DNA from: Rhodospirillaceae bacterium
Lineage (GTDB): Bacteria > Pseudomonadota > Alphaproteobacteria > UBA6615
NCBI GenBank assembly: GCA_018667335.1
Contig: JABIVD010000029.1
Location: forward strand, 91,381 to 155,380
Direction: 5' to 3'
Length of the DNA stretch: 64,000 bases
Shown here: positions 1-64,000 of the stretch, piece after piece
How the letters are laid out: the number at the start of each line of letters is the position of its first letter
Numbering within the stretch: the stretch's first letter is position 1
Position numbers and translations under genes: made by a program
Notes under the pieces: model-generated
The model's database searches: none
What the model was told of the DNA's origin: nothing
Seen by the model: only the letters and a program-made list of their open reading frames with translations

Positions 1-101
1 GCCAAAGGTTCCTAACCATTGAGCAATGAATACTCAGTAGCGTCGGAAGGTCATACGGTCCTTAGCATACGACCGGAACGGTCTCCCGGCAGGCGCAAAA
101 C

Positions 102-500
102 ATGACTCAATTGGGTTTGGACAGCAGCCTCATCGACAAGCTTTTTTCAAAGACCACGCTTTTGTGGGCTGCGGTTGCATTTGCATTTGTGCTGGTCGTG
201 GGCACCGCATCTCCTGCTCACGCTCATGCCGATCCGGTAAAGCCGTCAGAATATACAACGCAAGTTGTGGCGGAAACGCTGACCCCGGGTCACCCGCAAG
301 ACGGCCATGAAGAACCGCGCACGTGCCATCACGGCGCTGTTCCCTGTTCATCTGGTCATTCGATGTCCAATGCAGATCTGGCCGGCGTGCTTCGGTCTAC
401 AACCACCGTGCCATTCTCGGTCATAACGGGGTTTCCGCCCGTTTCATTTCTCACGATTGATCCGCCGCCTCCGAAGCAGAGAACAGCTGAACTGAACTAG
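102..500 (+). CDS. hypothetical protein, N-terminal hydrophobic segment, His/Cys-rich (weak call)
   Basis: ORF-track ORF. LLWAAVAFAFVLVVGTASPAHA looks like a signal peptide or TM segment. Locally lower GC. No recognisable family. Confidence 0.25.
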   Translation: MTQLGLDSSLIDKLFSKTTLLWAAVAFAFVLVVGTASPAHAHADPVKPSEYTTQVVAETLTPGHPQDGHEEPRTCHHGAVPCSSGHSMSNADLAGVLRSTTTVPFSVITGFPPVSFLTIDPPPPKQRTAELN

Positions 501-597
501 CTGATTTTCTTTCAATGCCTTTGCTATCGCGCTCCCAGCCCACGTGAGCCGGGAACATGACACCTGCGAGGCCAATGCTCGGAAGTAGGAAGTGAAT

Positions 598-1197
598 ATG
601 AAAATTTTCAATCTCAAGGTTTTGGCCCCGGTCGGGGCACTCATCATCGTGGCCTCAACCAGCCTGGCCTTTGCCCATGGCGGTGCCACCGGAATCGTTA
701 AAGAGCGGATGGACCTCATGGCTTCGGTCGGTAAATCCATGAAGACCATCACGGAGATGTTTCAAGGCGAAAAACCATACGATGCGGCGATTGTTCGCCA
801 AGCAGCGAGCTTCATAGGGAACCATGGCGGCGAACAAATGACTCGATTGTTTCCCGAGGGGAGCATTCAGGGCCCGAGTGAATCGTTGCCTGCGATTTGG
901 CAAAATTGGCAACGTTTCTCGGAACTCGCGGACGACCTGACAAAGTATGCCGGCGCGCTGGCAGCGGCAGCTGACAACCCCCGCGGTCCGGGCATGGGTT
1001 CGGGTATGAATCAGGGACGCCAGGGCGGCCTGGGTGCGAGCCCAATGGGACGCCGAAACCCGATGATGGGCCAATCTGCCGACGGGATGCCGATGAACGA
1101 CCCCGCGGCCTTGGCTCAGATGTCACCCAATGCAGCCTTTGCCCGCGTCACGCAGACATGCAGCGCCTGTCACACGCAATTCCGCAAGAAACAGTAG
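598..1197 (+). CDS. cytochrome c' (class II c-type cytochrome) with Met/Gly-rich low-complexity insert
   Basis: Signal peptide MKIFNLKVLAPVGALIIVASTSLAFA. Single heme motif CSACH near the C-terminus (TQTCSACHTQFRK), typical of cytochrome c'. AGGAAG SD 8 nt upstream of ATG 598 (ORF track begins at GTG 592). Confidence 0.7.
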   Translation: MKIFNLKVLAPVGALIIVASTSLAFAHGGATGIVKERMDLMASVGKSMKTITEMFQGEKPYDAAIVRQAASFIGNHGGEQMTRLFPEGSIQGPSESLPAIWQNWQRFSELADDLTKYAGALAAAADNPRGPGMGSGMNQGRQGGLGASPMGRRNPMMGQSADGMPMNDPAALAQMSPNAAFARVTQTCSACHTQFRKKQ

Positions 1198-1206
1198 GCA
1201 GCACCC

Positions 1207-2106
1207 ATGAGAAATATTTACCTGGTGGCTGCCGCGGTGATCGTGGCGGTCACGGTCGGCGCTGCCGCGACCATTTTCCGCGGCAATCCGGTACCTGAAA
1301 ACGTTGTCGCGACGCTCGAAGGTGATCCGGATCGTGGCGCGTATTTCGCACGCCTGGCAGGCTGCATAGCATGTCACACGAACGAGTCAGGTGGCGGAGA
1401 TCTTCTGGCGGGTGGCCCGCCTCTCAAGACGCCATTCGGTACTTTCTATGGGCCAAATATAACGCCGGATCCGGCGACAGGGTTGGGTGCGTGGTCTTTG
1501 AACGACTTCGCGCGCGCCTTGCGTCATGGCATTTCCCCGGAAGGCGAGCCGTACTACCCAGCGTTTCCGTATACGTTCTACTCAAAGTTCACGGATCAGG
1601 ACATCGCCGACCTTTGGGCCGCCATGAAGACCGTTCCGAATGCAGACACACCCTCAAAACCACAAGATCTCAAATTTCCATTTGATCAACGGTGGGCGCT
1701 GCGTGGATGGCAGAATCTCTTCTTTGACTCTGAGACGTTTCAGGATGATCCCACCAGAAGCGAAAGTTGGAACCGCGGCAAGTATATCGTCACGGGGCCT
1801 GCCCATTGCGGGGCGTGCCACACGCCGCGGAATCCACTCGGCGCCAGCGATGCTGAATTGGCGCTCCACGGTGCAGGGGGATTGCCGGGCGGAGAACGTT
1901 CTCCTCCAATCACGCCCTCTGTGCTCGGGGAACGCGGCTGGACAGAGAACAACCTGGCTTTCGGACTGAGGTTCGGCACGAAACCCAATGGCGACGTACT
2001 TGGCGGCAGTATGGGAGAGGTCATTCGCGACGGCACCTCATGGCTTTTTGATGAGGACCTGCGTGCGATCGCCCACTACCTTCTGAACAACGACGATACT
2101 GAATAG
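1207..2106 (+). CDS. membrane-anchored diheme cytochrome c
   Basis: N-terminal TM helix MRNIYLVAAAVIVAVTVGAAATIF. Two CxxCH heme motifs (GCIACHT, HCGACHTP). Immediately downstream of cytochrome c'. Confidence 0.75.
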   Translation: MRNIYLVAAAVIVAVTVGAAATIFRGNPVPENVVATLEGDPDRGAYFARLAGCIACHTNESGGGDLLAGGPPLKTPFGTFYGPNITPDPATGLGAWSLNDFARALRHGISPEGEPYYPAFPYTFYSKFTDQDIADLWAAMKTVPNADTPSKPQDLKFPFDQRWALRGWQNLFFDSETFQDDPTRSESWNRGKYIVTGPAHCGACHTPRNPLGASDAELALHGAGGLPGGERSPPITPSVLGERGWTENNLAFGLRFGTKPNGDVLGGSMGEVIRDGTSWLFDEDLRAIAHYLLNNDDTE

Positions 2107-2281
2107 GCCGCGGACAAAGTCGTTCTCAGGTTGTGGTGCATCGAGCCGGCCCAGGTCAGGCCTCGTGACTTGGGTCGGCTGTGCATTTAATTCCAAAGTT
2201 CTGGGGGCAGAAAACGTACATTTTCTAGACAGTTCCGCAGTCAGGAACTCCAAGAGATGAGTTCAATCTCTCCCTTCGAAA

Positions 2282-2863
2282 TCATCCATGCGGACCCTTG
2301 CCCTTCGCGATCATGAGGTGATGTTCCTGGTGATGCATACCCAGCGCCATGACCCCTAAAAAACCGAGACCCTCGAGTTTGGGCAGATCCGCCGGCGCGG
2401 CCACAGTTACGGTCATTATCGTTCCATCAGGCAGGGTCGCGGCTGATATCCGCATGCCGTTTACTCCGTCCATTGTCTCGGCGTGCGCCTTGATCATTCG
2501 GTCGATAGAGTCACGGACCGCACCTGCTCCGGTCACCAAATAGCTCTTTCCGCCCGCAATGTTCGTCGCCGTAACGTCGGCGCGCAGTGTCACATTATCC
2601 ATGTCGATCAGATGCTGGCGGAGCCCGTTGATATCGACCATCGCCCAGTCTGTGTCCGCATCGGATTCCAATAGGGAGACAATCTCCTGAACTGCGGCGA
2701 AGGCACCCTGGCCGGGCTCCCGGGCAGCGACGTCCCTCGCGCGTTCAATCCCAACACCATGATCGACGTGAGACATACCGGAATTATGCGCCCGGTCGGC
2801 AGGCTGTGCCTGCGCGGCAAGCGGCAGCATCAAGACCGCAGCGGTTACGATGTACTTCAGCAT
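2282..2863 (-). CDS. periplasmic hypothetical protein with Met/His-rich C-terminus (possible metal binding)
   Basis: Internal ATG at 2861-2863 gives MLKYIVTAAVLMLPLAAQAQ signal peptide; the ORF track extends to 3100. C-terminal MALGMHHQEHHLM is a His/Met cluster. Confidence 0.5.
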   Translation of the reverse strand: MLKYIVTAAVLMLPLAAQAQPADRAHNSGMSHVDHGVGIERARDVAAREPGQGAFAAVQEIVSLLESDADTDWAMVDINGLRQHLIDMDNVTLRADVTATNIAGGKSYLVTGAGAVRDSIDRMIKAHAETMDGVNGMRISAATLPDGTIMTVTVAAPADLPKLEGLGFLGVMALGMHHQEHHLMIAKGKGPHG

Positions 2864-2921
2864 TTCCTGCTCCTGAGTATGAATTCGTTCCCGACCTTGC
2901 CAGCGTAGCGAAAACGCTGAC

Positions 2922-3470
2922 ATGATCTTGATCATGTCTTCCGAGATTTTTAATTTACTGCGATCGTCGGGCGGTTCCCGGCGTACGCTCAATCCGGGTG
3001 CGCATCTTTTCCACCTTGGAGAGCCCGTTCGTCGACTCCACCTGGTGCTTTCGGGTGAAGTGCATCTTGTTCGATTCGATGAGACCGGCGGCTCCGTCAT
3101 ACTGCAACGAACGCGGCCCGGTGACGTTGTCGCAGAAGCGTCTCTGTTCGCAAAAACCTATCACTGCGACGCCGTCGCGAAGGATGCCGCAACTGTCCAG
3201 AGCATCCCACGGAGCGCGTTACGAAAGCGGCTGCGCGAAGAACCGGATATCGCGGAAGCCTTTATGGCCCATCTGGCGCACGAAGTTCAGAACACACGCT
3301 TTCGCGCTGAGATGCTTTCGCTCAGAACCATCGAAGCTAGACTGGGGGCATGGGAAAGCTGGTATGGCGATATACCCCCAAAAGGCGAATGGAAAAATCT
3401 CTCACAGCAGATCGGCGTGAGCCCGGAGGCGCTGTACAGGGCGTTGGCAAAGCGGAAGAGCGGGGGCTGA
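2922..3470 (+). CDS. Crp/Fnr-family transcriptional regulator (short form)
   Basis: cNMP-binding beta-roll HLFHLGEPVRRLHLVLSGEVHLVRFDETGGSVILQRTRPGDVVAEASLF. C-terminal HTH LSQQIGVSPEALYRALAKRK. Alternative ATG at 2934. Confidence 0.7.
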   Translation: MILIMSSEIFNLLRSSGGSRRTLNPGAHLFHLGEPVRRLHLVLSGEVHLVRFDETGGSVILQRTRPGDVVAEASLFAKTYHCDAVAKDAATVQSIPRSALRKRLREEPDIAEAFMAHLAHEVQNTRFRAEMLSLRTIEARLGAWESWYGDIPPKGEWKNLSQQIGVSPEALYRALAKRKSGG

Positions 3471-3498
3471 AATTTTCCGCGGAACGCGCGAAAGAAAC

Positions 3499-3756
3499 TC
3501 AGACCGCGATTCGATTGTAGATGCGCGCCACCAGCCAGACGACCAGGCCCGACAGCACGGACCAGAGCACCAGCCCGCCGATGAAATTGGCAAAGGTCAG
3601 GGACCACTGGAACGCCGCAAGCTCCGCATGAACCATGTAACCCGTCATCCTGAGCGTCGCCCCGGGGATGAGCGCGACCAGCGCGCTGCAGATAACCCAA
3701 AGAAGCCCGAACGTGATGGCTGTGGAGAGGGCCAGTTTATTTGCATTGAGGTTCAT
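3499..3756 (-). CDS. small integral membrane protein (2-3 TM), unknown function
   Basis: 85-aa ORF with hydrophobic segments LALSTAITFGLLWVICSALVALI and FIGGLVLWSVLSGLVVWLVA. Confidence 0.4.
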   Translation of the reverse strand: MNLNANKLALSTAITFGLLWVICSALVALIPGATLRMTGYMVHAELAAFQWSLTFANFIGGLVLWSVLSGLVVWLVARIYNRIAV

Positions 3757-4241
3757 TTTTTATCTCCGGTAAGAGTTCTGATACGTGAATCGAAAGCCTG
3801 AGCACCGCGGGTGCGGCAGGAATCGCAGCATATGGACATCGCGATCTGCATCGTCGCGTCGCGACGGCTCACTCGTTCAACAGGACCAATACCTTCCTGG
3901 CATCAGATCGTTTTGGGCAGCAACTCCGCTCGGTCGGTCGCTTCACGGATGTTCGAATGACCGGCCCCGTGTTTTGCCGGTCATGCCAACCGAAGAACCG
4001 AAACTAGTCCTTCCAGCAGATGGAGGGTCAAGGAGGATCGCGACCCGGCGATCGCTTTCTCTGGTCGGTCGGTACGCCGGAAACATTCTTCGCCGCGAAA
4101 CGCGAAGCGAGATGGCCCTGCGTATAATATTGGGTGCGCTTTTGTCACGCGCGCGCGCGGTGGTAGAAGCGGAGGAAGAAAGTTCCGCCAACCAGTTGCC
4201 GCTGAAACAGCAATAATCGGCGACAGCCAAGAGCCCGAAGC

Positions 4242-5489
4242 ATGTCCAACCCCGCCACACAAACCTCACAGACAAACTGGACCGGCGTGTCCTACGGCAT
4301 CGTGCTGGGGTTCGTTGCCGCCTATTTCCAGTTCAAGGTGCCGCCGGTCCTGCCGGTGATGTTCGACATCTACGGCTACAACACGATCGTCGCCGCCGGC
4401 TTCATGTCGATCTTCGCCATCGCCGGCATGCTGATCAGTGTGCGGGTCGGCCGCGCGATCCGGCGCGACGGCGCCCAACGTTATCTCATGGCGGCCTTCG
4501 GCCTGATGCTCGTGGGCACGGCCCTGGGGCTCGCCTTCCCCGAGAGCGGGTCGGTGATGCTCACCTCGCGCCTGATCGAGGGGTTCGGCGCCGCGGTGCT
4601 GGCCGTCTGCATGCCGGCGTTTGCAAACATGAGTGCGGGGCCCGGCCATCTGCCCATCGTCATCGCCGCCCAGGCGACCTGGATTCCCGTCGGCCAGCTC
4701 GTGGCCAACATCGTCGCCCAGCCCTCGGTCGCCATCGATATCTGGCAGCCGGTCTGGTGGTTCGGCGGCCTCGCGACCGTCGCGGTGGCGCTATGGACCT
4801 GGTGGATCGTCAAGCGTGGAACGGTCCCGGGTGTCGCCCATATCCGCACCGCGCCACCCGGCGCGCCAGAAACATCGGCCAAACCCGAGGTGGCGCCGCT
4901 GACATCAAAAGAGATCCGCGCGCTGTGGGTCGCGGCCTCACTGTTCTTCCTCTGGCAGGCCCAGTTCATGGGCTACTTCACCTGGCTGCCGGTCTATCTC
5001 GTGGACGTCCGCGCCTTCTCGGCCGATGGCGCGGTGCTGATCAACCAGATCCCGGTGATCGTGCTGCTCGTCTTCTCACTGATCGGCGGGATGATCTTGA
5101 AGACCGGCGTCGGGGTCATCAAGCTACTGACCTTCGCGCTGGCGCTGCAGGCCGTCGGCTGGGCGATGATCCCGTTCGCGGGCACGCCCGTCATCGGGCT
5201 CGCCAGCCTCGTCGTCTGGGGGGTCGCCGCGGGCCTGACCCCGACCTCGCTCTGGGCGCTGCCCTCGACCCTGGTCGGCGGCCATCGCGCCGGAACCGAC
5301 GCGTTCGCAGTCGTCCTGACCGGGCGCTATCTGGGCATTCTCGCGGGGCCGCTCATCGCGGCGGGCATGTTCGAGCTGACCGGCAATTGGATCACCGTCG
5401 CCTACACGTTCGTTGCCATTGCCGGCGCGACGATCGTGGGAACACTTTATCTCGGGGTACGCATCCGCGACCTGAAGACAGGCAGCTAG
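4242..5489 (+). CDS. MFS transporter
   Basis: 415 aa with about 12 predicted TM helices. MFS-like loop GRAIRRDG after TM2. Central hydrophilic loop. Confidence 0.8.
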   Translation: MSNPATQTSQTNWTGVSYGIVLGFVAAYFQFKVPPVLPVMFDIYGYNTIVAAGFMSIFAIAGMLISVRVGRAIRRDGAQRYLMAAFGLMLVGTALGLAFPESGSVMLTSRLIEGFGAAVLAVCMPAFANMSAGPGHLPIVIAAQATWIPVGQLVANIVAQPSVAIDIWQPVWWFGGLATVAVALWTWWIVKRGTVPGVAHIRTAPPGAPETSAKPEVAPLTSKEIRALWVAASLFFLWQAQFMGYFTWLPVYLVDVRAFSADGAVLINQIPVIVLLVFSLIGGMILKTGVGVIKLLTFALALQAVGWAMIPFAGTPVIGLASLVVWGVAAGLTPTSLWALPSTLVGGHRAGTDAFAVVLTGRYLGILAGPLIAAGMFELTGNWITVAYTFVAIAGATIVGTLYLGVRIRDLKTGS

Positions 5490-5525
5490 GGCCACCCGCG
5501 AGAGGTCAGGCCGCCCGCCGCCCTA

Positions 5526-6251
5526 CTACGGAACCAGGCGGTAGCCGCCCGGCTCGGTCACGAGGATTCGCGCGTTGGACGGGTCGGCCTCGATCTTCTG
5601 GCGCAGGCGATAGACATGGGTCTCGAGCGTGTGGGTCGTGACCCCCGCATTGTAGCCCCAGACCTCACCCAGCAACGTGTCGCGGCTGACGACCTTGTCG
5701 CCGGCCCGGTAGAGATATTTGAGGATCGCCGTTTCCTTCTCGGTGAGCCGCACCTTGCGCTGCTCGCCATCGACCAGAATTTTCTGGGCCGGCTGGAAGG
5801 TGTACGGGCCGATGACGAAGACCGCGTCTTCGCTCTGCTCGTGCTGGCGCAACTGGGCGCGCAGTCGCGCGAGCAGGACATTCAGGCGGAACGGCTTGGC
5901 GATGTAGTCGTTGGCGCCGGCGTCGAGACCGAGAATCTGGTCCGCGTCGGTGTCGTGGCCCGTCAGCATGATGATCGGCGACTTCACGCCATTGCGGCGC
6001 AGCAGGCGGCAAAGATAGCGCCCGTCCATGTCGGGCAGGCCGACATCGAGCAAAATGGCGTCGAAATATTCGGTCTTCGTGACCTCGAGCGCATCGGCGG
6101 CACTGGTGGCCTCCGTGGTGACGAACTCCTCGTGCAGGGCCAGCTGCTCCGAGAGAGAATCACGCAACGCGTCGTCATCATCGATCAGCAGGATCTTCTT
6201 GCCGTTCGTTAACTTGGTTTCCACCGCATTCGTCATAGCCAGACTCATCAT
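5526..6251 (-). CDS. OmpR/PhoB-family response regulator (receiver + winged-helix)
   Basis: Receiver motifs KILLIDDDD, DAILLDVGLPDMDG, IIMLTGHD. C-terminal trans_reg_C LTEKETAILKYLYRAGDKVVSRDTLLGEVWGY...YRLRQKIE. Confidence 0.85.
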   Translation of the reverse strand: MMSLAMTNAVETKLTNGKKILLIDDDDALRDSLSEQLALHEEFVTTEATSAADALEVTKTEYFDAILLDVGLPDMDGRYLCRLLRRNGVKSPIIMLTGHDTDADQILGLDAGANDYIAKPFRLNVLLARLRAQLRQHEQSEDAVFVIGPYTFQPAQKILVDGEQRKVRLTEKETAILKYLYRAGDKVVSRDTLLGEVWGYNAGVTTHTLETHVYRLRQKIEADPSNARILVTEPGGYRLVP

Positions 6252-6254
6252 CGT

Positions 6255-6539
6255 TTAGGCGCTCACCTGGACGCCGCGCCAGAAGGCGACGTGGTCGCGG
6301 ATGTTTTCCGCGGCCGATTTCGGATCGGGATAATACCACGCGGCGTCGGCGTTAACCTCGCCTTCGACATCCACGGAAAGGTATTTCGCCGTGCCCTTCC
6401 AGGGGCAGCCCGTGGTCGTGGCACTTTCCGTGAAATATTCGCGCTTCAGCGAGTCCATCGGGAAATAGATATTTCCCTCGACGGTCTCGTAGGTCTCGCT
6501 TTCGGCAAGGACGATGTTATTCCAGATTGCTTTCGCCAT
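6255..6539 (-). CDS. DUF427 domain protein
   Basis: MAKAIWNNIVLAESETYETVEGNIYFP...CPWKGTAKYLSVDVEGEVNADAAWYYPDP matches the DUF427 pattern. ATG at 6537-6539; ORF track extends to 6620. Confidence 0.6.
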   Translation of the reverse strand: MAKAIWNNIVLAESETYETVEGNIYFPMDSLKREYFTESATTTGCPWKGTAKYLSVDVEGEVNADAAWYYPDPKSAAENIRDHVAFWRGVQVSA

Positions 6540-6724
6540 GACGGCCCCCTTTGTGTTGCTAAACACGTAGCGTCTCGGGAAGCCATTGCAAGAGGTGGCC
6601 CCCCCAATCCGGGGCCTCACGATCGATCACGTTCGAGAGAGCGGGAAAGCATCCCCGGACCCGGATCGGCCCCCGGATCGCGGCACGAGACAAGTTCCCC
6701 ACCCGTATTGCCGACCGATCACTG

Positions 6725-7921
6725 TTGGCGCATATTCCGCCACACCTCGAACCAGCAGACCCCGTGATGCAGCAACTTCCAAACACGCTCCAGCCCGTTG
6801 AACGCGCGATCTCCGATCTGCGCCGGGGCGCGACCATTATCCTGTTGGGGCCGGATCAGGCGCTGCTGGTCCACCCGGCTGAAGGTGCTTCGGCAAGCCA
6901 ACTCGCGCACATCGCCGGGCTTTCGAAGGCCTCGTCCTCCCTGCTGCTGACGGGGCGGCGCGCGTTGGTGCTGGGGCTGACCGACAATCCCGACGGCGCG
7001 GTCCGCGTGTCGCTGGCCGAGGGCATGACCGCCGAGACGGTGCGGATGATGGCTGACCCGGCCGGCCCGCAATCCGACCGGCCCGTGTCTGCGGTTTCGA
7101 TCGCCCAGATCGACCCGGCCACCCGGCCCGGTGCCCCCGGTACCGATGCCACCGAGATCGGCGCGATCGAGTTGCTCAAGCTGGCTGGCCTGTTGCCTGC
7201 CGCCGTGGTCGCACCGGTGCCGACCGAGCGGCTGGAATATTTGCCCTCCTGGGCCGAATCCGAATCCCTGCTGATGGTCGAGCTCGAACATGTGCGCAAC
7301 TACCAAGAGATCGAGGCACGCACGCTGCAGCGCGTCGGCGCGGCACGCGTCCCGCTCGACGCCAACGACAATGTGGAGATTGTCGCGTTCCGCCCGAGCG
7401 ACGGCGGGCGCGAGCATCTGGCCATCGTCATCGGCGCGCCCGACACGGCAGAGCCGGTTCTGGTTCGGCTCCATTCGGAATGTTTCACGGGCGATCTGCT
7501 GGGAAGTCTCCGGTGCGACTGCGGCGACCAGCTGCGCGGCGCCATCCAGGAAATCGGCAAGCAGGGCGGCGGCATCGTTCTGTATCTGGCCCAGGAGGGC
7601 CGGGGCATCGGCTTGGTGAACAAGCTGCGCGCCTACACGCTCCAGGATCAGGGCTTCGACACCATCGAGGCCAACCAGCAGCTCGGTTTTGAGGCCGACG
7701 AACGGCTGTACCGGCCGGCGGCCGAAATGCTGCACCAGCTGGACGTGGCTGCGGTGCGCCTGCTCACCAACAATCCCAACAAGGTGGCGGCGCTGCGCGA
7801 ATGGCAGATCGACGTCGTCGAGCGCGTCGAGCACAGCTTCCCGTCGAACCAGCACAATGAATTCTATCTGGCGACGAAGAAGTCCCGCGCGGGCCATTTG
7901 ATCACACCACCCGGCAAATAA
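6725..7921 (+). CDS. ribA: GTP cyclohydrolase II (RibA) with N-terminal degenerate DHBP-synthase-like domain
   Basis: C-terminal half ECFTGDLLGSLRCDCGDQLRGAIQEIGKQGGGIVLYLAQEGRGIGLVNKLRAYTLQDQGFDTIEAN is the GTP cyclohydrolase II zinc-site signature. N-terminal about 200 aa lack the RibB catalytic DRENEGD motif. Confidence 0.85.
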   Translation: MAHIPPHLEPADPVMQQLPNTLQPVERAISDLRRGATIILLGPDQALLVHPAEGASASQLAHIAGLSKASSSLLLTGRRALVLGLTDNPDGAVRVSLAEGMTAETVRMMADPAGPQSDRPVSAVSIAQIDPATRPGAPGTDATEIGAIELLKLAGLLPAAVVAPVPTERLEYLPSWAESESLLMVELEHVRNYQEIEARTLQRVGAARVPLDANDNVEIVAFRPSDGGREHLAIVIGAPDTAEPVLVRLHSECFTGDLLGSLRCDCGDQLRGAIQEIGKQGGGIVLYLAQEGRGIGLVNKLRAYTLQDQGFDTIEANQQLGFEADERLYRPAAEMLHQLDVAAVRLLTNNPNKVAALREWQIDVVERVEHSFPSNQHNEFYLATKKSRAGHLITPPGK

Positions 7922-8040
7922 TGCCGGGTTGGCACCGCCGGACGAGATCCGTCAGCGTCGCAACCAACTGATTCAACACAATATTTTAAACCATCCGCGG
8001 GGCCGGCGGGTGGCCCCGCGCTTGCAACGTCATCCAAGAC

Positions 8041-8916
8041 ATGAGTCTGATCGACACCAGCGCCAATTCCGAAGCCATGCTCGGCTATCACGACCCGACC
8101 CTTGGTTTGGTCTACAGCGGGACCGGTGAATCCGGCAGTACGGCGGAGGGTTTTGGTGAGGGCGAGGGCTTCTTCTCGACGCTGCTCGATGTCATCAACC
8201 CGCTGCAACACATCCCGCTGGTCTCCACCCTGTACCGCGAGATCACCGGCGATGAGATCAGCCCGTCCGCGCGAATACTCGGCGGCGGCCTGTTCGGCGG
8301 CCCGCTCGGGCTTGCGTCGGCCTCCGCGAACGTGATCCTGGAACAGGCGTCGGGCGATGACCTCCTCGGCCACACGCTGGCCATGGTCACCGGCGAACGC
8401 GAACCGGGGGTCGGACCCCAGCAGGCCGCCGTGTCGAATGGTGAGCCCATTATTCACGAACAGGCCGACGCAGGTGGGCATACGGACACAGACATCGTTC
8501 TGGGGGGCCCGCCCGCGCTCGCCAGTGTCCGCGCCGCGCCAGTGCCTTTGGTCCCGCCTGTACCTCTGGCACCGCCTGTGTCTCTGGCGCCACCCGTGTC
8601 GCAGACAGCACAGGTAACGCCGGTGGCACTCAAAACGGTGAAACCAGCCGTTATTGATCAGATGATAAATAACGAGCCTCAGAAACCCACGGCTCCCGTG
8701 CCCGAACCCGGCACTACTGCAAGCGCATTGCCGACAAACTGGGTGAATGAGGCCCTGCGCGACGCGGAAACCATGAAACAGGCCCTGCAAAACGGCGCCG
8801 CGCCGGATCTCGGCGGGACCAAGCCGTGGGTCGGCAACGCCATCCTCGATGCGCTGAGCAAATACGAAGCGCTGACCAAGGCGCGCAGCGCTCAGACGGG
8901 CGCCGGCCCTTCATAG
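8041..8916 (+). CDS. hypothetical protein with Pro-rich tandem repeat (PVPLVPPVPLAPPVSLAPPVS)
   Basis: 291-aa ORF. Gly-rich N-terminal part, Pro-rich central repeat. No recognised catalytic motif. Confidence 0.45.
   Translation: MSLIDTSANSEAMLGYHDPTLGLVYSGTGESGSTAEGFGEGEGFFSTLLDVINPLQHIPLVSTLYREITGDEISPSARILGGGLFGGPLGLASASANVILEQASGDDLLGHTLAMVTGEREPGVGPQQAAVSNGEPIIHEQADAGGHTDTDIVLGGPPALASVRAAPVPLVPPVPLAPPVSLAPPVSQTAQVTPVALKTVKPAVIDQMINNEPQKPTAPVPEPGTTASALPTNWVNEALRDAETMKQALQNGAAPDLGGTKPWVGNAILDALSKYEALTKARSAQTGAGPS
8539..8601 (+). repeat. 18-bp tandem repeat (about 3.5 copies) encoding the PVPLxPPV repeat
   Basis: Units ccagtgcctttggtcccg / cctgtacctctggcaccg / cctgtgtctctggcgcca / cccgtgtcg. 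Confidence 0.5.
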
Positions 8917-8974
8917 ACCGCCCGTTCTGGTCCACTGGCTCGCGGCCCGGCCGCGTCCGGTCTAAAATCCCCCC

Positions 8975-9508
8975 ATGGACTTAATCGTCACCCCCGCGCC
9001 CGAACAACAAGCCCATCGCGGCACGCTTGTGCTGTTCGGCGAGAATTATGACTGCGCACTGGGTCGTACAGGCATTCGCCCCGACAAGCACGAAGGTGAC
9101 GGCGCGACACCCGTCGGCCGGTTTGCCCTGCGCGAAATACGCTACCGCGCCGACCGGCTCACGCTGCCCGACACGCCCATTCTCGCAACACCCACCGGAA
9201 AACACGACGGCTGGTGCGACGACCCCGTCGACCCGGCCTACAATCGCGCGGTCGCGCTGCCATATGGCGCATCCGCCGAGCGAATGTGGCGCGACGACGG
9301 CCTCTACGATCTGCTCGTGATCCTCGGCCAAAATGACGCGCCGCCGGTCGCCGGGCTGGGCAGCGCGATCTTCCTGCATTGCGCGAACGTCGGGAACGAC
9401 GGGGAACTGGGGCCCACCGAAGGCTGCATCGCCCTGCCGCGCGACACATTGCTGGCGCTGGTGCCGCGCCTGACCCCGGACATGATGATCGATATCCGTA
9501 CCGATTAG
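8975..9508 (+). CDS. L,D-transpeptidase-fold protein (YkuD/Tlde1-like), no signal peptide
   Basis: C-terminal motif FLHCANVGNDGELGPTEGCIAL resembles the H-x14-17-GC catalytic signature of the L,D-transpeptidase catalytic domain. 177 aa, cytoplasmic-looking N-terminus. Confidence 0.45.
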   Translation: MDLIVTPAPEQQAHRGTLVLFGENYDCALGRTGIRPDKHEGDGATPVGRFALREIRYRADRLTLPDTPILATPTGKHDGWCDDPVDPAYNRAVALPYGASAERMWRDDGLYDLLVILGQNDAPPVAGLGSAIFLHCANVGNDGELGPTEGCIALPRDTLLALVPRLTPDMMIDIRTD

Positions 9509-9541
9509 GCCAGCCAGACCAGGCCTGCCAGATCAGGGCCT

Positions 9542-10264
9542 TTAGGGCTGTGTCACCCGCGGCCCGAACACCCCGGTGCCGACGCGCACATGGGTCGCGC
9601 CGAGCTCGGCCGCCGCCTCAAAATCGGCGGACATGCCCATGCTCAAACCCGACAGGCCGTTGCGCGCCGCGATCTCGCCCAACAATACGAAATGTGGCGG
9701 CGCGGGCTCGTCGACCGGCGGGATACACATCAAGCCCTCGACCGGCAGCTCGAGCGCCCGGCATTCGGCGATAAAGCGATCGGCCTGGGCAGGGACAATG
9801 CCGGCTTTCTGGGACTCCTCGCCTGTGTTGACCTGCACGAAGCACCGGCGCGGCACCCCGATGCGGGCAAACTCCCGCGCCAGATGCTCGGCCAGTTTCG
9901 GCCGGTCGACCGTCTGGATCACATCGAACAGCGCGACCGCATCCTTGACCTTGTTGGTCTGCAGCGGCCCCACGAGGTGAAGCTCGAGGTCTTCGACGCT
10001 GTCTCGTCGCCCCTTCCAATGGGTCTCGGCCTCCTGGACGCGGTTTTCGCCGAACACGCGCTGACCGGCCGCCAGCGCAGCATCGATGCGCTCATCGGGC
10101 TGGGTCTTGCTGATGGCCACCAGCGTGACATCGCCGGGATCCCGCGCTGCGCGCGCGGCCGCAGCGGCGATACGCCCGCGAACCTGTCCCAGGCGCCCCG
10201 CAATATCGGCCTTAATCCCAGCTTCGCCGGAATTTTCATCTTCGTGCGACACAACGCCCTCCAT
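9542..10264 (-). CDS. yggS: YggS-family pyridoxal-phosphate homeostasis protein
   Basis: VTLVAISKTQP, FGENRVQE, LHLVGPLQTNKVK, HVRVGTGVFG are characteristic YggS motifs. The start may be GTG at 10252, which has a GGAGGG SD. Confidence 0.85.
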   Translation of the reverse strand: MEGVVSHEDENSGEAGIKADIAGRLGQVRGRIAAAAARAARDPGDVTLVAISKTQPDERIDAALAAGQRVFGENRVQEAETHWKGRRDSVEDLELHLVGPLQTNKVKDAVALFDVIQTVDRPKLAEHLAREFARIGVPRRCFVQVNTGEESQKAGIVPAQADRFIAECRALELPVEGLMCIPPVDEPAPPHFVLLGEIAARNGLSGLSMGMSADFEAAAELGATHVRVGTGVFGPRVTQP

Positions 10265-10276
10265 TCCTTTAACGCG

Positions 10277-11521
10277 ATGTTCGAGCGCGTCTCATCGTAT
10301 TATAAAGGTGTCATGGGAAATCGAATCGATACATTTGCCGACCTGATCGCGCCCATCGGCGAAGACGAGTTCTTCGCCGAGTATCACGATCAAAAGCCGC
10401 TGCATATTCCGGCGCCCACGCCGGACAAGCTCGACGATGTCATGACGTGGGACGCGTTGAGCGAAATCCTCAACATGACGGCGATCTGGAGCCCGACCAA
10501 TCTGAAGCTCTTTCTCGATTCCAACGCCGTCCCCGTCGAAAAATATTGCCGCCCGGCCATCGACCGCAACAATCAGCAAACGATGCAGCCCGACGCCGAG
10601 AAGGTCAAAAGCTGGCTGCGCCGCGGCGCCTCCATCGTGGCCAATGACATCGACACGCTCACACCCGGACTGATCGCCGTCACCGACGCGCTTGAGCGGC
10701 GGCTCAGCGCGAAGGTGCAAAGCAACCTTTACTGCTCATGGCAGCAGCACCAGGCATTCCCGACCCATTTCGACACCCATGAGGTGTTCGCCCTGCATGT
10801 CGCCGGCGAGAAGGTCTGGAAAATCTACGAAGGCCGCCTCGAGAACCCGATCGCCAACGACGCCTACAAGAATGTCGACGATGCGTTCAACGAGCAGAAC
10901 CGCGGCGCGCTGCTGGATGAAGTCACGCTGCGGCCGGGCGACGTCCTCTATATTCCGCGCGGTCAGTATCACGATGCGCTGGCATCGAGCGATGGATGCA
11001 TCCACCTGTCGTTTGGCGTCACTCATGTCATCGGCTTCGATGTGATGACGATGCTGTTCGAGTACGCGCTCGCCGACCCGGCATTCCGCGCCAATATCCC
11101 GATGCCGGGCGCGGGCGACGGTGCGCAAGGCGCCTGGATCGACGATCTGGCCGATCGGCTCGCCAGGATCGGCAAGAGCGATGGCTTCAAGGCCTCGATC
11201 GCACCAATGCACGCCGCGCACCACTATCATCGCGGCGGGTTCAATTTGCCCGACGATGCGCTGGCGGAGAACGGCGAGGACCGTTTCGGGGTCTCGGTGA
11301 AAAGCCTCAAGATCCTGCACAAGGACGGCAAGGCGCTGCTGGAGAGCGACAAGGGCCAGGTGCCAATCCCGAATGACATCGTCGACCCTGTTGCGTGGAT
11401 CGTCGAGGCGGGACAGTTTTCGGGCGACGAGTTCGCCGAAGCGTTCCCGGGTCTCGCGGCGGCGGCGCGAACCAAGTTGATTCAGGACCTCGCCTCGATG
11501 CGGGTCATCGCGCCGCTATAG
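10277..11521 (+). CDS. cupin-4 / JmjC-domain Fe(II)/2OG oxygenase (ribosomal-oxygenase-like)
   Basis: HxD...H motif in PTHFDTHEVFALHVAGEKVWKIY, similar to YcfD/RoxA-type HFD.YDVF..Q..G.K.W. ORF track extends to 9590 antisense to yggS; true start taken at ATG 10277 (alternative 10313). Confidence 0.7.
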   Translation: MFERVSSYYKGVMGNRIDTFADLIAPIGEDEFFAEYHDQKPLHIPAPTPDKLDDVMTWDALSEILNMTAIWSPTNLKLFLDSNAVPVEKYCRPAIDRNNQQTMQPDAEKVKSWLRRGASIVANDIDTLTPGLIAVTDALERRLSAKVQSNLYCSWQQHQAFPTHFDTHEVFALHVAGEKVWKIYEGRLENPIANDAYKNVDDAFNEQNRGALLDEVTLRPGDVLYIPRGQYHDALASSDGCIHLSFGVTHVIGFDVMTMLFEYALADPAFRANIPMPGAGDGAQGAWIDDLADRLARIGKSDGFKASIAPMHAAHHYHRGGFNLPDDALAENGEDRFGVSVKSLKILHKDGKALLESDKGQVPIPNDIVDPVAWIVEAGQFSGDEFAEAFPGLAAAARTKLIQDLASMRVIAPL

Positions 11522-11552
11522 GCGCGCGGCCAAGAAGCACGGCAAATCACAC

Positions 11553-13691
11553 ATGAGCGAGACCTCAAACGGCTCAAAGCCCGACCTTTCGGGCGCATTG
11601 AGAATGCACCAGACCGGCAATTTCGAAGCCGCGCAGAAGGCTTATGAGGCAGTACTCGAAGCCCATCCGGACCATGCCGACGCCGAAAACCTGCTGGGTG
11701 TCCTGCACGGGCAACGCGGCCGCCTGTCCGAAGCGATGGCGCGGTTCACCCGGGCCACCGAGCTCGAGCCGACCAACGCCGTTTTCTGGTTCCATCGCGG
11801 GGAATGCGCCCGCCAGCAGGAACAGATAGAAGATGCGGTGGATTGGTACCGCGCCGCACTCCGCATTCAGCCCCAGTACAAAGACGCGTTCGCCAATCTG
11901 GCGGCTGTGCTCGCGCGGGCCGACCGATACGAAGACCTCATCCAGCTTGTGCGGGGGGGGCTCGATGCGAACCCTGAGGCGACCGACCACCTGATTCAGG
12001 TGGGACAGGATATTCTGGCGCGCCGAGAATCTGATGCCGCCGCACAGCTTTTCGAGTTTCTCCTCCCGCGCCGCCCGGAAGATCCGGTCCTGGTGCGCAA
12101 TCTATCCGCCGCACTGCTGCGCCAGGGTCGGATGGAAGAGGCGCTTACACATCTGCAGAAGCTGGTCCGGACACGGCCCGACTGGCCCGATGGCCTCCAC
12201 CTCCTGGGCCTCTGCTTCGAAGAGCTGGGCCAGAGCGAACTCGCCGCGGAAGCGCTGTCAGACGCTCTCAAGCTGGAGCCCGGGCGAACCGACTCCGCGC
12301 TGGCGCTCGTCAGGGTCCACGAGCAGCGCCGGGACCCGCAGGCCGCGCGCAACACGATCGATGCAGCCCTGGCGACCAGCCCAAACGAACCACGAATGCT
12401 GGCCCGCCTCGCGGAACATCTCGAACGAGTGTCGCGCCTCGACGAAGCGAAACAGGCCGCCGCCAAGGCCCTGCAATACGATGCGCACGAGCCGATGGCG
12501 CATACGGTCCTGGTCCAAACGGCGGTGAGAGAGAAAGATTTCAAGCTTGCGCGTGAACGGGTCCAGGCCAGCCGGGACATCATTCGCGGTACTGCGGCGG
12601 AGCTGCGCTTCTCACACGCTGCCGGACGCGTTTGTGAGGCAACCGGCGAATACGAAGACGCCTTCAACTTCTACAGCCGCGCCAATGAATTGTTTCGCGA
12701 CCTGCCGCGCGCCCGCCAGGTAAAGGCGCAAGAGCACCTGGCCAACCTGCAGGCCAGCCGGCGCGCATTCGAGGAGTCCGACCTGGACCTTGCAGCGCTC
12801 TTGAGAGAACCGCCCGCGCAGACCAACGCGCGCCCGGCAGCCAGCGACGATCACCCAACAAAACCAGGGTCGCTGATCTTCCTGGTGGGGCTCCCGCGAT
12901 CCGGCACCACCATGCTCGAAAGGCTCGTCAGCGAAGGCCCGAATGTCCACATATCCGACGAACGACCGACAATGGCGCGGACTCTGGCGCGGTGTTTCGA
13001 CATCACGGGCAGTCCATTTCTGAGCCCCGAAGCGCTCGGCCGATTGACCGAGGAAAACATCGAAGAGCTTCGTTCCCTTTACTGGGACAGCGTTTCAACG
13101 ATGATTCCACCCGCGATGACGCCCGGCGCCGTTCTGGTCGACAAGAACCCGATGAGCATCGTCAGCCTCCCGCTGATCGCACGCATGTTTCCCGATTCTC
13201 CCATTCTTGTGATTTTCCGGGATCCCCGCGATGTCTGTTTGAGTTGCTTCACGACCGAGTTCAAACTCAATCGGACCACGCGGCTGTTCGCCGACATGCA
13301 GGATACGGTGGCATTGTATGAGGCCGTTTGGGGCCTCTGGCGCGCGTTCGCGCCGGCGCTGCACCATCAAACGAAGACCGTCTACTACGAGACGCTGACC
13401 GCCGACGTCAGCGCCCTGTTGCCTGAGATCCTGCGGTTTTGCGGCCTCGACCCTGCCACGACGAACCAGGATGACCAGCCATCTGGAACCCCGGGCGACA
13501 CCCCGGACGACGCCAAGGCCGGCACCCGGGTCGGGGAATGGGTGAATACCGCGAGCTACAATTCCGTCGTCGAACCGGTGCATCAACGCGCCGTTGCACG
13601 GTGGAAAAACTTTGAGCCGTTCCTGGGGCCGGAATTCGAGACACTCGCGCCCTACGCCGCACGGCTAAACAAGGATTCAGCGCTGGGATAG
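11553..13691 (+). CDS. TPR-repeat protein with C-terminal sulfotransferase domain
   Basis: Multiple TPR-like repeats (AYEAVLEAHPDHADAENLLGVLHG...). C-terminal LIFLVGLPRSGTTMLER is a 5'-PSB/PAPS-binding loop of sulfotransferases; downstream IFRDPRDV resembles the 3'-PB motif. Confidence 0.75.
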   Translation: MSETSNGSKPDLSGALRMHQTGNFEAAQKAYEAVLEAHPDHADAENLLGVLHGQRGRLSEAMARFTRATELEPTNAVFWFHRGECARQQEQIEDAVDWYRAALRIQPQYKDAFANLAAVLARADRYEDLIQLVRGGLDANPEATDHLIQVGQDILARRESDAAAQLFEFLLPRRPEDPVLVRNLSAALLRQGRMEEALTHLQKLVRTRPDWPDGLHLLGLCFEELGQSELAAEALSDALKLEPGRTDSALALVRVHEQRRDPQAARNTIDAALATSPNEPRMLARLAEHLERVSRLDEAKQAAAKALQYDAHEPMAHTVLVQTAVREKDFKLARERVQASRDIIRGTAAELRFSHAAGRVCEATGEYEDAFNFYSRANELFRDLPRARQVKAQEHLANLQASRRAFEESDLDLAALLREPPAQTNARPAASDDHPTKPGSLIFLVGLPRSGTTMLERLVSEGPNVHISDERPTMARTLARCFDITGSPFLSPEALGRLTEENIEELRSLYWDSVSTMIPPAMTPGAVLVDKNPMSIVSLPLIARMFPDSPILVIFRDPRDVCLSCFTTEFKLNRTTRLFADMQDTVALYEAVWGLWRAFAPALHHQTKTVYYETLTADVSALLPEILRFCGLDPATTNQDDQPSGTPGDTPDDAKAGTRVGEWVNTASYNSVVEPVHQRAVARWKNFEPFLGPEFETLAPYAARLNKDSALG

Positions 13692-13832
13692 ACAATCTCA
13701 ACGATTCAAGGCGCTTACCAACTGTTGTTTAAATGCAACAATCGATGGAATTCGTTGCGGAAAAATCACGGATTTCATTGCAACGCCCGGACTTCCGGAG
13801 TTTTATCCTTCGCAAGGCTTCGCAACTAGTGT

Positions 13833-13854
13833 CTGGCGTCCGCGAAAACGCCAG
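13833..13854 (+). promoter_or_regulatory. inverted repeat (ctggcgt-N8-acgccag) in porin 5' leader
   Basis: Perfect 7-bp stem seen in sequence about 70 nt upstream of the porin ATG. GGAGG SD at 13914-13918. Confidence 0.3.
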
Positions 13855-13924
13855 TTGTGTCGAAGCTGAATCGGGCCCTTAGGGCCAATCGCGGACGCAA
13901 GTCCATGATCTTGGAGGTTTAATT

Positions 13925-15091
13925 ATGAAGAAGACTCTACTAGCCACGACGGCTTTGGTGGGTGCTTCGCTTCTCGCTGCTCCGGCAAATGCCGGCACGG
14001 TGGGTTCGAAGGACCAGATGAATGTAACACTCGGCGGAATCTTTTGGTTCTCCGCGTACCTGAAGGATGAGGACGTTTCCACGCTTAACCGTGGCGTCGG
14101 CTTCACCGTCAGTGAGTCCGAAGTATGGTTCGGCGCTTCTGCTACTGCCGACAACGGCATCAAGTATGGCGTCAACATCGAGCTGAACGGCGGCGCTGCC
14201 GACGGTACTGCAGCTGATGAAGCTTGGGCGTTCCTGGACAGCGATGCCTGGGGCCGTATTGAGCTTGGCGACCAGGACGATGCCACGAACCGTATGCAGC
14301 TTGGCGCGTGGAACGCGGCCAAGGGTGCTGGCGGACCGTTCGGTGGTCTGGGTGACCTGAACACCGTGTTCGGTGGTGCAGGCTCAGACGCCCTGCAGGC
14401 CCGTGCTGACTGGCAGGTCCTGACGACCTCGGATGCCACGAAGGCGACCTACTTCTCGCCGCGTTTCTCCGGTTTCCAGATCGGTGCTTCTTGGACCCCG
14501 GATTCGGGTGCGGCTTCGGGCGGCGCCGCAGTTGCTGATTCCGACTCCGATGGCGATCTCGAGAACGTGTTCGGCGTGTCTGCCAACTATGTCGGCAAGT
14601 TCGACAATGTTGGTGTTGGCGTTTCTGTCGGCTGGGAAGGCGGCACCGATGAGACCGCCGGTGGTGCTGAAAACGAGGATCTCTCGGTCTTCGGTGTCGG
14701 CGGTAGGGTCGACTTCGCTGGCTTCACGGTCGGCGCTCACTATCGCGACTATGGCGACACGTTCCTCACCGCTGCCCAGACGGCTGCTGGTGCGGACTCG
14801 GGTAACCAGTGGAGCGTTGGTGCTGGCTATCAGGCCGGTCCGTGGGGTGTCAGTGCATGGTACCTCAAGGGTGAGAAAGACAACTCGACCCTCACTTCGG
14901 CGGCTGGCGCGACTGACACGGAGATCGTTCGTTACGGACTCGGTGCTGGTTATGCCGTGGCACCGGGTTGGGCACTGCGCGCGGAACTCACGTTCCTCAA
15001 GCATGACAACCCGACGACTGCTGCCGGTGTTGGCGGTACGACCGACAACGACGGTAAGGGCTTCCTGCTCGTCAACCGTTTCGTCTTCTAA
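13925..15091 (+). CDS. outer-membrane porin (alphaproteobacterial porin family)
   Basis: Signal peptide MKKTLLATTALVGASLLAAPANA. Gly/Ala/Asp-rich amphipathic beta-strand pattern. C-terminal aromatic residue (NRFVF). Strong SD. Confidence 0.75.
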   Translation: MKKTLLATTALVGASLLAAPANAGTVGSKDQMNVTLGGIFWFSAYLKDEDVSTLNRGVGFTVSESEVWFGASATADNGIKYGVNIELNGGAADGTAADEAWAFLDSDAWGRIELGDQDDATNRMQLGAWNAAKGAGGPFGGLGDLNTVFGGAGSDALQARADWQVLTTSDATKATYFSPRFSGFQIGASWTPDSGAASGGAAVADSDSDGDLENVFGVSANYVGKFDNVGVGVSVGWEGGTDETAGGAENEDLSVFGVGGRVDFAGFTVGAHYRDYGDTFLTAAQTAAGADSGNQWSVGAGYQAGPWGVSAWYLKGEKDNSTLTSAAGATDTEIVRYGLGAGYAVAPGWALRAELTFLKHDNPTTAAGVGGTTDNDGKGFLLVNRFVF

Positions 15092-15116
15092 AGCTTCTTT
15101 ACAGCTTGACGAGAAA

Positions 15117-15150
15117 GCAGGGCGGCAGATTACTGTCGCCCTGTTTTTTT
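15117..15150 (+). terminator. intrinsic terminator downstream of porin
   Basis: Hairpin cagggcggcag-attac-tgtcgccctg followed by a TTTTTTT run. Confidence 0.65.
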
Positions 15151-15200
15151 GTGCCTGAATCTCTGCTAATGATTCGGTATTGATTTCATGACGCCACAGA

Positions 15201-15746
15201 ATGTCTGAAACAGCTGCATATCGGGTTCGAACCATGAGTCCCAAACATACTTTGCGCGTTGCCGCCGTCCTCCTCCTGATGGGCCTGACGGCATGCGCGG
15301 GCATAGAGTCAGAACGCGCCGACGCCGATGACTTCGAGGACAAAGATATCAAGAGCGGCGGCAAGCTGTTCGGCGATATTAACCTGCTTGGTGGTGGCGA
15401 CGATGAACCCACAAACTCTGGCATCGGCGTAAACGCATTCCTGTGGCGGGCATCACTCGACACGCTTTCGTTCCTGCCGCTGTCATCGGCCGACCCATTT
15501 GGTGGCGTCATAATCACGGACTGGTACGCACCGCCGGAAAGCCCGGAAGAGCGGTTCAAGGTTACCGTCTTCATTCTGGGCAGAGAGCTCCGGTCCGACG
15601 GCGTCCGCGTCTCCGTGTTCCGCCAGAAACGGGATGATGGTGCCGGGTGGCTGGACGCGAACACCGGCAAGAACACATCGACCAGCCTCGAGAATGCAAT
15701 TCTCACACGCGCGCGCGAGCTGCGAATCTCCCAGCCGGGCGGCTAG
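15201..15746 (+). CDS. lipoprotein (possibly DUF3576-like, upstream of leuS)
   Basis: Lipobox LLMGLTACAG. Alternative ATG at 15234 (MSPKHTL...). Confidence 0.55.
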   Translation: MSETAAYRVRTMSPKHTLRVAAVLLLMGLTACAGIESERADADDFEDKDIKSGGKLFGDINLLGGGDDEPTNSGIGVNAFLWRASLDTLSFLPLSSADPFGGVIITDWYAPPESPEERFKVTVFILGRELRSDGVRVSVFRQKRDDGAGWLDANTGKNTSTSLENAILTRARELRISQPGG

Positions 15747-15838
15747 CGGAGTACGTCGCCGTTCGATCCTGTAATCCAACAACAATTTCTCTGAGCCGCC
15801 GCGCCTGAGCACTTCAGGCGCCGAGAAGGTTTCCGGCC

Positions 15839-18421
<2,583 letters not shown>

Positions 18422-18934
18422 GTTGCGCATCCTTCTTGTCGCGGCCCTGTTTGGCCTGTCCGCCTGCGGGTTCGAACCGCTCTATGGCGAGCAGGATAAT
18501 GGCGCTGCAACGGAAGACCTGATGAGCCGTGTCTTCGTACCGCCGATCGCCGATCGCCTCGGCCAGCTCGTCCGCATTGAACTGACAAACCGGCTTACCC
18601 CGCGACCCGCCCAGGAACCGCTTTACGTTGTCAGCGTCGAGGTGTCCGAGGCCCGGCAGGGCCTGGCGGTTCGCCGTGACGACAGTGCAACCCGCGCGAA
18701 CCTGATCTTGAACGCCCAGTTTGTTTTAAGTCGGACTAGTGGGGGCGATCCCCTGTTGTCGGGTGAAATCCGATCGACCAATGGCTTTGATATTCTGGTA
18801 TCCGACTTTGCGACCCTCGCCGCCAAGAAGGACGCGCGCCGCCGGGGTGCGCGAGACATCGCCGATGGGATCGTCGATCGGCTCTCGCTATTCCTGTCGC
18901 GACAGAATATCTCGGCAACGGCCCCCGCCCAACG

Positions 18935-19972
18935 ATGAAGGTCTCGGCCGGACGCGTCGCTGGTTTTGTCGCAAACCCGGATCCGGGCATCTCTGCCATA
19001 CTGGTATATGGCCCCAATGCCGGGCTCGTACGCGAGTATTGCAATAGCCTGGCCCGCCAGATCCTGGATGACCCGTCGGATCCATTCCGGGCCGCGGAAC
19101 TTACCGGGGCGGCAATTGCGGACACCCCGACCCGGCTGGCCGACGAATTGCTCGCCCTTTCATTCGGCGGCGACCGGCGCCTCGTGACCGTCCGCGATGG
19201 GGCGGACGGGCTGACCAAAAGTCTCGAAAGCGCATTGGATGCCGGCGCGGAGGCGGACATGAACGCCGTTGCGTTGATCGAGGCGGGCGCACTCACAGGC
19301 CGGTCCAGCCTGCGGAAACTCTGCGAAAAACGTGACGATTGCGCCGCCCTGCCCTGTTACGCCGACGACGAAGAGGCGCGCGCAAGGCTTGCCCGGGGTT
19401 TGTTGTCGGAGGCCGGTATCGGCATCGATTCCGATGTGCTGCGGACCCTCACCGGGTTTCTCGGCGACGACCGGCTCTCCAACCGGCGCGAGATTGAGAA
19501 ACTGGTCCTGTTTGTCGGCCCCGAACAAACGGCCAAGGAGGCCGACGTTCTTGCCGCCGTGGGGGATATCGGGGCAACGACCCTGGACGATACGGTGTTC
19601 GCCGCGGCGGGCGGCGATATCGGACAACTCGACCGGGCCATCGAGCGATTTTGGGCCGAGGGCGGAGAGCCGATAGGTCTGATCCGCGCCACCCAGCGTC
19701 ATTTCCAGCGGCTCCATCGGGTCGCGGGACAGATGGAATCCGGGATCCGCTATGAGGAGGCAGCGAAGAAGCTGCGGCCGCCGGTGTTCTGGAAACAATC
19801 GGGACCGTTCCAGCACCAGGCGCGCAACTGGTCACGTGGCCAGCTGGAACTTGCCCTCGCGCGTCTCGGCGAGGCCGAACTGGTGCTCAAGACAACCGGA
19901 GTACCGTCTCATGCGGCGTGCGGCCGCACGCTCTACGCCATCGCCAGCATGCGACGCTCAAGACCGACATAA
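18935..19972 (+). CDS. holA: DNA polymerase III delta subunit
   Basis: N-terminus MKVSAGRVAGFVANPDPGISAILVYGPNAGLV typical of HolA. Overlaps the lptE stop. Confidence 0.85.
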   Translation: MKVSAGRVAGFVANPDPGISAILVYGPNAGLVREYCNSLARQILDDPSDPFRAAELTGAAIADTPTRLADELLALSFGGDRRLVTVRDGADGLTKSLESALDAGAEADMNAVALIEAGALTGRSSLRKLCEKRDDCAALPCYADDEEARARLARGLLSEAGIGIDSDVLRTLTGFLGDDRLSNRREIEKLVLFVGPEQTAKEADVLAAVGDIGATTLDDTVFAAAGGDIGQLDRAIERFWAEGGEPIGLIRATQRHFQRLHRVAGQMESGIRYEEAAKKLRPPVFWKQSGPFQHQARNWSRGQLELALARLGEAELVLKTTGVPSHAACGRTLYAIASMRRSRPT

Positions 19973-19986
19973 GTCATTGTAATATA

Positions 19987-20937
19987 TTATTTATTGGTTT
20001 TTTCGGGGATTCCGATCCCGTCGTTCCCCGGGGACGCGCCGGCCTCAGGACGGCCGTTACGATTCAACCGCCGAAGAACGTCATCGAGTTGATCAAACGA
20101 CTTGAATTCGATCGCCAGGACGCCCTGGCCTGAACTTTCGTCACCGCGTGCGTTGATCGACACCTTCAGGCCGAGAACATCCGACAGGTCGCGCTCAAGT
20201 GCGAGCGTATCCGTACTTTTCTCGGGCTTATTCTTCTTCGATGCCTTGCGTCCACCGGATTTGCTAACCCGCCCCTCGATATCCCGGACAGTCATTCCGT
20301 CGCGGGCGATCTGTCGGGCAAGGGCCACAGCGTCTTCACGCCCCACGAGTGCCCGCGCATGACCGGCGGTCAACTCGCCGCGGTCAATCATCTGCCGAAC
20401 CTCGTCGGGCAGGGTCAGCAAACGCAACAAATTGGCGATATGGCTGCGGCTTTTGCCCATGGCCTTGGCCAGCGCATCCTGCGTGTGGGAGAAATGATCC
20501 ATCAGCCGTTGATAGCCCTCGGCCTCCTCGATCGGCGAGAGGTCCTCACGCTGGATATTCTCGATCAGGGCGACTTCGAGCGCCGCCTGATCGTCGAGCT
20601 CGCGGATTATGACCGGGACTTCGTGCAATTTCGCACGCTGTGCGGCACGCCAGCGCCGTTCCCCGGCGATAATTTCATACAGATCCGCCTGCACGGGATC
20701 GCGCCGGACGAGAATGGGCTGGAGGATACCCTTCTCGCGCACGGACTCGACGAGCGATGCGAGTTCGGCCTCGTCGAAATTCGTCCGCGGCTGGAACCGG
20801 CCGGGGTGGAGTTGCTCGATCGGCAGCTCACGCGCCGGCCTGGCCTTGTCCAGTTCCTGATAGTCTTCGCTGTCGTCCCCCAGGAGGGCCGACAGACCGC
20901 GGCCGAGGCGGGGCCTTGAGGTGGGCTCGCTCATTCG
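19987..20937 (-). CDS. parB: chromosome-partitioning protein ParB
   Basis: ParB box LVESVREKGILQPILVR. HTH region. N-terminus MSEPTSRPRLGRGLSALL. The start overlaps the parA stop. Confidence 0.9.
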   Translation of the reverse strand, partial: RMSEPTSRPRLGRGLSALLGDDSEDYQELDKARPARELPIEQLHPGRFQPRTNFDEAELASLVESVREKGILQPILVRRDPVQADLYEIIAGERRWRAAQRAKLHEVPVIIRELDDQAALEVALIENIQREDLSPIEEAEGYQRLMDHFSHTQDALAKAMGKSRSHIANLLRLLTLPDEVRQMIDRGELTAGHARALVGREDAVALARQIARDGMTVRDIEGRVSKSGGRKASKKNKPEKSTDTLALERDLSDVLGLKVSINARGDESSGQGVLAIEFKSFDQLDDVLRRLNRNGRPEAGASPGNDGIGIPEKTNK

Positions 20938-21818
20938 GCTGCCTCCCCGATCGGCCCGACGCCCTCGCGGCGCAGGAGTTCGGCCGCAAGCCGGGCATAG
21001 GCCTGGGCGCCGGAACATGCCAGGTCGTAGACCAGGGCCGGCTTGCCGTAGGACGGCGCCTCGGACAGACGCACGTTGCGCGGGATGACGGTCTTGTAGA
21101 CCCGGTCGTGGAAATGCGCCCGGACATCGGCCTCGACCGAGCGGCAGAGGTTGTTCCGGCTGTCATACATGGTCAGTACGATGCCCTGAATGTTCAGGTT
21201 CTCGTTGTAGGCCCGGCGAATGCGTTCGATCGATTTCATCAGCCGCGTCATGCCCTCGAGTGCGAAATACTCGCACTGCAGGGGTACGAGGACTGAATCA
21301 GCTGCGACGAGGGCATTGATGGTGAGCAGGCCGAGAGCGGGCGGACAGTCGATCAACACATAGTCATACCGGCCGAGGACCGGGGCGAGTGTTTCGCGCA
21401 GGCGCGCCTCGCGATGCGGGATATCGATCAACTCTATTTCAGCGCCGGCAAGATCCGCGGATGCCGGCGCGACTTCGAGACCCGGAATCTCCGTCCGGCA
21501 GATCACGTCGTCAAACCGGCCGCCACCGATCAGCACATCATACACATCTGTTTCATAATCTGAAACACCGAGGCCAGTGGACGCATTTCCCTGGGGGTCG
21601 AGATCGACCACGAGGACGCTTTGCCCGCATGCGGCCAATCCGGTCGCGAGGTTGATCGCGGTCGTGGTCTTGCCGACACCGCCCTTCTGGTTCGCAACGG
21701 CAATCGTGCGCGTTCCCCGCGCGCGGGCCGGGCCTTCGGGCTTGAACGGCCCGGTGGCTGGTCGATCGTTGGCAGGGCGGTCGATGTCGGGACGGTCGGT
21801 GATGGTGTGATCAGACAC
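20931..21818 (-). CDS. parA: chromosome-partitioning ATPase ParA
   Basis: Deviant Walker A IAVANQKGGVGKTTT. GTG start at 21818 overlapping the rsmG stop. Confidence 0.9.
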   Translation of the reverse strand: MSDHTITDRPDIDRPANDRPATGPFKPEGPARARGTRTIAVANQKGGVGKTTTAINLATGLAACGQSVLVVDLDPQGNASTGLGVSDYETDVYDVLIGGGRFDDVICRTEIPGLEVAPASADLAGAEIELIDIPHREARLRETLAPVLGRYDYVLIDCPPALGLLTINALVAADSVLVPLQCEYFALEGMTRLMKSIERIRRAYNENLNIQGIVLTMYDSRNNLCRSVEADVRAHFHDRVYKTVIPRNVRLSEAPSYGKPALVYDLACSGAQAYARLAAELLRREGVGPIGEAAE

Positions 21819-22488
21819 GTGTCAGATTCCCTATCTTGAGCACCGTGCCATCCGGATCGGACAGGCTTTGATGCTGCTCCACTTGCATATTCCAGAATTC
21901 AGCCGCGTCGGTCAATTCGCCATCGACCCGCGCGCCCTTGAGAAAAAGGCAAAATCCATTGGATTTCATCAGACCGGACGCATGGCCGAGGAGGTCCGGG
22001 AGCGGCGCAAGGGCCCGCGCCACGACGACATCGAAGGCTCCGCCCGCCATTTCGGAAGTGTCCAGGGCTTCGATCCGGCTCTCGGCTATCTCCGCGCGCG
22101 CATCCGTCAGGCGGCGGACTTCGCGGAGGAACGCACATTTCCGGGCATCCGATTCCGCCAGCACCACCGTGGCACCGGTTATGATGGACAGGACGAGACC
22201 GGGAAATCCCGCACCGCTGCCCATGTCCAGGATCCGCATGTCCGGCGACACCCAGCGGGCGAGCTGGACGGAATCCAGGAAATGCCGGCGCCAGAGATCA
22301 TCGAGGGATTTGTTGGAGACCAGATTGATGCGCGGCTGCCAGGTCCGCAGCGTCTCGGCGTAGACCTCGAGCCGGCCGAATGTTTGCTGGTCGAATGTTT
22401 GCCGGCCGAATGTTTCACGTGAAACATTCGCGAGGTCAGCCGCCAGATCGGCAAACCCGTCGCGCGACAAAGGGACCTCAATATTCAT
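21811..22488 (-). CDS. rsmG: 16S rRNA m7G527 methyltransferase RsmG (GidB)
   Basis: SAM motif ILDMGSGAGFPGLVLSI. Order gidA-gidB-parA-parB. Confidence 0.9.
   Translation of the reverse strand: MNIEVPLSRDGFADLAADLANVSRETFGRQTFDQQTFGRLEVYAETLRTWQPRINLVSNKSLDDLWRRHFLDSVQLARWVSPDMRILDMGSGAGFPGLVLSIITGATVVLAESDARKCAFLREVRRLTDARAEIAESRIEALDTSEMAGGAFDVVVARALAPLPDLLGHASGLMKSNGFCLFLKGARVDGELTDAAEFWNMQVEQHQSLSDPDGTVLKIGNLTRV
22371..22429. repeat. direct repeats of the parS half-site (gccggccgaatgttt x2, tcgaatgttt) immediately upstream of parS 1
   Basis: gccggccgaatgttt at 22371-22385 and 22401-22415; tcgaatgttt at 22391-22400. Encodes the repeated QTFG peptide in the RsmG N-terminus. Confidence 0.5.
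22411..22426. promoter_or_regulatory. parS: parS centromere site 1 (TGTTTCACGTGAAACA), inside the rsmG 5' coding region
   Basis: Perfect match to the canonical 16-bp parS palindrome. The palindrome extends to 22 bp (22408-22429). Confidence 0.85.
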
Positions 22489-22540
22489 GCGCCCCCTATA
22501 CCAAGGATAGGGTTTCGCACCAACCCCTATATATAGTGTA

Positions 22541-24433
22541 TCAGGCGGCCTTGCGGGCGCGCTTCACGTGCCGGAGCAGAACCACGAGCGCCGCCGGCGT
22601 CACGCCGGGGATGCGGCCGGCCTGCCCCAGGGTCTCGGGACGCAGCCGCCCGAGTTTCTCGGAGATCTCGTTCGAGAGCCCGGGCACAGAGCCGTATTCG
22701 AAGTCGGCCGGCAGTATGAGTGCCTCGTCACGCTGGTACGCCGCCACATCCGCGGCCTGGCGCTCGAGATAGCGTGCATACTTCGCTTCGATCTCCATGG
22801 TCGCGCGGACCGGCGCCGCGATCGCCGCGAGCTCGGGCCACACGCCGACGGCCGTGTCGAAGCCCGTATCGGGCATCGACAGCAGGTCGAACGCGGTTCT
22901 GCGGACCCCGTCCTGGTTGATCCGAACCCCGTGCCGGGCAAGGGCGTTCGGTGTTGCGTTGACAGATTCGAGAAGGTCGCGAGCCGCGGCCAGAGCCGTT
23001 GCCTTCGCCTCGAACGCGGCCGACCGATCCGGCCCGACGCAGCCGAGATCGACCCCGTGGCGGGTCAGGCGCTGGTCCGCATTGTCGGCCCGAAGCAGGA
23101 GTCGATACTCGGCGCGCGATGTAAACATCCGGTAGGGCTCGTCCGCGCCACGGGTCACCAGGTCGTCGATCATGACCCCGATGTAGGATTGCGCGCGATT
23201 CGGCTGGAGCCGTTTCGTGCCGCCGGAGGCTTTCTGGGCTGCGTTAATTCCGGCCACCAGACCCTGCCCCGCGGCCTCCTCATATCCGGTAGTGCCATTG
23301 ATCTGACCCGCCAGGAACAGCCCGGGAATCCGCCTCGTTTCCAAAGTAGTGCCTAATTCTCGCGGATCCACGAAATCATATTCGATGGCGTAACCGGGAC
23401 GTAGTACCGCCGCGTTCTCGAGCCCCGGAATGAGTTTCAACATCGCCAGCTGGACGTCTTCCGGCAGCGATGTGGAGATCCCGTTCGGGTAGACCGTGTC
23501 GTCGTCCAGGCCTTCGGGCTCGAGGAAAATTTGGTGGCGCTGCTTGTCGGCGAAACGAACGACCTTGTCCTCGATCGAGGGGCAGTATCTCGGGCCGCCA
23601 CTCTCGATCTGTCCTGAATAGATCGGCGCCCGGTCGAGATTGGCCCGGATCAGGTCATGGGCCTCGGGCGTGGTGTGGGTGATGTGGCAATCGATCTGCG
23701 GCGTGGTGATCGCCTCGGTCATGTAGGAGAACGGCACCGGCGGCGTATCGCCGGGCTGCCGGTCGAGACCACTCCAGTCGATTGTCCGTCCGTCGAGGCG
23801 CGGCGGAGTCCCGGTTTTCAGGCGCCCGAGCGCGAAACCGGCGGCCTCCAGGGTCTTGGACAGGCCCATCGACGGCGCCTCGCCGAACCGGCCGGCGGGA
23901 ACCTGGGTCTCGCCGATGTGGATGACGCCGCGCAGGAAGGTGCCGGTGGTCAGAACCACACACCCGGCCGCGATCATACGCCCGTCTGACAGGACCACGC
24001 CGGACACCCGACCCTCCCCGTCAAGGGTGAGATCGTCGACGCCGGCGCCGAGAATATCGAGATTGTCCTGCTCGGCCAGAAGATCCTGTATTGCCTGACG
24101 GTAGAGCTTCCGGTCCGCCTGGGCGCGCGGGCCCCAAACAGCCGGGCCCTTCGTGCGATTGAGCATCCGGAACTGGATCCCGCCCCGATCGATGGCGCGG
24201 CCCATGATCCCGTCGAGCGCATCGATCTCGCGCACCAGATGGCCCTTGCCGAGCCCGCCGATCGCGGGATTGCAGGACATCTCGCCGATGGTCTCGAGCT
24301 TGTGGGTCACCAGGAGCGTGGCTGCGCCGACCCGGGCGGAAGCCGCCGCGGCCTCGCAGCCGGCATGGCCGCCGCCGATGACGATCACATCATAGGTCTC
24401 GGGACCATCTTTTGCTGAATCCGGGGTGTTCAT
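22541..24433 (-). CDS. mnmG: tRNA uridine-5-carboxymethylaminomethyl modification enzyme MnmG (GidA)
   Basis: FAD motif [16 protein letters not shown]. About 630 aa. Start ATG at 24433 ([18 protein letters not shown]); the ORF track extends to 24511. Confidence 0.92.
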
Positions 24434-24511
24434 CGCGCGCGCTGTGTAGGCCCTGTTGTCGTACCTGTCAAAGTACCATGCGTATGACTGATCGAAGTCC
24501 CGGAAATCCAA

Positions 24512-24527
24512 TGTTTCACGTGAAACA
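24512..24527. promoter_or_regulatory. parS: parS centromere site 2 (TGTTTCACGTGAAACA) between mnmE and mnmG
   Basis: Second perfect 16-bp parS palindrome (ccaATGTTTCACGTGAAACATTc). Confidence 0.85.
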
Positions 24528-24545
24528 TTCGTCTAGGCAAGACGC

Positions 24546-25889
24546 TTACTTCCCAATACAGAAGTCACGAAAGACGGTGTCGAGTATGTCGTCGATATCG
24601 ACCCGGCCGGTGATCCTGCCAAGCGCCCGGAGCGCGACACGCACGTCCTCGGCGGCGAGTTCCGGGTATGCCGCGTCGGGTACATGCGCCAGCGCCGTGC
24701 TCGCCTCGCCCAACGCATCGCGATGACGCCGGCGGGTCGGCAACGGCGCTTCAGACGCCCCCAGGCGGTCGTGCACCTCGCCGGTCAGTCTGTCGAGCAA
24801 ACCATCGAGCCCGTCGCCGGTCTCCGCAGATACGAGTATCGGCACGATCCCTTCCGGAAGACCCGGCGCGGCGTATTTCCCCCTCAGCAGATCGGCTTTG
24901 TTCACCACCACCAGGCAATCACCGGCGATCAGCGCACGGACCTTCTCCGGCAAGGTACCGTCGGTCGCGTCGAGCACCACGAGCCTCAGGGCCGCATCCT
25001 CAGCCCGTTGCTCGGCACGCCGCACACCCTCGGCCTCAATCGCATCAGAAGCCTCGCGTATCCCCGCCGTATCGGAGAGCGTCACGGCGAAGCCACCGAG
25101 ATTGAGCTGGACCTCGATGACGTCGCGGGTGGTCCCCGCGGTTTCCGACACGATCGCCGCCTCACGTTGCGCCAAGTGATTGATAATACTGGACTTTCCG
25201 ACGTTCGGCGCGCCCAGGATCACGATCGGAAAACCGCTACGTATGTGCTCGCCGCGATCCGCACCTACTATATGTTGTGTGATCTCAGCATTCAGCACTG
25301 CGATGCGTTCCTCGGTCGCGGCCCTCATCCCATCCGGCAACTCCTCGTCGGAGAAGTCGATTTCCGCCTCGGCATGGCCCATCAAGTCGATCAGGCGGGC
25401 CCGCCACCCCTCATAGAGATCGGCCAGCACCCCATCATACTGGCGCAGCGCCAGTCGCCTCTGGGCGTCCGTCTGGGCCGCCACGAGGTCTGCCAGCCCC
25501 TCGGCGGCCGTCAGGTCGAGCTTGCCGTTCTCGAAGGCGCGGCGGGTGAAATCGCCCGGTTCGGCATGCCGCGCCAGGCCGGTCCCGGAAATCGCATCGA
25601 ACACCGCGGCGAGGACCGCGCGACCGCCATGCACATGGAGTTCGGCCACGTCCTCGCCGGTGAAACTGTTCGGGGCCGGAAATCTCAGGACCAACGCCTG
25701 ATCGAGGACTGCGCCGCCCGGCCCGGAAGTCAATTTGTGCAGCGCAACATAACGCGCCTCGGGAAGCACCGGGACGCCAAGTGCGGTCAGGACCGCATCG
25801 GCATTCGGGCCCGAAACACGCACGACCGAGACGCCGGCGAGGCCGGCGCCGCTCGACAGCGCGTAGATGGTGTCTGCAGGCGATACCAC
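24546..25889 (-). CDS. mnmE: tRNA modification GTPase MnmE (TrmE)
   Basis: G1 motif GAPNVGKSS. TTRD. C-terminal CIGK. N-terminus IYALSSGAG. Confidence 0.92.
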   Translation of the reverse strand: MVSPADTIYALSSGAGLAGVSVVRVSGPNADAVLTALGVPVLPEARYVALHKLTSGPGGAVLDQALVLRFPAPNSFTGEDVAELHVHGGRAVLAAVFDAISGTGLARHAEPGDFTRRAFENGKLDLTAAEGLADLVAAQTDAQRRLALRQYDGVLADLYEGWRARLIDLMGHAEAEIDFSDEELPDGMRAATEERIAVLNAEITQHIVGADRGEHIRSGFPIVILGAPNVGKSSIINHLAQREAAIVSETAGTTRDVIEVQLNLGGFAVTLSDTAGIREASDAIEAEGVRRAEQRAEDAALRLVVLDATDGTLPEKVRALIAGDCLVVVNKADLLRGKYAAPGLPEGIVPILVSAETGDGLDGLLDRLTGEVHDRLGASEAPLPTRRRHRDALGEASTALAHVPDAAYPELAAEDVRVALRALGRITGRVDIDDILDTVFRDFCIGK

Positions 25890-25896
25890 GACCGGA

Positions 25897-26160
25897 TTAC
25901 TTCTTGGTGCTGGTCGCGCCCGGATTGGTCATCGACGACCAGAAGGATTTCTGGAACTGCTCCCAGCCCTCACTGCCAGCAGGGCCGCCACCGGGCGCCC
26001 ATGCCGTGAACAGGCTCTGCGGGTCCATCGACGACATCGCCTCCATGGCCTGCTTCTGCCACGCCTCGACCACGGCCTGCTGCGCCGCCGAGATGTCGGG
26101 CAGACCCATGAAGCTGCGGGCCTCCTCGGGGGTGCAATCGATATCTATCGTGACTTTCAT
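25897..26160 (-). CDS. small acidic hypothetical protein (87 aa) immediately upstream of mnmE
   Basis: ORF 7 nt upstream of mnmE on the same strand. No family recognised. Confidence 0.35.
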   Translation of the reverse strand: MKVTIDIDCTPEEARSFMGLPDISAAQQAVVEAWQKQAMEAMSSMDPQSLFTAWAPGGGPAGSEGWEQFQKSFWSSMTNPGATSTKK

Positions 26161-26284
26161 AATCCGGTCCCTCCGCTTGCCTGCAACCCGCCTTGCCTAT
26201 GCGCGAGGCGGGCGCACATTGTAGGTTGCGTTACCTTCCGTCCTCGCCCAAATCCCCGCGTCACAGAGCCAGAGACCGCCACCC

Positions 26285-28302
<2,018 letters not shown>

Positions 28303-28306
<4 letters not shown>

Positions 28307-28794
28307 CCAAGGCGTGCATCCTGGAGTCTCCCGTCGGCCGCATCCGGGTCACGGAATCCAAAGGCGCGGTCACCGAGCTGAGCTGGACGGATGCCCGCGC
28401 CACACCACCATCGACGCAAGTCCTCCGGGACGCCGCCGATCAGCTGGCGGAATACTTCGCCGGGCGGCTGACCGCATTCGTATTGCCCCTCGCACCCGAG
28501 GGCACCGAACATCAGAAGAAGGTCTGGACGGCGATGACCGAGATCCCGTCGGGCGCCCTGCGCACCTATGGCGATCTCGCCCGCGAGATCGGCTCATCGG
28601 CCCGCGCTGTGGGTACCGCCTGCGGCAAGAACCCGATCCCGATCATCGTGCCGTGCCACCGCATCGTGGCGACAGGCGGCGGCATCGGCGGCTATTCCGG
28701 GCGCGGCGGGGTCGAGACCAAGCGCCAACTGCTCAATCTGGAAGGCGTTAATCTCGGCGGCCCCAATCTTGAAGGCGATTTGTTCAGCCGATAG
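28303..28794 (+). CDS. ogt: methylated-DNA--protein-cysteine methyltransferase
   Basis: Active-site IIVPCHRIV. HTH YGDLAREIG. Overlaps the yyaL stop. Confidence 0.85.
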
Positions 28795-28841
28795 GCTCGG
28801 CCCAACACATACATAACGAAGCATTTCTCGGGGGAAGACAC

Positions 28842-29816
28842 ATGGTCCACGCAATCCGTTTTCATGAGGCCGGCGGGCCGGAAGTGATGAAGTGGGAAGA
28901 GGTCGAGGTCGGCGATCCCGGCCCCGGCGAGATCCGGGTCAGGCACACCGCGGCCGGCCTCAACTTCATCGACATCTACCTGCGCTCGGGCGCACGCCCG
29001 GTGCCGATGCCGAACGGGCTGGGCCTCGAGGGTGCCGGAGAGATCATCGCCGTCGGCGACGGGGTGAGCGACCTGGCCGTCGGCGACCGGGTCGGCTATG
29101 CCGACCTGCCGCTGGGGGCCTATTCCGAGGAGCGGGTGATGCCGGCGAAGATCGCCGTCAAACTCCCCGACAACATCTCCGACGAGCAGGCCGCCGGGAT
29201 GATGCTCAAGGGCATGACCGTGCAGTTCCTGATCAAGTCCTGCTTCCCGGTCGCACCGGGCTCGACCGTGCTGTGGCATGCCGCGGCCGGCGGCGTCGGC
29301 CTGATCGCCTGCCAGTGGCTCAACCATCTGGGGGTGACCGTCATCGGCACCGTCGGTTCGGAAGAGAAGGCCGAGCTGGCACGCGCCCATGGCTGCCACC
29401 ACACGATCAATTACAACGAAGAGGACTTCGTCGAGCGGGTGACCGAGATTACCGACGGCGCGGGCGTGTCGGTGGTCTATGACAGCGTCGGCAAGGACAC
29501 GCTCAGGGGTTCGATGAAATGCCTGCAGCGGCGCGGCTACCTGATCACCTTCGGCAACGCATCGGGTGCGCCCGAGCCGGTGGCGCCGGGCGAGCTGTCG
29601 GAGCATGGCTCGATCTACCTGGCCCGGCCGATGCTGTTCGACTTCACCGCCGACCGCGACGAGCTGCTGGCCTGCGCCGGCGACCTGTTCGACGTCGTGT
29701 CATCGGGTGCCGTGAAGATCGAGATCAACCAGCGCTACCCCCTGTCGGAGACGGTCCAGGCGCATATCGACCTGGTCGGCCGCAAGACGACAGGCTCGAC
29801 GATCTTGATGGCGTAG
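28842..29816 (+). CDS. qor: NADPH:quinone oxidoreductase (zinc-free MDR family)
   Basis: GPEVMKWEEVEVGDPGPGEIRVRHTAAGLNFIDIY. Nucleotide-binding AAGGVGLIACQWL. Confidence 0.85.
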   Translation: MVHAIRFHEAGGPEVMKWEEVEVGDPGPGEIRVRHTAAGLNFIDIYLRSGARPVPMPNGLGLEGAGEIIAVGDGVSDLAVGDRVGYADLPLGAYSEERVMPAKIAVKLPDNISDEQAAGMMLKGMTVQFLIKSCFPVAPGSTVLWHAAAGGVGLIACQWLNHLGVTVIGTVGSEEKAELARAHGCHHTINYNEEDFVERVTEITDGAGVSVVYDSVGKDTLRGSMKCLQRRGYLITFGNASGAPEPVAPGELSEHGSIYLARPMLFDFTADRDELLACAGDLFDVVSSGAVKIEINQRYPLSETVQAHIDLVGRKTTGSTILMA

Positions 29817-29826
29817 GGCCGCCGAT

Positions 29827-29853
29827 CGTCATACGCGGACTTGATCCGCGTCT
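29827..29853. repeat. hairpin repeat type B (GTCATACGCGGACTTGATCCGCGTCTC)
   Basis: Stem GCGCGGA/TCCGCGC. Family also at 45919, 46333, 47454. Confidence 0.7.
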
Positions 29854-29868
29854 CTCACAAAGACCGAG

Positions 29869-29899
29869 ACAAGATGCCCGGATCAAGTCCGGGCATGAC
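29869..29899. repeat. hairpin repeat type A (AGATGCCCGGATCAAGTCCGGGCATGACG)
   Basis: Stem GCCCGGA/TCCGGGC. Family also at 45856, 46270, 46376, 47392. Confidence 0.7.
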
Positions 29900-29920
29900 G
29901 ATTGTTGAAAGTGTGGAGTC

Positions 29921-30021
29921 TTACCCCTCATCCTGATGAGGGCCGCAAGGCTCATCTCGAAGGATAGGGTGATCGCTTCATGCTTCGAGACGGTGCTGCG
30001 CGCCTCCTCAGCATGAGGGGT
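29921..30021. repeat. about 100-bp element bounded by imperfect terminal inverted repeats (TACCCCTCATCCTGA ... TCAGCATGAGGGGTA), internal hairpins; MITE-like or structured RNA
   Basis: The left end is itself a hairpin (cctcatc-ct-gatgagg). Internal IR catctcgaag/cttcgagacg. Sits between convergent qor and rho. Confidence 0.4.
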
Positions 30022-30030
30022 AGCGGGAAT

Positions 30031-30060
30031 GCAAAAGGGCGGGTTTGAAACCCGCCCCTA
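30031..30060 (-). terminator. rho 3' terminator hairpin (GGGCGGGTTTCAAACCCGCCC + TTTTG on the minus-strand transcript)
   Basis: 7-bp GC stem followed by a T-run on the rho strand. An identical 27-bp copy is at 46472-46499. Confidence 0.6.
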
Positions 30061-30084
30061 CGCTATTCGATCTGGCTTCGATGC

Positions 30085-31341
30085 TTACTGGTTCATGGTG
30101 TCGTAGAAGTCGTCGTTGTTCTTGGTCGACTTCATCTTGCCGAGCAGGAACTCCATACCGTCCACGACCCCCATGGGGCTGAGGATGCGGCGCAGGACCC
30201 ACATCTTCGACAAGGCGTCCTTGTCGACCAGCAGCTCTTCTTTGCGCGTGCCCGACTTGGTGATGTCGATCGACGGCCAGACCCGCTTGTCCGACAGCTT
30301 CCGGTCGAGGACGATTTCCGAGTTACCGGTGCCCTTGAACTCTTCGAAGATGACCTCGTCCATACGCGAGCCGGTCTCGATCAGCGCGGTCGAGATGATC
30401 GTCAGCGAGCCGCCTTCTTCAATGTTACGGGCCGCGCCGAAGAAACGCTTCGGACGCTGCAGGGCGTTGGCGTCCACGCCGCCGGTCAGCACCTTGCCCG
30501 AGGACGGGACGACGGTGTTGTAGGCGCGGGCGAGGCGGGTGATCGAATCCAGCAGGATGACCACGTCGTGCTTATGCTCGACCAGGCGCTTGGCCTTGGA
30601 GATCACCATCTCGGCGACCTGCACATGGCGTGTGGCCGGCTCATCGAACGTCGAGGAGATCACCTCACCGCGCACCGTGCGCTGCATGTCGGTCACTTCC
30701 TCGGGCCGCTCGTCGATCAGCAAGACGATCAGATAGACCTCGGGATGATTGGCCATGATCGCCTTGGCGATGTTCTGCATCATCACGGTCTTGCCCGTGC
30801 GCGGCGGTGCGACCAGCAGCGCGCGCTGGCCCATGCCGAGCGGTGCCACCATGTCGATGACGCGGGTCGAGGGATCCTTCATCTCGGGATCATCGATCTC
30901 CAGCTTGATCTTCCGGTCGGGATAGAGCGGGGTCAGGTTGTCGAAGTTGACGCGGTGACGGGTGTGATCCACATCGTCGAAATTGACCTGGGCGACCTTG
31001 ACCAGCGCGAAGTAACGCTCGCCATCCTTGGGAGAGCGGATTTCGCCCTCGACCGTGTCGCCCGTGCGCAACGCGAAGCGGCGCACCTGGCTGGGTGAGA
31101 CATAGATATCGTCGGGACCCGGCAGAAAGTTCGATTCCGGCGAGCGCAGGAAGCCGAAGCCGTCCTGTAGCACTTCCAGAACACCGATGCCCGAGATCGG
31201 CACCTCGTCCTCTGCCAGTTCCTTGAGGATCGCGAACATCATGTCCTGGGTGCGAAGGTTGCTCGCCCCCTCGATCTCGAGTTCCTCGGCAAAGCTGAGG
31301 AGATCAGCCGCGGATTTGTCTTTCAGGTCTTGGAGTTTCAT
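30085..31341 (-). CDS. rho: transcription termination factor Rho
   Basis: N-terminus [41 protein letters not shown]. Walker A and RNA-binding domain. ORF track start 31386; ATG 31341 has a GGAAG SD; alternative ATG at 31350. Confidence 0.93.
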
Positions 31342-31603
31342 TGCTTCCATGGGGAGGCCAATTCTGTTTGGAAACCTACGCGCCACAACGGCTGGGAACC
31401 GCGTTTTCGGGGGCGTTGGTGATTGTCAGCGGAAGTTCGTGGTCGCCGACGGGAAACGCCGGAAGAAAACGACTTATGCGGAAGGGAGTGCGTGCGATGA
31501 GGACTGTCTTGTGCGCGCGCCGTTATTACGCACTTAGTGAGCGTGCCGCGTCAAGTCAATCCTCGCGACGGAAATGCTGCGGCAAAAACCCGGGGCCAAA
31601 AAC

Positions 31604-32053
31604 CTAGAACGGACGGGCGATAATCATCACCACGATCACGATCATCAGAACCGTCGGCACCTCGTTGGCGAGCCGGTAGGTCTTCGCGGGCCGGGTGTTT
31701 GCGTCGGCGGCGAAATCCTTCATCCATTTCGCGAACACATGATGGGCGACTGTCATCGCCGTCACCGCGGCCAGCTTGATCCAGATCCAGCCCGAACCCC
31801 AGTCCACGATCCCGGGCGTGCCCAGCATCAGGCCACCAAAAATGAACGCCGCGATCATCGCCGGGTTCATGATCGCGCGCAGCAGGCGCCGCTCCATGAT
31901 CTTGAAGGTCTCGGACTTGTCCGACCCCACCTCCGCGTCGGCGTGATAGACGAACAGGCGCGGCAGATAGAGCATCCCGGCCATCCAGGAGATCACCGCG
32001 ATCACATGGAGCGACTTGAACCAGGGATAGGCCGCAATCAGGAAATCACCCAT
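31604..32053 (-). CDS. hemJ: protoporphyrinogen IX oxidase HemJ (UPF0093)
   Basis: WFKSLHVIAVISWMAGMLYLPRLFVYHA is the conserved HemJ N-terminal motif. 4 TM. Adjacent to hemH-hemE. Confidence 0.8.
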   Translation of the reverse strand: MGDFLIAAYPWFKSLHVIAVISWMAGMLYLPRLFVYHADAEVGSDKSETFKIMERRLLRAIMNPAMIAAFIFGGLMLGTPGIVDWGSGWIWIKLAAVTAMTVAHHVFAKWMKDFAADANTRPAKTYRLANEVPTVLMIVIVVMIIARPF

Positions 32054-32059
32054 GGTTCA

Positions 32060-33124
32060 TCATCCGGTTTGTACCGCAGCTGGCATAGGGCATTTCGACC
32101 ATTCACCAGAACAGACGCGACCGCCGTTGCCGCTGCAGATATCGCAGCCCGCCGCGATGTTGCCGCGCACCAGATCGGCGAGCCCGGCGATGAACTTCGG
32201 GGCGGTGCCCACGGTCTGCACGCGAATATATTCAGGCACGCCCGCCCCCTCGGCCAGCGCACGATACTCGATATCGAGCTCGACCAGCGTCTCGGAATGC
32301 TCCGACACAAATGCGATGGGCACGATAATCACAGATTTCCCGTCCGCCCCGGCACGGGCGATTTCATCATCGGTCGACGGCCCGATCCATTCCAGCGGAC
32401 CGACCCGGCTCTGATAACAGCACAACCAGTCGAGCTCCTGTCCCAGGCTTTCCATCGCTGGATTGTTCATCACCGCGGCTGCCGTCTGTTCGACTTGGGA
32501 CTGGTACGGGTCGCCGCCCTCGACGATCTGCTTGGGGAGTCCATGGGCAGAGAACAAAATTCTTACATCTTTGGTTACACGTGTGCCCGCTTCCAGCGCG
32601 TCGGCCAGCAGATCCGTCACCGCACCGATGAAGCCCGAATCGGTCGGGTAACAGCACAGCGCCGTGACGGGAATGTCGAGCTTGCGTTTGCGTGCCACGC
32701 GCTCCCAGATCCGCATCATCGACCCGACCGTGGTGGTCGAGAATTGCGGATAAAGCGGCAGCAAGACGATGCGCTCAGGCGCACTCGCGATCACCTCGTC
32801 CATGACCGCATCGCACATGGGATGCCAGTAGCGCATGGCGACGAAGCATTTGAAATCTTCCCCGCCGCCCGTGTTCAGTACGGCCTCAAGCGCATCCGCC
32901 TGGGCGCGCGTGTTGGCGAGCAGGGGCGAACCGCCGCCGATATGGGCGTAGATCTCCTGCGCAATGGGCGCCCGGCGGCGCGAGATCAATTGTGCCAGAG
33001 CCCAGCGGATCGGTGCCGGCGCGCCGATGATCATCGGGTCGTTGAACAGGTTGAACAGGAACGGCCGGACATCATCGGGCCCGTCAGGACCGCCAAGATT
33101 GTAGAGGACGACGGCGGTTGTCAT
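32060..33124 (-). CDS. hemH: ferrochelatase with Cys-rich C-terminal extension (putative [2Fe-2S])
   Basis: MTTAVVLYNLGGPDGPDDVRPFLFNLFNDP N-terminal signature. C-terminal CDICSGNGGRVCSGEWSKC. ATG at 33122-33124. Confidence 0.9.
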   Translation of the reverse strand: MTTAVVLYNLGGPDGPDDVRPFLFNLFNDPMIIGAPAPIRWALAQLISRRRAPIAQEIYAHIGGGSPLLANTRAQADALEAVLNTGGGEDFKCFVAMRYWHPMCDAVMDEVIASAPERIVLLPLYPQFSTTTVGSMMRIWERVARKRKLDIPVTALCCYPTDSGFIGAVTDLLADALEAGTRVTKDVRILFSAHGLPKQIVEGGDPYQSQVEQTAAAVMNNPAMESLGQELDWLCCYQSRVGPLEWIGPSTDDEIARAGADGKSVIIVPIAFVSEHSETLVELDIEYRALAEGAGVPEYIRVQTVGTAPKFIAGLADLVRGNIAAGCDICSGNGGRVCSGEWSKCPMPAAVQTG

Positions 33125-33134
33125 GGCTTGTCGG

Positions 33135-34184
33135 TCATCCGGCGGGCGTCCATTCACGAACGATCTCGGCGAGCCGCTCGACATGTTCGAACGGCGTATC
33201 CTTGTTGATGCCGTGGGCCAGGTTGAACACGAACGGGCCCCCACCGAGCGCGTCCAGGATTTCCCGCGCGGCGCGCTCCATCTCATCACCGCCGACCATC
33301 AGATAGGCCGGATCGAGATTGCCCTGCACGGGACAGATCGGCTGAATCCTGCTGGCGGCTTCGCCGGCGGTCATCGATGCATCGAGGCCGACGGCATCGA
33401 TCCCGGTCGCGCGGATATATCCCTCGAGGCGCTCACCGATCCCGCGGGCAAAACCGATGATCGGGATATCGGGCGCGCGCGCCTTCACCCCCGCCACGAT
33501 GCGCGCGGTCGGCGAGATCACCCACGCATCGAAGTCGTTTGCCGGCACGGCACCCGCCCAGGTGTCGAACAGCTGCAGCGCCTGGGCGCCAGCCTCGACC
33601 TGGGCCACGAGATAGGCGGTCGTGGATTCCACCAGGATATCCATCAGCGATGCGAAATCCGCGCGGTCACGAACGGCCCAGCTTTTGACCGCGTTGAAGT
33701 CGCGGCTCGAGCCCCCCTCGACCATGTAGGTCGCGACCGTCCACGGCGCGCCGGCAAACCCGATCAGCGCCACATCATCGGGAAGTTCTTCGCGGACCCG
33801 CGCGACCGTCTCGAACACCGGTGCCAGATGACCGAGGGTTTTCCCGGGATCGAGCTTCGCCAGATCCGCGCCGTTCGTCACCGGGGTGAGGACCGGCCCG
33901 GTCCCCTCGACAAACCCGACCTCCTGGCCAATCGCATCGGGGATCACCAGAATATCCGAGAACAGGATCGCCGCGTCGGGCCGGAACCGATCGATCGGTT
34001 GCAGGGTTACCCTGGCGGCGCGTTCCGGGGTGTAGCAGAGATCCAGAAAACCGGAGGCCTGGGCCCGAATTTCCCGGTATTCCGGGAGATATCGGCCGGC
34101 CTGGCGCATGAACCAGAATGGTGGGCGGCCACCGGTTTTACTGGCCGGATTGCTGGACAGGGCATCGAGGAACAAGTTGGACAC
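33135..34184 (-). CDS. hemE: uroporphyrinogen decarboxylase
   Basis: PPFWFMRQAGRYLPEYREIR N-terminal signature. 349 aa. Confidence 0.92.
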   Translation of the reverse strand: MSNLFLDALSSNPASKTGGRPPFWFMRQAGRYLPEYREIRAQASGFLDLCYTPERAARVTLQPIDRFRPDAAILFSDILVIPDAIGQEVGFVEGTGPVLTPVTNGADLAKLDPGKTLGHLAPVFETVARVREELPDDVALIGFAGAPWTVATYMVEGGSSRDFNAVKSWAVRDRADFASLMDILVESTTAYLVAQVEAGAQALQLFDTWAGAVPANDFDAWVISPTARIVAGVKARAPDIPIIGFARGIGERLEGYIRATGIDAVGLDASMTAGEAASRIQPICPVQGNLDPAYLMVGGDEMERAAREILDALGGGPFVFNLAHGINKDTPFEHVERLAEIVREWTPAG

Positions 34185-34659
34185 GGTTGGAAAACTGACG
34201 TTTGGGTTGGCGGTCTGCGGTCGGAAAGACAGGTTTCTGACGGGGCTGAATGAGGCCTGACTATGCCGATCAGGTTGTCCCTGCGCATCCTAAATAATAG
34301 TAGTTGAACGTAGTGAAATTTGAACTGTAGTTGTAGATGTGCGGTGAATCCGAGGGATAAGTCTTCGTTCACGAATTCGTACAGAACGGCGACCAGCTGT
34401 GCACGAACGAACGGACGCTTTGTTCGTAAATCTCCTAGACCGTTGATCCGCAATATATTCGTGCCGGGCCGGCTTGTGGATCACCTTGGTCCAGCGACTG
34501 GATGGCTGGTTCCGCCAGCGGATGCATACCGGCTGTTGGAAACTTTGTCCTCCGTGGGATGACAGGGGGGTGTACGAACGGCATAAGGTTGATGAAATAT
34601 TTCGCGCAGGGAGAAGTCGCTACTTATCCCCGTTGTCATTGTATTCGCTCCCAGCCCAG
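34185..34659. other. oriC: candidate chromosomal replication origin (oriC; hemE | ori | DUF299 synteny as in Caulobacter Cori)
   Basis: 475-bp non-coding gap. DnaA-box-like TGTGGATCA (34475-34483, reverse complement of the Caulobacter G-box TGATCCACA) and TGATCCGCA (34444-34452). TTATCC cores at 34355-34360 (reverse complement) and 34624-34629. 50-bp AT-rich stretch at 34291-34340. Confidence 0.55.
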
Positions 34660-35523
34660 ATGGTGCCGCTGATGGCCGAAACCGAAGACGTCTTCCACCT
34701 TCACCTGGTCTCGGATTCCACCGGTGAGACGATCCGGTCGGTCTCGCGGGCCTGCCTGGCCCAGTTCTCGGAAACGCAGTCGGTCGAGCATTTCTGGCCG
34801 ATGGCGCGGACACCGAAGGCGATGGAGTTGGTGCTCGAGGAGATCCACGAGAACCCCGGCCCGGTGATCTTCACCCTGGTGAACGACAATTTGTGTGAGC
34901 AGCTTGTTCGGGGCTGCCGGTTGCGCAAGGTGCCGTGTATTTCCGTGCTCGATCCGGTCATTGCCGCGGTCGGCAACTATCTGGGCCAGCAGCCGACCCA
35001 CCGCATCGGCGGGCAGCATGAGCTCGACGAGGCCTATTTCGCGCGGATCGAGGCGATGGACTGGTCGCTCACCCATGATGACGGGCAGCGGACCGAGGAG
35101 CTGAACGGCTCGGATATCGTGCTGGTTGGGGTGTCGCGCACCTCGAAGACGCCGACCTGCCTGTATCTGGCGAACCGGGGGATCAAGGCCGCAAATGTGC
35201 CCTACGTGCCCGGTGTGCCGCTCCCCGATATTCTCGAACAACTGACCAATCCGCTGGTGATCGGGTTGACCAACGATCCAAAGCGCCTGGTTGAGCTGCG
35301 CCGGGCGCGGCTGACGTCGCTGCACGAGCACCAGGAGACCGATTATGTCGACCCCGAGGTCGTGCGCGCGGAAATCACCCAGGCGCGGCGCTATTTTGCC
35401 CGCAACAACTGGCCCGTCATCGACGTGACCCGGCGTTCGATCGAGGAAACGTCCGCCGCGATCATGAATGTCTACAATCGCCGGCTCGAAGAGGCCGAAA
35501 AGAGCGATGATGCCGCCGGCTGA
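34660..35523 (+). CDS. pyruvate,phosphate dikinase regulatory protein-like kinase/pyrophosphorylase (DUF299; RP001 homologue)
   Basis: MVPLMAETEDVFHLHLVSDSTGET. P-loop GVSRTSKTPTCLYLA. ORF track begins at 34474; ATG at 34660 (alternative 34672). Confidence 0.85.
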   Translation: MVPLMAETEDVFHLHLVSDSTGETIRSVSRACLAQFSETQSVEHFWPMARTPKAMELVLEEIHENPGPVIFTLVNDNLCEQLVRGCRLRKVPCISVLDPVIAAVGNYLGQQPTHRIGGQHELDEAYFARIEAMDWSLTHDDGQRTEELNGSDIVLVGVSRTSKTPTCLYLANRGIKAANVPYVPGVPLPDILEQLTNPLVIGLTNDPKRLVELRRARLTSLHEHQETDYVDPEVVRAEITQARRYFARNNWPVIDVTRRSIEETSAAIMNVYNRRLEEAEKSDDAAG

Positions 35524-36160
35524 CGGGATTGCCTCGCTGGTGATATCCGGCGGACCGGCGATCGTGCTGGCCTCCGCAAGTGCGGTTCGGACCCGGCTTT
35601 TATCTGCGGCGGGCGTACCCCACGAAATCATCCCGGCCCACATCGATGAGGCCGAGGTGCGCGACAGGCTTCTGGCGCAAGACACATCGCATGGTGTGAT
35701 CGCCGAGGTTCTCGCCGAGCTCAAGGCGCAGCATGTGGCGACAGATATGCTGGCGGGGCGCCCGGACACGATCATCCTCGGCGCCGACCAGATTCTGTCC
35801 TGCGAGGGTGATCTGTTCGAGAAACCGGCCGGCCTCGATGGCGTACGCGAACATTTGAAACGCCTGAGTGGTAAGGCCCATACGCTTCACGCAGCGGTTT
35901 GTGCCGTGCGCGGCGGGCAGGTGATCTGGCACTACAGTTCCGCGGCCAAGTTGCGTATGCGTACGCTTACGGATGGCTTTATAGAACGCTATGTGGACTG
36001 TGTCGGCGAGGCCGCCTGTGAGTCTGTCGGCGCCTACCTGCTGGAGGGCCTGGGCGCGCATCTGTTTTCGGAGATCGACGGGGATTTCTTCGGTATCCTC
36101 GGTTTGCCCCTGCTGCCGGTGCTGGAATTCCTGCGAAACGAAGATGTGGTGATGACATGA
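35507..36160 (+). CDS. maf: Maf-like nucleoside triphosphate pyrophosphatase
   Basis: IVLASASAVRTRLLSAAGV Maf N-terminal motif. Start overlaps the DUF299 gene stop. Confidence 0.8.
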   Translation: MMPPADGIASLVISGGPAIVLASASAVRTRLLSAAGVPHEIIPAHIDEAEVRDRLLAQDTSHGVIAEVLAELKAQHVATDMLAGRPDTIILGADQILSCEGDLFEKPAGLDGVREHLKRLSGKAHTLHAAVCAVRGGQVIWHYSSAAKLRMRTLTDGFIERYVDCVGEAACESVGAYLLEGLGAHLFSEIDGDFFGILGLPLLPVLEFLRNEDVVMT

Positions 36161-37032
36161 CGGGGAAACTGAAGGCCGGGGTCATGGGCTGGCCCGTCGC
36201 GCATTCATTGTCGCCGGCGCTGCACGGGCATTGGCTGGCGCGCTATGGCATCGCGGGCCGTTACGACGCGATTCCGGTCCGGCCCGAGGATTTGCAGGCG
36301 GCGCTCGCGGGTTTGCATGAACAGGGATTCCGGGGTGTGAACCTGACTGTGCCCCACAAGGAGGCCGCGCTGGGTTTCGTGGACGCGATCGACGACACGG
36401 CACGCCGGATCGGCGCCGTGAATACCATTATCCTGGGCGATGACGGGTCACTTTCGGCGACCAACACCGACGCCTACGGATTGATCGAGAATATTCGGGC
36501 CCTTGCGGCGGCGGCGCTGGCCTCGCGGTTCAACGACCGGCCGGCGGTTATTCTCGGTGCCGGTGGTGCCGCACGGGCCGCGGTGGTGGGGCTGGCGGAC
36601 GCGGGTGTCGCGGACATACGCATCGTCAACCGGACGGTCGCCCGTGCCGAGGCGCTCGCCGCCCTGGCGGACGGGTCCGGCGCTTCGGTGAGCGCGCAGG
36701 GTTGGGGTGCAGCGGCCGAGGTGCTGGCGGACGCGGGACTTTTGATCAACACCAGCACGCTCGGGATGGCGGGTCAGCCACCGCTGGAACTCGATCTTGC
36801 ACGCCTGCCGTCCGATGCGGTGGTCAACGATATCGTCTACGCGCCGCTGGAGACCGATCTGCTGGCGGCAGCGCGGGCCCGGGGCAACATCGTCGTCGAT
36901 GGGCTGGGGATGCTGTTGCACCAGGCGCGGGCGGGGTTTCGGGCCTGGTTCGGGGTCGACCCCGCGGTCGATGAGGAATTACGGACCGCCGTGCTGGCCG
37001 CGCGTGACGGCCGGGCAGGGTTGAAAACATGA
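36157..37032 (+). CDS. aroE: shikimate dehydrogenase
   Basis: GWPVAHSLSPALHG. NLTVPHKEAA. GAGGAARA Rossmann motif. Confidence 0.88.
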   Translation: MTGKLKAGVMGWPVAHSLSPALHGHWLARYGIAGRYDAIPVRPEDLQAALAGLHEQGFRGVNLTVPHKEAALGFVDAIDDTARRIGAVNTIILGDDGSLSATNTDAYGLIENIRALAAAALASRFNDRPAVILGAGGAARAAVVGLADAGVADIRIVNRTVARAEALAALADGSGASVSAQGWGAAAEVLADAGLLINTSTLGMAGQPPLELDLARLPSDAVVNDIVYAPLETDLLAAARARGNIVVDGLGMLLHQARAGFRAWFGVDPAVDEELRTAVLAARDGRAGLKT

Positions 37033-37646
37033 TGGTGCTCGGCCTCACCGGCTCGATCGGCATGGGCAAGTCCACTGCCGCGAACATGCTGCGTGCGATG
37101 GGTGTGCCGGTCCATGATTCCGACGCCACGGTGCACGGCCTGTTCGCCTTCGACCGGGATCTGCGCGAGGCCATATCGGCGCGCTTCCCGGGGGTCGTTA
37201 CGGACGACGGTGTGGATCGCCAGGCGCTGGGTGCGGCCGTCTTCGGCGACGATGCGGCGCGGCGCGATCTCGAGACGCTGGTCCATCCGCGCGTGCGTGC
37301 CGCCGCCGGCGCCTTTGTCCGGCACCACCGCCGGCAGCGCGCGGCGCTGGTCGTGCTCGATATCCCGCTCCTGTATGAGACCGGCGGCGAAGACCGGGTC
37401 GACGGGGTGATCGTGGTCTCGGCCCCGGCCGCCCTGCAGCGCCGGCGCGTGATGGCCCGGCCCGGCATGGACGCCGAACGGTTCGCCGGGATTCTCGCCT
37501 CTCAGATGCCGGACGGCGAGAAGCGGCGGCGCGCCGACTTTGTCGTGGAGACCGGCCTGGGCAAGGCCTATACTTTCCGCCGATTGAAACGGATCGTCAT
37601 GGCGGTCCGAACCGCCGCGCAGTCTGGCCCGCCCGGCACCAACTAG
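37029..37646 (+). CDS. coaE: dephospho-CoA kinase
   Basis: P-loop LGLTGSIGMGKST. HPRV motif. Confidence 0.88.
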   Translation: MMVLGLTGSIGMGKSTAANMLRAMGVPVHDSDATVHGLFAFDRDLREAISARFPGVVTDDGVDRQALGAAVFGDDAARRDLETLVHPRVRAAAGAFVRHHRRQRAALVVLDIPLLYETGGEDRVDGVIVVSAPAALQRRRVMARPGMDAERFAGILASQMPDGEKRRRADFVVETGLGKAYTFRRLKRIVMAVRTAAQSGPPGTN

Positions 37647-37652
37647 ACCAGG

Positions 37653-38357
37653 ATGGGCTCACACGTGCGCGAAATCATTCTCGATACCGAAACCACCGGC
37701 CTTGATCCCGCGAGCGGCGACCGCATCGTGGAGATCGGCTGCGTCGTGGCGCAGCACCATATCCCGACCGGCGAGACCTATCATGTCTACGTCAATCCGG
37801 AACGCGACATGCCGATCGAGGCGTTCAACGTCCATGGGCTGAGCGAGGAATTCCTGTCGGACAAGCCTGTCTTCGCGGAGGTCGTCGCTGCGTTTCTCGA
37901 ATTCATCGGCGATTCACAGCTGGTCATCCACAACGCCAGCTTCGACATGAAGTTCCTCAACGCCGAGCTCAAGCGGCTCGGCTTCCCGGTGCTCCCCATG
38001 GAGCGGTCGACCGATACCGTGGCACTGGCGCGGCGCACCTTCCCTGGCGCGCAGGCCAGCCTGGATGCGTTGTGCCGGCGGTTCGAGATCGACCTGTCCC
38101 GGCGCGAGAAGCATGGCGCGCTGCTCGATGCGGAGCTGTTGGCGGAGGTGTATCTGCAGCTGCGCGGCGGGCGCCAGCCCGATCTGGCGCTGGCCGGTAA
38201 CGAGACGAAATCCAGCGCAGGTCCGGCGATTGTCCAGCGCCAGGCCCGGCCCGCGCGACCGCACGCGCCGTCAGCCGATGAGCTGGCGGCCCACGCGACG
38301 CTGGTCGAGAGCCTGAACGGGTCGCTGTGGAACGCCCCCGATGATCAAGGGGGATGA
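37653..38357 (+). CDS. dnaQ: DNA polymerase III epsilon subunit (3'-5' exonuclease)
   Basis: Exo [14 protein letters not shown]. Exo II HNASFD. Exo III motif region. Confidence 0.9.
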
Positions 38358-38386
38358 TCAGGGGTGATGACTGGGGGTTTGGACGC

Positions 38387-39004
38387 CTAGAGTTCGAACT
38401 CGAACTTCTGCTTGTCGTCACCATTGCCACCGGCGTCGCCGCTGCCATTGCTGTCGCCATTGGCTTCGCCGTCGCCATTGGCTTCGCCGTCGGCTGCCGG
38501 CGCTTCACCGTCACCGGCTTCGGACTGAACCTGGGCGACCCGCTGCTGGTACATCGACATGAAATCGATCGGCTGCACGAGGAGCGGCGGGAAGCCGCCG
38601 TCGCGCACCGCATCGGCGACGATGGCGCGGGCGAACGGAAAGAGCTGGCGCGGCGCCTCGATATACAGCATCGGCGGGACATACTCGTCGGGGACCTCAC
38701 CGAGGGTGAAGATGCCTGCATAGACGATCTCGACGATGAACAGCGCGTCCGTGCCGGATGTGCCTTCGGCCCGCAGAGTCAGGGACACCTCGAACGATTT
38801 GTCCGCGATCTGGTCGGCGTTGACGTCGATGGCGATCTGTACGTTCGGCTCACCGCCCTGCTGGTTCAGGGACTGGGGCGCGTTCGGGTTCTCGAACGAG
38901 AGATCCTTCACATACTGGGCGTTCACAATCATCATCGGCGCGCCGCCGGCGTCCGTACCGTCGAGGCTCAGCGGCTTTTCCGGTGCTGCGTTTTCGTCGC
39001 TCAT
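38387..39004 (-). CDS. secB: protein-export chaperone SecB (acidic C-terminal tail)
   Basis: MSDENAAPEK...IVNAQYVKDLSFENP...FPFARAIVADAVRDGGFPPLLVQPIDF. ATG at 39002-39004; ORF track extends to 39112. Confidence 0.88.
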   Translation of the reverse strand: MSDENAAPEKPLSLDGTDAGGAPMMIVNAQYVKDLSFENPNAPQSLNQQGGEPNVQIAIDVNADQIADKSFEVSLTLRAEGTSGTDALFIVEIVYAGIFTLGEVPDEYVPPMLYIEAPRQLFPFARAIVADAVRDGGFPPLLVQPIDFMSMYQQRVAQVQSEAGDGEAPAADGEANGDGEANGDSNGSGDAGGNGDDKQKFEFEL

Positions 39005-39130
39005 GGCGTTTCCATATCGTTCTGAAGTGCGCGCAACAGCGCGGGGGTTGAAATTCGCGCATTGGCTAACACGGACAAGCGCTGCGGGACAACCGCGTCC
39101 GCGGAGAATCAACCCGGTCCGGCCCTGATT

Positions 39131-39166
39131 TCGGGGGTGGTTCCGGGGGTGGGCCCGGGGGTGGGC
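39131..39166. repeat. G-rich tandem repeat (ccgggggtgg x3) just downstream of fxsA
   Basis: Seen directly in the sequence. C-rich on the fxsA-secB transcript. Confidence 0.4.
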
Positions 39167-39715
39167 CTAGCGACCGCTGCCGATGCGTGGCGGCGGGTCG
39201 GACGGGTTGCGGTCGCCGTCATTGTGTTCGTCGTCCTTGCGTACGCCGAACTCCTCGCCGTCGATGACCGGCCCGCCGGGACCGGGTCCTGGCTGTGAAC
39301 CCGACCCCCGATCGAAACCGGCGCCCGTCGCGCCGTGCACGGAAAAATGAACGTTGCGTGAGCGGGCCAGCGCCGCCCAGACCCCGCGGCCGAGAACAAA
39401 ACGAAGAGGCGGGATCAACAGCGCGAAGCCGAGCGCGTCGGTCAGAAACCCCGGCGTGAGGAGGAGGAGCCCGCCGACCAGGAGGCAGACACCATCGAAC
39501 AGCTCGCGCACGGGGAGCTTCTGCTGGTCGAGCTCGGCCTGCGCGCGGGCGAGGGTCGCCATCCCTTGCTGACGCAGGAGCGCGGTCCCGATGAACGCCG
39601 TCAGAACGACGAGGCCGATCGTCGGCCAGACGCCGATCGAACCGCCGACCTGGATGAACAGGTAGATCTCGATCAACGGAATGCCGATGAACAGGAAGAG
39701 AATCAGGATGGGCAT
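39167..39715 (-). CDS. fxsA: FxsA-family inner-membrane protein
   Basis: MPILILFLFIGIPLIEIYLFIQVGGSIGVWPTIGLVVLTAFIGTALLRQQG is the conserved FxsA N-terminus. Confidence 0.75.
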   Translation of the reverse strand: MPILILFLFIGIPLIEIYLFIQVGGSIGVWPTIGLVVLTAFIGTALLRQQGMATLARAQAELDQQKLPVRELFDGVCLLVGGLLLLTPGFLTDALGFALLIPPLRFVLGRGVWAALARSRNVHFSVHGATGAGFDRGSGSQPGPGPGGPVIDGEEFGVRKDDEHNDGDRNPSDPPPRIGSGR

Positions 39716-39930
39716 TCTTGTTCTTTCATCGTGTTACCCCTATCTAGGAGATACCAGACAACGCACCGCCGGGGGACCGGCCTTGCAACCGCCGCTGGTA
39801 TCAGGCGGGACAAGAACGTAATGTTGGTACGGTTTAGACGGCGAGCAACCCGCTTCTGATCGCATTCGCAATGTTTCGCGATCTTCCAGGGGCGGCCCAT
39901 CAATAGAACCGACTGCGGAACGGACGGCGC

Positions 39931-40629
39931 GTGGCATTCTTAGACATTATCCTTCTGGCAATGGTAGCGGCCTTCCTGGTGTTTCGCCTGCGCAGCGTAT
40001 TGGGCAAGCGGACAGGCAACGAACGCCCACCCACCGATCCCTATGCTGGCCGCGACGGCACGGGCCAGCCCGAGGCGCCCGAAGGGCGTGACGACGGGAC
40101 GGTCGTCAGCCTTCCCGACCGCAGCGGCCAAAACGATGCGCAAAGCGACACCCCCAGCGACATTCCAGATGGCGCGCCGGCCACCGACGGTCTGAAGGCG
40201 ATTCAGGCCGCAGATTCGGCCTTTTCCGTGAGTGAATTCGTCGAGGGCGTTCGCATGGCCTTCGAGATGGTCGTCACGTCCTTCGCCAATGGCGATCGCG
40301 AGACCCTGCGGCCGCTGCTCAGCGACGAGGTCTACGAGAATTTCGCCGGCGCCATCGTCGATCGCGAATCGCGCAGCGAGACGATGGAAATGACCCTCGT
40401 CGGCATTCGTGAGGCCGAAGTGCTCGAGGCCACCATGGACGGTCGCGTGGCGTTCGTAACCGCGAAGATCGTCTCGGAACAGATCGAAGTGGTGCGCGAT
40501 GCGGCGGGTGAGCCGGTGTCGGGCGACCCCACAAAGGTCTCGACGGTGACCGACATCTGGACCTTTGCGCGCAACACCCGTTCGCGCAATCCGAACTGGA
40601 CGCTCGTCGCAACCGAAGCGCCGAACTGA
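39931..40629 (+). CDS. Tim44-like domain membrane protein
   Basis: N-terminal TM MAFLDIILLAMVAAFLVF. C-terminal Tim44-like domain (FSVSEFVEGVRMAFEMVVTSFANGD...WTFARN). Conserved secB neighbourhood in alphaproteobacteria. Confidence 0.75.
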   Translation: MAFLDIILLAMVAAFLVFRLRSVLGKRTGNERPPTDPYAGRDGTGQPEAPEGRDDGTVVSLPDRSGQNDAQSDTPSDIPDGAPATDGLKAIQAADSAFSVSEFVEGVRMAFEMVVTSFANGDRETLRPLLSDEVYENFAGAIVDRESRSETMEMTLVGIREAEVLEATMDGRVAFVTAKIVSEQIEVVRDAAGEPVSGDPTKVSTVTDIWTFARNTRSRNPNWTLVATEAPN

Positions 40630-40640
40630 GCCTGACGCCG

Positions 40641-41849
40641 GTGTTTGCCGCGCGAAATGTCTCGAAGACCCGATTTTCCATCAAGCCCGTCGTGCTGCTC
40701 GCCGGCATGATCGCGCTCGCGGCCTGCGAGACCGGGAAGACCCCGGCGCCGGATACGGCCACCACCTACACGCCCGTAGCCTTCGACACGTTGCCCGGAT
40801 GGGATGCGGACGCGCTGGCTGAAGCGCTTCCGGCCTGGCGGCAGTCCTGCTCGCGCATGGCGTCCCAGCCTGACGGCAAGAATATCGGCCCTGGCTCGGG
40901 CAATGTGGCGGGGACAGTTGCGGACTGGCGGCCGGTATGTGCCGGGCTGGCAGATCTTGCTGCGGGTGATTCCGCCGCCTTGCGCGGTTTCATCGAGGCC
41001 AATCTGGTTCCGCTCCGGGTTCAGGGCAAGACCGATGACCCGGGCCTGTTTACCGGATATTTCGAGCCGATCATCGAGGCGTCGCGCGAGCGCACGCCGA
41101 TCTATCACGAGCCGATCTATGCGCTGCCGCGCGACCATGTGTCGGTCCGGCTCGAGGCGTTCGATCCGGCCCTCAAGGGCCGCAGCGTCGTCGGCCGGGT
41201 CGAGGGCGGCCGGCTGGTCCCCTATCGCCAGCGCGGCGAGATCGAGGCGGGGGCGATCAACCAGACCGCCGATGTTCTGTTCTGGGCACGCGACATCCTC
41301 GATGTGTTCATCCTGCAGGTGCAGGGCTCGGGGATCGCCGCATTGCCCGACGGCACGCGCACCCGGATCGGCTTTGCCGGGCACAATGGCCACAATTACG
41401 GGTCCGTCGGGCGCTGGTTGATCGAGCGCGGCGAGCTGAGCGCCGGGCGCGCGGGATGGGAAGACATCCGCGCCTGGCTCGAGGCGAACCCGAAGATCAT
41501 GCGCGACACCCTGGCGGTGAACCGGCGATTTATTTTCTTCCGCGAGATCGATGGCGATGGGCCGACGGGCGCTGCGGGTGTGACCCTGACCGCCGAACGG
41601 TCCATGGCGGTCGACCCGAAGCATGTCCCGCTGAACGTGCCGGTCTGGCTGGATGCGGAGCATCCGGACGGGGAACAGCGCCTGCAACGCCTCATGCTGG
41701 CGCAGGATACGGGCAACGCCATACGGGGCGCGGTGCGCGGTGATTTCTACTGGGGGACCGGCCGCAACGCGCTCGACAAGGCCGGCCGCATGAAGAGCCG
41801 GGGCGCCTATTATATCCTCGTGCCGCGCGCGCTGGTGCCGTTAAGCTAG
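40641..41849 (+). CDS. mltA: membrane-bound lytic murein transglycosylase A
   Basis: Lipoprotein-like signal peptide LAGMIALAAC. MltA-domain motifs (LPGWDADALAEALPAWRQSC, FTGYFEP). C-terminal 3D domain. Confidence 0.8.
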   Translation: MFAARNVSKTRFSIKPVVLLAGMIALAACETGKTPAPDTATTYTPVAFDTLPGWDADALAEALPAWRQSCSRMASQPDGKNIGPGSGNVAGTVADWRPVCAGLADLAAGDSAALRGFIEANLVPLRVQGKTDDPGLFTGYFEPIIEASRERTPIYHEPIYALPRDHVSVRLEAFDPALKGRSVVGRVEGGRLVPYRQRGEIEAGAINQTADVLFWARDILDVFILQVQGSGIAALPDGTRTRIGFAGHNGHNYGSVGRWLIERGELSAGRAGWEDIRAWLEANPKIMRDTLAVNRRFIFFREIDGDGPTGAAGVTLTAERSMAVDPKHVPLNVPVWLDAEHPDGEQRLQRLMLAQDTGNAIRGAVRGDFYWGTGRNALDKAGRMKSRGAYYILVPRALVPLS

Positions 41850-41952
41850 TGGCGAGCCAGTGCCGGGCTGAGCGGGCTCTAGATCACCCTCCCCGGCCAT
41901 CTTGGACGGCGCGCGGAATGTGCTAAACAGGATGGAAATCAAGGAGAATGCG

Positions 41953-42726
41953 ATGAGCGACGGCCCGCGCGTGGCGCTGTTCGTAACCTGCCTGGTGGAC
42001 CTGTTCCGGCCGAGCGTTGGTTTTGCGGCGGTGAAGTTGATGCAGGACGCCGGATGTACCGTCGAGGTGCCCGAGGCGCAGACCTGTTGCGGACAGCCTG
42101 CCTACAATTCCGGCGACCAGGGCGACACGATCGCGATCGCCCGCCAGGTGATCGCCGCCTTCGAGGGCTTCGACTATGTGGTCGCCCCGTCGGGTTCGTG
42201 CGCCGGCATGATCTCCAAACATTATCCCGAGCTGCTGGCCGACGACCCGGACTGGGCGGCCCGCGCCACCGCGCTCGGCGAACGCACCCATGAGCTGATC
42301 TCATTCCTGACCGACGTGCTCGAGATCAAGGCCGTCGACGCGGCGTTCGCGGGCACCGTCACCTATCACGACAGCTGCTCGGGGCTGCGCGAGCTGGGCA
42401 TCCATGCACAGCCGCGTGCGTTGCTGGACGGCGTCGAGGGTCTGCATTTGCGTGAGCTCGAGGATTCCAATGTGTGCTGCGGCTTCGGCGGCACCTTCTG
42501 TGTGAAGTATCCGGATATCTCCAACAACATGGTCTCCAACAAGATGGACAAGATCGTCGCCACGGGTGCCGAGACCCTGCTGGCCGGCGACATGGGCTGC
42601 CTGATGAACATGGCAGGCAAGCTGCAGCGCGACGGCGCGAATGTGCGCGTGCGCCACGTCGCCGAGGTATTGGCCGGGATGGGCGATGAGCCGGCCATCG
42701 GTGAGCCACAAAAGGGCGAGGGCTGA
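41953..42726 (+). CDS. lutA: lactate utilization protein A (Fe-S oxidoreductase, CCG domains)
   Basis: RVALFVTCLVDLFRP and CCGQPAYNSGD CCG-domain motifs. AAGGAG SD 7 nt upstream of ATG 41953. Confidence 0.8.
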   Translation: MSDGPRVALFVTCLVDLFRPSVGFAAVKLMQDAGCTVEVPEAQTCCGQPAYNSGDQGDTIAIARQVIAAFEGFDYVVAPSGSCAGMISKHYPELLADDPDWAARATALGERTHELISFLTDVLEIKAVDAAFAGTVTYHDSCSGLRELGIHAQPRALLDGVEGLHLRELEDSNVCCGFGGTFCVKYPDISNNMVSNKMDKIVATGAETLLAGDMGCLMNMAGKLQRDGANVRVRHVAEVLAGMGDEPAIGEPQKGEG

Positions 42727-42731
42727 GCCTC

Positions 42732-44156
42732 ATGACCGTTCATTCCACAAGCCGCAACTTCAAGAACAACGCCCGGGATCAGCTCGCCAACGAGGATCTG
42801 CAGGCCGCCCTCAACAAGGCGCGGGGTCACTTCGTCGATGGCCGCGCAACGGCGCGGGACAATCTGCCCGAGTTCGACGACCTGCGTGACCAGGCCCGGG
42901 ACATCAAGGACCACACCCTCGAACATCTCGATTTCTATCTCGAGGCCTATGAGGAAAAGGTCCGCGAGTCCGGCGGCCATGTGCATTGGGCGCGCACGGC
43001 GGCGGATGCGCAGCGGATCGTCCTCGACATCTGCCGGTCGGTTGACGCCAAGCAGGTCAACAAGGGCAAGTCGATGATCGGCGAGGAGATCGAGATCAAC
43101 AAGGCGCTCGAGGCCGACGGCATTCGCCCGATCGAAACGGACCTCGGCGAATACATCATCCAGCTGCGCGGCGAACTGCCGAGCCACATCATCGCGCCGG
43201 CCGTGCATCTGACCAAGGCCCAGGTCGAGACGAGCTTCCGCGAGAACCACACCGAGCTCGATCCCGATCGGGTGCTCGAGGAACCGCTGAGCCTGCTCGA
43301 CGAAGCGCGTACCATTCTGCGCAAGAAATATTTCGAGGCCGAGGTCGGGATCACCGGGGCGAATCTTCTCATCGCCGAGACCGGATCCTCGATCATCGTC
43401 ACCAACGAGGGCAACGGCGATCTGTCGCAGCTGATCCCCAAGGTGCATATCGTGCTGGCGAGCCTCGAGAAGATCGTGCCGACCTTGGAAGACGCGGCCA
43501 CCATTTTGCGGGTGCTGGCACGTTCGGCCACAGGTCAGGAATTCTCCAGCTACACGACGCTCTCGACGGGCCCGAAGCGCGAAGAAGACCCGGACGGGCC
43601 CGAGCAGTATCACGTGGTCCTGCTCGACAACGGCCGCACCGACATGCTCGGCACCGAGTTCGAGGAGATGCTGCGCTGCATTCGCTGCGGTGCCTGCATG
43701 AACCACTGCCCGGTCTACCAGTCGGTCGGCGGCCACGCCTACGGCTGGGTGTATCCGGGGCCGATGGGCTCGGTCCTGTCGCCGGGGCTGATCGGCGTCG
43801 ACGAGGCCGGGCATCTGCCCAACGCCTCGACCTTCTGCGGCCGCTGCGAGGAAGTGTGCCCGATGCACATCCCGCTGCCGAAGATGATGCGCCACTGGCG
43901 TGAACGGGAATTCGAGAGCCATCTCTCGCCGGGCTCGGCCCGGGTTGGCCTCGGCGTGTGGGCGTTCTTCGCCCGCCGGCCGCGGCTGTATCAGATGGCG
44001 ACGGGCCTGCAGATGCGGATGCTGTCCTGGATGGGCCGCAAGCGCGGGCGTCTCTCGTCGCTGCCGCTGGCCAAGGGCTGGACCAAGTATCGCGAACTGC
44101 CCGCACCCCAGGGGCGCACTTTTCAGTCCCGCTGGAAATCCGGGGAGCGCGCCTGA
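42732..44156 (+). CDS. lutB: lactate utilization protein B (4Fe-4S ferredoxin-type, LUD domain)
   Basis: CIRCGACMNHCPVY and CGRCEEVCPM 4Fe-4S motifs. 474 aa. Confidence 0.85.
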   Translation: MTVHSTSRNFKNNARDQLANEDLQAALNKARGHFVDGRATARDNLPEFDDLRDQARDIKDHTLEHLDFYLEAYEEKVRESGGHVHWARTAADAQRIVLDICRSVDAKQVNKGKSMIGEEIEINKALEADGIRPIETDLGEYIIQLRGELPSHIIAPAVHLTKAQVETSFRENHTELDPDRVLEEPLSLLDEARTILRKKYFEAEVGITGANLLIAETGSSIIVTNEGNGDLSQLIPKVHIVLASLEKIVPTLEDAATILRVLARSATGQEFSSYTTLSTGPKREEDPDGPEQYHVVLLDNGRTDMLGTEFEEMLRCIRCGACMNHCPVYQSVGGHAYGWVYPGPMGSVLSPGLIGVDEAGHLPNASTFCGRCEEVCPMHIPLPKMMRHWREREFESHLSPGSARVGLGVWAFFARRPRLYQMATGLQMRMLSWMGRKRGRLSSLPLAKGWTKYRELPAPQGRTFQSRWKSGERA

Positions 44157-44881
44157 TGAGTGACGACTCCAGCAACGGTCGGGATCAGATCCTCTCCTCC
44201 CTGCGCCGCTCGCGCGGCCGGGACGGACCCGTCGACGAAGCCACGGCGGAGACGCTCCGTGCGCGGATCGCCGGGCACAAGCGCAACATCGTGCCCGCAC
44301 GAACCGACACGGATCACGCCGGCCTGGTCGATCTGTTCGAGACCATGGCCCAGAAGGTCTTCGCAACCACGACGCGGGTGTCGGACATGGCCGACGTGCC
44401 CGATGCGGTCGCCGACTATCTGCGCGGTGCGAACCTGCCGTCAGAAGTGGTGATGGCGCCGGACACGGATCTGGATGCCGCGCCCTGGGCCGAGAATTCG
44501 CTGCTCGAAATTCGCCGGGGCGTGCCCGACGAGCCCGATCAGGTGAGCATCACCTCGGCGCCGTCTGCCGTGGCCGAGACCGGCACGCTGGCGATGTATT
44601 CCGGCCCGGCCCACCCGTCGACCCTGAATTTCGTCCCCGAGACCCATGTCGTGGTGCTGCCGGCCAGCCGGGTCGTCAAATCCTATGAAGACGTGTTCGA
44701 TGCGGTGCGCGAACTGGCGGCCGATCCGGATTCGGGCCGTGGCGGCCTGCCGCCACGCACAGTGAACTTCGTCACCGGCCCGTCCCGCTCGGGCGACATC
44801 GAGCAGACCCTGTTGCTTGGCGCGCATGGCCCCCGGCGGCTGCACATCGTCATCGTCGAAGACGGCGCGGACAACGGCTGA
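44156..44881 (+). CDS. lutC: lactate utilization protein C (LUD domain)
   Basis: ATGA overlap with the lutB stop. Position and size match LutC. ORF track extends to 43958. Confidence 0.7.
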   Translation: MSDDSSNGRDQILSSLRRSRGRDGPVDEATAETLRARIAGHKRNIVPARTDTDHAGLVDLFETMAQKVFATTTRVSDMADVPDAVADYLRGANLPSEVVMAPDTDLDAAPWAENSLLEIRRGVPDEPDQVSITSAPSAVAETGTLAMYSGPAHPSTLNFVPETHVVVLPASRVVKSYEDVFDAVRELAADPDSGRGGLPPRTVNFVTGPSRSGDIEQTLLLGAHGPRRLHIVIVEDGADNG

Positions 44882-44889
44882 ACGCGGTC

Positions 44890-45480
44890 ATGTCGGCGCC
44901 CGGCAAGAAAAACGGCAACAAGGCGGATGACGACGACGATACGGATTTGTTTCGCCGCGCGCTCTCCGATGCCGCACCCCTGAAGCGACGGCGCCCGCAA
45001 CCCTCCGAGAAAAAGGCTGTCGCGGCCAAGCCAAAGCCTGCGAAGAAACCCGTCAAAAGTAAACCAATGATCACGCCGCCCGTCGCTGCGCCGCGCCCTG
45101 TCGCACGGCCGACCCCGCCGCCAGATATCGCCGCCAGCGACTATGCGGGTGTCGACCGACGCACCGCCGAACGGTTCCGACGGGGGAAGTTGCCCATCGA
45201 GGGGCGGCTCGACCTGCACGGTCTCTACCAGGACGCCGCCCAGGACGCCCTCACCCGCTTCATTACGGATAGTGCTGCCAGCGGCCGCCGGATGGTGCTG
45301 GTGATTACGGGGCGCGGGTCGCGCGAGGGCTCGGGCGTGCTGCGCGAGCGCCTGCCCCAGTGGCTCAACCAGCCGCCGTGCCGGGCGCATGTGCTGGCGT
45401 TCACCCCGGCGCGCCCGGAACATGGCCGCGACGGGGCCTTCTATGTGCTGCTGCGCCGCAAGCGTGGGGATAGAGGATGA
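44890..45480 (+). CDS. Smr-domain protein
   Basis: IEGRLDLHGLYQDAAQDALTRFITDSAASGRRMVLVITGRG Smr signature. Basic N-terminal region. Confidence 0.75.
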   Translation: MSAPGKKNGNKADDDDDTDLFRRALSDAAPLKRRRPQPSEKKAVAAKPKPAKKPVKSKPMITPPVAAPRPVARPTPPPDIAASDYAGVDRRTAERFRRGKLPIEGRLDLHGLYQDAAQDALTRFITDSAASGRRMVLVITGRGSREGSGVLRERLPQWLNQPPCRAHVLAFTPARPEHGRDGAFYVLLRRKRGDRG

Positions 45481-45836
45481 CGCCGTTCGGCGCGAAGGTG
45501 CGGGTGTATCGCGCAGAACGGAAGCTGACCCTGAAGGCGATGGCGGCGGATCTGCAGCTGTCACCGGCGTATTTATCGTCTCTTGAACATGGCTATCGCG
45601 GCCGCCCGTCCGAAGCCCTGGTGGTGCAGATCTGCGAGTATTTCAACCTGATCTGGGACGATTACGAGGAGATGCACCGGCTCGCCGCGTTGTCTCACCC
45701 CAAGGTCACGGTCGACACATCGGGCCTGACCGCGACCCACACGGAGCTCGCCAACACCCTGGCCGAGAAGGTGCGCGATCTGTCGGAACAGGACGCTGTC
45801 GCGATTCTCGCGCGGCTCCGCGGGGATTTGTTTTAG
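45477..45836 (+). CDS. XRE-family helix-turn-helix protein
   Basis: VRVYRAERKLTLKAMAADLQLSPAYLSSLEHG. ATGA overlap with the smr stop. Confidence 0.7.
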   Translation: MTPFGAKVRVYRAERKLTLKAMAADLQLSPAYLSSLEHGYRGRPSEALVVQICEYFNLIWDDYEEMHRLAALSHPKVTVDTSGLTATHTELANTLAEKVRDLSEQDAVAILARLRGDLF

Positions 45837-45855
45837 GGGGGCGGAACACCGTGTT

Positions 45856-45885
45856 GAGATGCCCGGATCAAGTCCGGGCATGACG
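45856..45885. repeat. hairpin repeat type A
   Basis: GAGATGCCCGGATCAAGTCCGGGCATGACG. Confidence 0.75.
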
Positions 45886-45918
45886 CAAGTGGGGTTAGTG
45901 GTGGACCAATACAAACCC

Positions 45919-45947
45919 GTCATGCGCGCACTTGATCCGCGCATCTC
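45919..45947. repeat. hairpin repeat type B
   Basis: GTCATGCGCGCACTTGATCCGCGCATCTC. Confidence 0.75.
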
Positions 45948-45951
45948 TGTC

Positions 45952-46239
45952 TCAGACCAGCGTGTCGTAGAGATCGGTCCAATCAGGATTGGTTGTTTCG
46001 ATAAGGCCTGTCTTCCAGGAACGCGACCAGTGTTTGATGGTTTTCTCACGCTGGATGGCATCACGGATGTCGTTGTGGGTCTCGACATAGACGAGGCGTT
46101 TCAGGCGGTAGCGTTGCGTGAACCCTTCGACGACGCCCTCGCGGTGTTCCCAGGCGCGACGCGCAATATCTGAGGTGACGCCCACATAGAGCGTCCCGTC
46201 GCGTCTGTTGGTGACAATGTAGACCCAGCCGCCCGACAT
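45952..46239 (-). CDS. GIY-YIG nuclease-family small protein (UPF0213-like)
   Basis: GWVYIVTNRRDGTLYVGVTSDIARRAWEHREG GIY-YIG motif. 95 aa. Flanked on both sides by A/B hairpin repeat pairs. Confidence 0.8.
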   Translation of the reverse strand: MSGGWVYIVTNRRDGTLYVGVTSDIARRAWEHREGVVEGFTQRYRLKRLVYVETHNDIRDAIQREKTIKHWSRSWKTGLIETTNPDWTDLYDTLV

Positions 46240-46269
46240 GGAATCGGTCCTTTCGGGCAGACCTTAGCC

Positions 46270-46299
46270 GAGATGCCCGGGTCAAGTCCGGGCATGACG
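46270..46299. repeat. hairpin repeat type A
   Basis: GAGATGCCCGGGTCAAGTCCGGGCATGACG. Confidence 0.75.
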
Positions 46300-46332
46300 C
46301 AGGTGGTTGGGTGCCGTGTTTTCCCTAGTACC

Positions 46333-46361
46333 GTCATGCGCGGACTTGATCCGCGCATCTC
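46333..46361. repeat. hairpin repeat type B
   Basis: GTCATGCGCGGACTTGATCCGCGCATCTC. Confidence 0.75.
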
Positions 46362-46375
46362 GCCGACACCGAGAC

Positions 46376-46405
46376 GAGATACCCGGGTCGAGCCCGGGTA
46401 TGACG
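46376..46405. repeat. hairpin repeat type A variant
   Basis: GAGATACCCGGGTCGAGCCCGGGTATGACG, with compensatory stem changes. Confidence 0.65.
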
Positions 46406-46471
46406 CACTAAAAAAGAGCGGGAGTGGCGGAGTGTGTTTGGTCGGTTGATTCCTGCCCCCGAAAAGCAGAA

Positions 46472-46499
46472 GGGGCGGGTTTGAAACCCGCCCCTACGA
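46472..46499 (-). terminator. terminator hairpin identical to the rho terminator (GGGGCGGGTTTGAAACCCGCCCC)
   Basis: 27-bp identity with 30036-30060. Lies just 3' of the minus-strand cyclase gene. Confidence 0.5.
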
Positions 46500-46526
46500 A
46501 CTTTTCGGATATGTAATGTCGAACGT

Positions 46527-47312
46527 TTAGTCGAACATCATCGCGACGCAGCGGATCCAGCCGCCTGACGCGCCCTTGATCTTCCACGGCATGCAGCTGA
46601 CCATGAAGCCGTGGTCGGGCAGCGTCTCCAGGTTGAGCAGCTTCTCCATGTGGCAGTAGGGCTGCTCGATGCCGGCCCAGTGGCCCTGCCAGACCGCCAG
46701 CGCATCTTTGTCGCGGGCATAGCTTTCCTGCTGCAGCGCGAACGGTGCGTCCCAGCCCCAGGCGTCGATGCCCGTCACCCGCACGCCATGGTCACGGGTC
46801 ATGAAGAGCGTTGCCTCCTTGCCCATGCCGATGCCGCGGGAGAGATATTCCTCGGTGCCGTAATACTCTGACGCCTTGGTGTTCACGAGCACGATGTCCA
46901 GCGGCTGCAGCTCATAGTCGATGCGCTTGAGCTCGGCCTCGATGTCGGACACCTGGACGATGTAGCCGTCGGGCATGTCGCGGAAATCGAACTTCACGGC
47001 CGGGCGATAGAACCAGTCGAGCGGCAGCTCGTCGATGGTCTGCATCGGGTTCCCGTCCTTGTCGTGGGAATGATAGTGCCACGGCGCGTCGATATGGGTG
47101 CCGTTGTGGGTCGTCAGGGTGACGATCTCCCAGGCCCAGCCCTCGCCATCGGGCAGGTCGACGGCATTCATGCCGGGGAAGAAGCTGGCCATCGCCTCGG
47201 CGTTCTCCGCCTGGCTCACATACTGGATCTTCGGGCGCATGATCTCGGGATCGACGATTGTGTCGTTGTCGAGCGCCATCGAGAGATCGATGATCTTTGT
47301 GGGTATCTGCAT
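46527..47312 (-). CDS. cyclase-family protein (kynurenine formamidase-like)
   Basis: MQIPTKIIDLSMALDNDT...TTHNGTHIDAPWHY is the putative-cyclase (His-x-Gly-Thr-His-x-Asp) signature. ORF track extends to 47417, with the extension encoded by a hairpin repeat. Confidence 0.8.
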   Translation of the reverse strand: MQIPTKIIDLSMALDNDTIVDPEIMRPKIQYVSQAENAEAMASFFPGMNAVDLPDGEGWAWEIVTLTTHNGTHIDAPWHYHSHDKDGNPMQTIDELPLDWFYRPAVKFDFRDMPDGYIVQVSDIEAELKRIDYELQPLDIVLVNTKASEYYGTEEYLSRGIGMGKEATLFMTRDHGVRVTGIDAWGWDAPFALQQESYARDKDALAVWQGHWAGIEQPYCHMEKLLNLETLPDHGFMVSCMPWKIKGASGGWIRCVAMMFD

Positions 47313-47391
47313 GGCTTGGTCTTCCCCTGAAGCGTGTTGATTGGTTGGCGCCAGTCTACGACGACGCAACGCAGCGGGGAAAGCTGTGCAT

Positions 47392-47421
47392 GAGATGCCC
47401 GGATCAAGTCCGGGCATGACG
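47392..47421. repeat. hairpin repeat type A
   Basis: GAGATGCCCGGATCAAGTCCGGGCATGACG. Confidence 0.75.
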
Positions 47422-47453
47422 GGGTTTTTGATGGCGCGGTTCTAATCCGTTTC

Positions 47454-47482
47454 GTCATACGCGGACTTGATCCGCGTATCTT
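47454..47482. repeat. hairpin repeat type B
   Basis: GTCATACGCGGACTTGATCCGCGTATCTT. Confidence 0.75.
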
Positions 47483-47504
47483 GTCCAGTTCCCGCGCGAA
47501 GCGC

Positions 47505-48815
47505 CTACAGAATGAACTTCGACAGGTCGGCGTTCTTGGTCAGCTCCTCGAGCCGATCCCGGACCATGGCCTCGTCGATCTCGATCTCCTCGCCGTCCCG
47601 GTCGGGCGCGGAGAAGCTGATCTCTTCGAGCAGGCGTTCGAGCACCGTGTGCAGGCGCCGCGCGCCGATATTCTCCACCGACTGATTGATCACCGCCGAC
47701 AGCTCCGCGAGCGTATCGATCGCGCCTTCGGTGAAGTTGAGGGTGACGCCTTCCGTGCCCATCAGCGCCACATACTGGCGGATCAGGCTGTTCTCCGGCT
47801 CGCGCAGGATGCGGCCAAAATCACTCTCGGTCAGCGCGCTCAGCTCGACCCGGATCGGCAGCCGGCCCTGGAGTTCGGGCAGCAGGTCCGAGGGCTTGGC
47901 CAGGTGGAACGCGCCCGAGGCGATGAACAGGATATGGTCGGTCTTCACCGCGCCATGCTTGGTGACGACGGTCGTGCCCTCGATCAGCGGCAGCAGGTCG
48001 CGCTGCACGCCCTCGCGGCTGACGTCGGCGCCCTGCCGGTCTGAGCGGGCCGTGATCTTGTCGATCTCATCGAGGAAGACGATGCCGTCATCCTCGACGG
48101 ATTTGAGCGCCTCGCGGACCAGTTTCTCATCGTCGAGCAGCTTGTCGGCCTCGTCGGCGATCAGCACCTCGTAGCTTTCCAAAACGGTCATCTTGCGGGG
48201 CTTGGTCTGTTGGCCGAGCGCCTTTCCCAGCATGTCGTTCAGGTTGATCATGCCCATCTGGCCGCCGGGCATGCCCGGGATGTCCATGGTCGGCAAGCCG
48301 CCGGCGCCGGAATCGGCCACCTGGATCTCGATCTCCTTGTCGTCGAGCTCCCCGGCGCGCAGTTTCTCGCGGAACGAGGCGCGGGTGGATTCGCCTGAAT
48401 TCTCTCCCACCAGCGCGTCCAGCACGCGGGCCTCGGCGTTGAACTCTGCCTGGGCGACGACCTCCTTGCGGCGGACCTCGCGGGTCATCAGGATCGACTG
48501 TTCGACCAGGTCGCGGATGATCGATTCCACGTCGCGGCCGACATAGCCGACCTCGGTGAATTTGGTCGCCTCGATCTTGATGAAGGGCGCGTTGGCGAGC
48601 CGCGCCAGGCGGCGCGAAATCTCGGTCTTGCCGACGCCGGTCGGGCCGATCATCAGGATGTTCTTGGGCAATACCTCTTCACGCATATCGCCGGTCAGCT
48701 GCTGGCGGCGCCAGCGGTTGCGCAAGGCGATGGCGACGGCGCGCTTGGCGTCGTCCTGGCCGATGATGAAACGGTCGAGCTCGGAAACGATCTCGCGCGG
48801 GGAAAAATTGCTCAT
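47505..48815 (-). CDS. hslU: ATP-dependent protease ATPase subunit HslU
   Basis: [27 protein letters not shown]. Walker [11 protein letters not shown]. Confidence 0.95.
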
Positions 48816-49372
48816 AGGCTTTCGATCGTCACGTTGGTGTTGGTGTAGACGCAGATGTCGGCGGCGATGGCCATCGCCTTCTCGGCGACCTGGCGGGGGG
48901 TGAGGTCTTCCTGGTCGACCAGGGCGCGGGCCGCGGCCAGGGCATAGTTGCCGCCGGACCCGATGGCGATGATGCCGTCGTCGGGCTCCAGCACGTCGCC
49001 GGTGCCGGTCAGGACCAGGGAGGTGTCCTTGCTGGCGACCGCCATCATGGCTTCGAGGCGGCGCAGATACCGGTCGGTGCGCCAGTCCTTGGCGAGCTCC
49101 ACGCAGGCGCGGGTGAGCTGACCGGGATATTGTTCGAGTTTCGTCTCGAGCCGCTCGAACAGGGTCATCGCGTCGGCGGTCGCACCGGCGAAACCGGCGA
49201 TGACGCTGCCGTCGCCCAGGGGGCGGACCTTGCGCGCGGTGGCCTTGATCACGGTCTGTCCCAGGGTGACCTGTCCATCACCCGCGATCACCACATCGTT
49301 GCCCTTGCGCACGGACAGGATCGTGGTGCCGTGCCAGGACGGGATGCGGTCGTCGGATTGGTATGTGTTCAT
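48812..49372 (-). CDS. hslV: ATP-dependent protease subunit HslV
   Basis: [23 protein letters not shown] with N-terminal Thr active site. Overlaps the hslU start. Confidence 0.93.
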
Positions 49373-49466
49373 GGTAGCGGTCCGCGATCAGTCAGGGGGT
49401 GGTCAGTCGGGGTGGCCCTGAGTCCTGACGCATCCGGGCGACAGGCGCAATGGCCGCCGCCCTTCC

Positions 49467-49494
49467 ATGTGGGGCCGCAGGCGTGGGGATCAAG
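49467..49494 (-). promoter_or_regulatory. sigma-32 (RpoH)-type heat-shock promoter for hslVU
   Basis: On the minus strand: CTTGAT (49494-49489), N14, CCCCACAT (49474-49467), against the consensus CTTGAA-N13-15-CCCCATnT. About 95 nt upstream of the hslV ATG. Confidence 0.55.
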
Positions 49495-49542
49495 CCCTGC
49501 CGGGGTGCGCGATGGGCCGTCGCGCGCGGCCCAAGTCCGTGC

Positions 49543-50505
49543 TCAGGCGTGGATTTCGAGGAGAAAGGAGAAGGGCGTGTTGTAGCCGCCGGCCTCGATC
49601 TCGTTCGCGCCAATGTGAAGCGGGATCACATTGCGCGGTTCGTCGAGGCCGATCCGCTCGCCGTTGACCACGGTGCCGAGCTGGCTGCCGGCGTCGCGGA
49701 TCATCAGGCCTGGCCGCCCGAGCTCGATCAGGAAATGGTTCCGCGAGAGGTTGTAGGGCCGTTCGTCGGGAAACTGGAGGACGATGTCGGTCCGCGGGGT
49801 CTGCTCACCGCGCTTGGGCTTGCGGCCGACGCCGAACGGCGTCTCGTTGATCTTGACGCCGCGCCGGGGCATGCCGCTGCGGGTCGCGTCGCTGGCCGGC
49901 TTGAGCCAGATCGTGGACCAGCTGCCCATCTCGGCGACATCGCCGGCATGTGTGGCCTTGCGTGTGCGCTTTCCGGTGATGGAGACGACATTGGAGTCGG
50001 CTTCGCGCAGGAGCTGATCGAGGGGTGATTCGGTGTCTGAATCTACGCGTGACACCATTCCTGCGTCAGTTCCTGATTCAATTCCTGATTCAATTCCTGA
50101 TTCTGCGTCTGGCACCAGCGTCAGGCCTGCGAGCAACTGGGTCGCCGCCCTTCGCACCATGTCCGGGTGTCGCGCCAACTCCGCCGCGACGGTGCCCCGA
50201 TCCACCATGACGGCCTCGACAGGCCCGGCGGCGATGGCGCTCAGATCCTGTCGTCCGCCGAACAGCAGGCTCGCTGCGCCGATCACGTCGCCCTGGCGTG
50301 CGTCCCCCAGCAGAGTGCCGGTTGCGTTGCGCAGCTCGACGCGGCCCGTGACAATCACGAAACCCGCGTCCGGGTCCTCGCCGGCGCGGAGCAGAAAATC
50401 CTGATCGGAAAAGACGCGGGTGCGTCCGGGTAAGGTGTTCATGAGCAAGCAAGTAATGAAGTGGACGAATTGACGTATGATGCCGAAGTTCGCCTGATCC
50501 GCCAA
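49543..50505 (-). CDS. cyclic-nucleotide-binding domain + FHA domain fusion protein
   Basis: N-terminal cNMP-binding fold (FLLRAGEDPDAGFVIVTGRVEL...GDVIGAASLL). ESGIESGIESG linker. C-terminal FHA signature (YNLSRNHFLIELGRPGLMIRDAGSQLGTVVNGERI). TTG start at 50505 per ORF track; alternative ATG at 50442. Confidence 0.7.
   Translation of the reverse strand: MADQANFGIIRQFVHFITCLLMNTLPGRTRVFSDQDFLLRAGEDPDAGFVIVTGRVELRNATGTLLGDARQGDVIGAASLLFGGRQDLSAIAAGPVEAVMVDRGTVAAELARHPDMVRRAATQLLAGLTLVPDAESGIESGIESGTDAGMVSRVDSDTESPLDQLLREADSNVVSITGKRTRKATHAGDVAEMGSWSTIWLKPASDATRSGMPRRGVKINETPFGVGRKPKRGEQTPRTDIVLQFPDERPYNLSRNHFLIELGRPGLMIRDAGSQLGTVVNGERIGLDEPRNVIPLHIGANEIEAGGYNTPFSFLLEIHA
50069..50104. repeat. 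12-bp tandem repeat x3 (attcctgattca) encoding the ESGI linker
   Basis: Seen in sequence; in-frame, within the coding region. Confidence 0.5.
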
Positions 50506-50610
50506 TCCGATTTACGCGCATTGGTATGTGGTGCGGGATGGCGCCGGGCGGCCGCGCCTGCTATCTAGGCGCCGCATTCGGCCCAAAACGGGCCTGCAGG
50601 AGAAAAAACC

Positions 50611-51252
50611 ATGAGTGTTCAGGAGCTTCCGGGGCGCAAGGACGGCGAAGGACGTACCGCCGAAGTCGTGCGCACGACGAAGGAAACCGACATCTCCGTC
50701 GCGGTAAATCTCGACGGCACCGGTGCCTATGATGTGGAAACGGGCATCGGCTTCCTCGACCACATGCTCGAGCAGCTCTCGCGGCACAGCCTGATCGACC
50801 TGACGGTGCGCGCGAAGGGTGACCTGCACATCGATTTCCACCACACGACCGAGGACAGCGGCTATGCCGTCGGCGAGGCGATCAGCAAGGCGCTGGGCGA
50901 CCGGCGCGGCATCCGCCGCTATGGCGACGCGCTGGTGCCGATGGACGAGACCCTGACCCGGGTCGCGCTGGATGCGTCCAACCGCCCCCACCTCGTGTGG
51001 AAGGTGCCGTTCACGCGCCCGAAACTGGGCGATATGGACACCGAGCTGTTCCAGGAATGGTACCGGGCATTCGCACAGTCCGCCGGGCTGACGCTGCATG
51101 TCGAGACGCTGTATGGCGAGAACAATCATCATATGATTGAGTCCTGCTACAAGGGCCTCGCCCGCGCCTTGCGCATTGCCGTGGAGATCGATCCGCGTCG
51201 CGCCGACGATGTGCCGTCGACCAAGGGTGTTCTGGGCGGTTCCATAGATTAG
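50611..51252 (+). CDS. hisB: imidazoleglycerol-phosphate dehydratase
   Basis: [11 protein letters not shown] and [14 protein letters not shown] motifs. AGGAG SD. Confidence 0.92.
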
Positions 51253-51342
51253 GTTTGGGATTAAGCTGGAATTAAGCTGGGACCAAGCCAAGACCAAACA
51301 GGTCGCTGGTTGGCCTCGTAGCCCTACGGCAAGTTGTACGCG

Positions 51343-52239
51343 ATGAATGAAACAGGGACAGAGACCGCGCGGCGGTCCGAATCCACGCCCGGCGCACTGC
51401 CGACGGCGGTGAGCGCGGCCGCCTATGGCCCGCTCGTCCGCTTCCGCAAATGGATGGTCGACGGCATGGTTGCGAAACGTGCGCGGCGTGCCGAGGCGGT
51501 GCTGCGGGCGAATGCACCCCTGTGGGACCTGATGACCCGGGCCGCGGCCGGGACCGCGGTGACCGGCGCGTCGTTCTCGGACTACCTCACCCTGTACGAA
51601 CAGGTGCGGGCGTTCCGGCCGCGCGAGATCCTCGAATGCGGGACCGGCATCTCGACCGTCGTGCTGGCCTACGCGCTGATGGAAAACGCCCGAGAAGACG
51701 GCAGTGAACATGGCGGCCAGCCGGGCCGGGTGACCTCGATGGAGGACGACAAATCCTGGTTCGAGGTGGCGGGCACGCGCCTGCCCGACGAGGTCCGCGA
51801 GGTGGTGGACCTGATCCACAGCCCCAAGCGGGACGGGTTCTACAAATGCTTCCGGGGGGTGCAGTACGAGTCCCTGCCCGACCGGCCGTATGACTTTGTC
51901 TTCTCCGATGGCCCCGACCGCCACTCGCCGGTCAACGGCGACAAGCTGTTCAATCTCGACCTGATCCATGTGGTCGCCCGGTCCGACCAGCCGGTGCGCG
52001 CCGTCGTCGACAATCACTATCTGACGTTCTACATCCTGCAGAAGGTGTTCGGCGTCGCGCTCGCGCGCTACAGCGTTAGCCACAAGCTGATGTTCGTCGG
52101 CCCGGTGACCCGGCACGACGTGCGCTTCCTGCGGAAGGAGTCCTTCCTGCCGGACCTGCGCCTGTTCTCGACGACGGAGCTGAAGCTGCGGATGGCCCGT
52201 GAAGATCAGGTTCAAAAAGACCGGGCGGCGAGGACGTAG
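51343..52239 (+). CDS. class I SAM-dependent methyltransferase-like protein (inserted in his operon)
   Basis: Motif I ILECGTGISTVVLAYAL. Post-I acidic DFVFSDGP. ORF track begins at TTG 51334. Confidence 0.5.
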   Translation: MNETGTETARRSESTPGALPTAVSAAAYGPLVRFRKWMVDGMVAKRARRAEAVLRANAPLWDLMTRAAAGTAVTGASFSDYLTLYEQVRAFRPREILECGTGISTVVLAYALMENAREDGSEHGGQPGRVTSMEDDKSWFEVAGTRLPDEVREVVDLIHSPKRDGFYKCFRGVQYESLPDRPYDFVFSDGPDRHSPVNGDKLFNLDLIHVVARSDQPVRAVVDNHYLTFYILQKVFGVALARYSVSHKLMFVGPVTRHDVRFLRKESFLPDLRLFSTTELKLRMAREDQVQKDRAART

Positions 52240-52242
52240 ACC

Positions 52243-52617
52243 ATGGGCACGAACATCTACACGGTGCACACGAACTCCTGGTCGGCAGCGCCCGATGGCG
52301 ATGCGATTTTGATCAAGGAAGGCTTCAGCATTCCCGCGTTCCTGTTCGGGCCGCTCTGGGCGTTGTGGCACGGCATGTGGCGCACGGCGATCGTGCTGCT
52401 CATTCTTTCGGTTGCCGTCAGCGGGGCCGCCCTCGTCGCGGGCCTGGCCGACGGTGCGGAGCTCGTGCTTTCGCTCGGGCTGCAGGCGGCGATGGGCCTG
52501 TGGGCGAATGACTGGCGCCGGTATGTTCTGGCGCGCCGCGACGTGCTGGAACGTGGTGCTATTTCCGCGCGACGCCTGCGCGACGCGGAACGGCGTTACA
52601 TCATGGGGGTCGTCTAG
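52243..52617 (+). CDS. DUF2628 membrane protein
   Basis: IYTVHTN...[25 protein letters not shown] matches the DUF2628 pattern common in alphaproteobacterial his operons. Confidence 0.65.
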
Positions 52618-52621
52618 GGTC

Positions 52622-53272
52622 ATGGAAACGGTCGCCATCATCGACTACGGCTCGGGCAATCTGCGCTCGGCCGCCAAGGCGTTCGAGCGGGCGGCCCGCG
52701 AGGCCGGCCTGGCCCGTGAGATTGTCGTCACCGAGGACGCCGACATCGTGGCCGGCGCCGACCGGGTGGTGCTCCCCGGGGTCGGCGCGTTTCGCGATTG
52801 CCGCGATGGGCTGGCGGCGCGTGACGGCATGCTCGGCGCGCTCCACACCGCGGTGCGCGATCGCGCGCAGCCGTTTCTCGGCATTTGCGTCGGCATGCAG
52901 CTGATGGCGACCCGCGGGCTCGAGCATGGCGAGACGCCGGGCTTCGGCTGGATTCCCGGCGACGTGGTGCCGATTGCGCCCGCAGACCCGGCGCTGAAGA
53001 TCCCCCATATGGGCTGGAACGAGCTCGAGATCGCGGCATCGAATCACCCGCTGCTCGCCGGGTTCTCCGGCCAGCACCAGCATGCCTATTTCGTGCACAG
53101 CTATCACCTGGCCGCGGAGAATGTCGGCGATGTGCTCGCCACGACCGACTATGGCGGCGCGATCACTGCGGCCGTCGGGCGCGACAACATGATCGGGACC
53201 CAGTTCCATCCCGAGAAGAGCCAGCAGACCGGCCTGGCGCTGATCACGGCGTTCCTGGGGTGGGCCCCATGA
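52622..53272 (+). CDS. hisH: imidazole glycerol phosphate synthase glutaminase subunit
   Basis: [20 protein letters not shown]. Catalytic [11 protein letters not shown] track extends to 52412. Confidence 0.9.
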
Positions 53273-53784
53273 CCGACACGCAGATCGAGCGGCTGTCGGA
53301 GTACCGGGGCAATGACCTGGCCGACCTTTGCGACGCGGCGGAGGCGGCGATCGTCGGCGGCGGTGGGTTCGGCTGGCTGACGCCGCCGCGGCGCGACGTG
53401 ATGGAGGCCTACTGGCGGGGCAATTTGCTGGTGCCGGGGCGTACGGTGTTCGTCGGCCGGCTCGATGGCGTGATCGCAGGGTCGGCGCAACTCAACCGGC
53501 CGCGCGCCAGCAGCGAGGCCCAATCCTTCGCCGTCAACGTCTCGACCTTCTTCGTGGCGCCGTGGGCGCGGGGCCACGGGTTGGCTCCGGGGATGCTGGG
53601 CGCGTGTGAGGAGTTGGCCCGGCGTGAGGCCTACACGGTCCTCAATCTCGACGTGCGCGCGACCCAGGAGCGCGCCATCCAGATCTATGAGGAAAGCGGC
53701 TATGTGCGCTGGGGGACCCTGCCGCGATATGCGCGCGTGGCGGGCGAGTATGTTGAAGGCTATTTTTACACCAAGAATCTCTGA
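53269..53784 (+). CDS. GNAT-family N-acetyltransferase (inserted between hisH and hisA)
   Basis: ATGA overlap with the hisH stop. GNAT motif A region [18 protein letters not shown]. 171 aa. Confidence 0.7.
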
Positions 53785-53808
53785 TCGGGATCTCTCAGAA
53801 GGTTGGCT

Positions 53809-54548
53809 ATGATTCTGTTTCCTGCGATCGATTTGAAAGACGGTTCGTGCGTGCGCCTGCTGCGCGGCGACATGGATGCGGCCACCGTGTTCAACGACAG
53901 CCCGTCTGACCAGGCGCGGGCTTTCGTGGACGCGGGCGCAGACTGGCTCCATATCGTCGACCTCAACGGCGCCTTCGACGGGCAGTCGGTCAATGGCGAT
54001 GCCGTGCGCGGTATCCTCGACGTCACCCGCGCGGCGGGTGTCCAGGTGCAGCTCGGCGGTGGCCTCCGGACCCCCGACCATGTCGCCGGCTGGCTCGCCG
54101 ACGGGGTCGACCGGGTGATCCTGGGGACCGCGGCGGTCAAGGACCCGGCGCTGGTCATCGAATCCTGCAAGGCCTATCCCGACCGTGTCGCCGTCGGCGT
54201 CGATGCGCGCGGCGGCCGGGTCGCGGTCGAGGGCTGGGCCGAGACGTCGGACCTCGCGGCGGACGAGCTGGCGCAGCGTTTCGAGGACGCCGGGGTCGCG
54301 GCGCTGATCTATACCGACATCGATCGCGACGGCGCGATGCAGGGCCCGAACGTGGATGCGACCGTGGCGCTGGCGCGGGCGATCTCGATCCCCGTGATCG
54401 CCTCGGGCGGGGTCTCGTCACTGGCCGACGTCGAGGCGTTTCTGCCCCACGAGGCCGACGGCGTGGCGGGCGTCATCTCGGGTCGTGCGATCTATGACGG
54501 GCGGATCGACCTGGCGGCGGCGCTGGCGCGCCTTCGGGGGGATGCCTG

Positions 54549-54549
<1 letters not shown>
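53809..54549 (+). CDS. hisA: ProFAR isomerase
   Basis: [18 protein letters not shown]-terminus. ORF track begins at TTG 53803. Confidence 0.92.
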
Positions 54550-55351
<802 letters not shown>

Positions 55352-55352
<1 letters not shown>

Positions 55353-55684
55353 TGGCCGACAAACCAAATGCGGAAATCGTCGACGCGCTCTACGCCGTGA
55401 TCGAATCGCGGCGCGGCGCGGATCCGGACTCGTCCTATACCGCGCAGCTTCTGGCGCGGGGCACCGGCAAGATTGCCGAGAAGGTCGGCGAGGAGGCCGT
55501 CGAGTCCATCGTCGCGGCCCTCAGCGAGGGCCCCGACGCGCTGGCGGCCGAGAGCGCCGACCTGATCTATCATTTGTGCGTGCTGTGGGCCGATGCGGGC
55601 GTGCGGCCGGCCGATGTCTGGGCAAAGCTGGCCGAACGCCAGGGGATGTCCGGGCTCGACGAGAAAGCCAACCGGAAGGGTTGA
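55352..55684 (+). CDS. hisE: phosphoribosyl-ATP pyrophosphatase
   Basis: 110 aa. LYAVIESRRGADPDSSYTAQLLARG. ATGA overlap with hisF. ORF track extends to 54974. Confidence 0.85.
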
Positions 55685-55696
55685 GGCGACTCCGAT

Positions 55697-56077
55697 ATGA
55701 CCTACGACATGACCTATGACCGCGAGAACATCTTCGCGAAGATTCTGCGTGGCGAGATTCCGTGTAACAAGGTTTTCGAAGACGCCCACGCGCTGGCCTT
55801 CCACGACATCAACCCCCAGGCCCCGACCCATGTGCTGGTGATTCCCAAGGGTGCGTATGTGTCGAACGAGGATTTCACGGCCAACGCGTCCGACGCCGAG
55901 ATCGTCGGGTTCATGCGCGCGGTCGGCCAGGTCGCGCGCGAACTCGGCCTGGCCGACCCCGGCTATCGCATCCTCGCAAACCACGGCACGGATTCTGGCC
56001 AGGAAGTGCCCCACTTCCATGTCCACATCTTCGGCGGCAGGGCGTTGGGCCCGATGCTCAAACCGTCCGGGGCGTGA
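55697..56077 (+). CDS. HIT-family (histidine triad) protein
   Basis: HFHVHIFGG histidine triad. IFAKILRGEIP. Confidence 0.85.
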   Translation: MTYDMTYDRENIFAKILRGEIPCNKVFEDAHALAFHDINPQAPTHVLVIPKGAYVSNEDFTANASDAEIVGFMRAVGQVARELGLADPGYRILANHGTDSGQEVPHFHVHIFGGRALGPMLKPSGA

Positions 56078-56140
56078 GCCGACCCTTGCTCTGATCGCGC
56101 GGGCTGTGGAAAATGAGCGCAAGGAAAACGGAGAGACGCA

Positions 56141-57004
56141 ATGACCTATGAGAGCTTTGATCTGCACGAGATGTCGCCGGCCTGCGGCGGGGTCATCGAG
56201 GGAATCGATCTTTCCCAGAATCTGACAAACCGGCAGTTCGACGAGATCCACGAGGCGCTGCTCGACCGCACCGTGATCGTGTTTCGTGATCAGGACATCA
56301 CGCCCGAACAGCAGGTCGCGTTCGCGCGCCGCTTCGGGGAGCCGCAGCCTTCTTCCGTTTCCGGGTTCGAGAAGAGCAAGGAAAACCCGGAAATCGACAT
56401 CCTGGAATATGACGCCGACAACCCGCCTCATGTGACCCGCGACCTGTGGCACACGGATTTCGTCGGCACCGAACGGCCGACCATGGGCACGGTGCTCTAC
56501 GCCAAGGACATCCCGCCCCAGGGCGGCGATACAGTGTGGGTGAACATGGTGGCGGCCTATGAGGCGCTGTCAGACCGCATGCGGGCCCATGTCGACGGGC
56601 TCTGGGCCTATCACGACTCCTACCAGCCCTATAGCGAGTTTGTCCGCCCGGAGATGTATGACGCCGAGAAGGGCACCGACTATCTGCGGGACAAGCGCGC
56701 CGCTTATGTGCCCGCGTTGCACCCGGTGGTGCGCAAGCACCCGGTGACGGGCAAGAAGGGCCTGTTCGTCAACGAGTCCATGACCGCCTTCATCAAGGAT
56801 ATGGACCGCCGCGAGAGCGATTTTCTGTTGCGCTACCTGTTCGACTATCTGCGCACGCCGGAGTTCAACTACCGGCACAAGTGGCAGACCAATGATCTCG
56901 CGGTCTGGGACAACCGGTTGTCCCTGCACTATGCGCTGTTCGACTACACCGAACACCGGTTGATGCACCGGATCGTCATCCAGGGCGACGTGCCGCACGA
57001 GTAG
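56141..57004 (+). CDS. TauD/TfdA-family Fe(II)/2-oxoglutarate dioxygenase
   Basis: HTDFVGTERP. GGDTVWVNM. C-terminal His. Overall TauD-family pattern. Confidence 0.8.
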   Translation: MTYESFDLHEMSPACGGVIEGIDLSQNLTNRQFDEIHEALLDRTVIVFRDQDITPEQQVAFARRFGEPQPSSVSGFEKSKENPEIDILEYDADNPPHVTRDLWHTDFVGTERPTMGTVLYAKDIPPQGGDTVWVNMVAAYEALSDRMRAHVDGLWAYHDSYQPYSEFVRPEMYDAEKGTDYLRDKRAAYVPALHPVVRKHPVTGKKGLFVNESMTAFIKDMDRRESDFLLRYLFDYLRTPEFNYRHKWQTNDLAVWDNRLSLHYALFDYTEHRLMHRIVIQGDVPHE

Positions 57005-57029
57005 GCACCCCGAGTAGTTTCGCGGGCCC

Positions 57030-57899
57030 TTACGCCACCGGCAGATTGTCGATAAGCCGGGTCTCGCCCAGCCAGGCGGCGGCAAGTGCGCGCAGGGGCG
57101 TGCCCGCCGGCGCCTGACTGGCCGGCAACAGGGTGTCGGCCGCCCTCACCTCCAGATACTCGATCGGCGAGAATCCTGCCGCCGCGAGCGCCTCATGGCC
57201 CGCCGCGCAGGCAACGGCCGCGGTTTCACCGGCCAGCAGCCGCGCCGCGACGCCTTTGAGGGCCACGTGCATTTTGGGTGCTGTCGCGCGATCGGCCGGG
57301 CTCAGGTTGGCGTTGCGCGATGAGACCGCGAGCCCGTCGGCCTCGCGGACGGTCGGCAGGCCGATGATTGCGACCGGGATGTCGAGGTCCAGCGCGAGCC
57401 TGCGGATGACCTGGAGCTGCTGGTAGTCCTTTTCGCCGAACACCGCACAATCGGGCAGCGCCTGCAGCAGCAGCTTCGTGACGATGGTCGCGACACCCGC
57501 GAAGTGGCCGGGCCGGTGGTCGCCGCACAGCCCCTGGCTGATGTCCGGCACGTTGACGTTTGTTTCGAATCCGGCGGGGTACATGTCCTCGACACCCGGC
57601 GCGAACAACAGGTCCACACCGTGGGTGCGCAGGGTCTCGATGTCGCGCGCCTCGCGCCGCGGGTAGCTCGAGAAATCTTCGTCGGGGCCGAACTGGGTCG
57701 GGTTGACGAAGATGGTCGCCACCACCCGGTCGGCGTGTTTGCGGGCCTCATCGACCAACGCCATGTGGGCCGTGTGCAGGGCGCCCATCGTGGGCACCAG
57801 CCCTACGGTCTCGCCGACGCGCCGCCAGCCCGCGACGGCTTCGCGCAGCTCGCGGACGGACCGGACGATGACGAGGTTCGGCGCGGTGGGGTCAGACAT
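57030..57899 (-). CDS. panC: pantoate--beta-alanine ligase
   Basis: GLVPTMGALHTAHMALV HIGH-like motif. Confidence 0.9.
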   Translation of the reverse strand: MSDPTAPNLVIVRSVRELREAVAGWRRVGETVGLVPTMGALHTAHMALVDEARKHADRVVATIFVNPTQFGPDEDFSSYPRREARDIETLRTHGVDLLFAPGVEDMYPAGFETNVNVPDISQGLCGDHRPGHFAGVATIVTKLLLQALPDCAVFGEKDYQQLQVIRRLALDLDIPVAIIGLPTVREADGLAVSSRNANLSPADRATAPKMHVALKGVAARLLAGETAAVACAAGHEALAAAGFSPIEYLEVRAADTLLPASQAPAGTPLRALAAAWLGETRLIDNLPVA

Positions 57900-57911
57900 G
57901 CGTCGTGCCCC

Positions 57912-58757
57912 TCAGTCGCCCGATGGCTTCGCGTCGCCGAAACAATGTTCGGACCCCGGGAACGTGCGGGCGCGGACGTCGCCGGCGTAGGCCACGGCGG
58001 CCGCCTCGATCTGGGGGTTCAGTTCTGCGTAGCGTTTGACGAATTTCGGTGTGTAGGCGCCGAACAGTCCGACCATGTCCTCGGTCACCAGGATCTGACC
58101 GTCACACGCCGGTGACGCGCCGATCCCGATGGTCGGGATGTCGATGCTGGCGGTGATGTCGCGTCCGAGTGTCTCGGGCACGCCCTCGATCACCACGCCG
58201 AAAGCACCCGCCGCGGCGACGGCCACAGCGTCGTCGCGGATCTGTTGGGCGCGGGCCTCGTCGCGCCCCTGCACGCGGAAGCCGCCGAATGTATTCGACG
58301 ATTGCGGGGTCAGCCCGATATGGGCCAGCACCGGGATGCCCCGGGCGACGAGAAACGCGATGGTCTCGGCCATGGCGACCCCGCCTTCGAGCTTGACGGC
58401 CGCGCAGCCGGTCTCGGTCATGACCCGCGACGCGGCCTCGAACGCGGCGGCCGGTGACGCCTCATAGGTCGCGAACGGCATGTCGACCACGATGCAGGCG
58501 CGTTTGCTGCCCCGCACCACGGCGGCACCATGGGCGATCATCATGTCCAGGGTCACCGGGAGCGTGGACTCGAAGCCGTACAGCACCATGCCGAGGGAAT
58601 CGCCGACCAGCAGGAAATCGACATGCGGGTCGAGCGCTTCCGCCATGGGCGCGGTATAGGCCGTCAGGCTGACGATCGGCTCGCCGCCCTTGCGGGCGCG
58701 AATTTCCGGAACACCAATGCGCCGGGCTGGCGCCCCGTCCTGTGATGATGTGCTCAT
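57912..58757 (-). CDS. panB: 3-methyl-2-oxobutanoate hydroxymethyltransferase
   Basis: LTAYTAPMA...[10 protein letters not shown] signature. Confidence 0.9.
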
Positions 58758-58882
58758 CGTGACTGTCCCCCGACAGGATTCTGCCCGGATATTCGCCCGG
58801 GTTTGTTCCCAGCTTGGCCCAGCAAGGCCCGGGTTTTCCCGGGTTCACCCGTGTGCTGGCGCTGTTTCGGCCAGAACGCTAA

Positions 58883-58897
58883 TTGTGCAGCGCACAA
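58883..58897. promoter_or_regulatory. palindromic operator-like motif TTGTGCAGCGCACAA upstream of panBC
   Basis: Near-perfect inverted repeat TTGTGC-N3-GCACAA. Related copies at 59303-59315, 59355-59369, 59392-59399. Confidence 0.35.
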
Positions 58898-59021
58898 AAG
58901 GCAAGACAGATGATGCGCCCGCGCTGGCGACGGTGGGCCAGGGCAATTGCGGGGTCATTCGGGGGAAATTGGTGCGGAGCCGGCCTATGACCGGCTCCGC
59001 ATCGACTTTCAGTGGTCCGGC

Positions 59022-59240
59022 CTAGGCGTGGCGGCGGGCTTCACTCGTGAACACGACATGGCCGATCGCCGCAATCGCGCGGCGCAGGGCGCGGCAAGCC
59101 GCCACAATACCCTTATGTGTCGCCTCGGCGCGCAACTGTTCGGCGTCGCGGCAGATATCGTTGATCATTTCGGGCGTGAGGTCGGCCGACGTATCCCAAA
59201 CATTGGCAAGGTCGGTGTTTTTATTGTTTTCCGTGGTCAT
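59022..59240 (-). CDS. small hypothetical protein (72 aa)
   Basis: ATG 59240 has a GGAG SD at -6. Followed by a 10-bp-stem hairpin (gcggagccgg...ccggctccgc) at 58979-59006. ORF track extends to 59312. Confidence 0.4.
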   Translation of the reverse strand: MTTENNKNTDLANVWDTSADLTPEMINDICRDAEQLRAEATHKGIVAACRALRRAIAAIGHVVFTSEARRHA

Positions 59241-59302
59241 AGCTGACTCCGTCATCGGGTTTGAGAACGGCGTCGCCCCCGTGCACCTGATGCTTATATT
59301 AT

Positions 59303-59399
59303 TGCAGCGCACAATGGAGTAAGTATCAGGAAAAACAGAGGCCTACAACACATATTGTGCAACGCAGCATTCTTATCTGCTGCAGCTTATGTTGCGCAA
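59303..59399. promoter_or_regulatory. cluster of three TTGTGC/GCGCACAA-related motifs between thiolase and the small ORF
   Basis: ttgcagcgcacaa (59303-15), ttgtgcaacgcagca (59355-69), ttgcgcaa (59392-99). Confidence 0.35.
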
Positions 59400-59428
59400 T
59401 ATATGGGCAGTATTCTAACGCTTCGGGG

Positions 59429-60670
59429 CTAGGTCCGGCCGAGGATGGTGACGCAGGCGACGGCCTCTTCGATGCCGTGGAACCCGCCACCGTTTTCCGC
59501 GATTGCGAACTTCGCGTTCGCAACCTGCCGTGCGCCCGCCTCGCCGCGCAGCTGGGTTGTCAGTTCGAACACCTGTGCGAGGCCGGTGGCGCCCACCGGG
59601 TGGCCCTTGGATTCGAGCCCGCCTGAGAGATTGACCGGTATCCGGCCGCCGATGCTGGTGGCGCCGCTCTCGGTGAGTGCGCCCCCCTCCCCGAAGTCAC
59701 AGAAGCCGAGATTCTCGACCTGCTGGATCTCCGCGAACGCGGTCGCGTCATGAACTTCGGCGACATGCATGTCTTCCGGGCCCAGGCCGGCGCGCGCATA
59801 GGCATCGCGGGCTGCGAGGTGGGTGATGTGCCGGTCGAATTCCTGGGGGTCGCGGTCGGAGCCGGTCCGCAGGGCGGTCGCATGGATTTTTACAGCGCGG
59901 GACCGGTCGAAGCGGTCGAGTTCCTCTTCTCGGCACAGAATAGCCGCCGCCGCGCCGTCGGAGATGGGCGAGCACATTGGCAGGGTGAGTGGCCAGCTGA
60001 CCTTGCGGGCGGCCATCACCTCGTCGACGGTCATCGCCTCGCGGTACTGAGACAGCGGGTTGTGGGCGGAATGGGCGTGGTTCTTGGCGGCCACGGCGGC
60101 GAGCTGCGCCTGGGTGGTGCCGAAGGATTTCATATGGAACTTGGCGAGGGCGGCATAGACATCCATGAAGACGCTGCGCTGGCCGGTGTCTTCTTCTCCA
60201 TCCGGGTCGGCGACCCCCTGCCCCATTGCCAGCAGCCGGTCGGTCGCGGCCGCCACGTCGTGGACATCCCAGCCGCCGTCGAACACGGAGAACATCTTCG
60301 CCCGGTCCTCGTGGAACATCTTTTCGGCACCCACGGCAATCGCGACCCCGCCGCGCCCGGCCTCCAGCCAGGTGGCGGCCATGTCGAGCGCGGTCGACGC
60401 GCTGGCGCAGGCATTCTCCACATTTGTGACCGGGATTTCCTGGATGCCCATGTTGCGCAGCGCGATCTCGCCGGGGATCGAGCCCTGCCCTTCGAGGATG
60501 GCCTGGGCGGCGTTGGAGAACCAGGCCGCCTCGATGTCGGCAACCTGCGCGCCGGCATCTGCCAGCGCGTCGGTAACGACCGCGCGGGTCATCTCCTTGA
60601 TGGGGCGATCGAGAAACCGGCCGAACGGCGTCATACCGACGCCGACGATGTAGATGTCCGACATGTTCAA
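59429..60670 (-). CDS. thiolase-family protein (SCP-x / nonspecific lipid-transfer-type thiolase)
   Basis: MSDIYIVGVGMTPFGRF N-terminus. Catalytic Cys region VTNVENACASASTAL. 413 aa. Confidence 0.85.
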   Translation of the reverse strand: MNMSDIYIVGVGMTPFGRFLDRPIKEMTRAVVTDALADAGAQVADIEAAWFSNAAQAILEGQGSIPGEIALRNMGIQEIPVTNVENACASASTALDMAATWLEAGRGGVAIAVGAEKMFHEDRAKMFSVFDGGWDVHDVAAATDRLLAMGQGVADPDGEEDTGQRSVFMDVYAALAKFHMKSFGTTQAQLAAVAAKNHAHSAHNPLSQYREAMTVDEVMAARKVSWPLTLPMCSPISDGAAAAILCREEELDRFDRSRAVKIHATALRTGSDRDPQEFDRHITHLAARDAYARAGLGPEDMHVAEVHDATAFAEIQQVENLGFCDFGEGGALTESGATSIGGRIPVNLSGGLESKGHPVGATGLAQVFELTTQLRGEAGARQVANAKFAIAENGGGFHGIEEAVACVTILGRT

Positions 60671-60706
60671 GTGTCCTTTCGAAATAATGTACCCGGCGAC
60701 CCGGCC

Positions 60707-61714
60707 CTAGGCCGCATCGACCCGTGAATTGGCGGCCGCCTTGTAAGCGTTGGCGAGATACCAGTCGAGGAAGTTGTTGTAGCTGATCGGTTCGTGGGTG
60801 ATCGCTTCCCCGTCGGCGCCCGGGATGCAGGTGATAGTCGCCTGCGCGCCGGGGTTGAAGAACAGCGGGATCGAGTATCGATCCCGGTCGCCGTCCGGCG
60901 AAATCACCCGGTGCGGGCTCGCTAGCCACCGGTCGTTGCTCCAGCGCCGAAGCATCTGTCCCGCATTGATCACATAGGAACCGGGCACCTTCGGCGCGGT
61001 GATCCATTCGCCGCTCGGGAGCTGCACCTCCAGTCCCGCCACCTCGGTCTGCGGCAGGAAGGTCAGGAAGCCCGCATCGGTGTGCGCGCCGACCCCGAGT
61101 TGGTTCTCGACGCGGTGCTCGACCCTCGGATAGTGGATCATTCGCAGCCAGGCCAGCGCATCCTCGAAATGCGGGTCGAAATAATCCGTCGGGACCCCGA
61201 GCGCGGTTGCATAGACCGGCAGCAACTTGCGGCCCAGGCCGTACACGGCGGCGTAGTAGGTCTGGATGTTCTCCCGGAAACCCGGCAGGTCGTCTTCGTC
61301 CGGCCAGGGCTGGGGGATGTAGAAGCGTTCGCCCGCCGTGCACCGGGCGTGGTTGGCCGGGAAATCGCTATTGATGTGATAGGCGGCGTGCAGGTCGGGT
61401 CTGTTCTTGCGGTTCGCGAATTCCTCGCCCCGCTCCGCCTCATCGTCGACCGCGACCCGCGTGCCGCCGTGGCCAACATAGCCGACATAGTGTTGGCTCT
61501 GCTTCAGGCGCTGCTTCGTTTCGAGGGGCAGCGCATGAAACCGGCCCGCTTCGTTGAACGCCAGGTCGATGAGCTCCTGCGGGATGCCGTGGTTGATCAT
61601 GAAGTAGAAGCCGGTGTTCTCGCACGCGTCGCGCAATTCGTCGGCCAGGCGCGCGCGCGCGCCTCCCTCGCCGGCGAGATAGGGGCCGATGTCCAGGACT
61701 GGCAGGGTGGTCAT
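60707..61714 (-). CDS. isopenicillin-N-synthase-like 2OG-Fe(II) oxygenase
   Basis: MTTLPVLDIG...GFYFMINHGIP N-terminal DIOX_N. HxD...H core (GVGAHTDAGFLTFL). ATG 61714; ORF track start 61750. Confidence 0.8.
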   Translation of the reverse strand: MTTLPVLDIGPYLAGEGGARARLADELRDACENTGFYFMINHGIPQELIDLAFNEAGRFHALPLETKQRLKQSQHYVGYVGHGGTRVAVDDEAERGEEFANRKNRPDLHAAYHINSDFPANHARCTAGERFYIPQPWPDEDDLPGFRENIQTYYAAVYGLGRKLLPVYATALGVPTDYFDPHFEDALAWLRMIHYPRVEHRVENQLGVGAHTDAGFLTFLPQTEVAGLEVQLPSGEWITAPKVPGSYVINAGQMLRRWSNDRWLASPHRVISPDGDRDRYSIPLFFNPGAQATITCIPGADGEAITHEPISYNNFLDWYLANAYKAAANSRVDAA

Positions 61715-61827
61715 GGGTTTTTCCGCCTCGTCTGTGCCTTGTGTCTGCAAAACTCAGGGGGATGATTCTATCTGGACCTCCCGCATCTGCCTATTCCCCT
61801 GCCGGACCGTCTCGCCGGGTGACCGGC

Positions 61828-63069
61828 CTAGATCGATACGGGCATGCTGGTCAGGCCACGAAACCGGGCCCGGCCGCCGCGGCTGATGGGGCCGGTGCGT
61901 TGCAGGTTCGGGAACGCGGCGACCAGCTTGCCGATGGCGATCGTGCCCTCCATGCGCGCGAGCGGCGCGCCAATGCAGGCGTGGATGCCGGCGGCAAACG
62001 CCAGATGCTTGTTGGGCGTGCGCGTGATGTCAAAACCATCCGGATTGTCGAAGGCGTCCGGGTCGCGATTGGCGCCGCCGATGCTCGTGAGCAGCTGGGT
62101 GCCGGGCGCGAGCGTGATGCCGCCGACCTCGAACGGTTCGGCGATGCCGCGGTTGCCGATCTGCAGCGGGCTGTCGAAGCGCAGCATTTCCTCGATCGCG
62201 CCCGCGATCAGTGACGGGTCGTCGCGCAGTTTCTGCAGCTGATCGGGATTGTCGAACATTGCCTTCATTCCGTTGCCCACGAGGTTCGTCGTCGTCTCGT
62301 GGCCGCCGTTGAGCAGCAGGATGCAGTTCTGGACGAGCTCGTCCTCGGTCAGCGGATCGTCCTCGGACTCCTGGGATTCGATCAGATCCTCCAGGATGTC
62401 TCCGACGCGTACGCCGCGCGACATGTTCCGCCGCTTCTCTGCGAGAAGGTCGCGCAGGAAGGCCGTGAACTCGCTGACCGCGCGGTTGCCGGCCGCGATC
62501 ATGTCCGGCGTTGCCGTCGGCTCCAGGGGGGTCAGGATTTCCCGTGACCATTCCTGCAGCCTCTCGCGTTCGCTCCCGTCGATGCCGAGCATGGAGCAGA
62601 TCACCTCCACCGGCAGCGGGAACGCGAAATCCAGGACGAGGTCCATCCCGCCGTCGGCGCGGCAGCGTTCGATCAGGCTGTCGACGAGCTCGACCACCCG
62701 GAATTCGAGCTGCTGCAGGGCGCGGGGCGTGAACGCGTGGCGCAGGAGGTTGCGAATGCGGGTGTGGTAGGGCGGGTCGCTGAACAGCATTGACGTGGTG
62801 TGCTGTTCCAGAAGCGGGCCCGGCCCGTATTTCTTCGTGAACATCTCGGTCTTGTCGGACGTCATGCCCTTGGTCCGGTAGACGCGGCGCACGTCTTCGT
62901 AGCGCGTCAGGTAGAAGGAACCGTCGGGGTTCTCGTGCACCGGGTCGAGTTCGCGCAGCGCCTTGTAATAGGGATAGGGGCTCTCGTAGAACGCCGGCGG
63001 CGGCGCATAAAGGCTGAACCCGTCGATCAACGCTTCCTGCGAACCGTGATGGTTGGTCAAAGCGGACAT
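61828..63069 (-). CDS. cytochrome P450
   Basis: Heme-binding FAAGIHACIGAPLARME. EXXR. ATG 63069 with a GGAGA SD; ORF track start 63114. Confidence 0.88.
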   Translation of the reverse strand: MSALTNHHGSQEALIDGFSLYAPPPAFYESPYPYYKALRELDPVHENPDGSFYLTRYEDVRRVYRTKGMTSDKTEMFTKKYGPGPLLEQHTTSMLFSDPPYHTRIRNLLRHAFTPRALQQLEFRVVELVDSLIERCRADGGMDLVLDFAFPLPVEVICSMLGIDGSERERLQEWSREILTPLEPTATPDMIAAGNRAVSEFTAFLRDLLAEKRRNMSRGVRVGDILEDLIESQESEDDPLTEDELVQNCILLLNGGHETTTNLVGNGMKAMFDNPDQLQKLRDDPSLIAGAIEEMLRFDSPLQIGNRGIAEPFEVGGITLAPGTQLLTSIGGANRDPDAFDNPDGFDITRTPNKHLAFAAGIHACIGAPLARMEGTIAIGKLVAAFPNLQRTGPISRGGRARFRGLTSMPVSI

Positions 63070-63188
63070 GATGTCTCCGTACAAAGGCAGAGGCCGAAGG
63101 GTTACCGTAAACAACGCGTCGGTTTATGACTAGAACGAGAACGTGCCGCCGGCAGGGTCGGCACCGGAGCAACAGGGATCAGTTTGTG

Positions 63189-63890
63189 ATGAGCCATCAT
63201 GGTGATGACACAGAACATCATTACGTCCATCGGATTGGCTGGCTACGGGCCGCCGTTCTGGGCGCGAATGACGGCATCGTCTCGACGGCGAGCCTGATCG
63301 TCGGTGTCGCGGCCGCCGCCGCGGACCGGGAGACCATTCTGATTGCCGGTATTGCCGGGTTGGTGGCCGGCGCGACGGCGATGGCGGCCGGCGAATATGT
63401 TTCGGTCAGCTCCCAATCCGACACGGAGCGCGCGGATCTCGAGACCGAACGCCTGGCGCTGGAGGCGTCGCCGGACGAAGAACTGGCGGAACTGGCCGAA
63501 GTCTATGAGGGCCGCGGTCTCGAGCCGGCGTTGGCGATGGAGGTCGCGACCCAGCTGACGGCCCATGACGCGCTAGGCGCCCATGCCCGTGACGAACTGG
63601 GAATGCATGACACCGGTGCGGCACGCCCCCTGCAGGCTGCCGTGACCTCGGCTGCGACGTTCTCCATCGGCGCCGGTTTGCCGTTGATTGCCGTGGCATT
63701 GGTGTCTGTGAGTCAGGCCATACCGGTGGTGTCCATCGCCTCGCTGGCGAGCCTGGCGTTGCTGGGGGCGATTTCCTCCAAGGTCGGCGGTGCCCCCGTC
63801 GCGCGCGCGACGGCGCGCGTGACCCTGTGGGGTGCGTTCGCGATGGCCCTCACGGCCGCGATCGGTAGCCTCGTGGGGACGGCGATCTAG
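63189..63890 (+). CDS. VIT1/CCC1-family iron/manganese transporter
   Basis: HRIGWLRAAVLGANDGIVSTASLIVGV VIT signature. About 5 TM. ORF track begins at 63126. Confidence 0.8.
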   Translation: MSHHGDDTEHHYVHRIGWLRAAVLGANDGIVSTASLIVGVAAAAADRETILIAGIAGLVAGATAMAAGEYVSVSSQSDTERADLETERLALEASPDEELAELAEVYEGRGLEPALAMEVATQLTAHDALGAHARDELGMHDTGAARPLQAAVTSAATFSIGAGLPLIAVALVSVSQAIPVVSIASLASLALLGAISSKVGGAPVARATARVTLWGAFAMALTAAIGSLVGTAI

Positions 63891-64000
63891 CATCTATCGC
63901 GTTGCCGGCGCATTGCTGGGCGGGCCTGCATACAATCGTGCGGCGGAAGCCATCCGAAGTTGTTTCACAAGCCTCTCAAGTAAAGTCGTACTTTGTACTA

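Follow-up and report, generated by a model that had tools for sequence, protein, structure and literature searches.

Probable PhaR (AniA) operators at the panBC and small-gene promoters of an uncultured marine alphaproteobacterium

Introduction

PhaR (AniA) is the alphaproteobacterial repressor sensing polyhydroxybutyrate (PHB). For Bradyrhizobium, a PhaR consensus, TGCRNYGCASMA, has been described together with the footprinted 12-mers TGCGACGCACAA, TGCGTCGCACAA and TGCGCTGCACAA (PMC6201568). Phasin promoters carry two boxes around their core promoter elements, closely flanking the −35 element, and are tightly repressed. In S. meliloti, where sequestering of PhaR by PHB has been confirmed, the panC-panB promoter carries TTTTGCGCTGCACAAG; it gave a weak gel shift with PhaR, and reporter fusions to this promoter point to direct regulation (repression) by PhaR (PMC12542648, mSystems 2025). 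In R. sphaeroides, the gene of the small protein RSP_7527 is reported to be RpoHII-dependent and its 3′ UTR yields the sRNA UdsC (PMC9779115, PMC8625941).

Here we describe a locus from an uncultured marine alphaproteobacterium. The whole stretch of DNA that was analysed, 64 kb in length, is called the window.

Results

Gene content of the locus

The genes and palindromes lie where an initial annotation of this DNA had placed them, and its gene identities were borne out by Pfam (Table 1). This includes the divergent gene for an iron transporter, whose product of 233 aa agrees in length with its relatives. By Pfam, panB and panC (57030-58757, −) make up a pantothenate (vitamin B5) biosynthesis operon. 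The gaps separating the P450, oxygenase, thiolase and 72-aa reading frames are 113, 42 and 188 nt. In alignments with relatives, the intergenic regions that hold the boxes described below are 88–89% conserved, which is unusually high.

Table 1. Features of the locus, in window coordinates
Feature	Position	Strand	Sequence or detail	Basis
panC	57030-57899	−		Pfam Pantoate_ligase 1.4e-97
panB	57912-58757	−		Pfam Pantoate_transf 7.5e-105
panB 5′ leader	58758-58875	−	~118 nt, GC-rich with hairpins	alignments
Proposed panBC promoter	58876-58904	−	−35 TTGCCT 58899-58904; −10 TAGCGT 58876-58881; 17-nt spacer	
Box in panB promoter	58883-58897	both	TTGTGCAGCGCACAA	exact match
Terminator-like hairpin after 72-aa gene	58974-59000	−	GCGGAGCCGG-N7-CCGGCUCCGC, then ACCAAUUU	
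72-aa small protein gene, RSP_7527-like	59022-59240	−		25 homologue clusters
Leader hairpin of 72-aa gene	59245-59274	−	GACGCCGU-N14-ACGGAGUC; 3′ arm includes Shine-Dalgarno GGAG	
Box B, proximal to 72-aa gene	59300-59314		TGCAGCGCACAA on +	consensus match
Box A, distal to 72-aa gene	59355-59369		TGCAACGCAGCA on +, TGCGTTGCACAA on −	consensus match, both strands
Further conserved palindrome	59389-59402		ATGTTGCGCAATAT in window; ATGTTGCGCAACAT or ATGCTGCGCAGCAT in relatives	alignment
Thiolase gene	59429-60664	−		Pfam Thiolase_N 1.5e-21 + Thiolase_C_1 2.3e-37
2OG/Fe(II) oxygenase gene	60707-61714	−		Pfam DIOX_N 7.1e-23 + 2OG-FeII_Oxy 7.9e-22
P450 gene	61828-63069	−		Pfam p450 6.5e-34
VIT1/CCC1-family iron transporter gene, divergent	63189-63890	+		Pfam VIT1 8.2e-64

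Sequence and distribution of the boxes

The palindromes are operator-like, as the initial annotation had proposed, and recur before both the small reading frame and panBC. Their consensus had gone unrecognised there; the pattern TTGTGC-RNY-GCACAA fits the known PhaR (AniA) box TGCRNYGCASMA (PMC6201568, PMC12542648). The box ahead of panB is a perfect palindrome, TTGTGC-AGC-GCACAA, which matches TGCRNYGCASMA on both strands and reads TGCGCTGCACAA on the gene strand. This 12-mer equals the DNase-I-footprinted phaP4 site of B. diazoefficiens at 12/12 bases and also forms the core of the site in the S. meliloti panC promoter. Compared by eye with the S. meliloti motif WNWD2NYGCRNYGCRNH2WNW, the panB site (CCTTTTGTGCGCTGCACAATTAG) agrees at 20/21 positions, and it has the palindromic YGC-RNY-GCR core with A/T-rich arms.

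Four related motifs had been listed initially. Three of them fit the PhaR consensus, including TTGCAGCGCACAA (59302-59314), which lies inside box B, and TTGTGCAACGCAGCA, which occupies the position of box A. The fourth, TTGCGCAA (59392-59399), does not; it is part of the further conserved palindrome at 59389-59402, which is without the 3-bp centre and has no match to the PhaR consensus. The centres of boxes A and B are 55 bp apart in the window. This spacing is the same in the related loci L007, L014, L022, L025, L066, L096 and L099, and is 54 bp in L094, while box B holds the same position in every lineage having the small gene. The window sites are similar to the S. meliloti phaP2, mmgR and SMa1961 sites, box A closely so to the last two. 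Several relatives also carry a CTATNT-like element upstream of box B, which at most hints at an RpoHII-dependent promoter.

The consensus TGCRNYGCASMA was found nine times in the window against 0.71 matches expected, and none of 100 shuffles reached nine. Five of the nine matches represent three sites in two intergenic regions, two of these sites being matched on both strands; the remaining four fall inside coding sequence and are probably non-functional. Taken alone, the enrichment of the pattern first proposed, TTGTGC-N3-GCACAA with up to two mismatches, was weak (5 matches, 1.62 expected, with 3/100 shuffles reaching 5). Among 24 non-redundant related loci (263 kb), 41 distinct consensus sites were present where 3.6 were expected. 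Nearly all were intergenic, and they stood almost always in two places, the panB promoter and the small-gene promoter. As a positive control, three of four environmental phaC–phaR intergenic regions carried a consensus box, 55–75 nt before phaR.

In 12 orthologous panB promoters the arms TTGTGC and GCACAA were invariant, and the centre varied within R-N-Y (GCT, GCC, GTC, GAC, AAC, GAT). Invariant arms around a freer centre are the pattern expected of a protein footprint. The footprinted phaP1 12-mers TGCGTCGCACAA and TGCGACGCACAA occur verbatim at orthologous panB promoters of the lineage.

The proposed panBC promoter and the leader

The panB box occupies the 17-nt spacer of a proposed promoter of the form CTTGCC-N17-TAGCGT, of which CTTGCn...TAGCGT is kept in all panB-bearing relatives. 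The boxes of the small gene surround a possible −35/−10 pair. A simple scan for sigma-70 promoters gave no call within 58600-59600; we infer the panBC promoter elements and transcription start from the arrangement of the sequence.

The last hairpin of the panB leader, CUGUC-GGGG-GACAG, carries the ribosome-binding site. A riboswitch-like element in this 118-nt leader was considered and dropped, because the leader is conserved in the closest clade only and other clades, including sister clades, carry shorter, different leaders. The leader has no Rfam match, and an Rfam scan of 58500-59700 (E up to 1) returned only two chance-level matches (P17 and SNORD67) and no pan motif or riboswitch.

Search for the cognate regulator

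Pfam searches of the window, including 40 further ORFs, gave no phaR, phasin or PHB synthase gene, and none of these was present in the ~10-kb flanks of the related loci. The window and all loci were also searched by tblastn, with one PhaR sequence and then with retrieved PhaR proteins as queries, again with no match. We assume that the organism has PhaR. The only DNA-binding regulator candidates in the window, an OmpR-type response regulator (5526-6251) and an XRE-type HTH protein (45477-45836), are both far from the box locus; a cNMP-binding/FHA protein (49543-50505) lacks a DNA-binding domain. Beside the locus itself, neither the window nor the related loci show a conserved candidate regulator, in agreement with the initial annotation, which had seen no regulator gene adjacent. 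Sigma-54, FNR/CRP, NifA UAS and GntR-type sites were considered and set aside, their spacing or half-sites being unsuitable.

That no phaR was found in the window or beside the related loci would fit a different lineage-specific regulator, encoded elsewhere and sharing the TGC-N3-GCA core, for example one responsive to pantothenate or CoA. The targets, panBC and a gene always neighbouring panBC, would suit such a protein, and the 15-bp TTGTGC-N3-GCACAA exceeds the relaxed published consensus in both symmetry and strictness of conservation. However, the match to footprinted PhaR sites at 12/12 bases makes this explanation quite improbable, as do the experimental support for the S. meliloti panCB promoter as a PhaR target, the form of the validated S. 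meliloti sites (likewise TTGTGC-RNY-GCA) and the want of any conserved regulator candidate beside the locus.

The 72-aa gene

The 72-aa reading frame is a genuine gene. Its homologues form 25 clusters of 58–85 aa, 21–99% identical, in which the length and a C-terminal RHA are conserved. Within the public assembly collection the protein turns up in 156 blocks; a profile search of genome contigs with the small-protein alignment gave no match, and a metagenome scan gave one locus. Initially described as without a family, the product is a neighbour of NCBIfam RSP_7527_fam (NF046098), which it matched with 25.9 bits (E 6.4e-6) against a cut-off of 26. P0016, a homologue that the family profile connects with the window protein (E 7.7e-18), scored 44.6 bits, and the homologue P0025 scored 15.7 bits. 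There was no match to Phasin_2 or any other Pfam family. The AlphaFold2 model has a helix at residues 23-71 (pLDDT 76) and the hydrophobic moment is 0.61; the prediction for the protein is a single, long amphipathic helix.

Conserved signals of its own (upstream region, leader and terminator) surround the small gene, which stands outside the P450 unit. It is followed by a short 3′ UTR and the terminator-like hairpin, which is kept, with both arms changed, in L001, L008, L014 and L096. For the leader hairpin, RNAalifold on nine lineages gave eight pairs, one of which switches between U-A and C-G in four sequences; G-U changes were also seen. In relatives the gene stays next to panBC, either preceding panB or following panC; where panBC is missing it follows the thiolase gene.

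The P450, oxygenase and thiolase genes

The P450, 2OG oxygenase and SCP2-type thiolase genes (59429-63069, −) probably form a separate accessory operon, and the unit has its own promoter region adjoining the VIT gene. The P450 translation contains the haem-thiolate loop FAAGIHACIG (pattern FxxGxHxCxG). The oxygenase has HTD with HRV downstream, fitting the HxD...H iron triad, and its closest PDB neighbours are EFE-like proteins and iron/ascorbate oxidoreductases, with IPNS distant (1.8e-27). The thiolase holds VENACASAS, with the nucleophilic Cys in NACAS, and its best PDB match is SCP2-thiolase type-1 (3.4e-57); an assignment as PhaA was rejected at 39 bits against a cut-off of 740. None of the three enzymes reached an NCBIfam equivalog cut-off, and the match to CYP107-type P450s (the best PDB neighbours being the CYP107-like Vdh and BioI), IPNS/EFE-family 2OG oxygenases and SCP2-type (type-1) thiolases is at family level.

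A P450 gene directly upstream of the same thiolase type recurs in close relatives, and the adjacency is also present in the distant proteobacterial MAGs L036 and L045, at ~32–33% P450 identity. The membership of the unit is not fixed. Among close relatives the P450, oxygenase and small genes come and go around the thiolase gene, the first two being missing from many, and one clade, L096-L098, has no thiolase gene but retains panBC and the small gene.

It had been proposed that these three genes belong, with the small gene, to a single operon of catabolic or tailoring function under a novel operator. The part concerning the three enzymes stands as probable: the genes are co-directional, as is the fourth, and the gaps between the P450, oxygenase and thiolase genes hold nothing that resembles a terminator on the gene strand. 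Beyond the thiolase gene there is a single hairpin, which overlaps box A on the gene strand and lacks a U-tract, so read-through into the 72-aa gene is possible. The 72-aa gene is nevertheless not a fourth member, because it has its own signals and in relatives moves to a place after panC, or beside panBC without thiolase or P450 genes, while many close relatives lack the P450 and oxygenase genes altogether. Nor do the motifs belong to the P450 cluster, to which they had been tied. The boxes lie downstream of the thiolase gene, where the promoters of the 72-aa gene and of panBC are proposed, and no PhaR box was found upstream of the P450 or thiolase gene in the window or any relative. The motif is also a known consensus. 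The complete four-gene model is very improbable.

Hardly credible is the idea that the palindromes are small RNA hairpins or copies of a dispersed repeat and not protein-binding DNA: each could form a 6-bp stem with a 3-nt loop and the intergenic conservation is high, but such A/U-ended stems are weak, the panB site falls inside the proposed promoter, between its −35 and −10 elements, upstream of any likely transcript, the sites are restricted to two promoter contexts, Rfam gave no matches, and arms that never change offer no compensatory change in support of RNA pairing.

Discussion

The recurring palindromes are probably PhaR (AniA) operators on the panBC and small-gene promoters, with the P450 unit separate and unboxed. 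According to this model, one full palindrome would lie in the spacer between the panBC −35 and −10 elements, and boxes A and B, their centres some five helical turns apart, would flank the proposed core promoter of the small gene. At low PHB, PhaR would sit on the boxes and RNA polymerase would be blocked. Once PHB granules form, PhaR would be drawn onto the granules and both panBC and the small gene would be derepressed; derepression of panBC would in turn favour pantothenate and hence CoA supply. What was observed directly is the sequence match of the sites, the pattern in which they are conserved, where they lie and how strongly they are enriched; that PhaR occupies them, that PHB is the signal and where transcription starts, we infer.

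The closest parallel is S. meliloti panC-panB (PMC12542648). Both pantothenate operon promoters have the same 12-mer core TGCGCTGCACAA, with the YGC-RNY-GCR palindromic core and A/T-rich arms in common, and the same model of PHB-titrated repression would apply. The gene order differs, being panB-panC in the window. In addition, the left arm in the window has all of TTGTGC, so that the site is a perfect 15-bp palindrome in the proposed −35/−10 spacer, and the host is an uncultured marine bacterium.

With the phasin operators of B. diazoefficiens (phaP1, phaP4; PMC6201568) and S. meliloti (phaP1, phaP2) the site sequences are identical, and the 72-aa gene likewise has two boxes upstream. Whereas phasin boxes closely flank the −35 element, the boxes in the window apparently flank the whole core promoter, and the 72-aa product is not recognisable as a phasin. 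Compared with the R. sphaeroides RSP_7527/UdsC locus (NF046098; PMC9779115, PMC8625941), the small-protein family is the same, the window protein being borderline and P0016 clear, and both genes, the one in the window by prediction, are monocistronic and lead into a short 3′ UTR with a terminator hairpin. A PhaR box and a panBC neighbourhood are not reported for the R. sphaeroides locus; the window has both, the box being putative.

The palindrome matches the known PhaR site and stands on the proposed panBC and small-gene promoters, so that the biology met in this uncultured marine bacterium is mostly familiar, and the small gene with its PhaR-type boxes is the sole fresh lead. That the RSP_7527-like protein is an unrecognised member of the PhaR regulon, functionally tied to pantothenate/CoA supply, is a speculative proposal that we hold to be unlikely on balance. 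The protein might act as a mini-phasin that binds to PHB granules, or it might modulate PanB/PanC, and the mRNA might release a UdsC-like 3′ UTR sRNA. In this reading its constant place beside panBC, the two putative operators kept 55 bp apart and the hairpin hiding the ribosome-binding site would speak for tight control at several levels. If true, a small protein would link carbon storage with cofactor synthesis in abundant marine alphaproteobacteria.

The RSP_7527 protein family thereby gains a testable regulatory context, and the neighbouring P450, oxygenase and thiolase genes should not be read as part of the same regulatory unit. What seemed a new operator becomes recognisable, and PhaR boxes are legible in the sequence of uncultured marine alphaproteobacteria. 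The PhaR–pantothenate link, reported in 2025 for one rhizobium, appears to be conserved in a distant, abundant marine lineage, which supports the view that the coupling of CoA-precursor supply to PHB storage is ancient and not a rhizobial oddity.

Genes and motifs of the window

Six consecutive minus-strand genes, encoding a P450, an oxygenase, a thiolase, a 72-aa protein, PanB and PanC, were located by Pfam searches and ORF calling. The genes and the four palindromic motifs reported in the initial annotation were confirmed, and the interpretation placed on them was partly supported overall.

Coordinates of features in the window and in related loci (L numbers)
Feature	Window	Strand	Related loci	Basis or remark
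P450	61828-63069	-		Pfam
DIOX_N/2OG-Fe(II) oxygenase	60707-61714	-		Pfam
Thiolase_N/Thiolase_C_1 thiolase	59429-60664	-		Pfam
72-aa ORF	59022-59240	-		ORF; no Pfam family
panB	57912-58757	-		Pfam
panC	57030-57899	-		Pfam
VIT1 gene	63189-63890	+		Pfam; divergent from P450
coaE	37029-37646	+		
mnmE	24546-25889	-		
Four annotated motifs	58883-58897, 59302-59314, 59355-59369, 59392-59399			read from sequence
Consensus matches inside genes	5993, 43669, 45449, 25735-25749			last in mnmE
Small-gene leader hairpin	59245-59274	-		
Small-gene 3' UTR and terminator hairpin	58966-59021	-		
Second palindrome	59389-59402		L096 7835-7850; L066 ~1440-1455; L019, L031 ~45 nt after thiolase stop	
panB leader	58758-58875	-		
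P450-oxygenase gap	61715-61827	-	L016 3832-3950; L007 6830-6864	insert absent in L007
P450 leader/promoter region	63070-63188	-	L007 5470-5587; L018 3620-3732	
Four-gene cluster			L001 5513-8377; L007 2479-5394; L094 2738-5602	absent from window
~320-aa gene			L014 ~3600-4560	opposite strand
Half-quality box			L031 2745-2765	

The palindrome fits the PhaR box

The motif TTGTGC-N3-GCACAA had not been recognised as a known regulator consensus. It instead fits TGCRNYGCASMA, the published Bradyrhizobium diazoefficiens consensus for PhaR (AniA), the repressor that senses the storage polymer polyhydroxybutyrate (PHB). The DNase I footprints behind that consensus covered TGCGACGCACAA and TGCGTCGCACAA (phaP1) and TGCGCTGCACAA (phaP4), and DNA binding by this PhaR is abolished by PHB (PMC6201568). 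The panB site of the window includes the footprinted phaP4 12-mer verbatim, and both phaP1 12-mers recur unchanged at panB promoters in relatives. As a control, a consensus box was found 55-75 nt before phaR in three of the four environmental phaC-phaR intergenic regions examined. Judged by its sequence, the palindrome is the PhaR/AniA box already described. No phaR or PHB genes were found in the window or in the flanks of the related loci.

Under the pattern of the initial annotation the statistics were weak: with up to two mismatches, five matches were found in the window against 1.62 expected, a number equalled in three of 100 shuffles. The PhaR consensus gave nine matches against 0.71 expected, which none of 100 shuffles reached. 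Five of the nine make up three sites, the first three annotated motifs, and the remaining four lie within coding sequence. The one in mnmE, a perfect copy of the footprinted TGCGCTGCACAA encoding ..VALHK.., is probably there by chance or without function.

Orthologous loci were taken from contigs encoding homologues of the 72-aa protein, and a thiolase-based scan with one genome per species yielded some 20 related loci from marine 'Rhodospirillaceae/Alphaproteobacteria' MAGs. Across the 263 kb of 24 related, non-redundant loci, 41 distinct consensus sites were counted against 3.6 expected; nearly all are intergenic and fall at two kinds of promoter. Upstream of panB, all 12 panB-bearing loci carry CTTGnn-N2-TTGTGC-RNY-GCACAA-N-TAGCgT, in which the palindrome arms are invariant and the three bases between them differ (GCT, GCC, GTC, GAC, AAC, GAT); the arms persist even where the remaining leader cannot be aligned. 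Fixed arms around a variable centre would be expected of an operator for a dimeric protein. If CTTGCC is the −35 and TAGCGT the −10 site, a promoter assignment that we infer, the palindrome would occupy the 17-nt spacer. L031 has a half-quality box, TTGTGCAACGCAATA, in the A/T-rich stretch separating an Amidohydro_2 gene from a comM/Mg-chelatase-like gene, a region whose equivalent falls past the end of the window.

The panB leader itself is about 118 nt long and GC-rich, with several hairpins, the last of which (CUGUC-GGGG-GACAG) carries the ribosome-binding site. It is ~89% conserved within the closest clade, sister clades having shorter, different leaders instead, and it has no Rfam match.

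The small gene is a self-contained unit

The 72-aa ORF is a genuine gene. Its product has homologues of equal length, and the 25 homologue clusters (58-85 aa) share a core [ST]PE..I....E.LR[AS]E and a C-terminal ..RHA. The initial annotation assigned it no family, which holds for Pfam, but the protein scores 25.9 bits against NCBIfam RSP_7527_fam (cut-off 26), and 44.6 bits are reached by the homologue P0016. The RSP_7527 mRNA of Rhodobacter sphaeroides depends on RpoHII, its 3' UTR yields the sRNA UdsC, and the protein has no assigned function (PMC9779115, PMC8625941). The gene in the window has a short 3' UTR with a terminator hairpin, a layout that resembles the UdsC-yielding 3' UTR. AlphaFold2 predicts a single long helix (residues 23-71, mean pLDDT 76) with a strongly amphipathic stretch.

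Two PhaR-type boxes precede the small gene; the window and eight other lineages have their centres 55 bp apart, L094 54 bp. A leader hairpin, GACGCCGU...ACGGAGUC, covers the Shine-Dalgarno sequence with its 3' arm and is kept in nine lineages, one U-A pair being exchanged for C-G or the reverse in four sequences; this hints at translational control in addition to the boxes. Both arms of the terminator-like hairpin change between lineages. Upstream of the boxes, a second conserved palindrome, ATGTTGCGCAACAT, contains the fourth annotated motif and is usually followed by CTGCAGCA; in L066 it is ATGCTGCGCAGCAT, with both arms changed symmetrically. It falls outside the PhaR consensus, resembling PhaR half-sites minus the 3-bp centre.

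The small gene lies before panB in the window, L001, L007, L014 and L094, and after panC in L022, L025 and L096-L101; in L066 panBC is missing and the gene follows the thiolase, while in L096-L098 the thiolase is absent and the gene is beside panBC. Because the boxes, leader hairpin and terminator-like hairpin are kept wherever it lies, the gene is a self-contained unit linked to panBC, rather than part of the P450 operon to which it had been ascribed. In L014 a gene inserted between thiolase and small gene encodes a product that, by eye, looks like a globin-coupled, methyl-accepting-type sensor.

The P450, oxygenase and thiolase genes

The nearest solved relatives of the three enzymes are CYP107-type P450s (Vdh, BioI), EFE/IPNS-family 2OG oxygenases and SCP2-type thiolases; none reached an NCBIfam equivalog cut-off. 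Co-transcription is plausible: neither gap (113 nt between P450 and oxygenase, 42 nt between oxygenase and thiolase) has a terminator-like site on the gene strand, and ribosome-binding sites are present. A ~78-nt insert in the former gap, shared with L016, includes a sigma-70-like match, TAGGCA-17-TAGAAT, that could be an internal promoter for oxygenase and thiolase.

Gene content is mosaic in close relatives (84-96% thiolase identity), which have the thiolase alone, P450-thiolase, oxygenase-thiolase or all three, and a P450 directly upstream of the same thiolase type recurs in distant MAGs too. Some relatives have four genes (AstE/AspA-like, RimK-like ATP-grasp, RimB-like and a 114-aa ORF) between VIT and P450/thiolase; from such comparisons this interval is a hotspot of gene gain and loss. 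No PhaR box was found upstream of P450 or thiolase in any relative examined. The P450 upstream region, conserved in P450-bearing relatives, holds a palindrome, TTACGGTAA inside GTTGTTTACGGTAACCC, which is a candidate operator for the regulator that actually controls the unit.

A proposed link to pantothenate synthesis

No PhaR-type box accompanies the dephospho-CoA kinase gene coaE, a further CoA-pathway gene of the window; the boxes here are therefore specific to the pantothenate branch. A PhaR-pantothenate link of the kind that the window suggests has already been reported in another alphaproteobacterium, Sinorhizobium meliloti, in a 2025 study that describes a palindromic PhaR motif, WNWD2NYGCRNYGCRNH2WNW. 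The S. meliloti panC-panB promoter contains TATTTTTGCGCTGCACAAGAT and bound PhaR weakly in gel shifts, a promoter-reporter fusion suggested direct regulation, and PanB was grouped in a module of PhaR-repressed, PHB-modulated proteins (PMC12542648). The PhaR-type box at the pantothenate operon of the window matches a published target. What is new, as read from the compared loci, is the conserved RSP_7527-like small gene, which has dual PhaR-type boxes and stays beside panBC.
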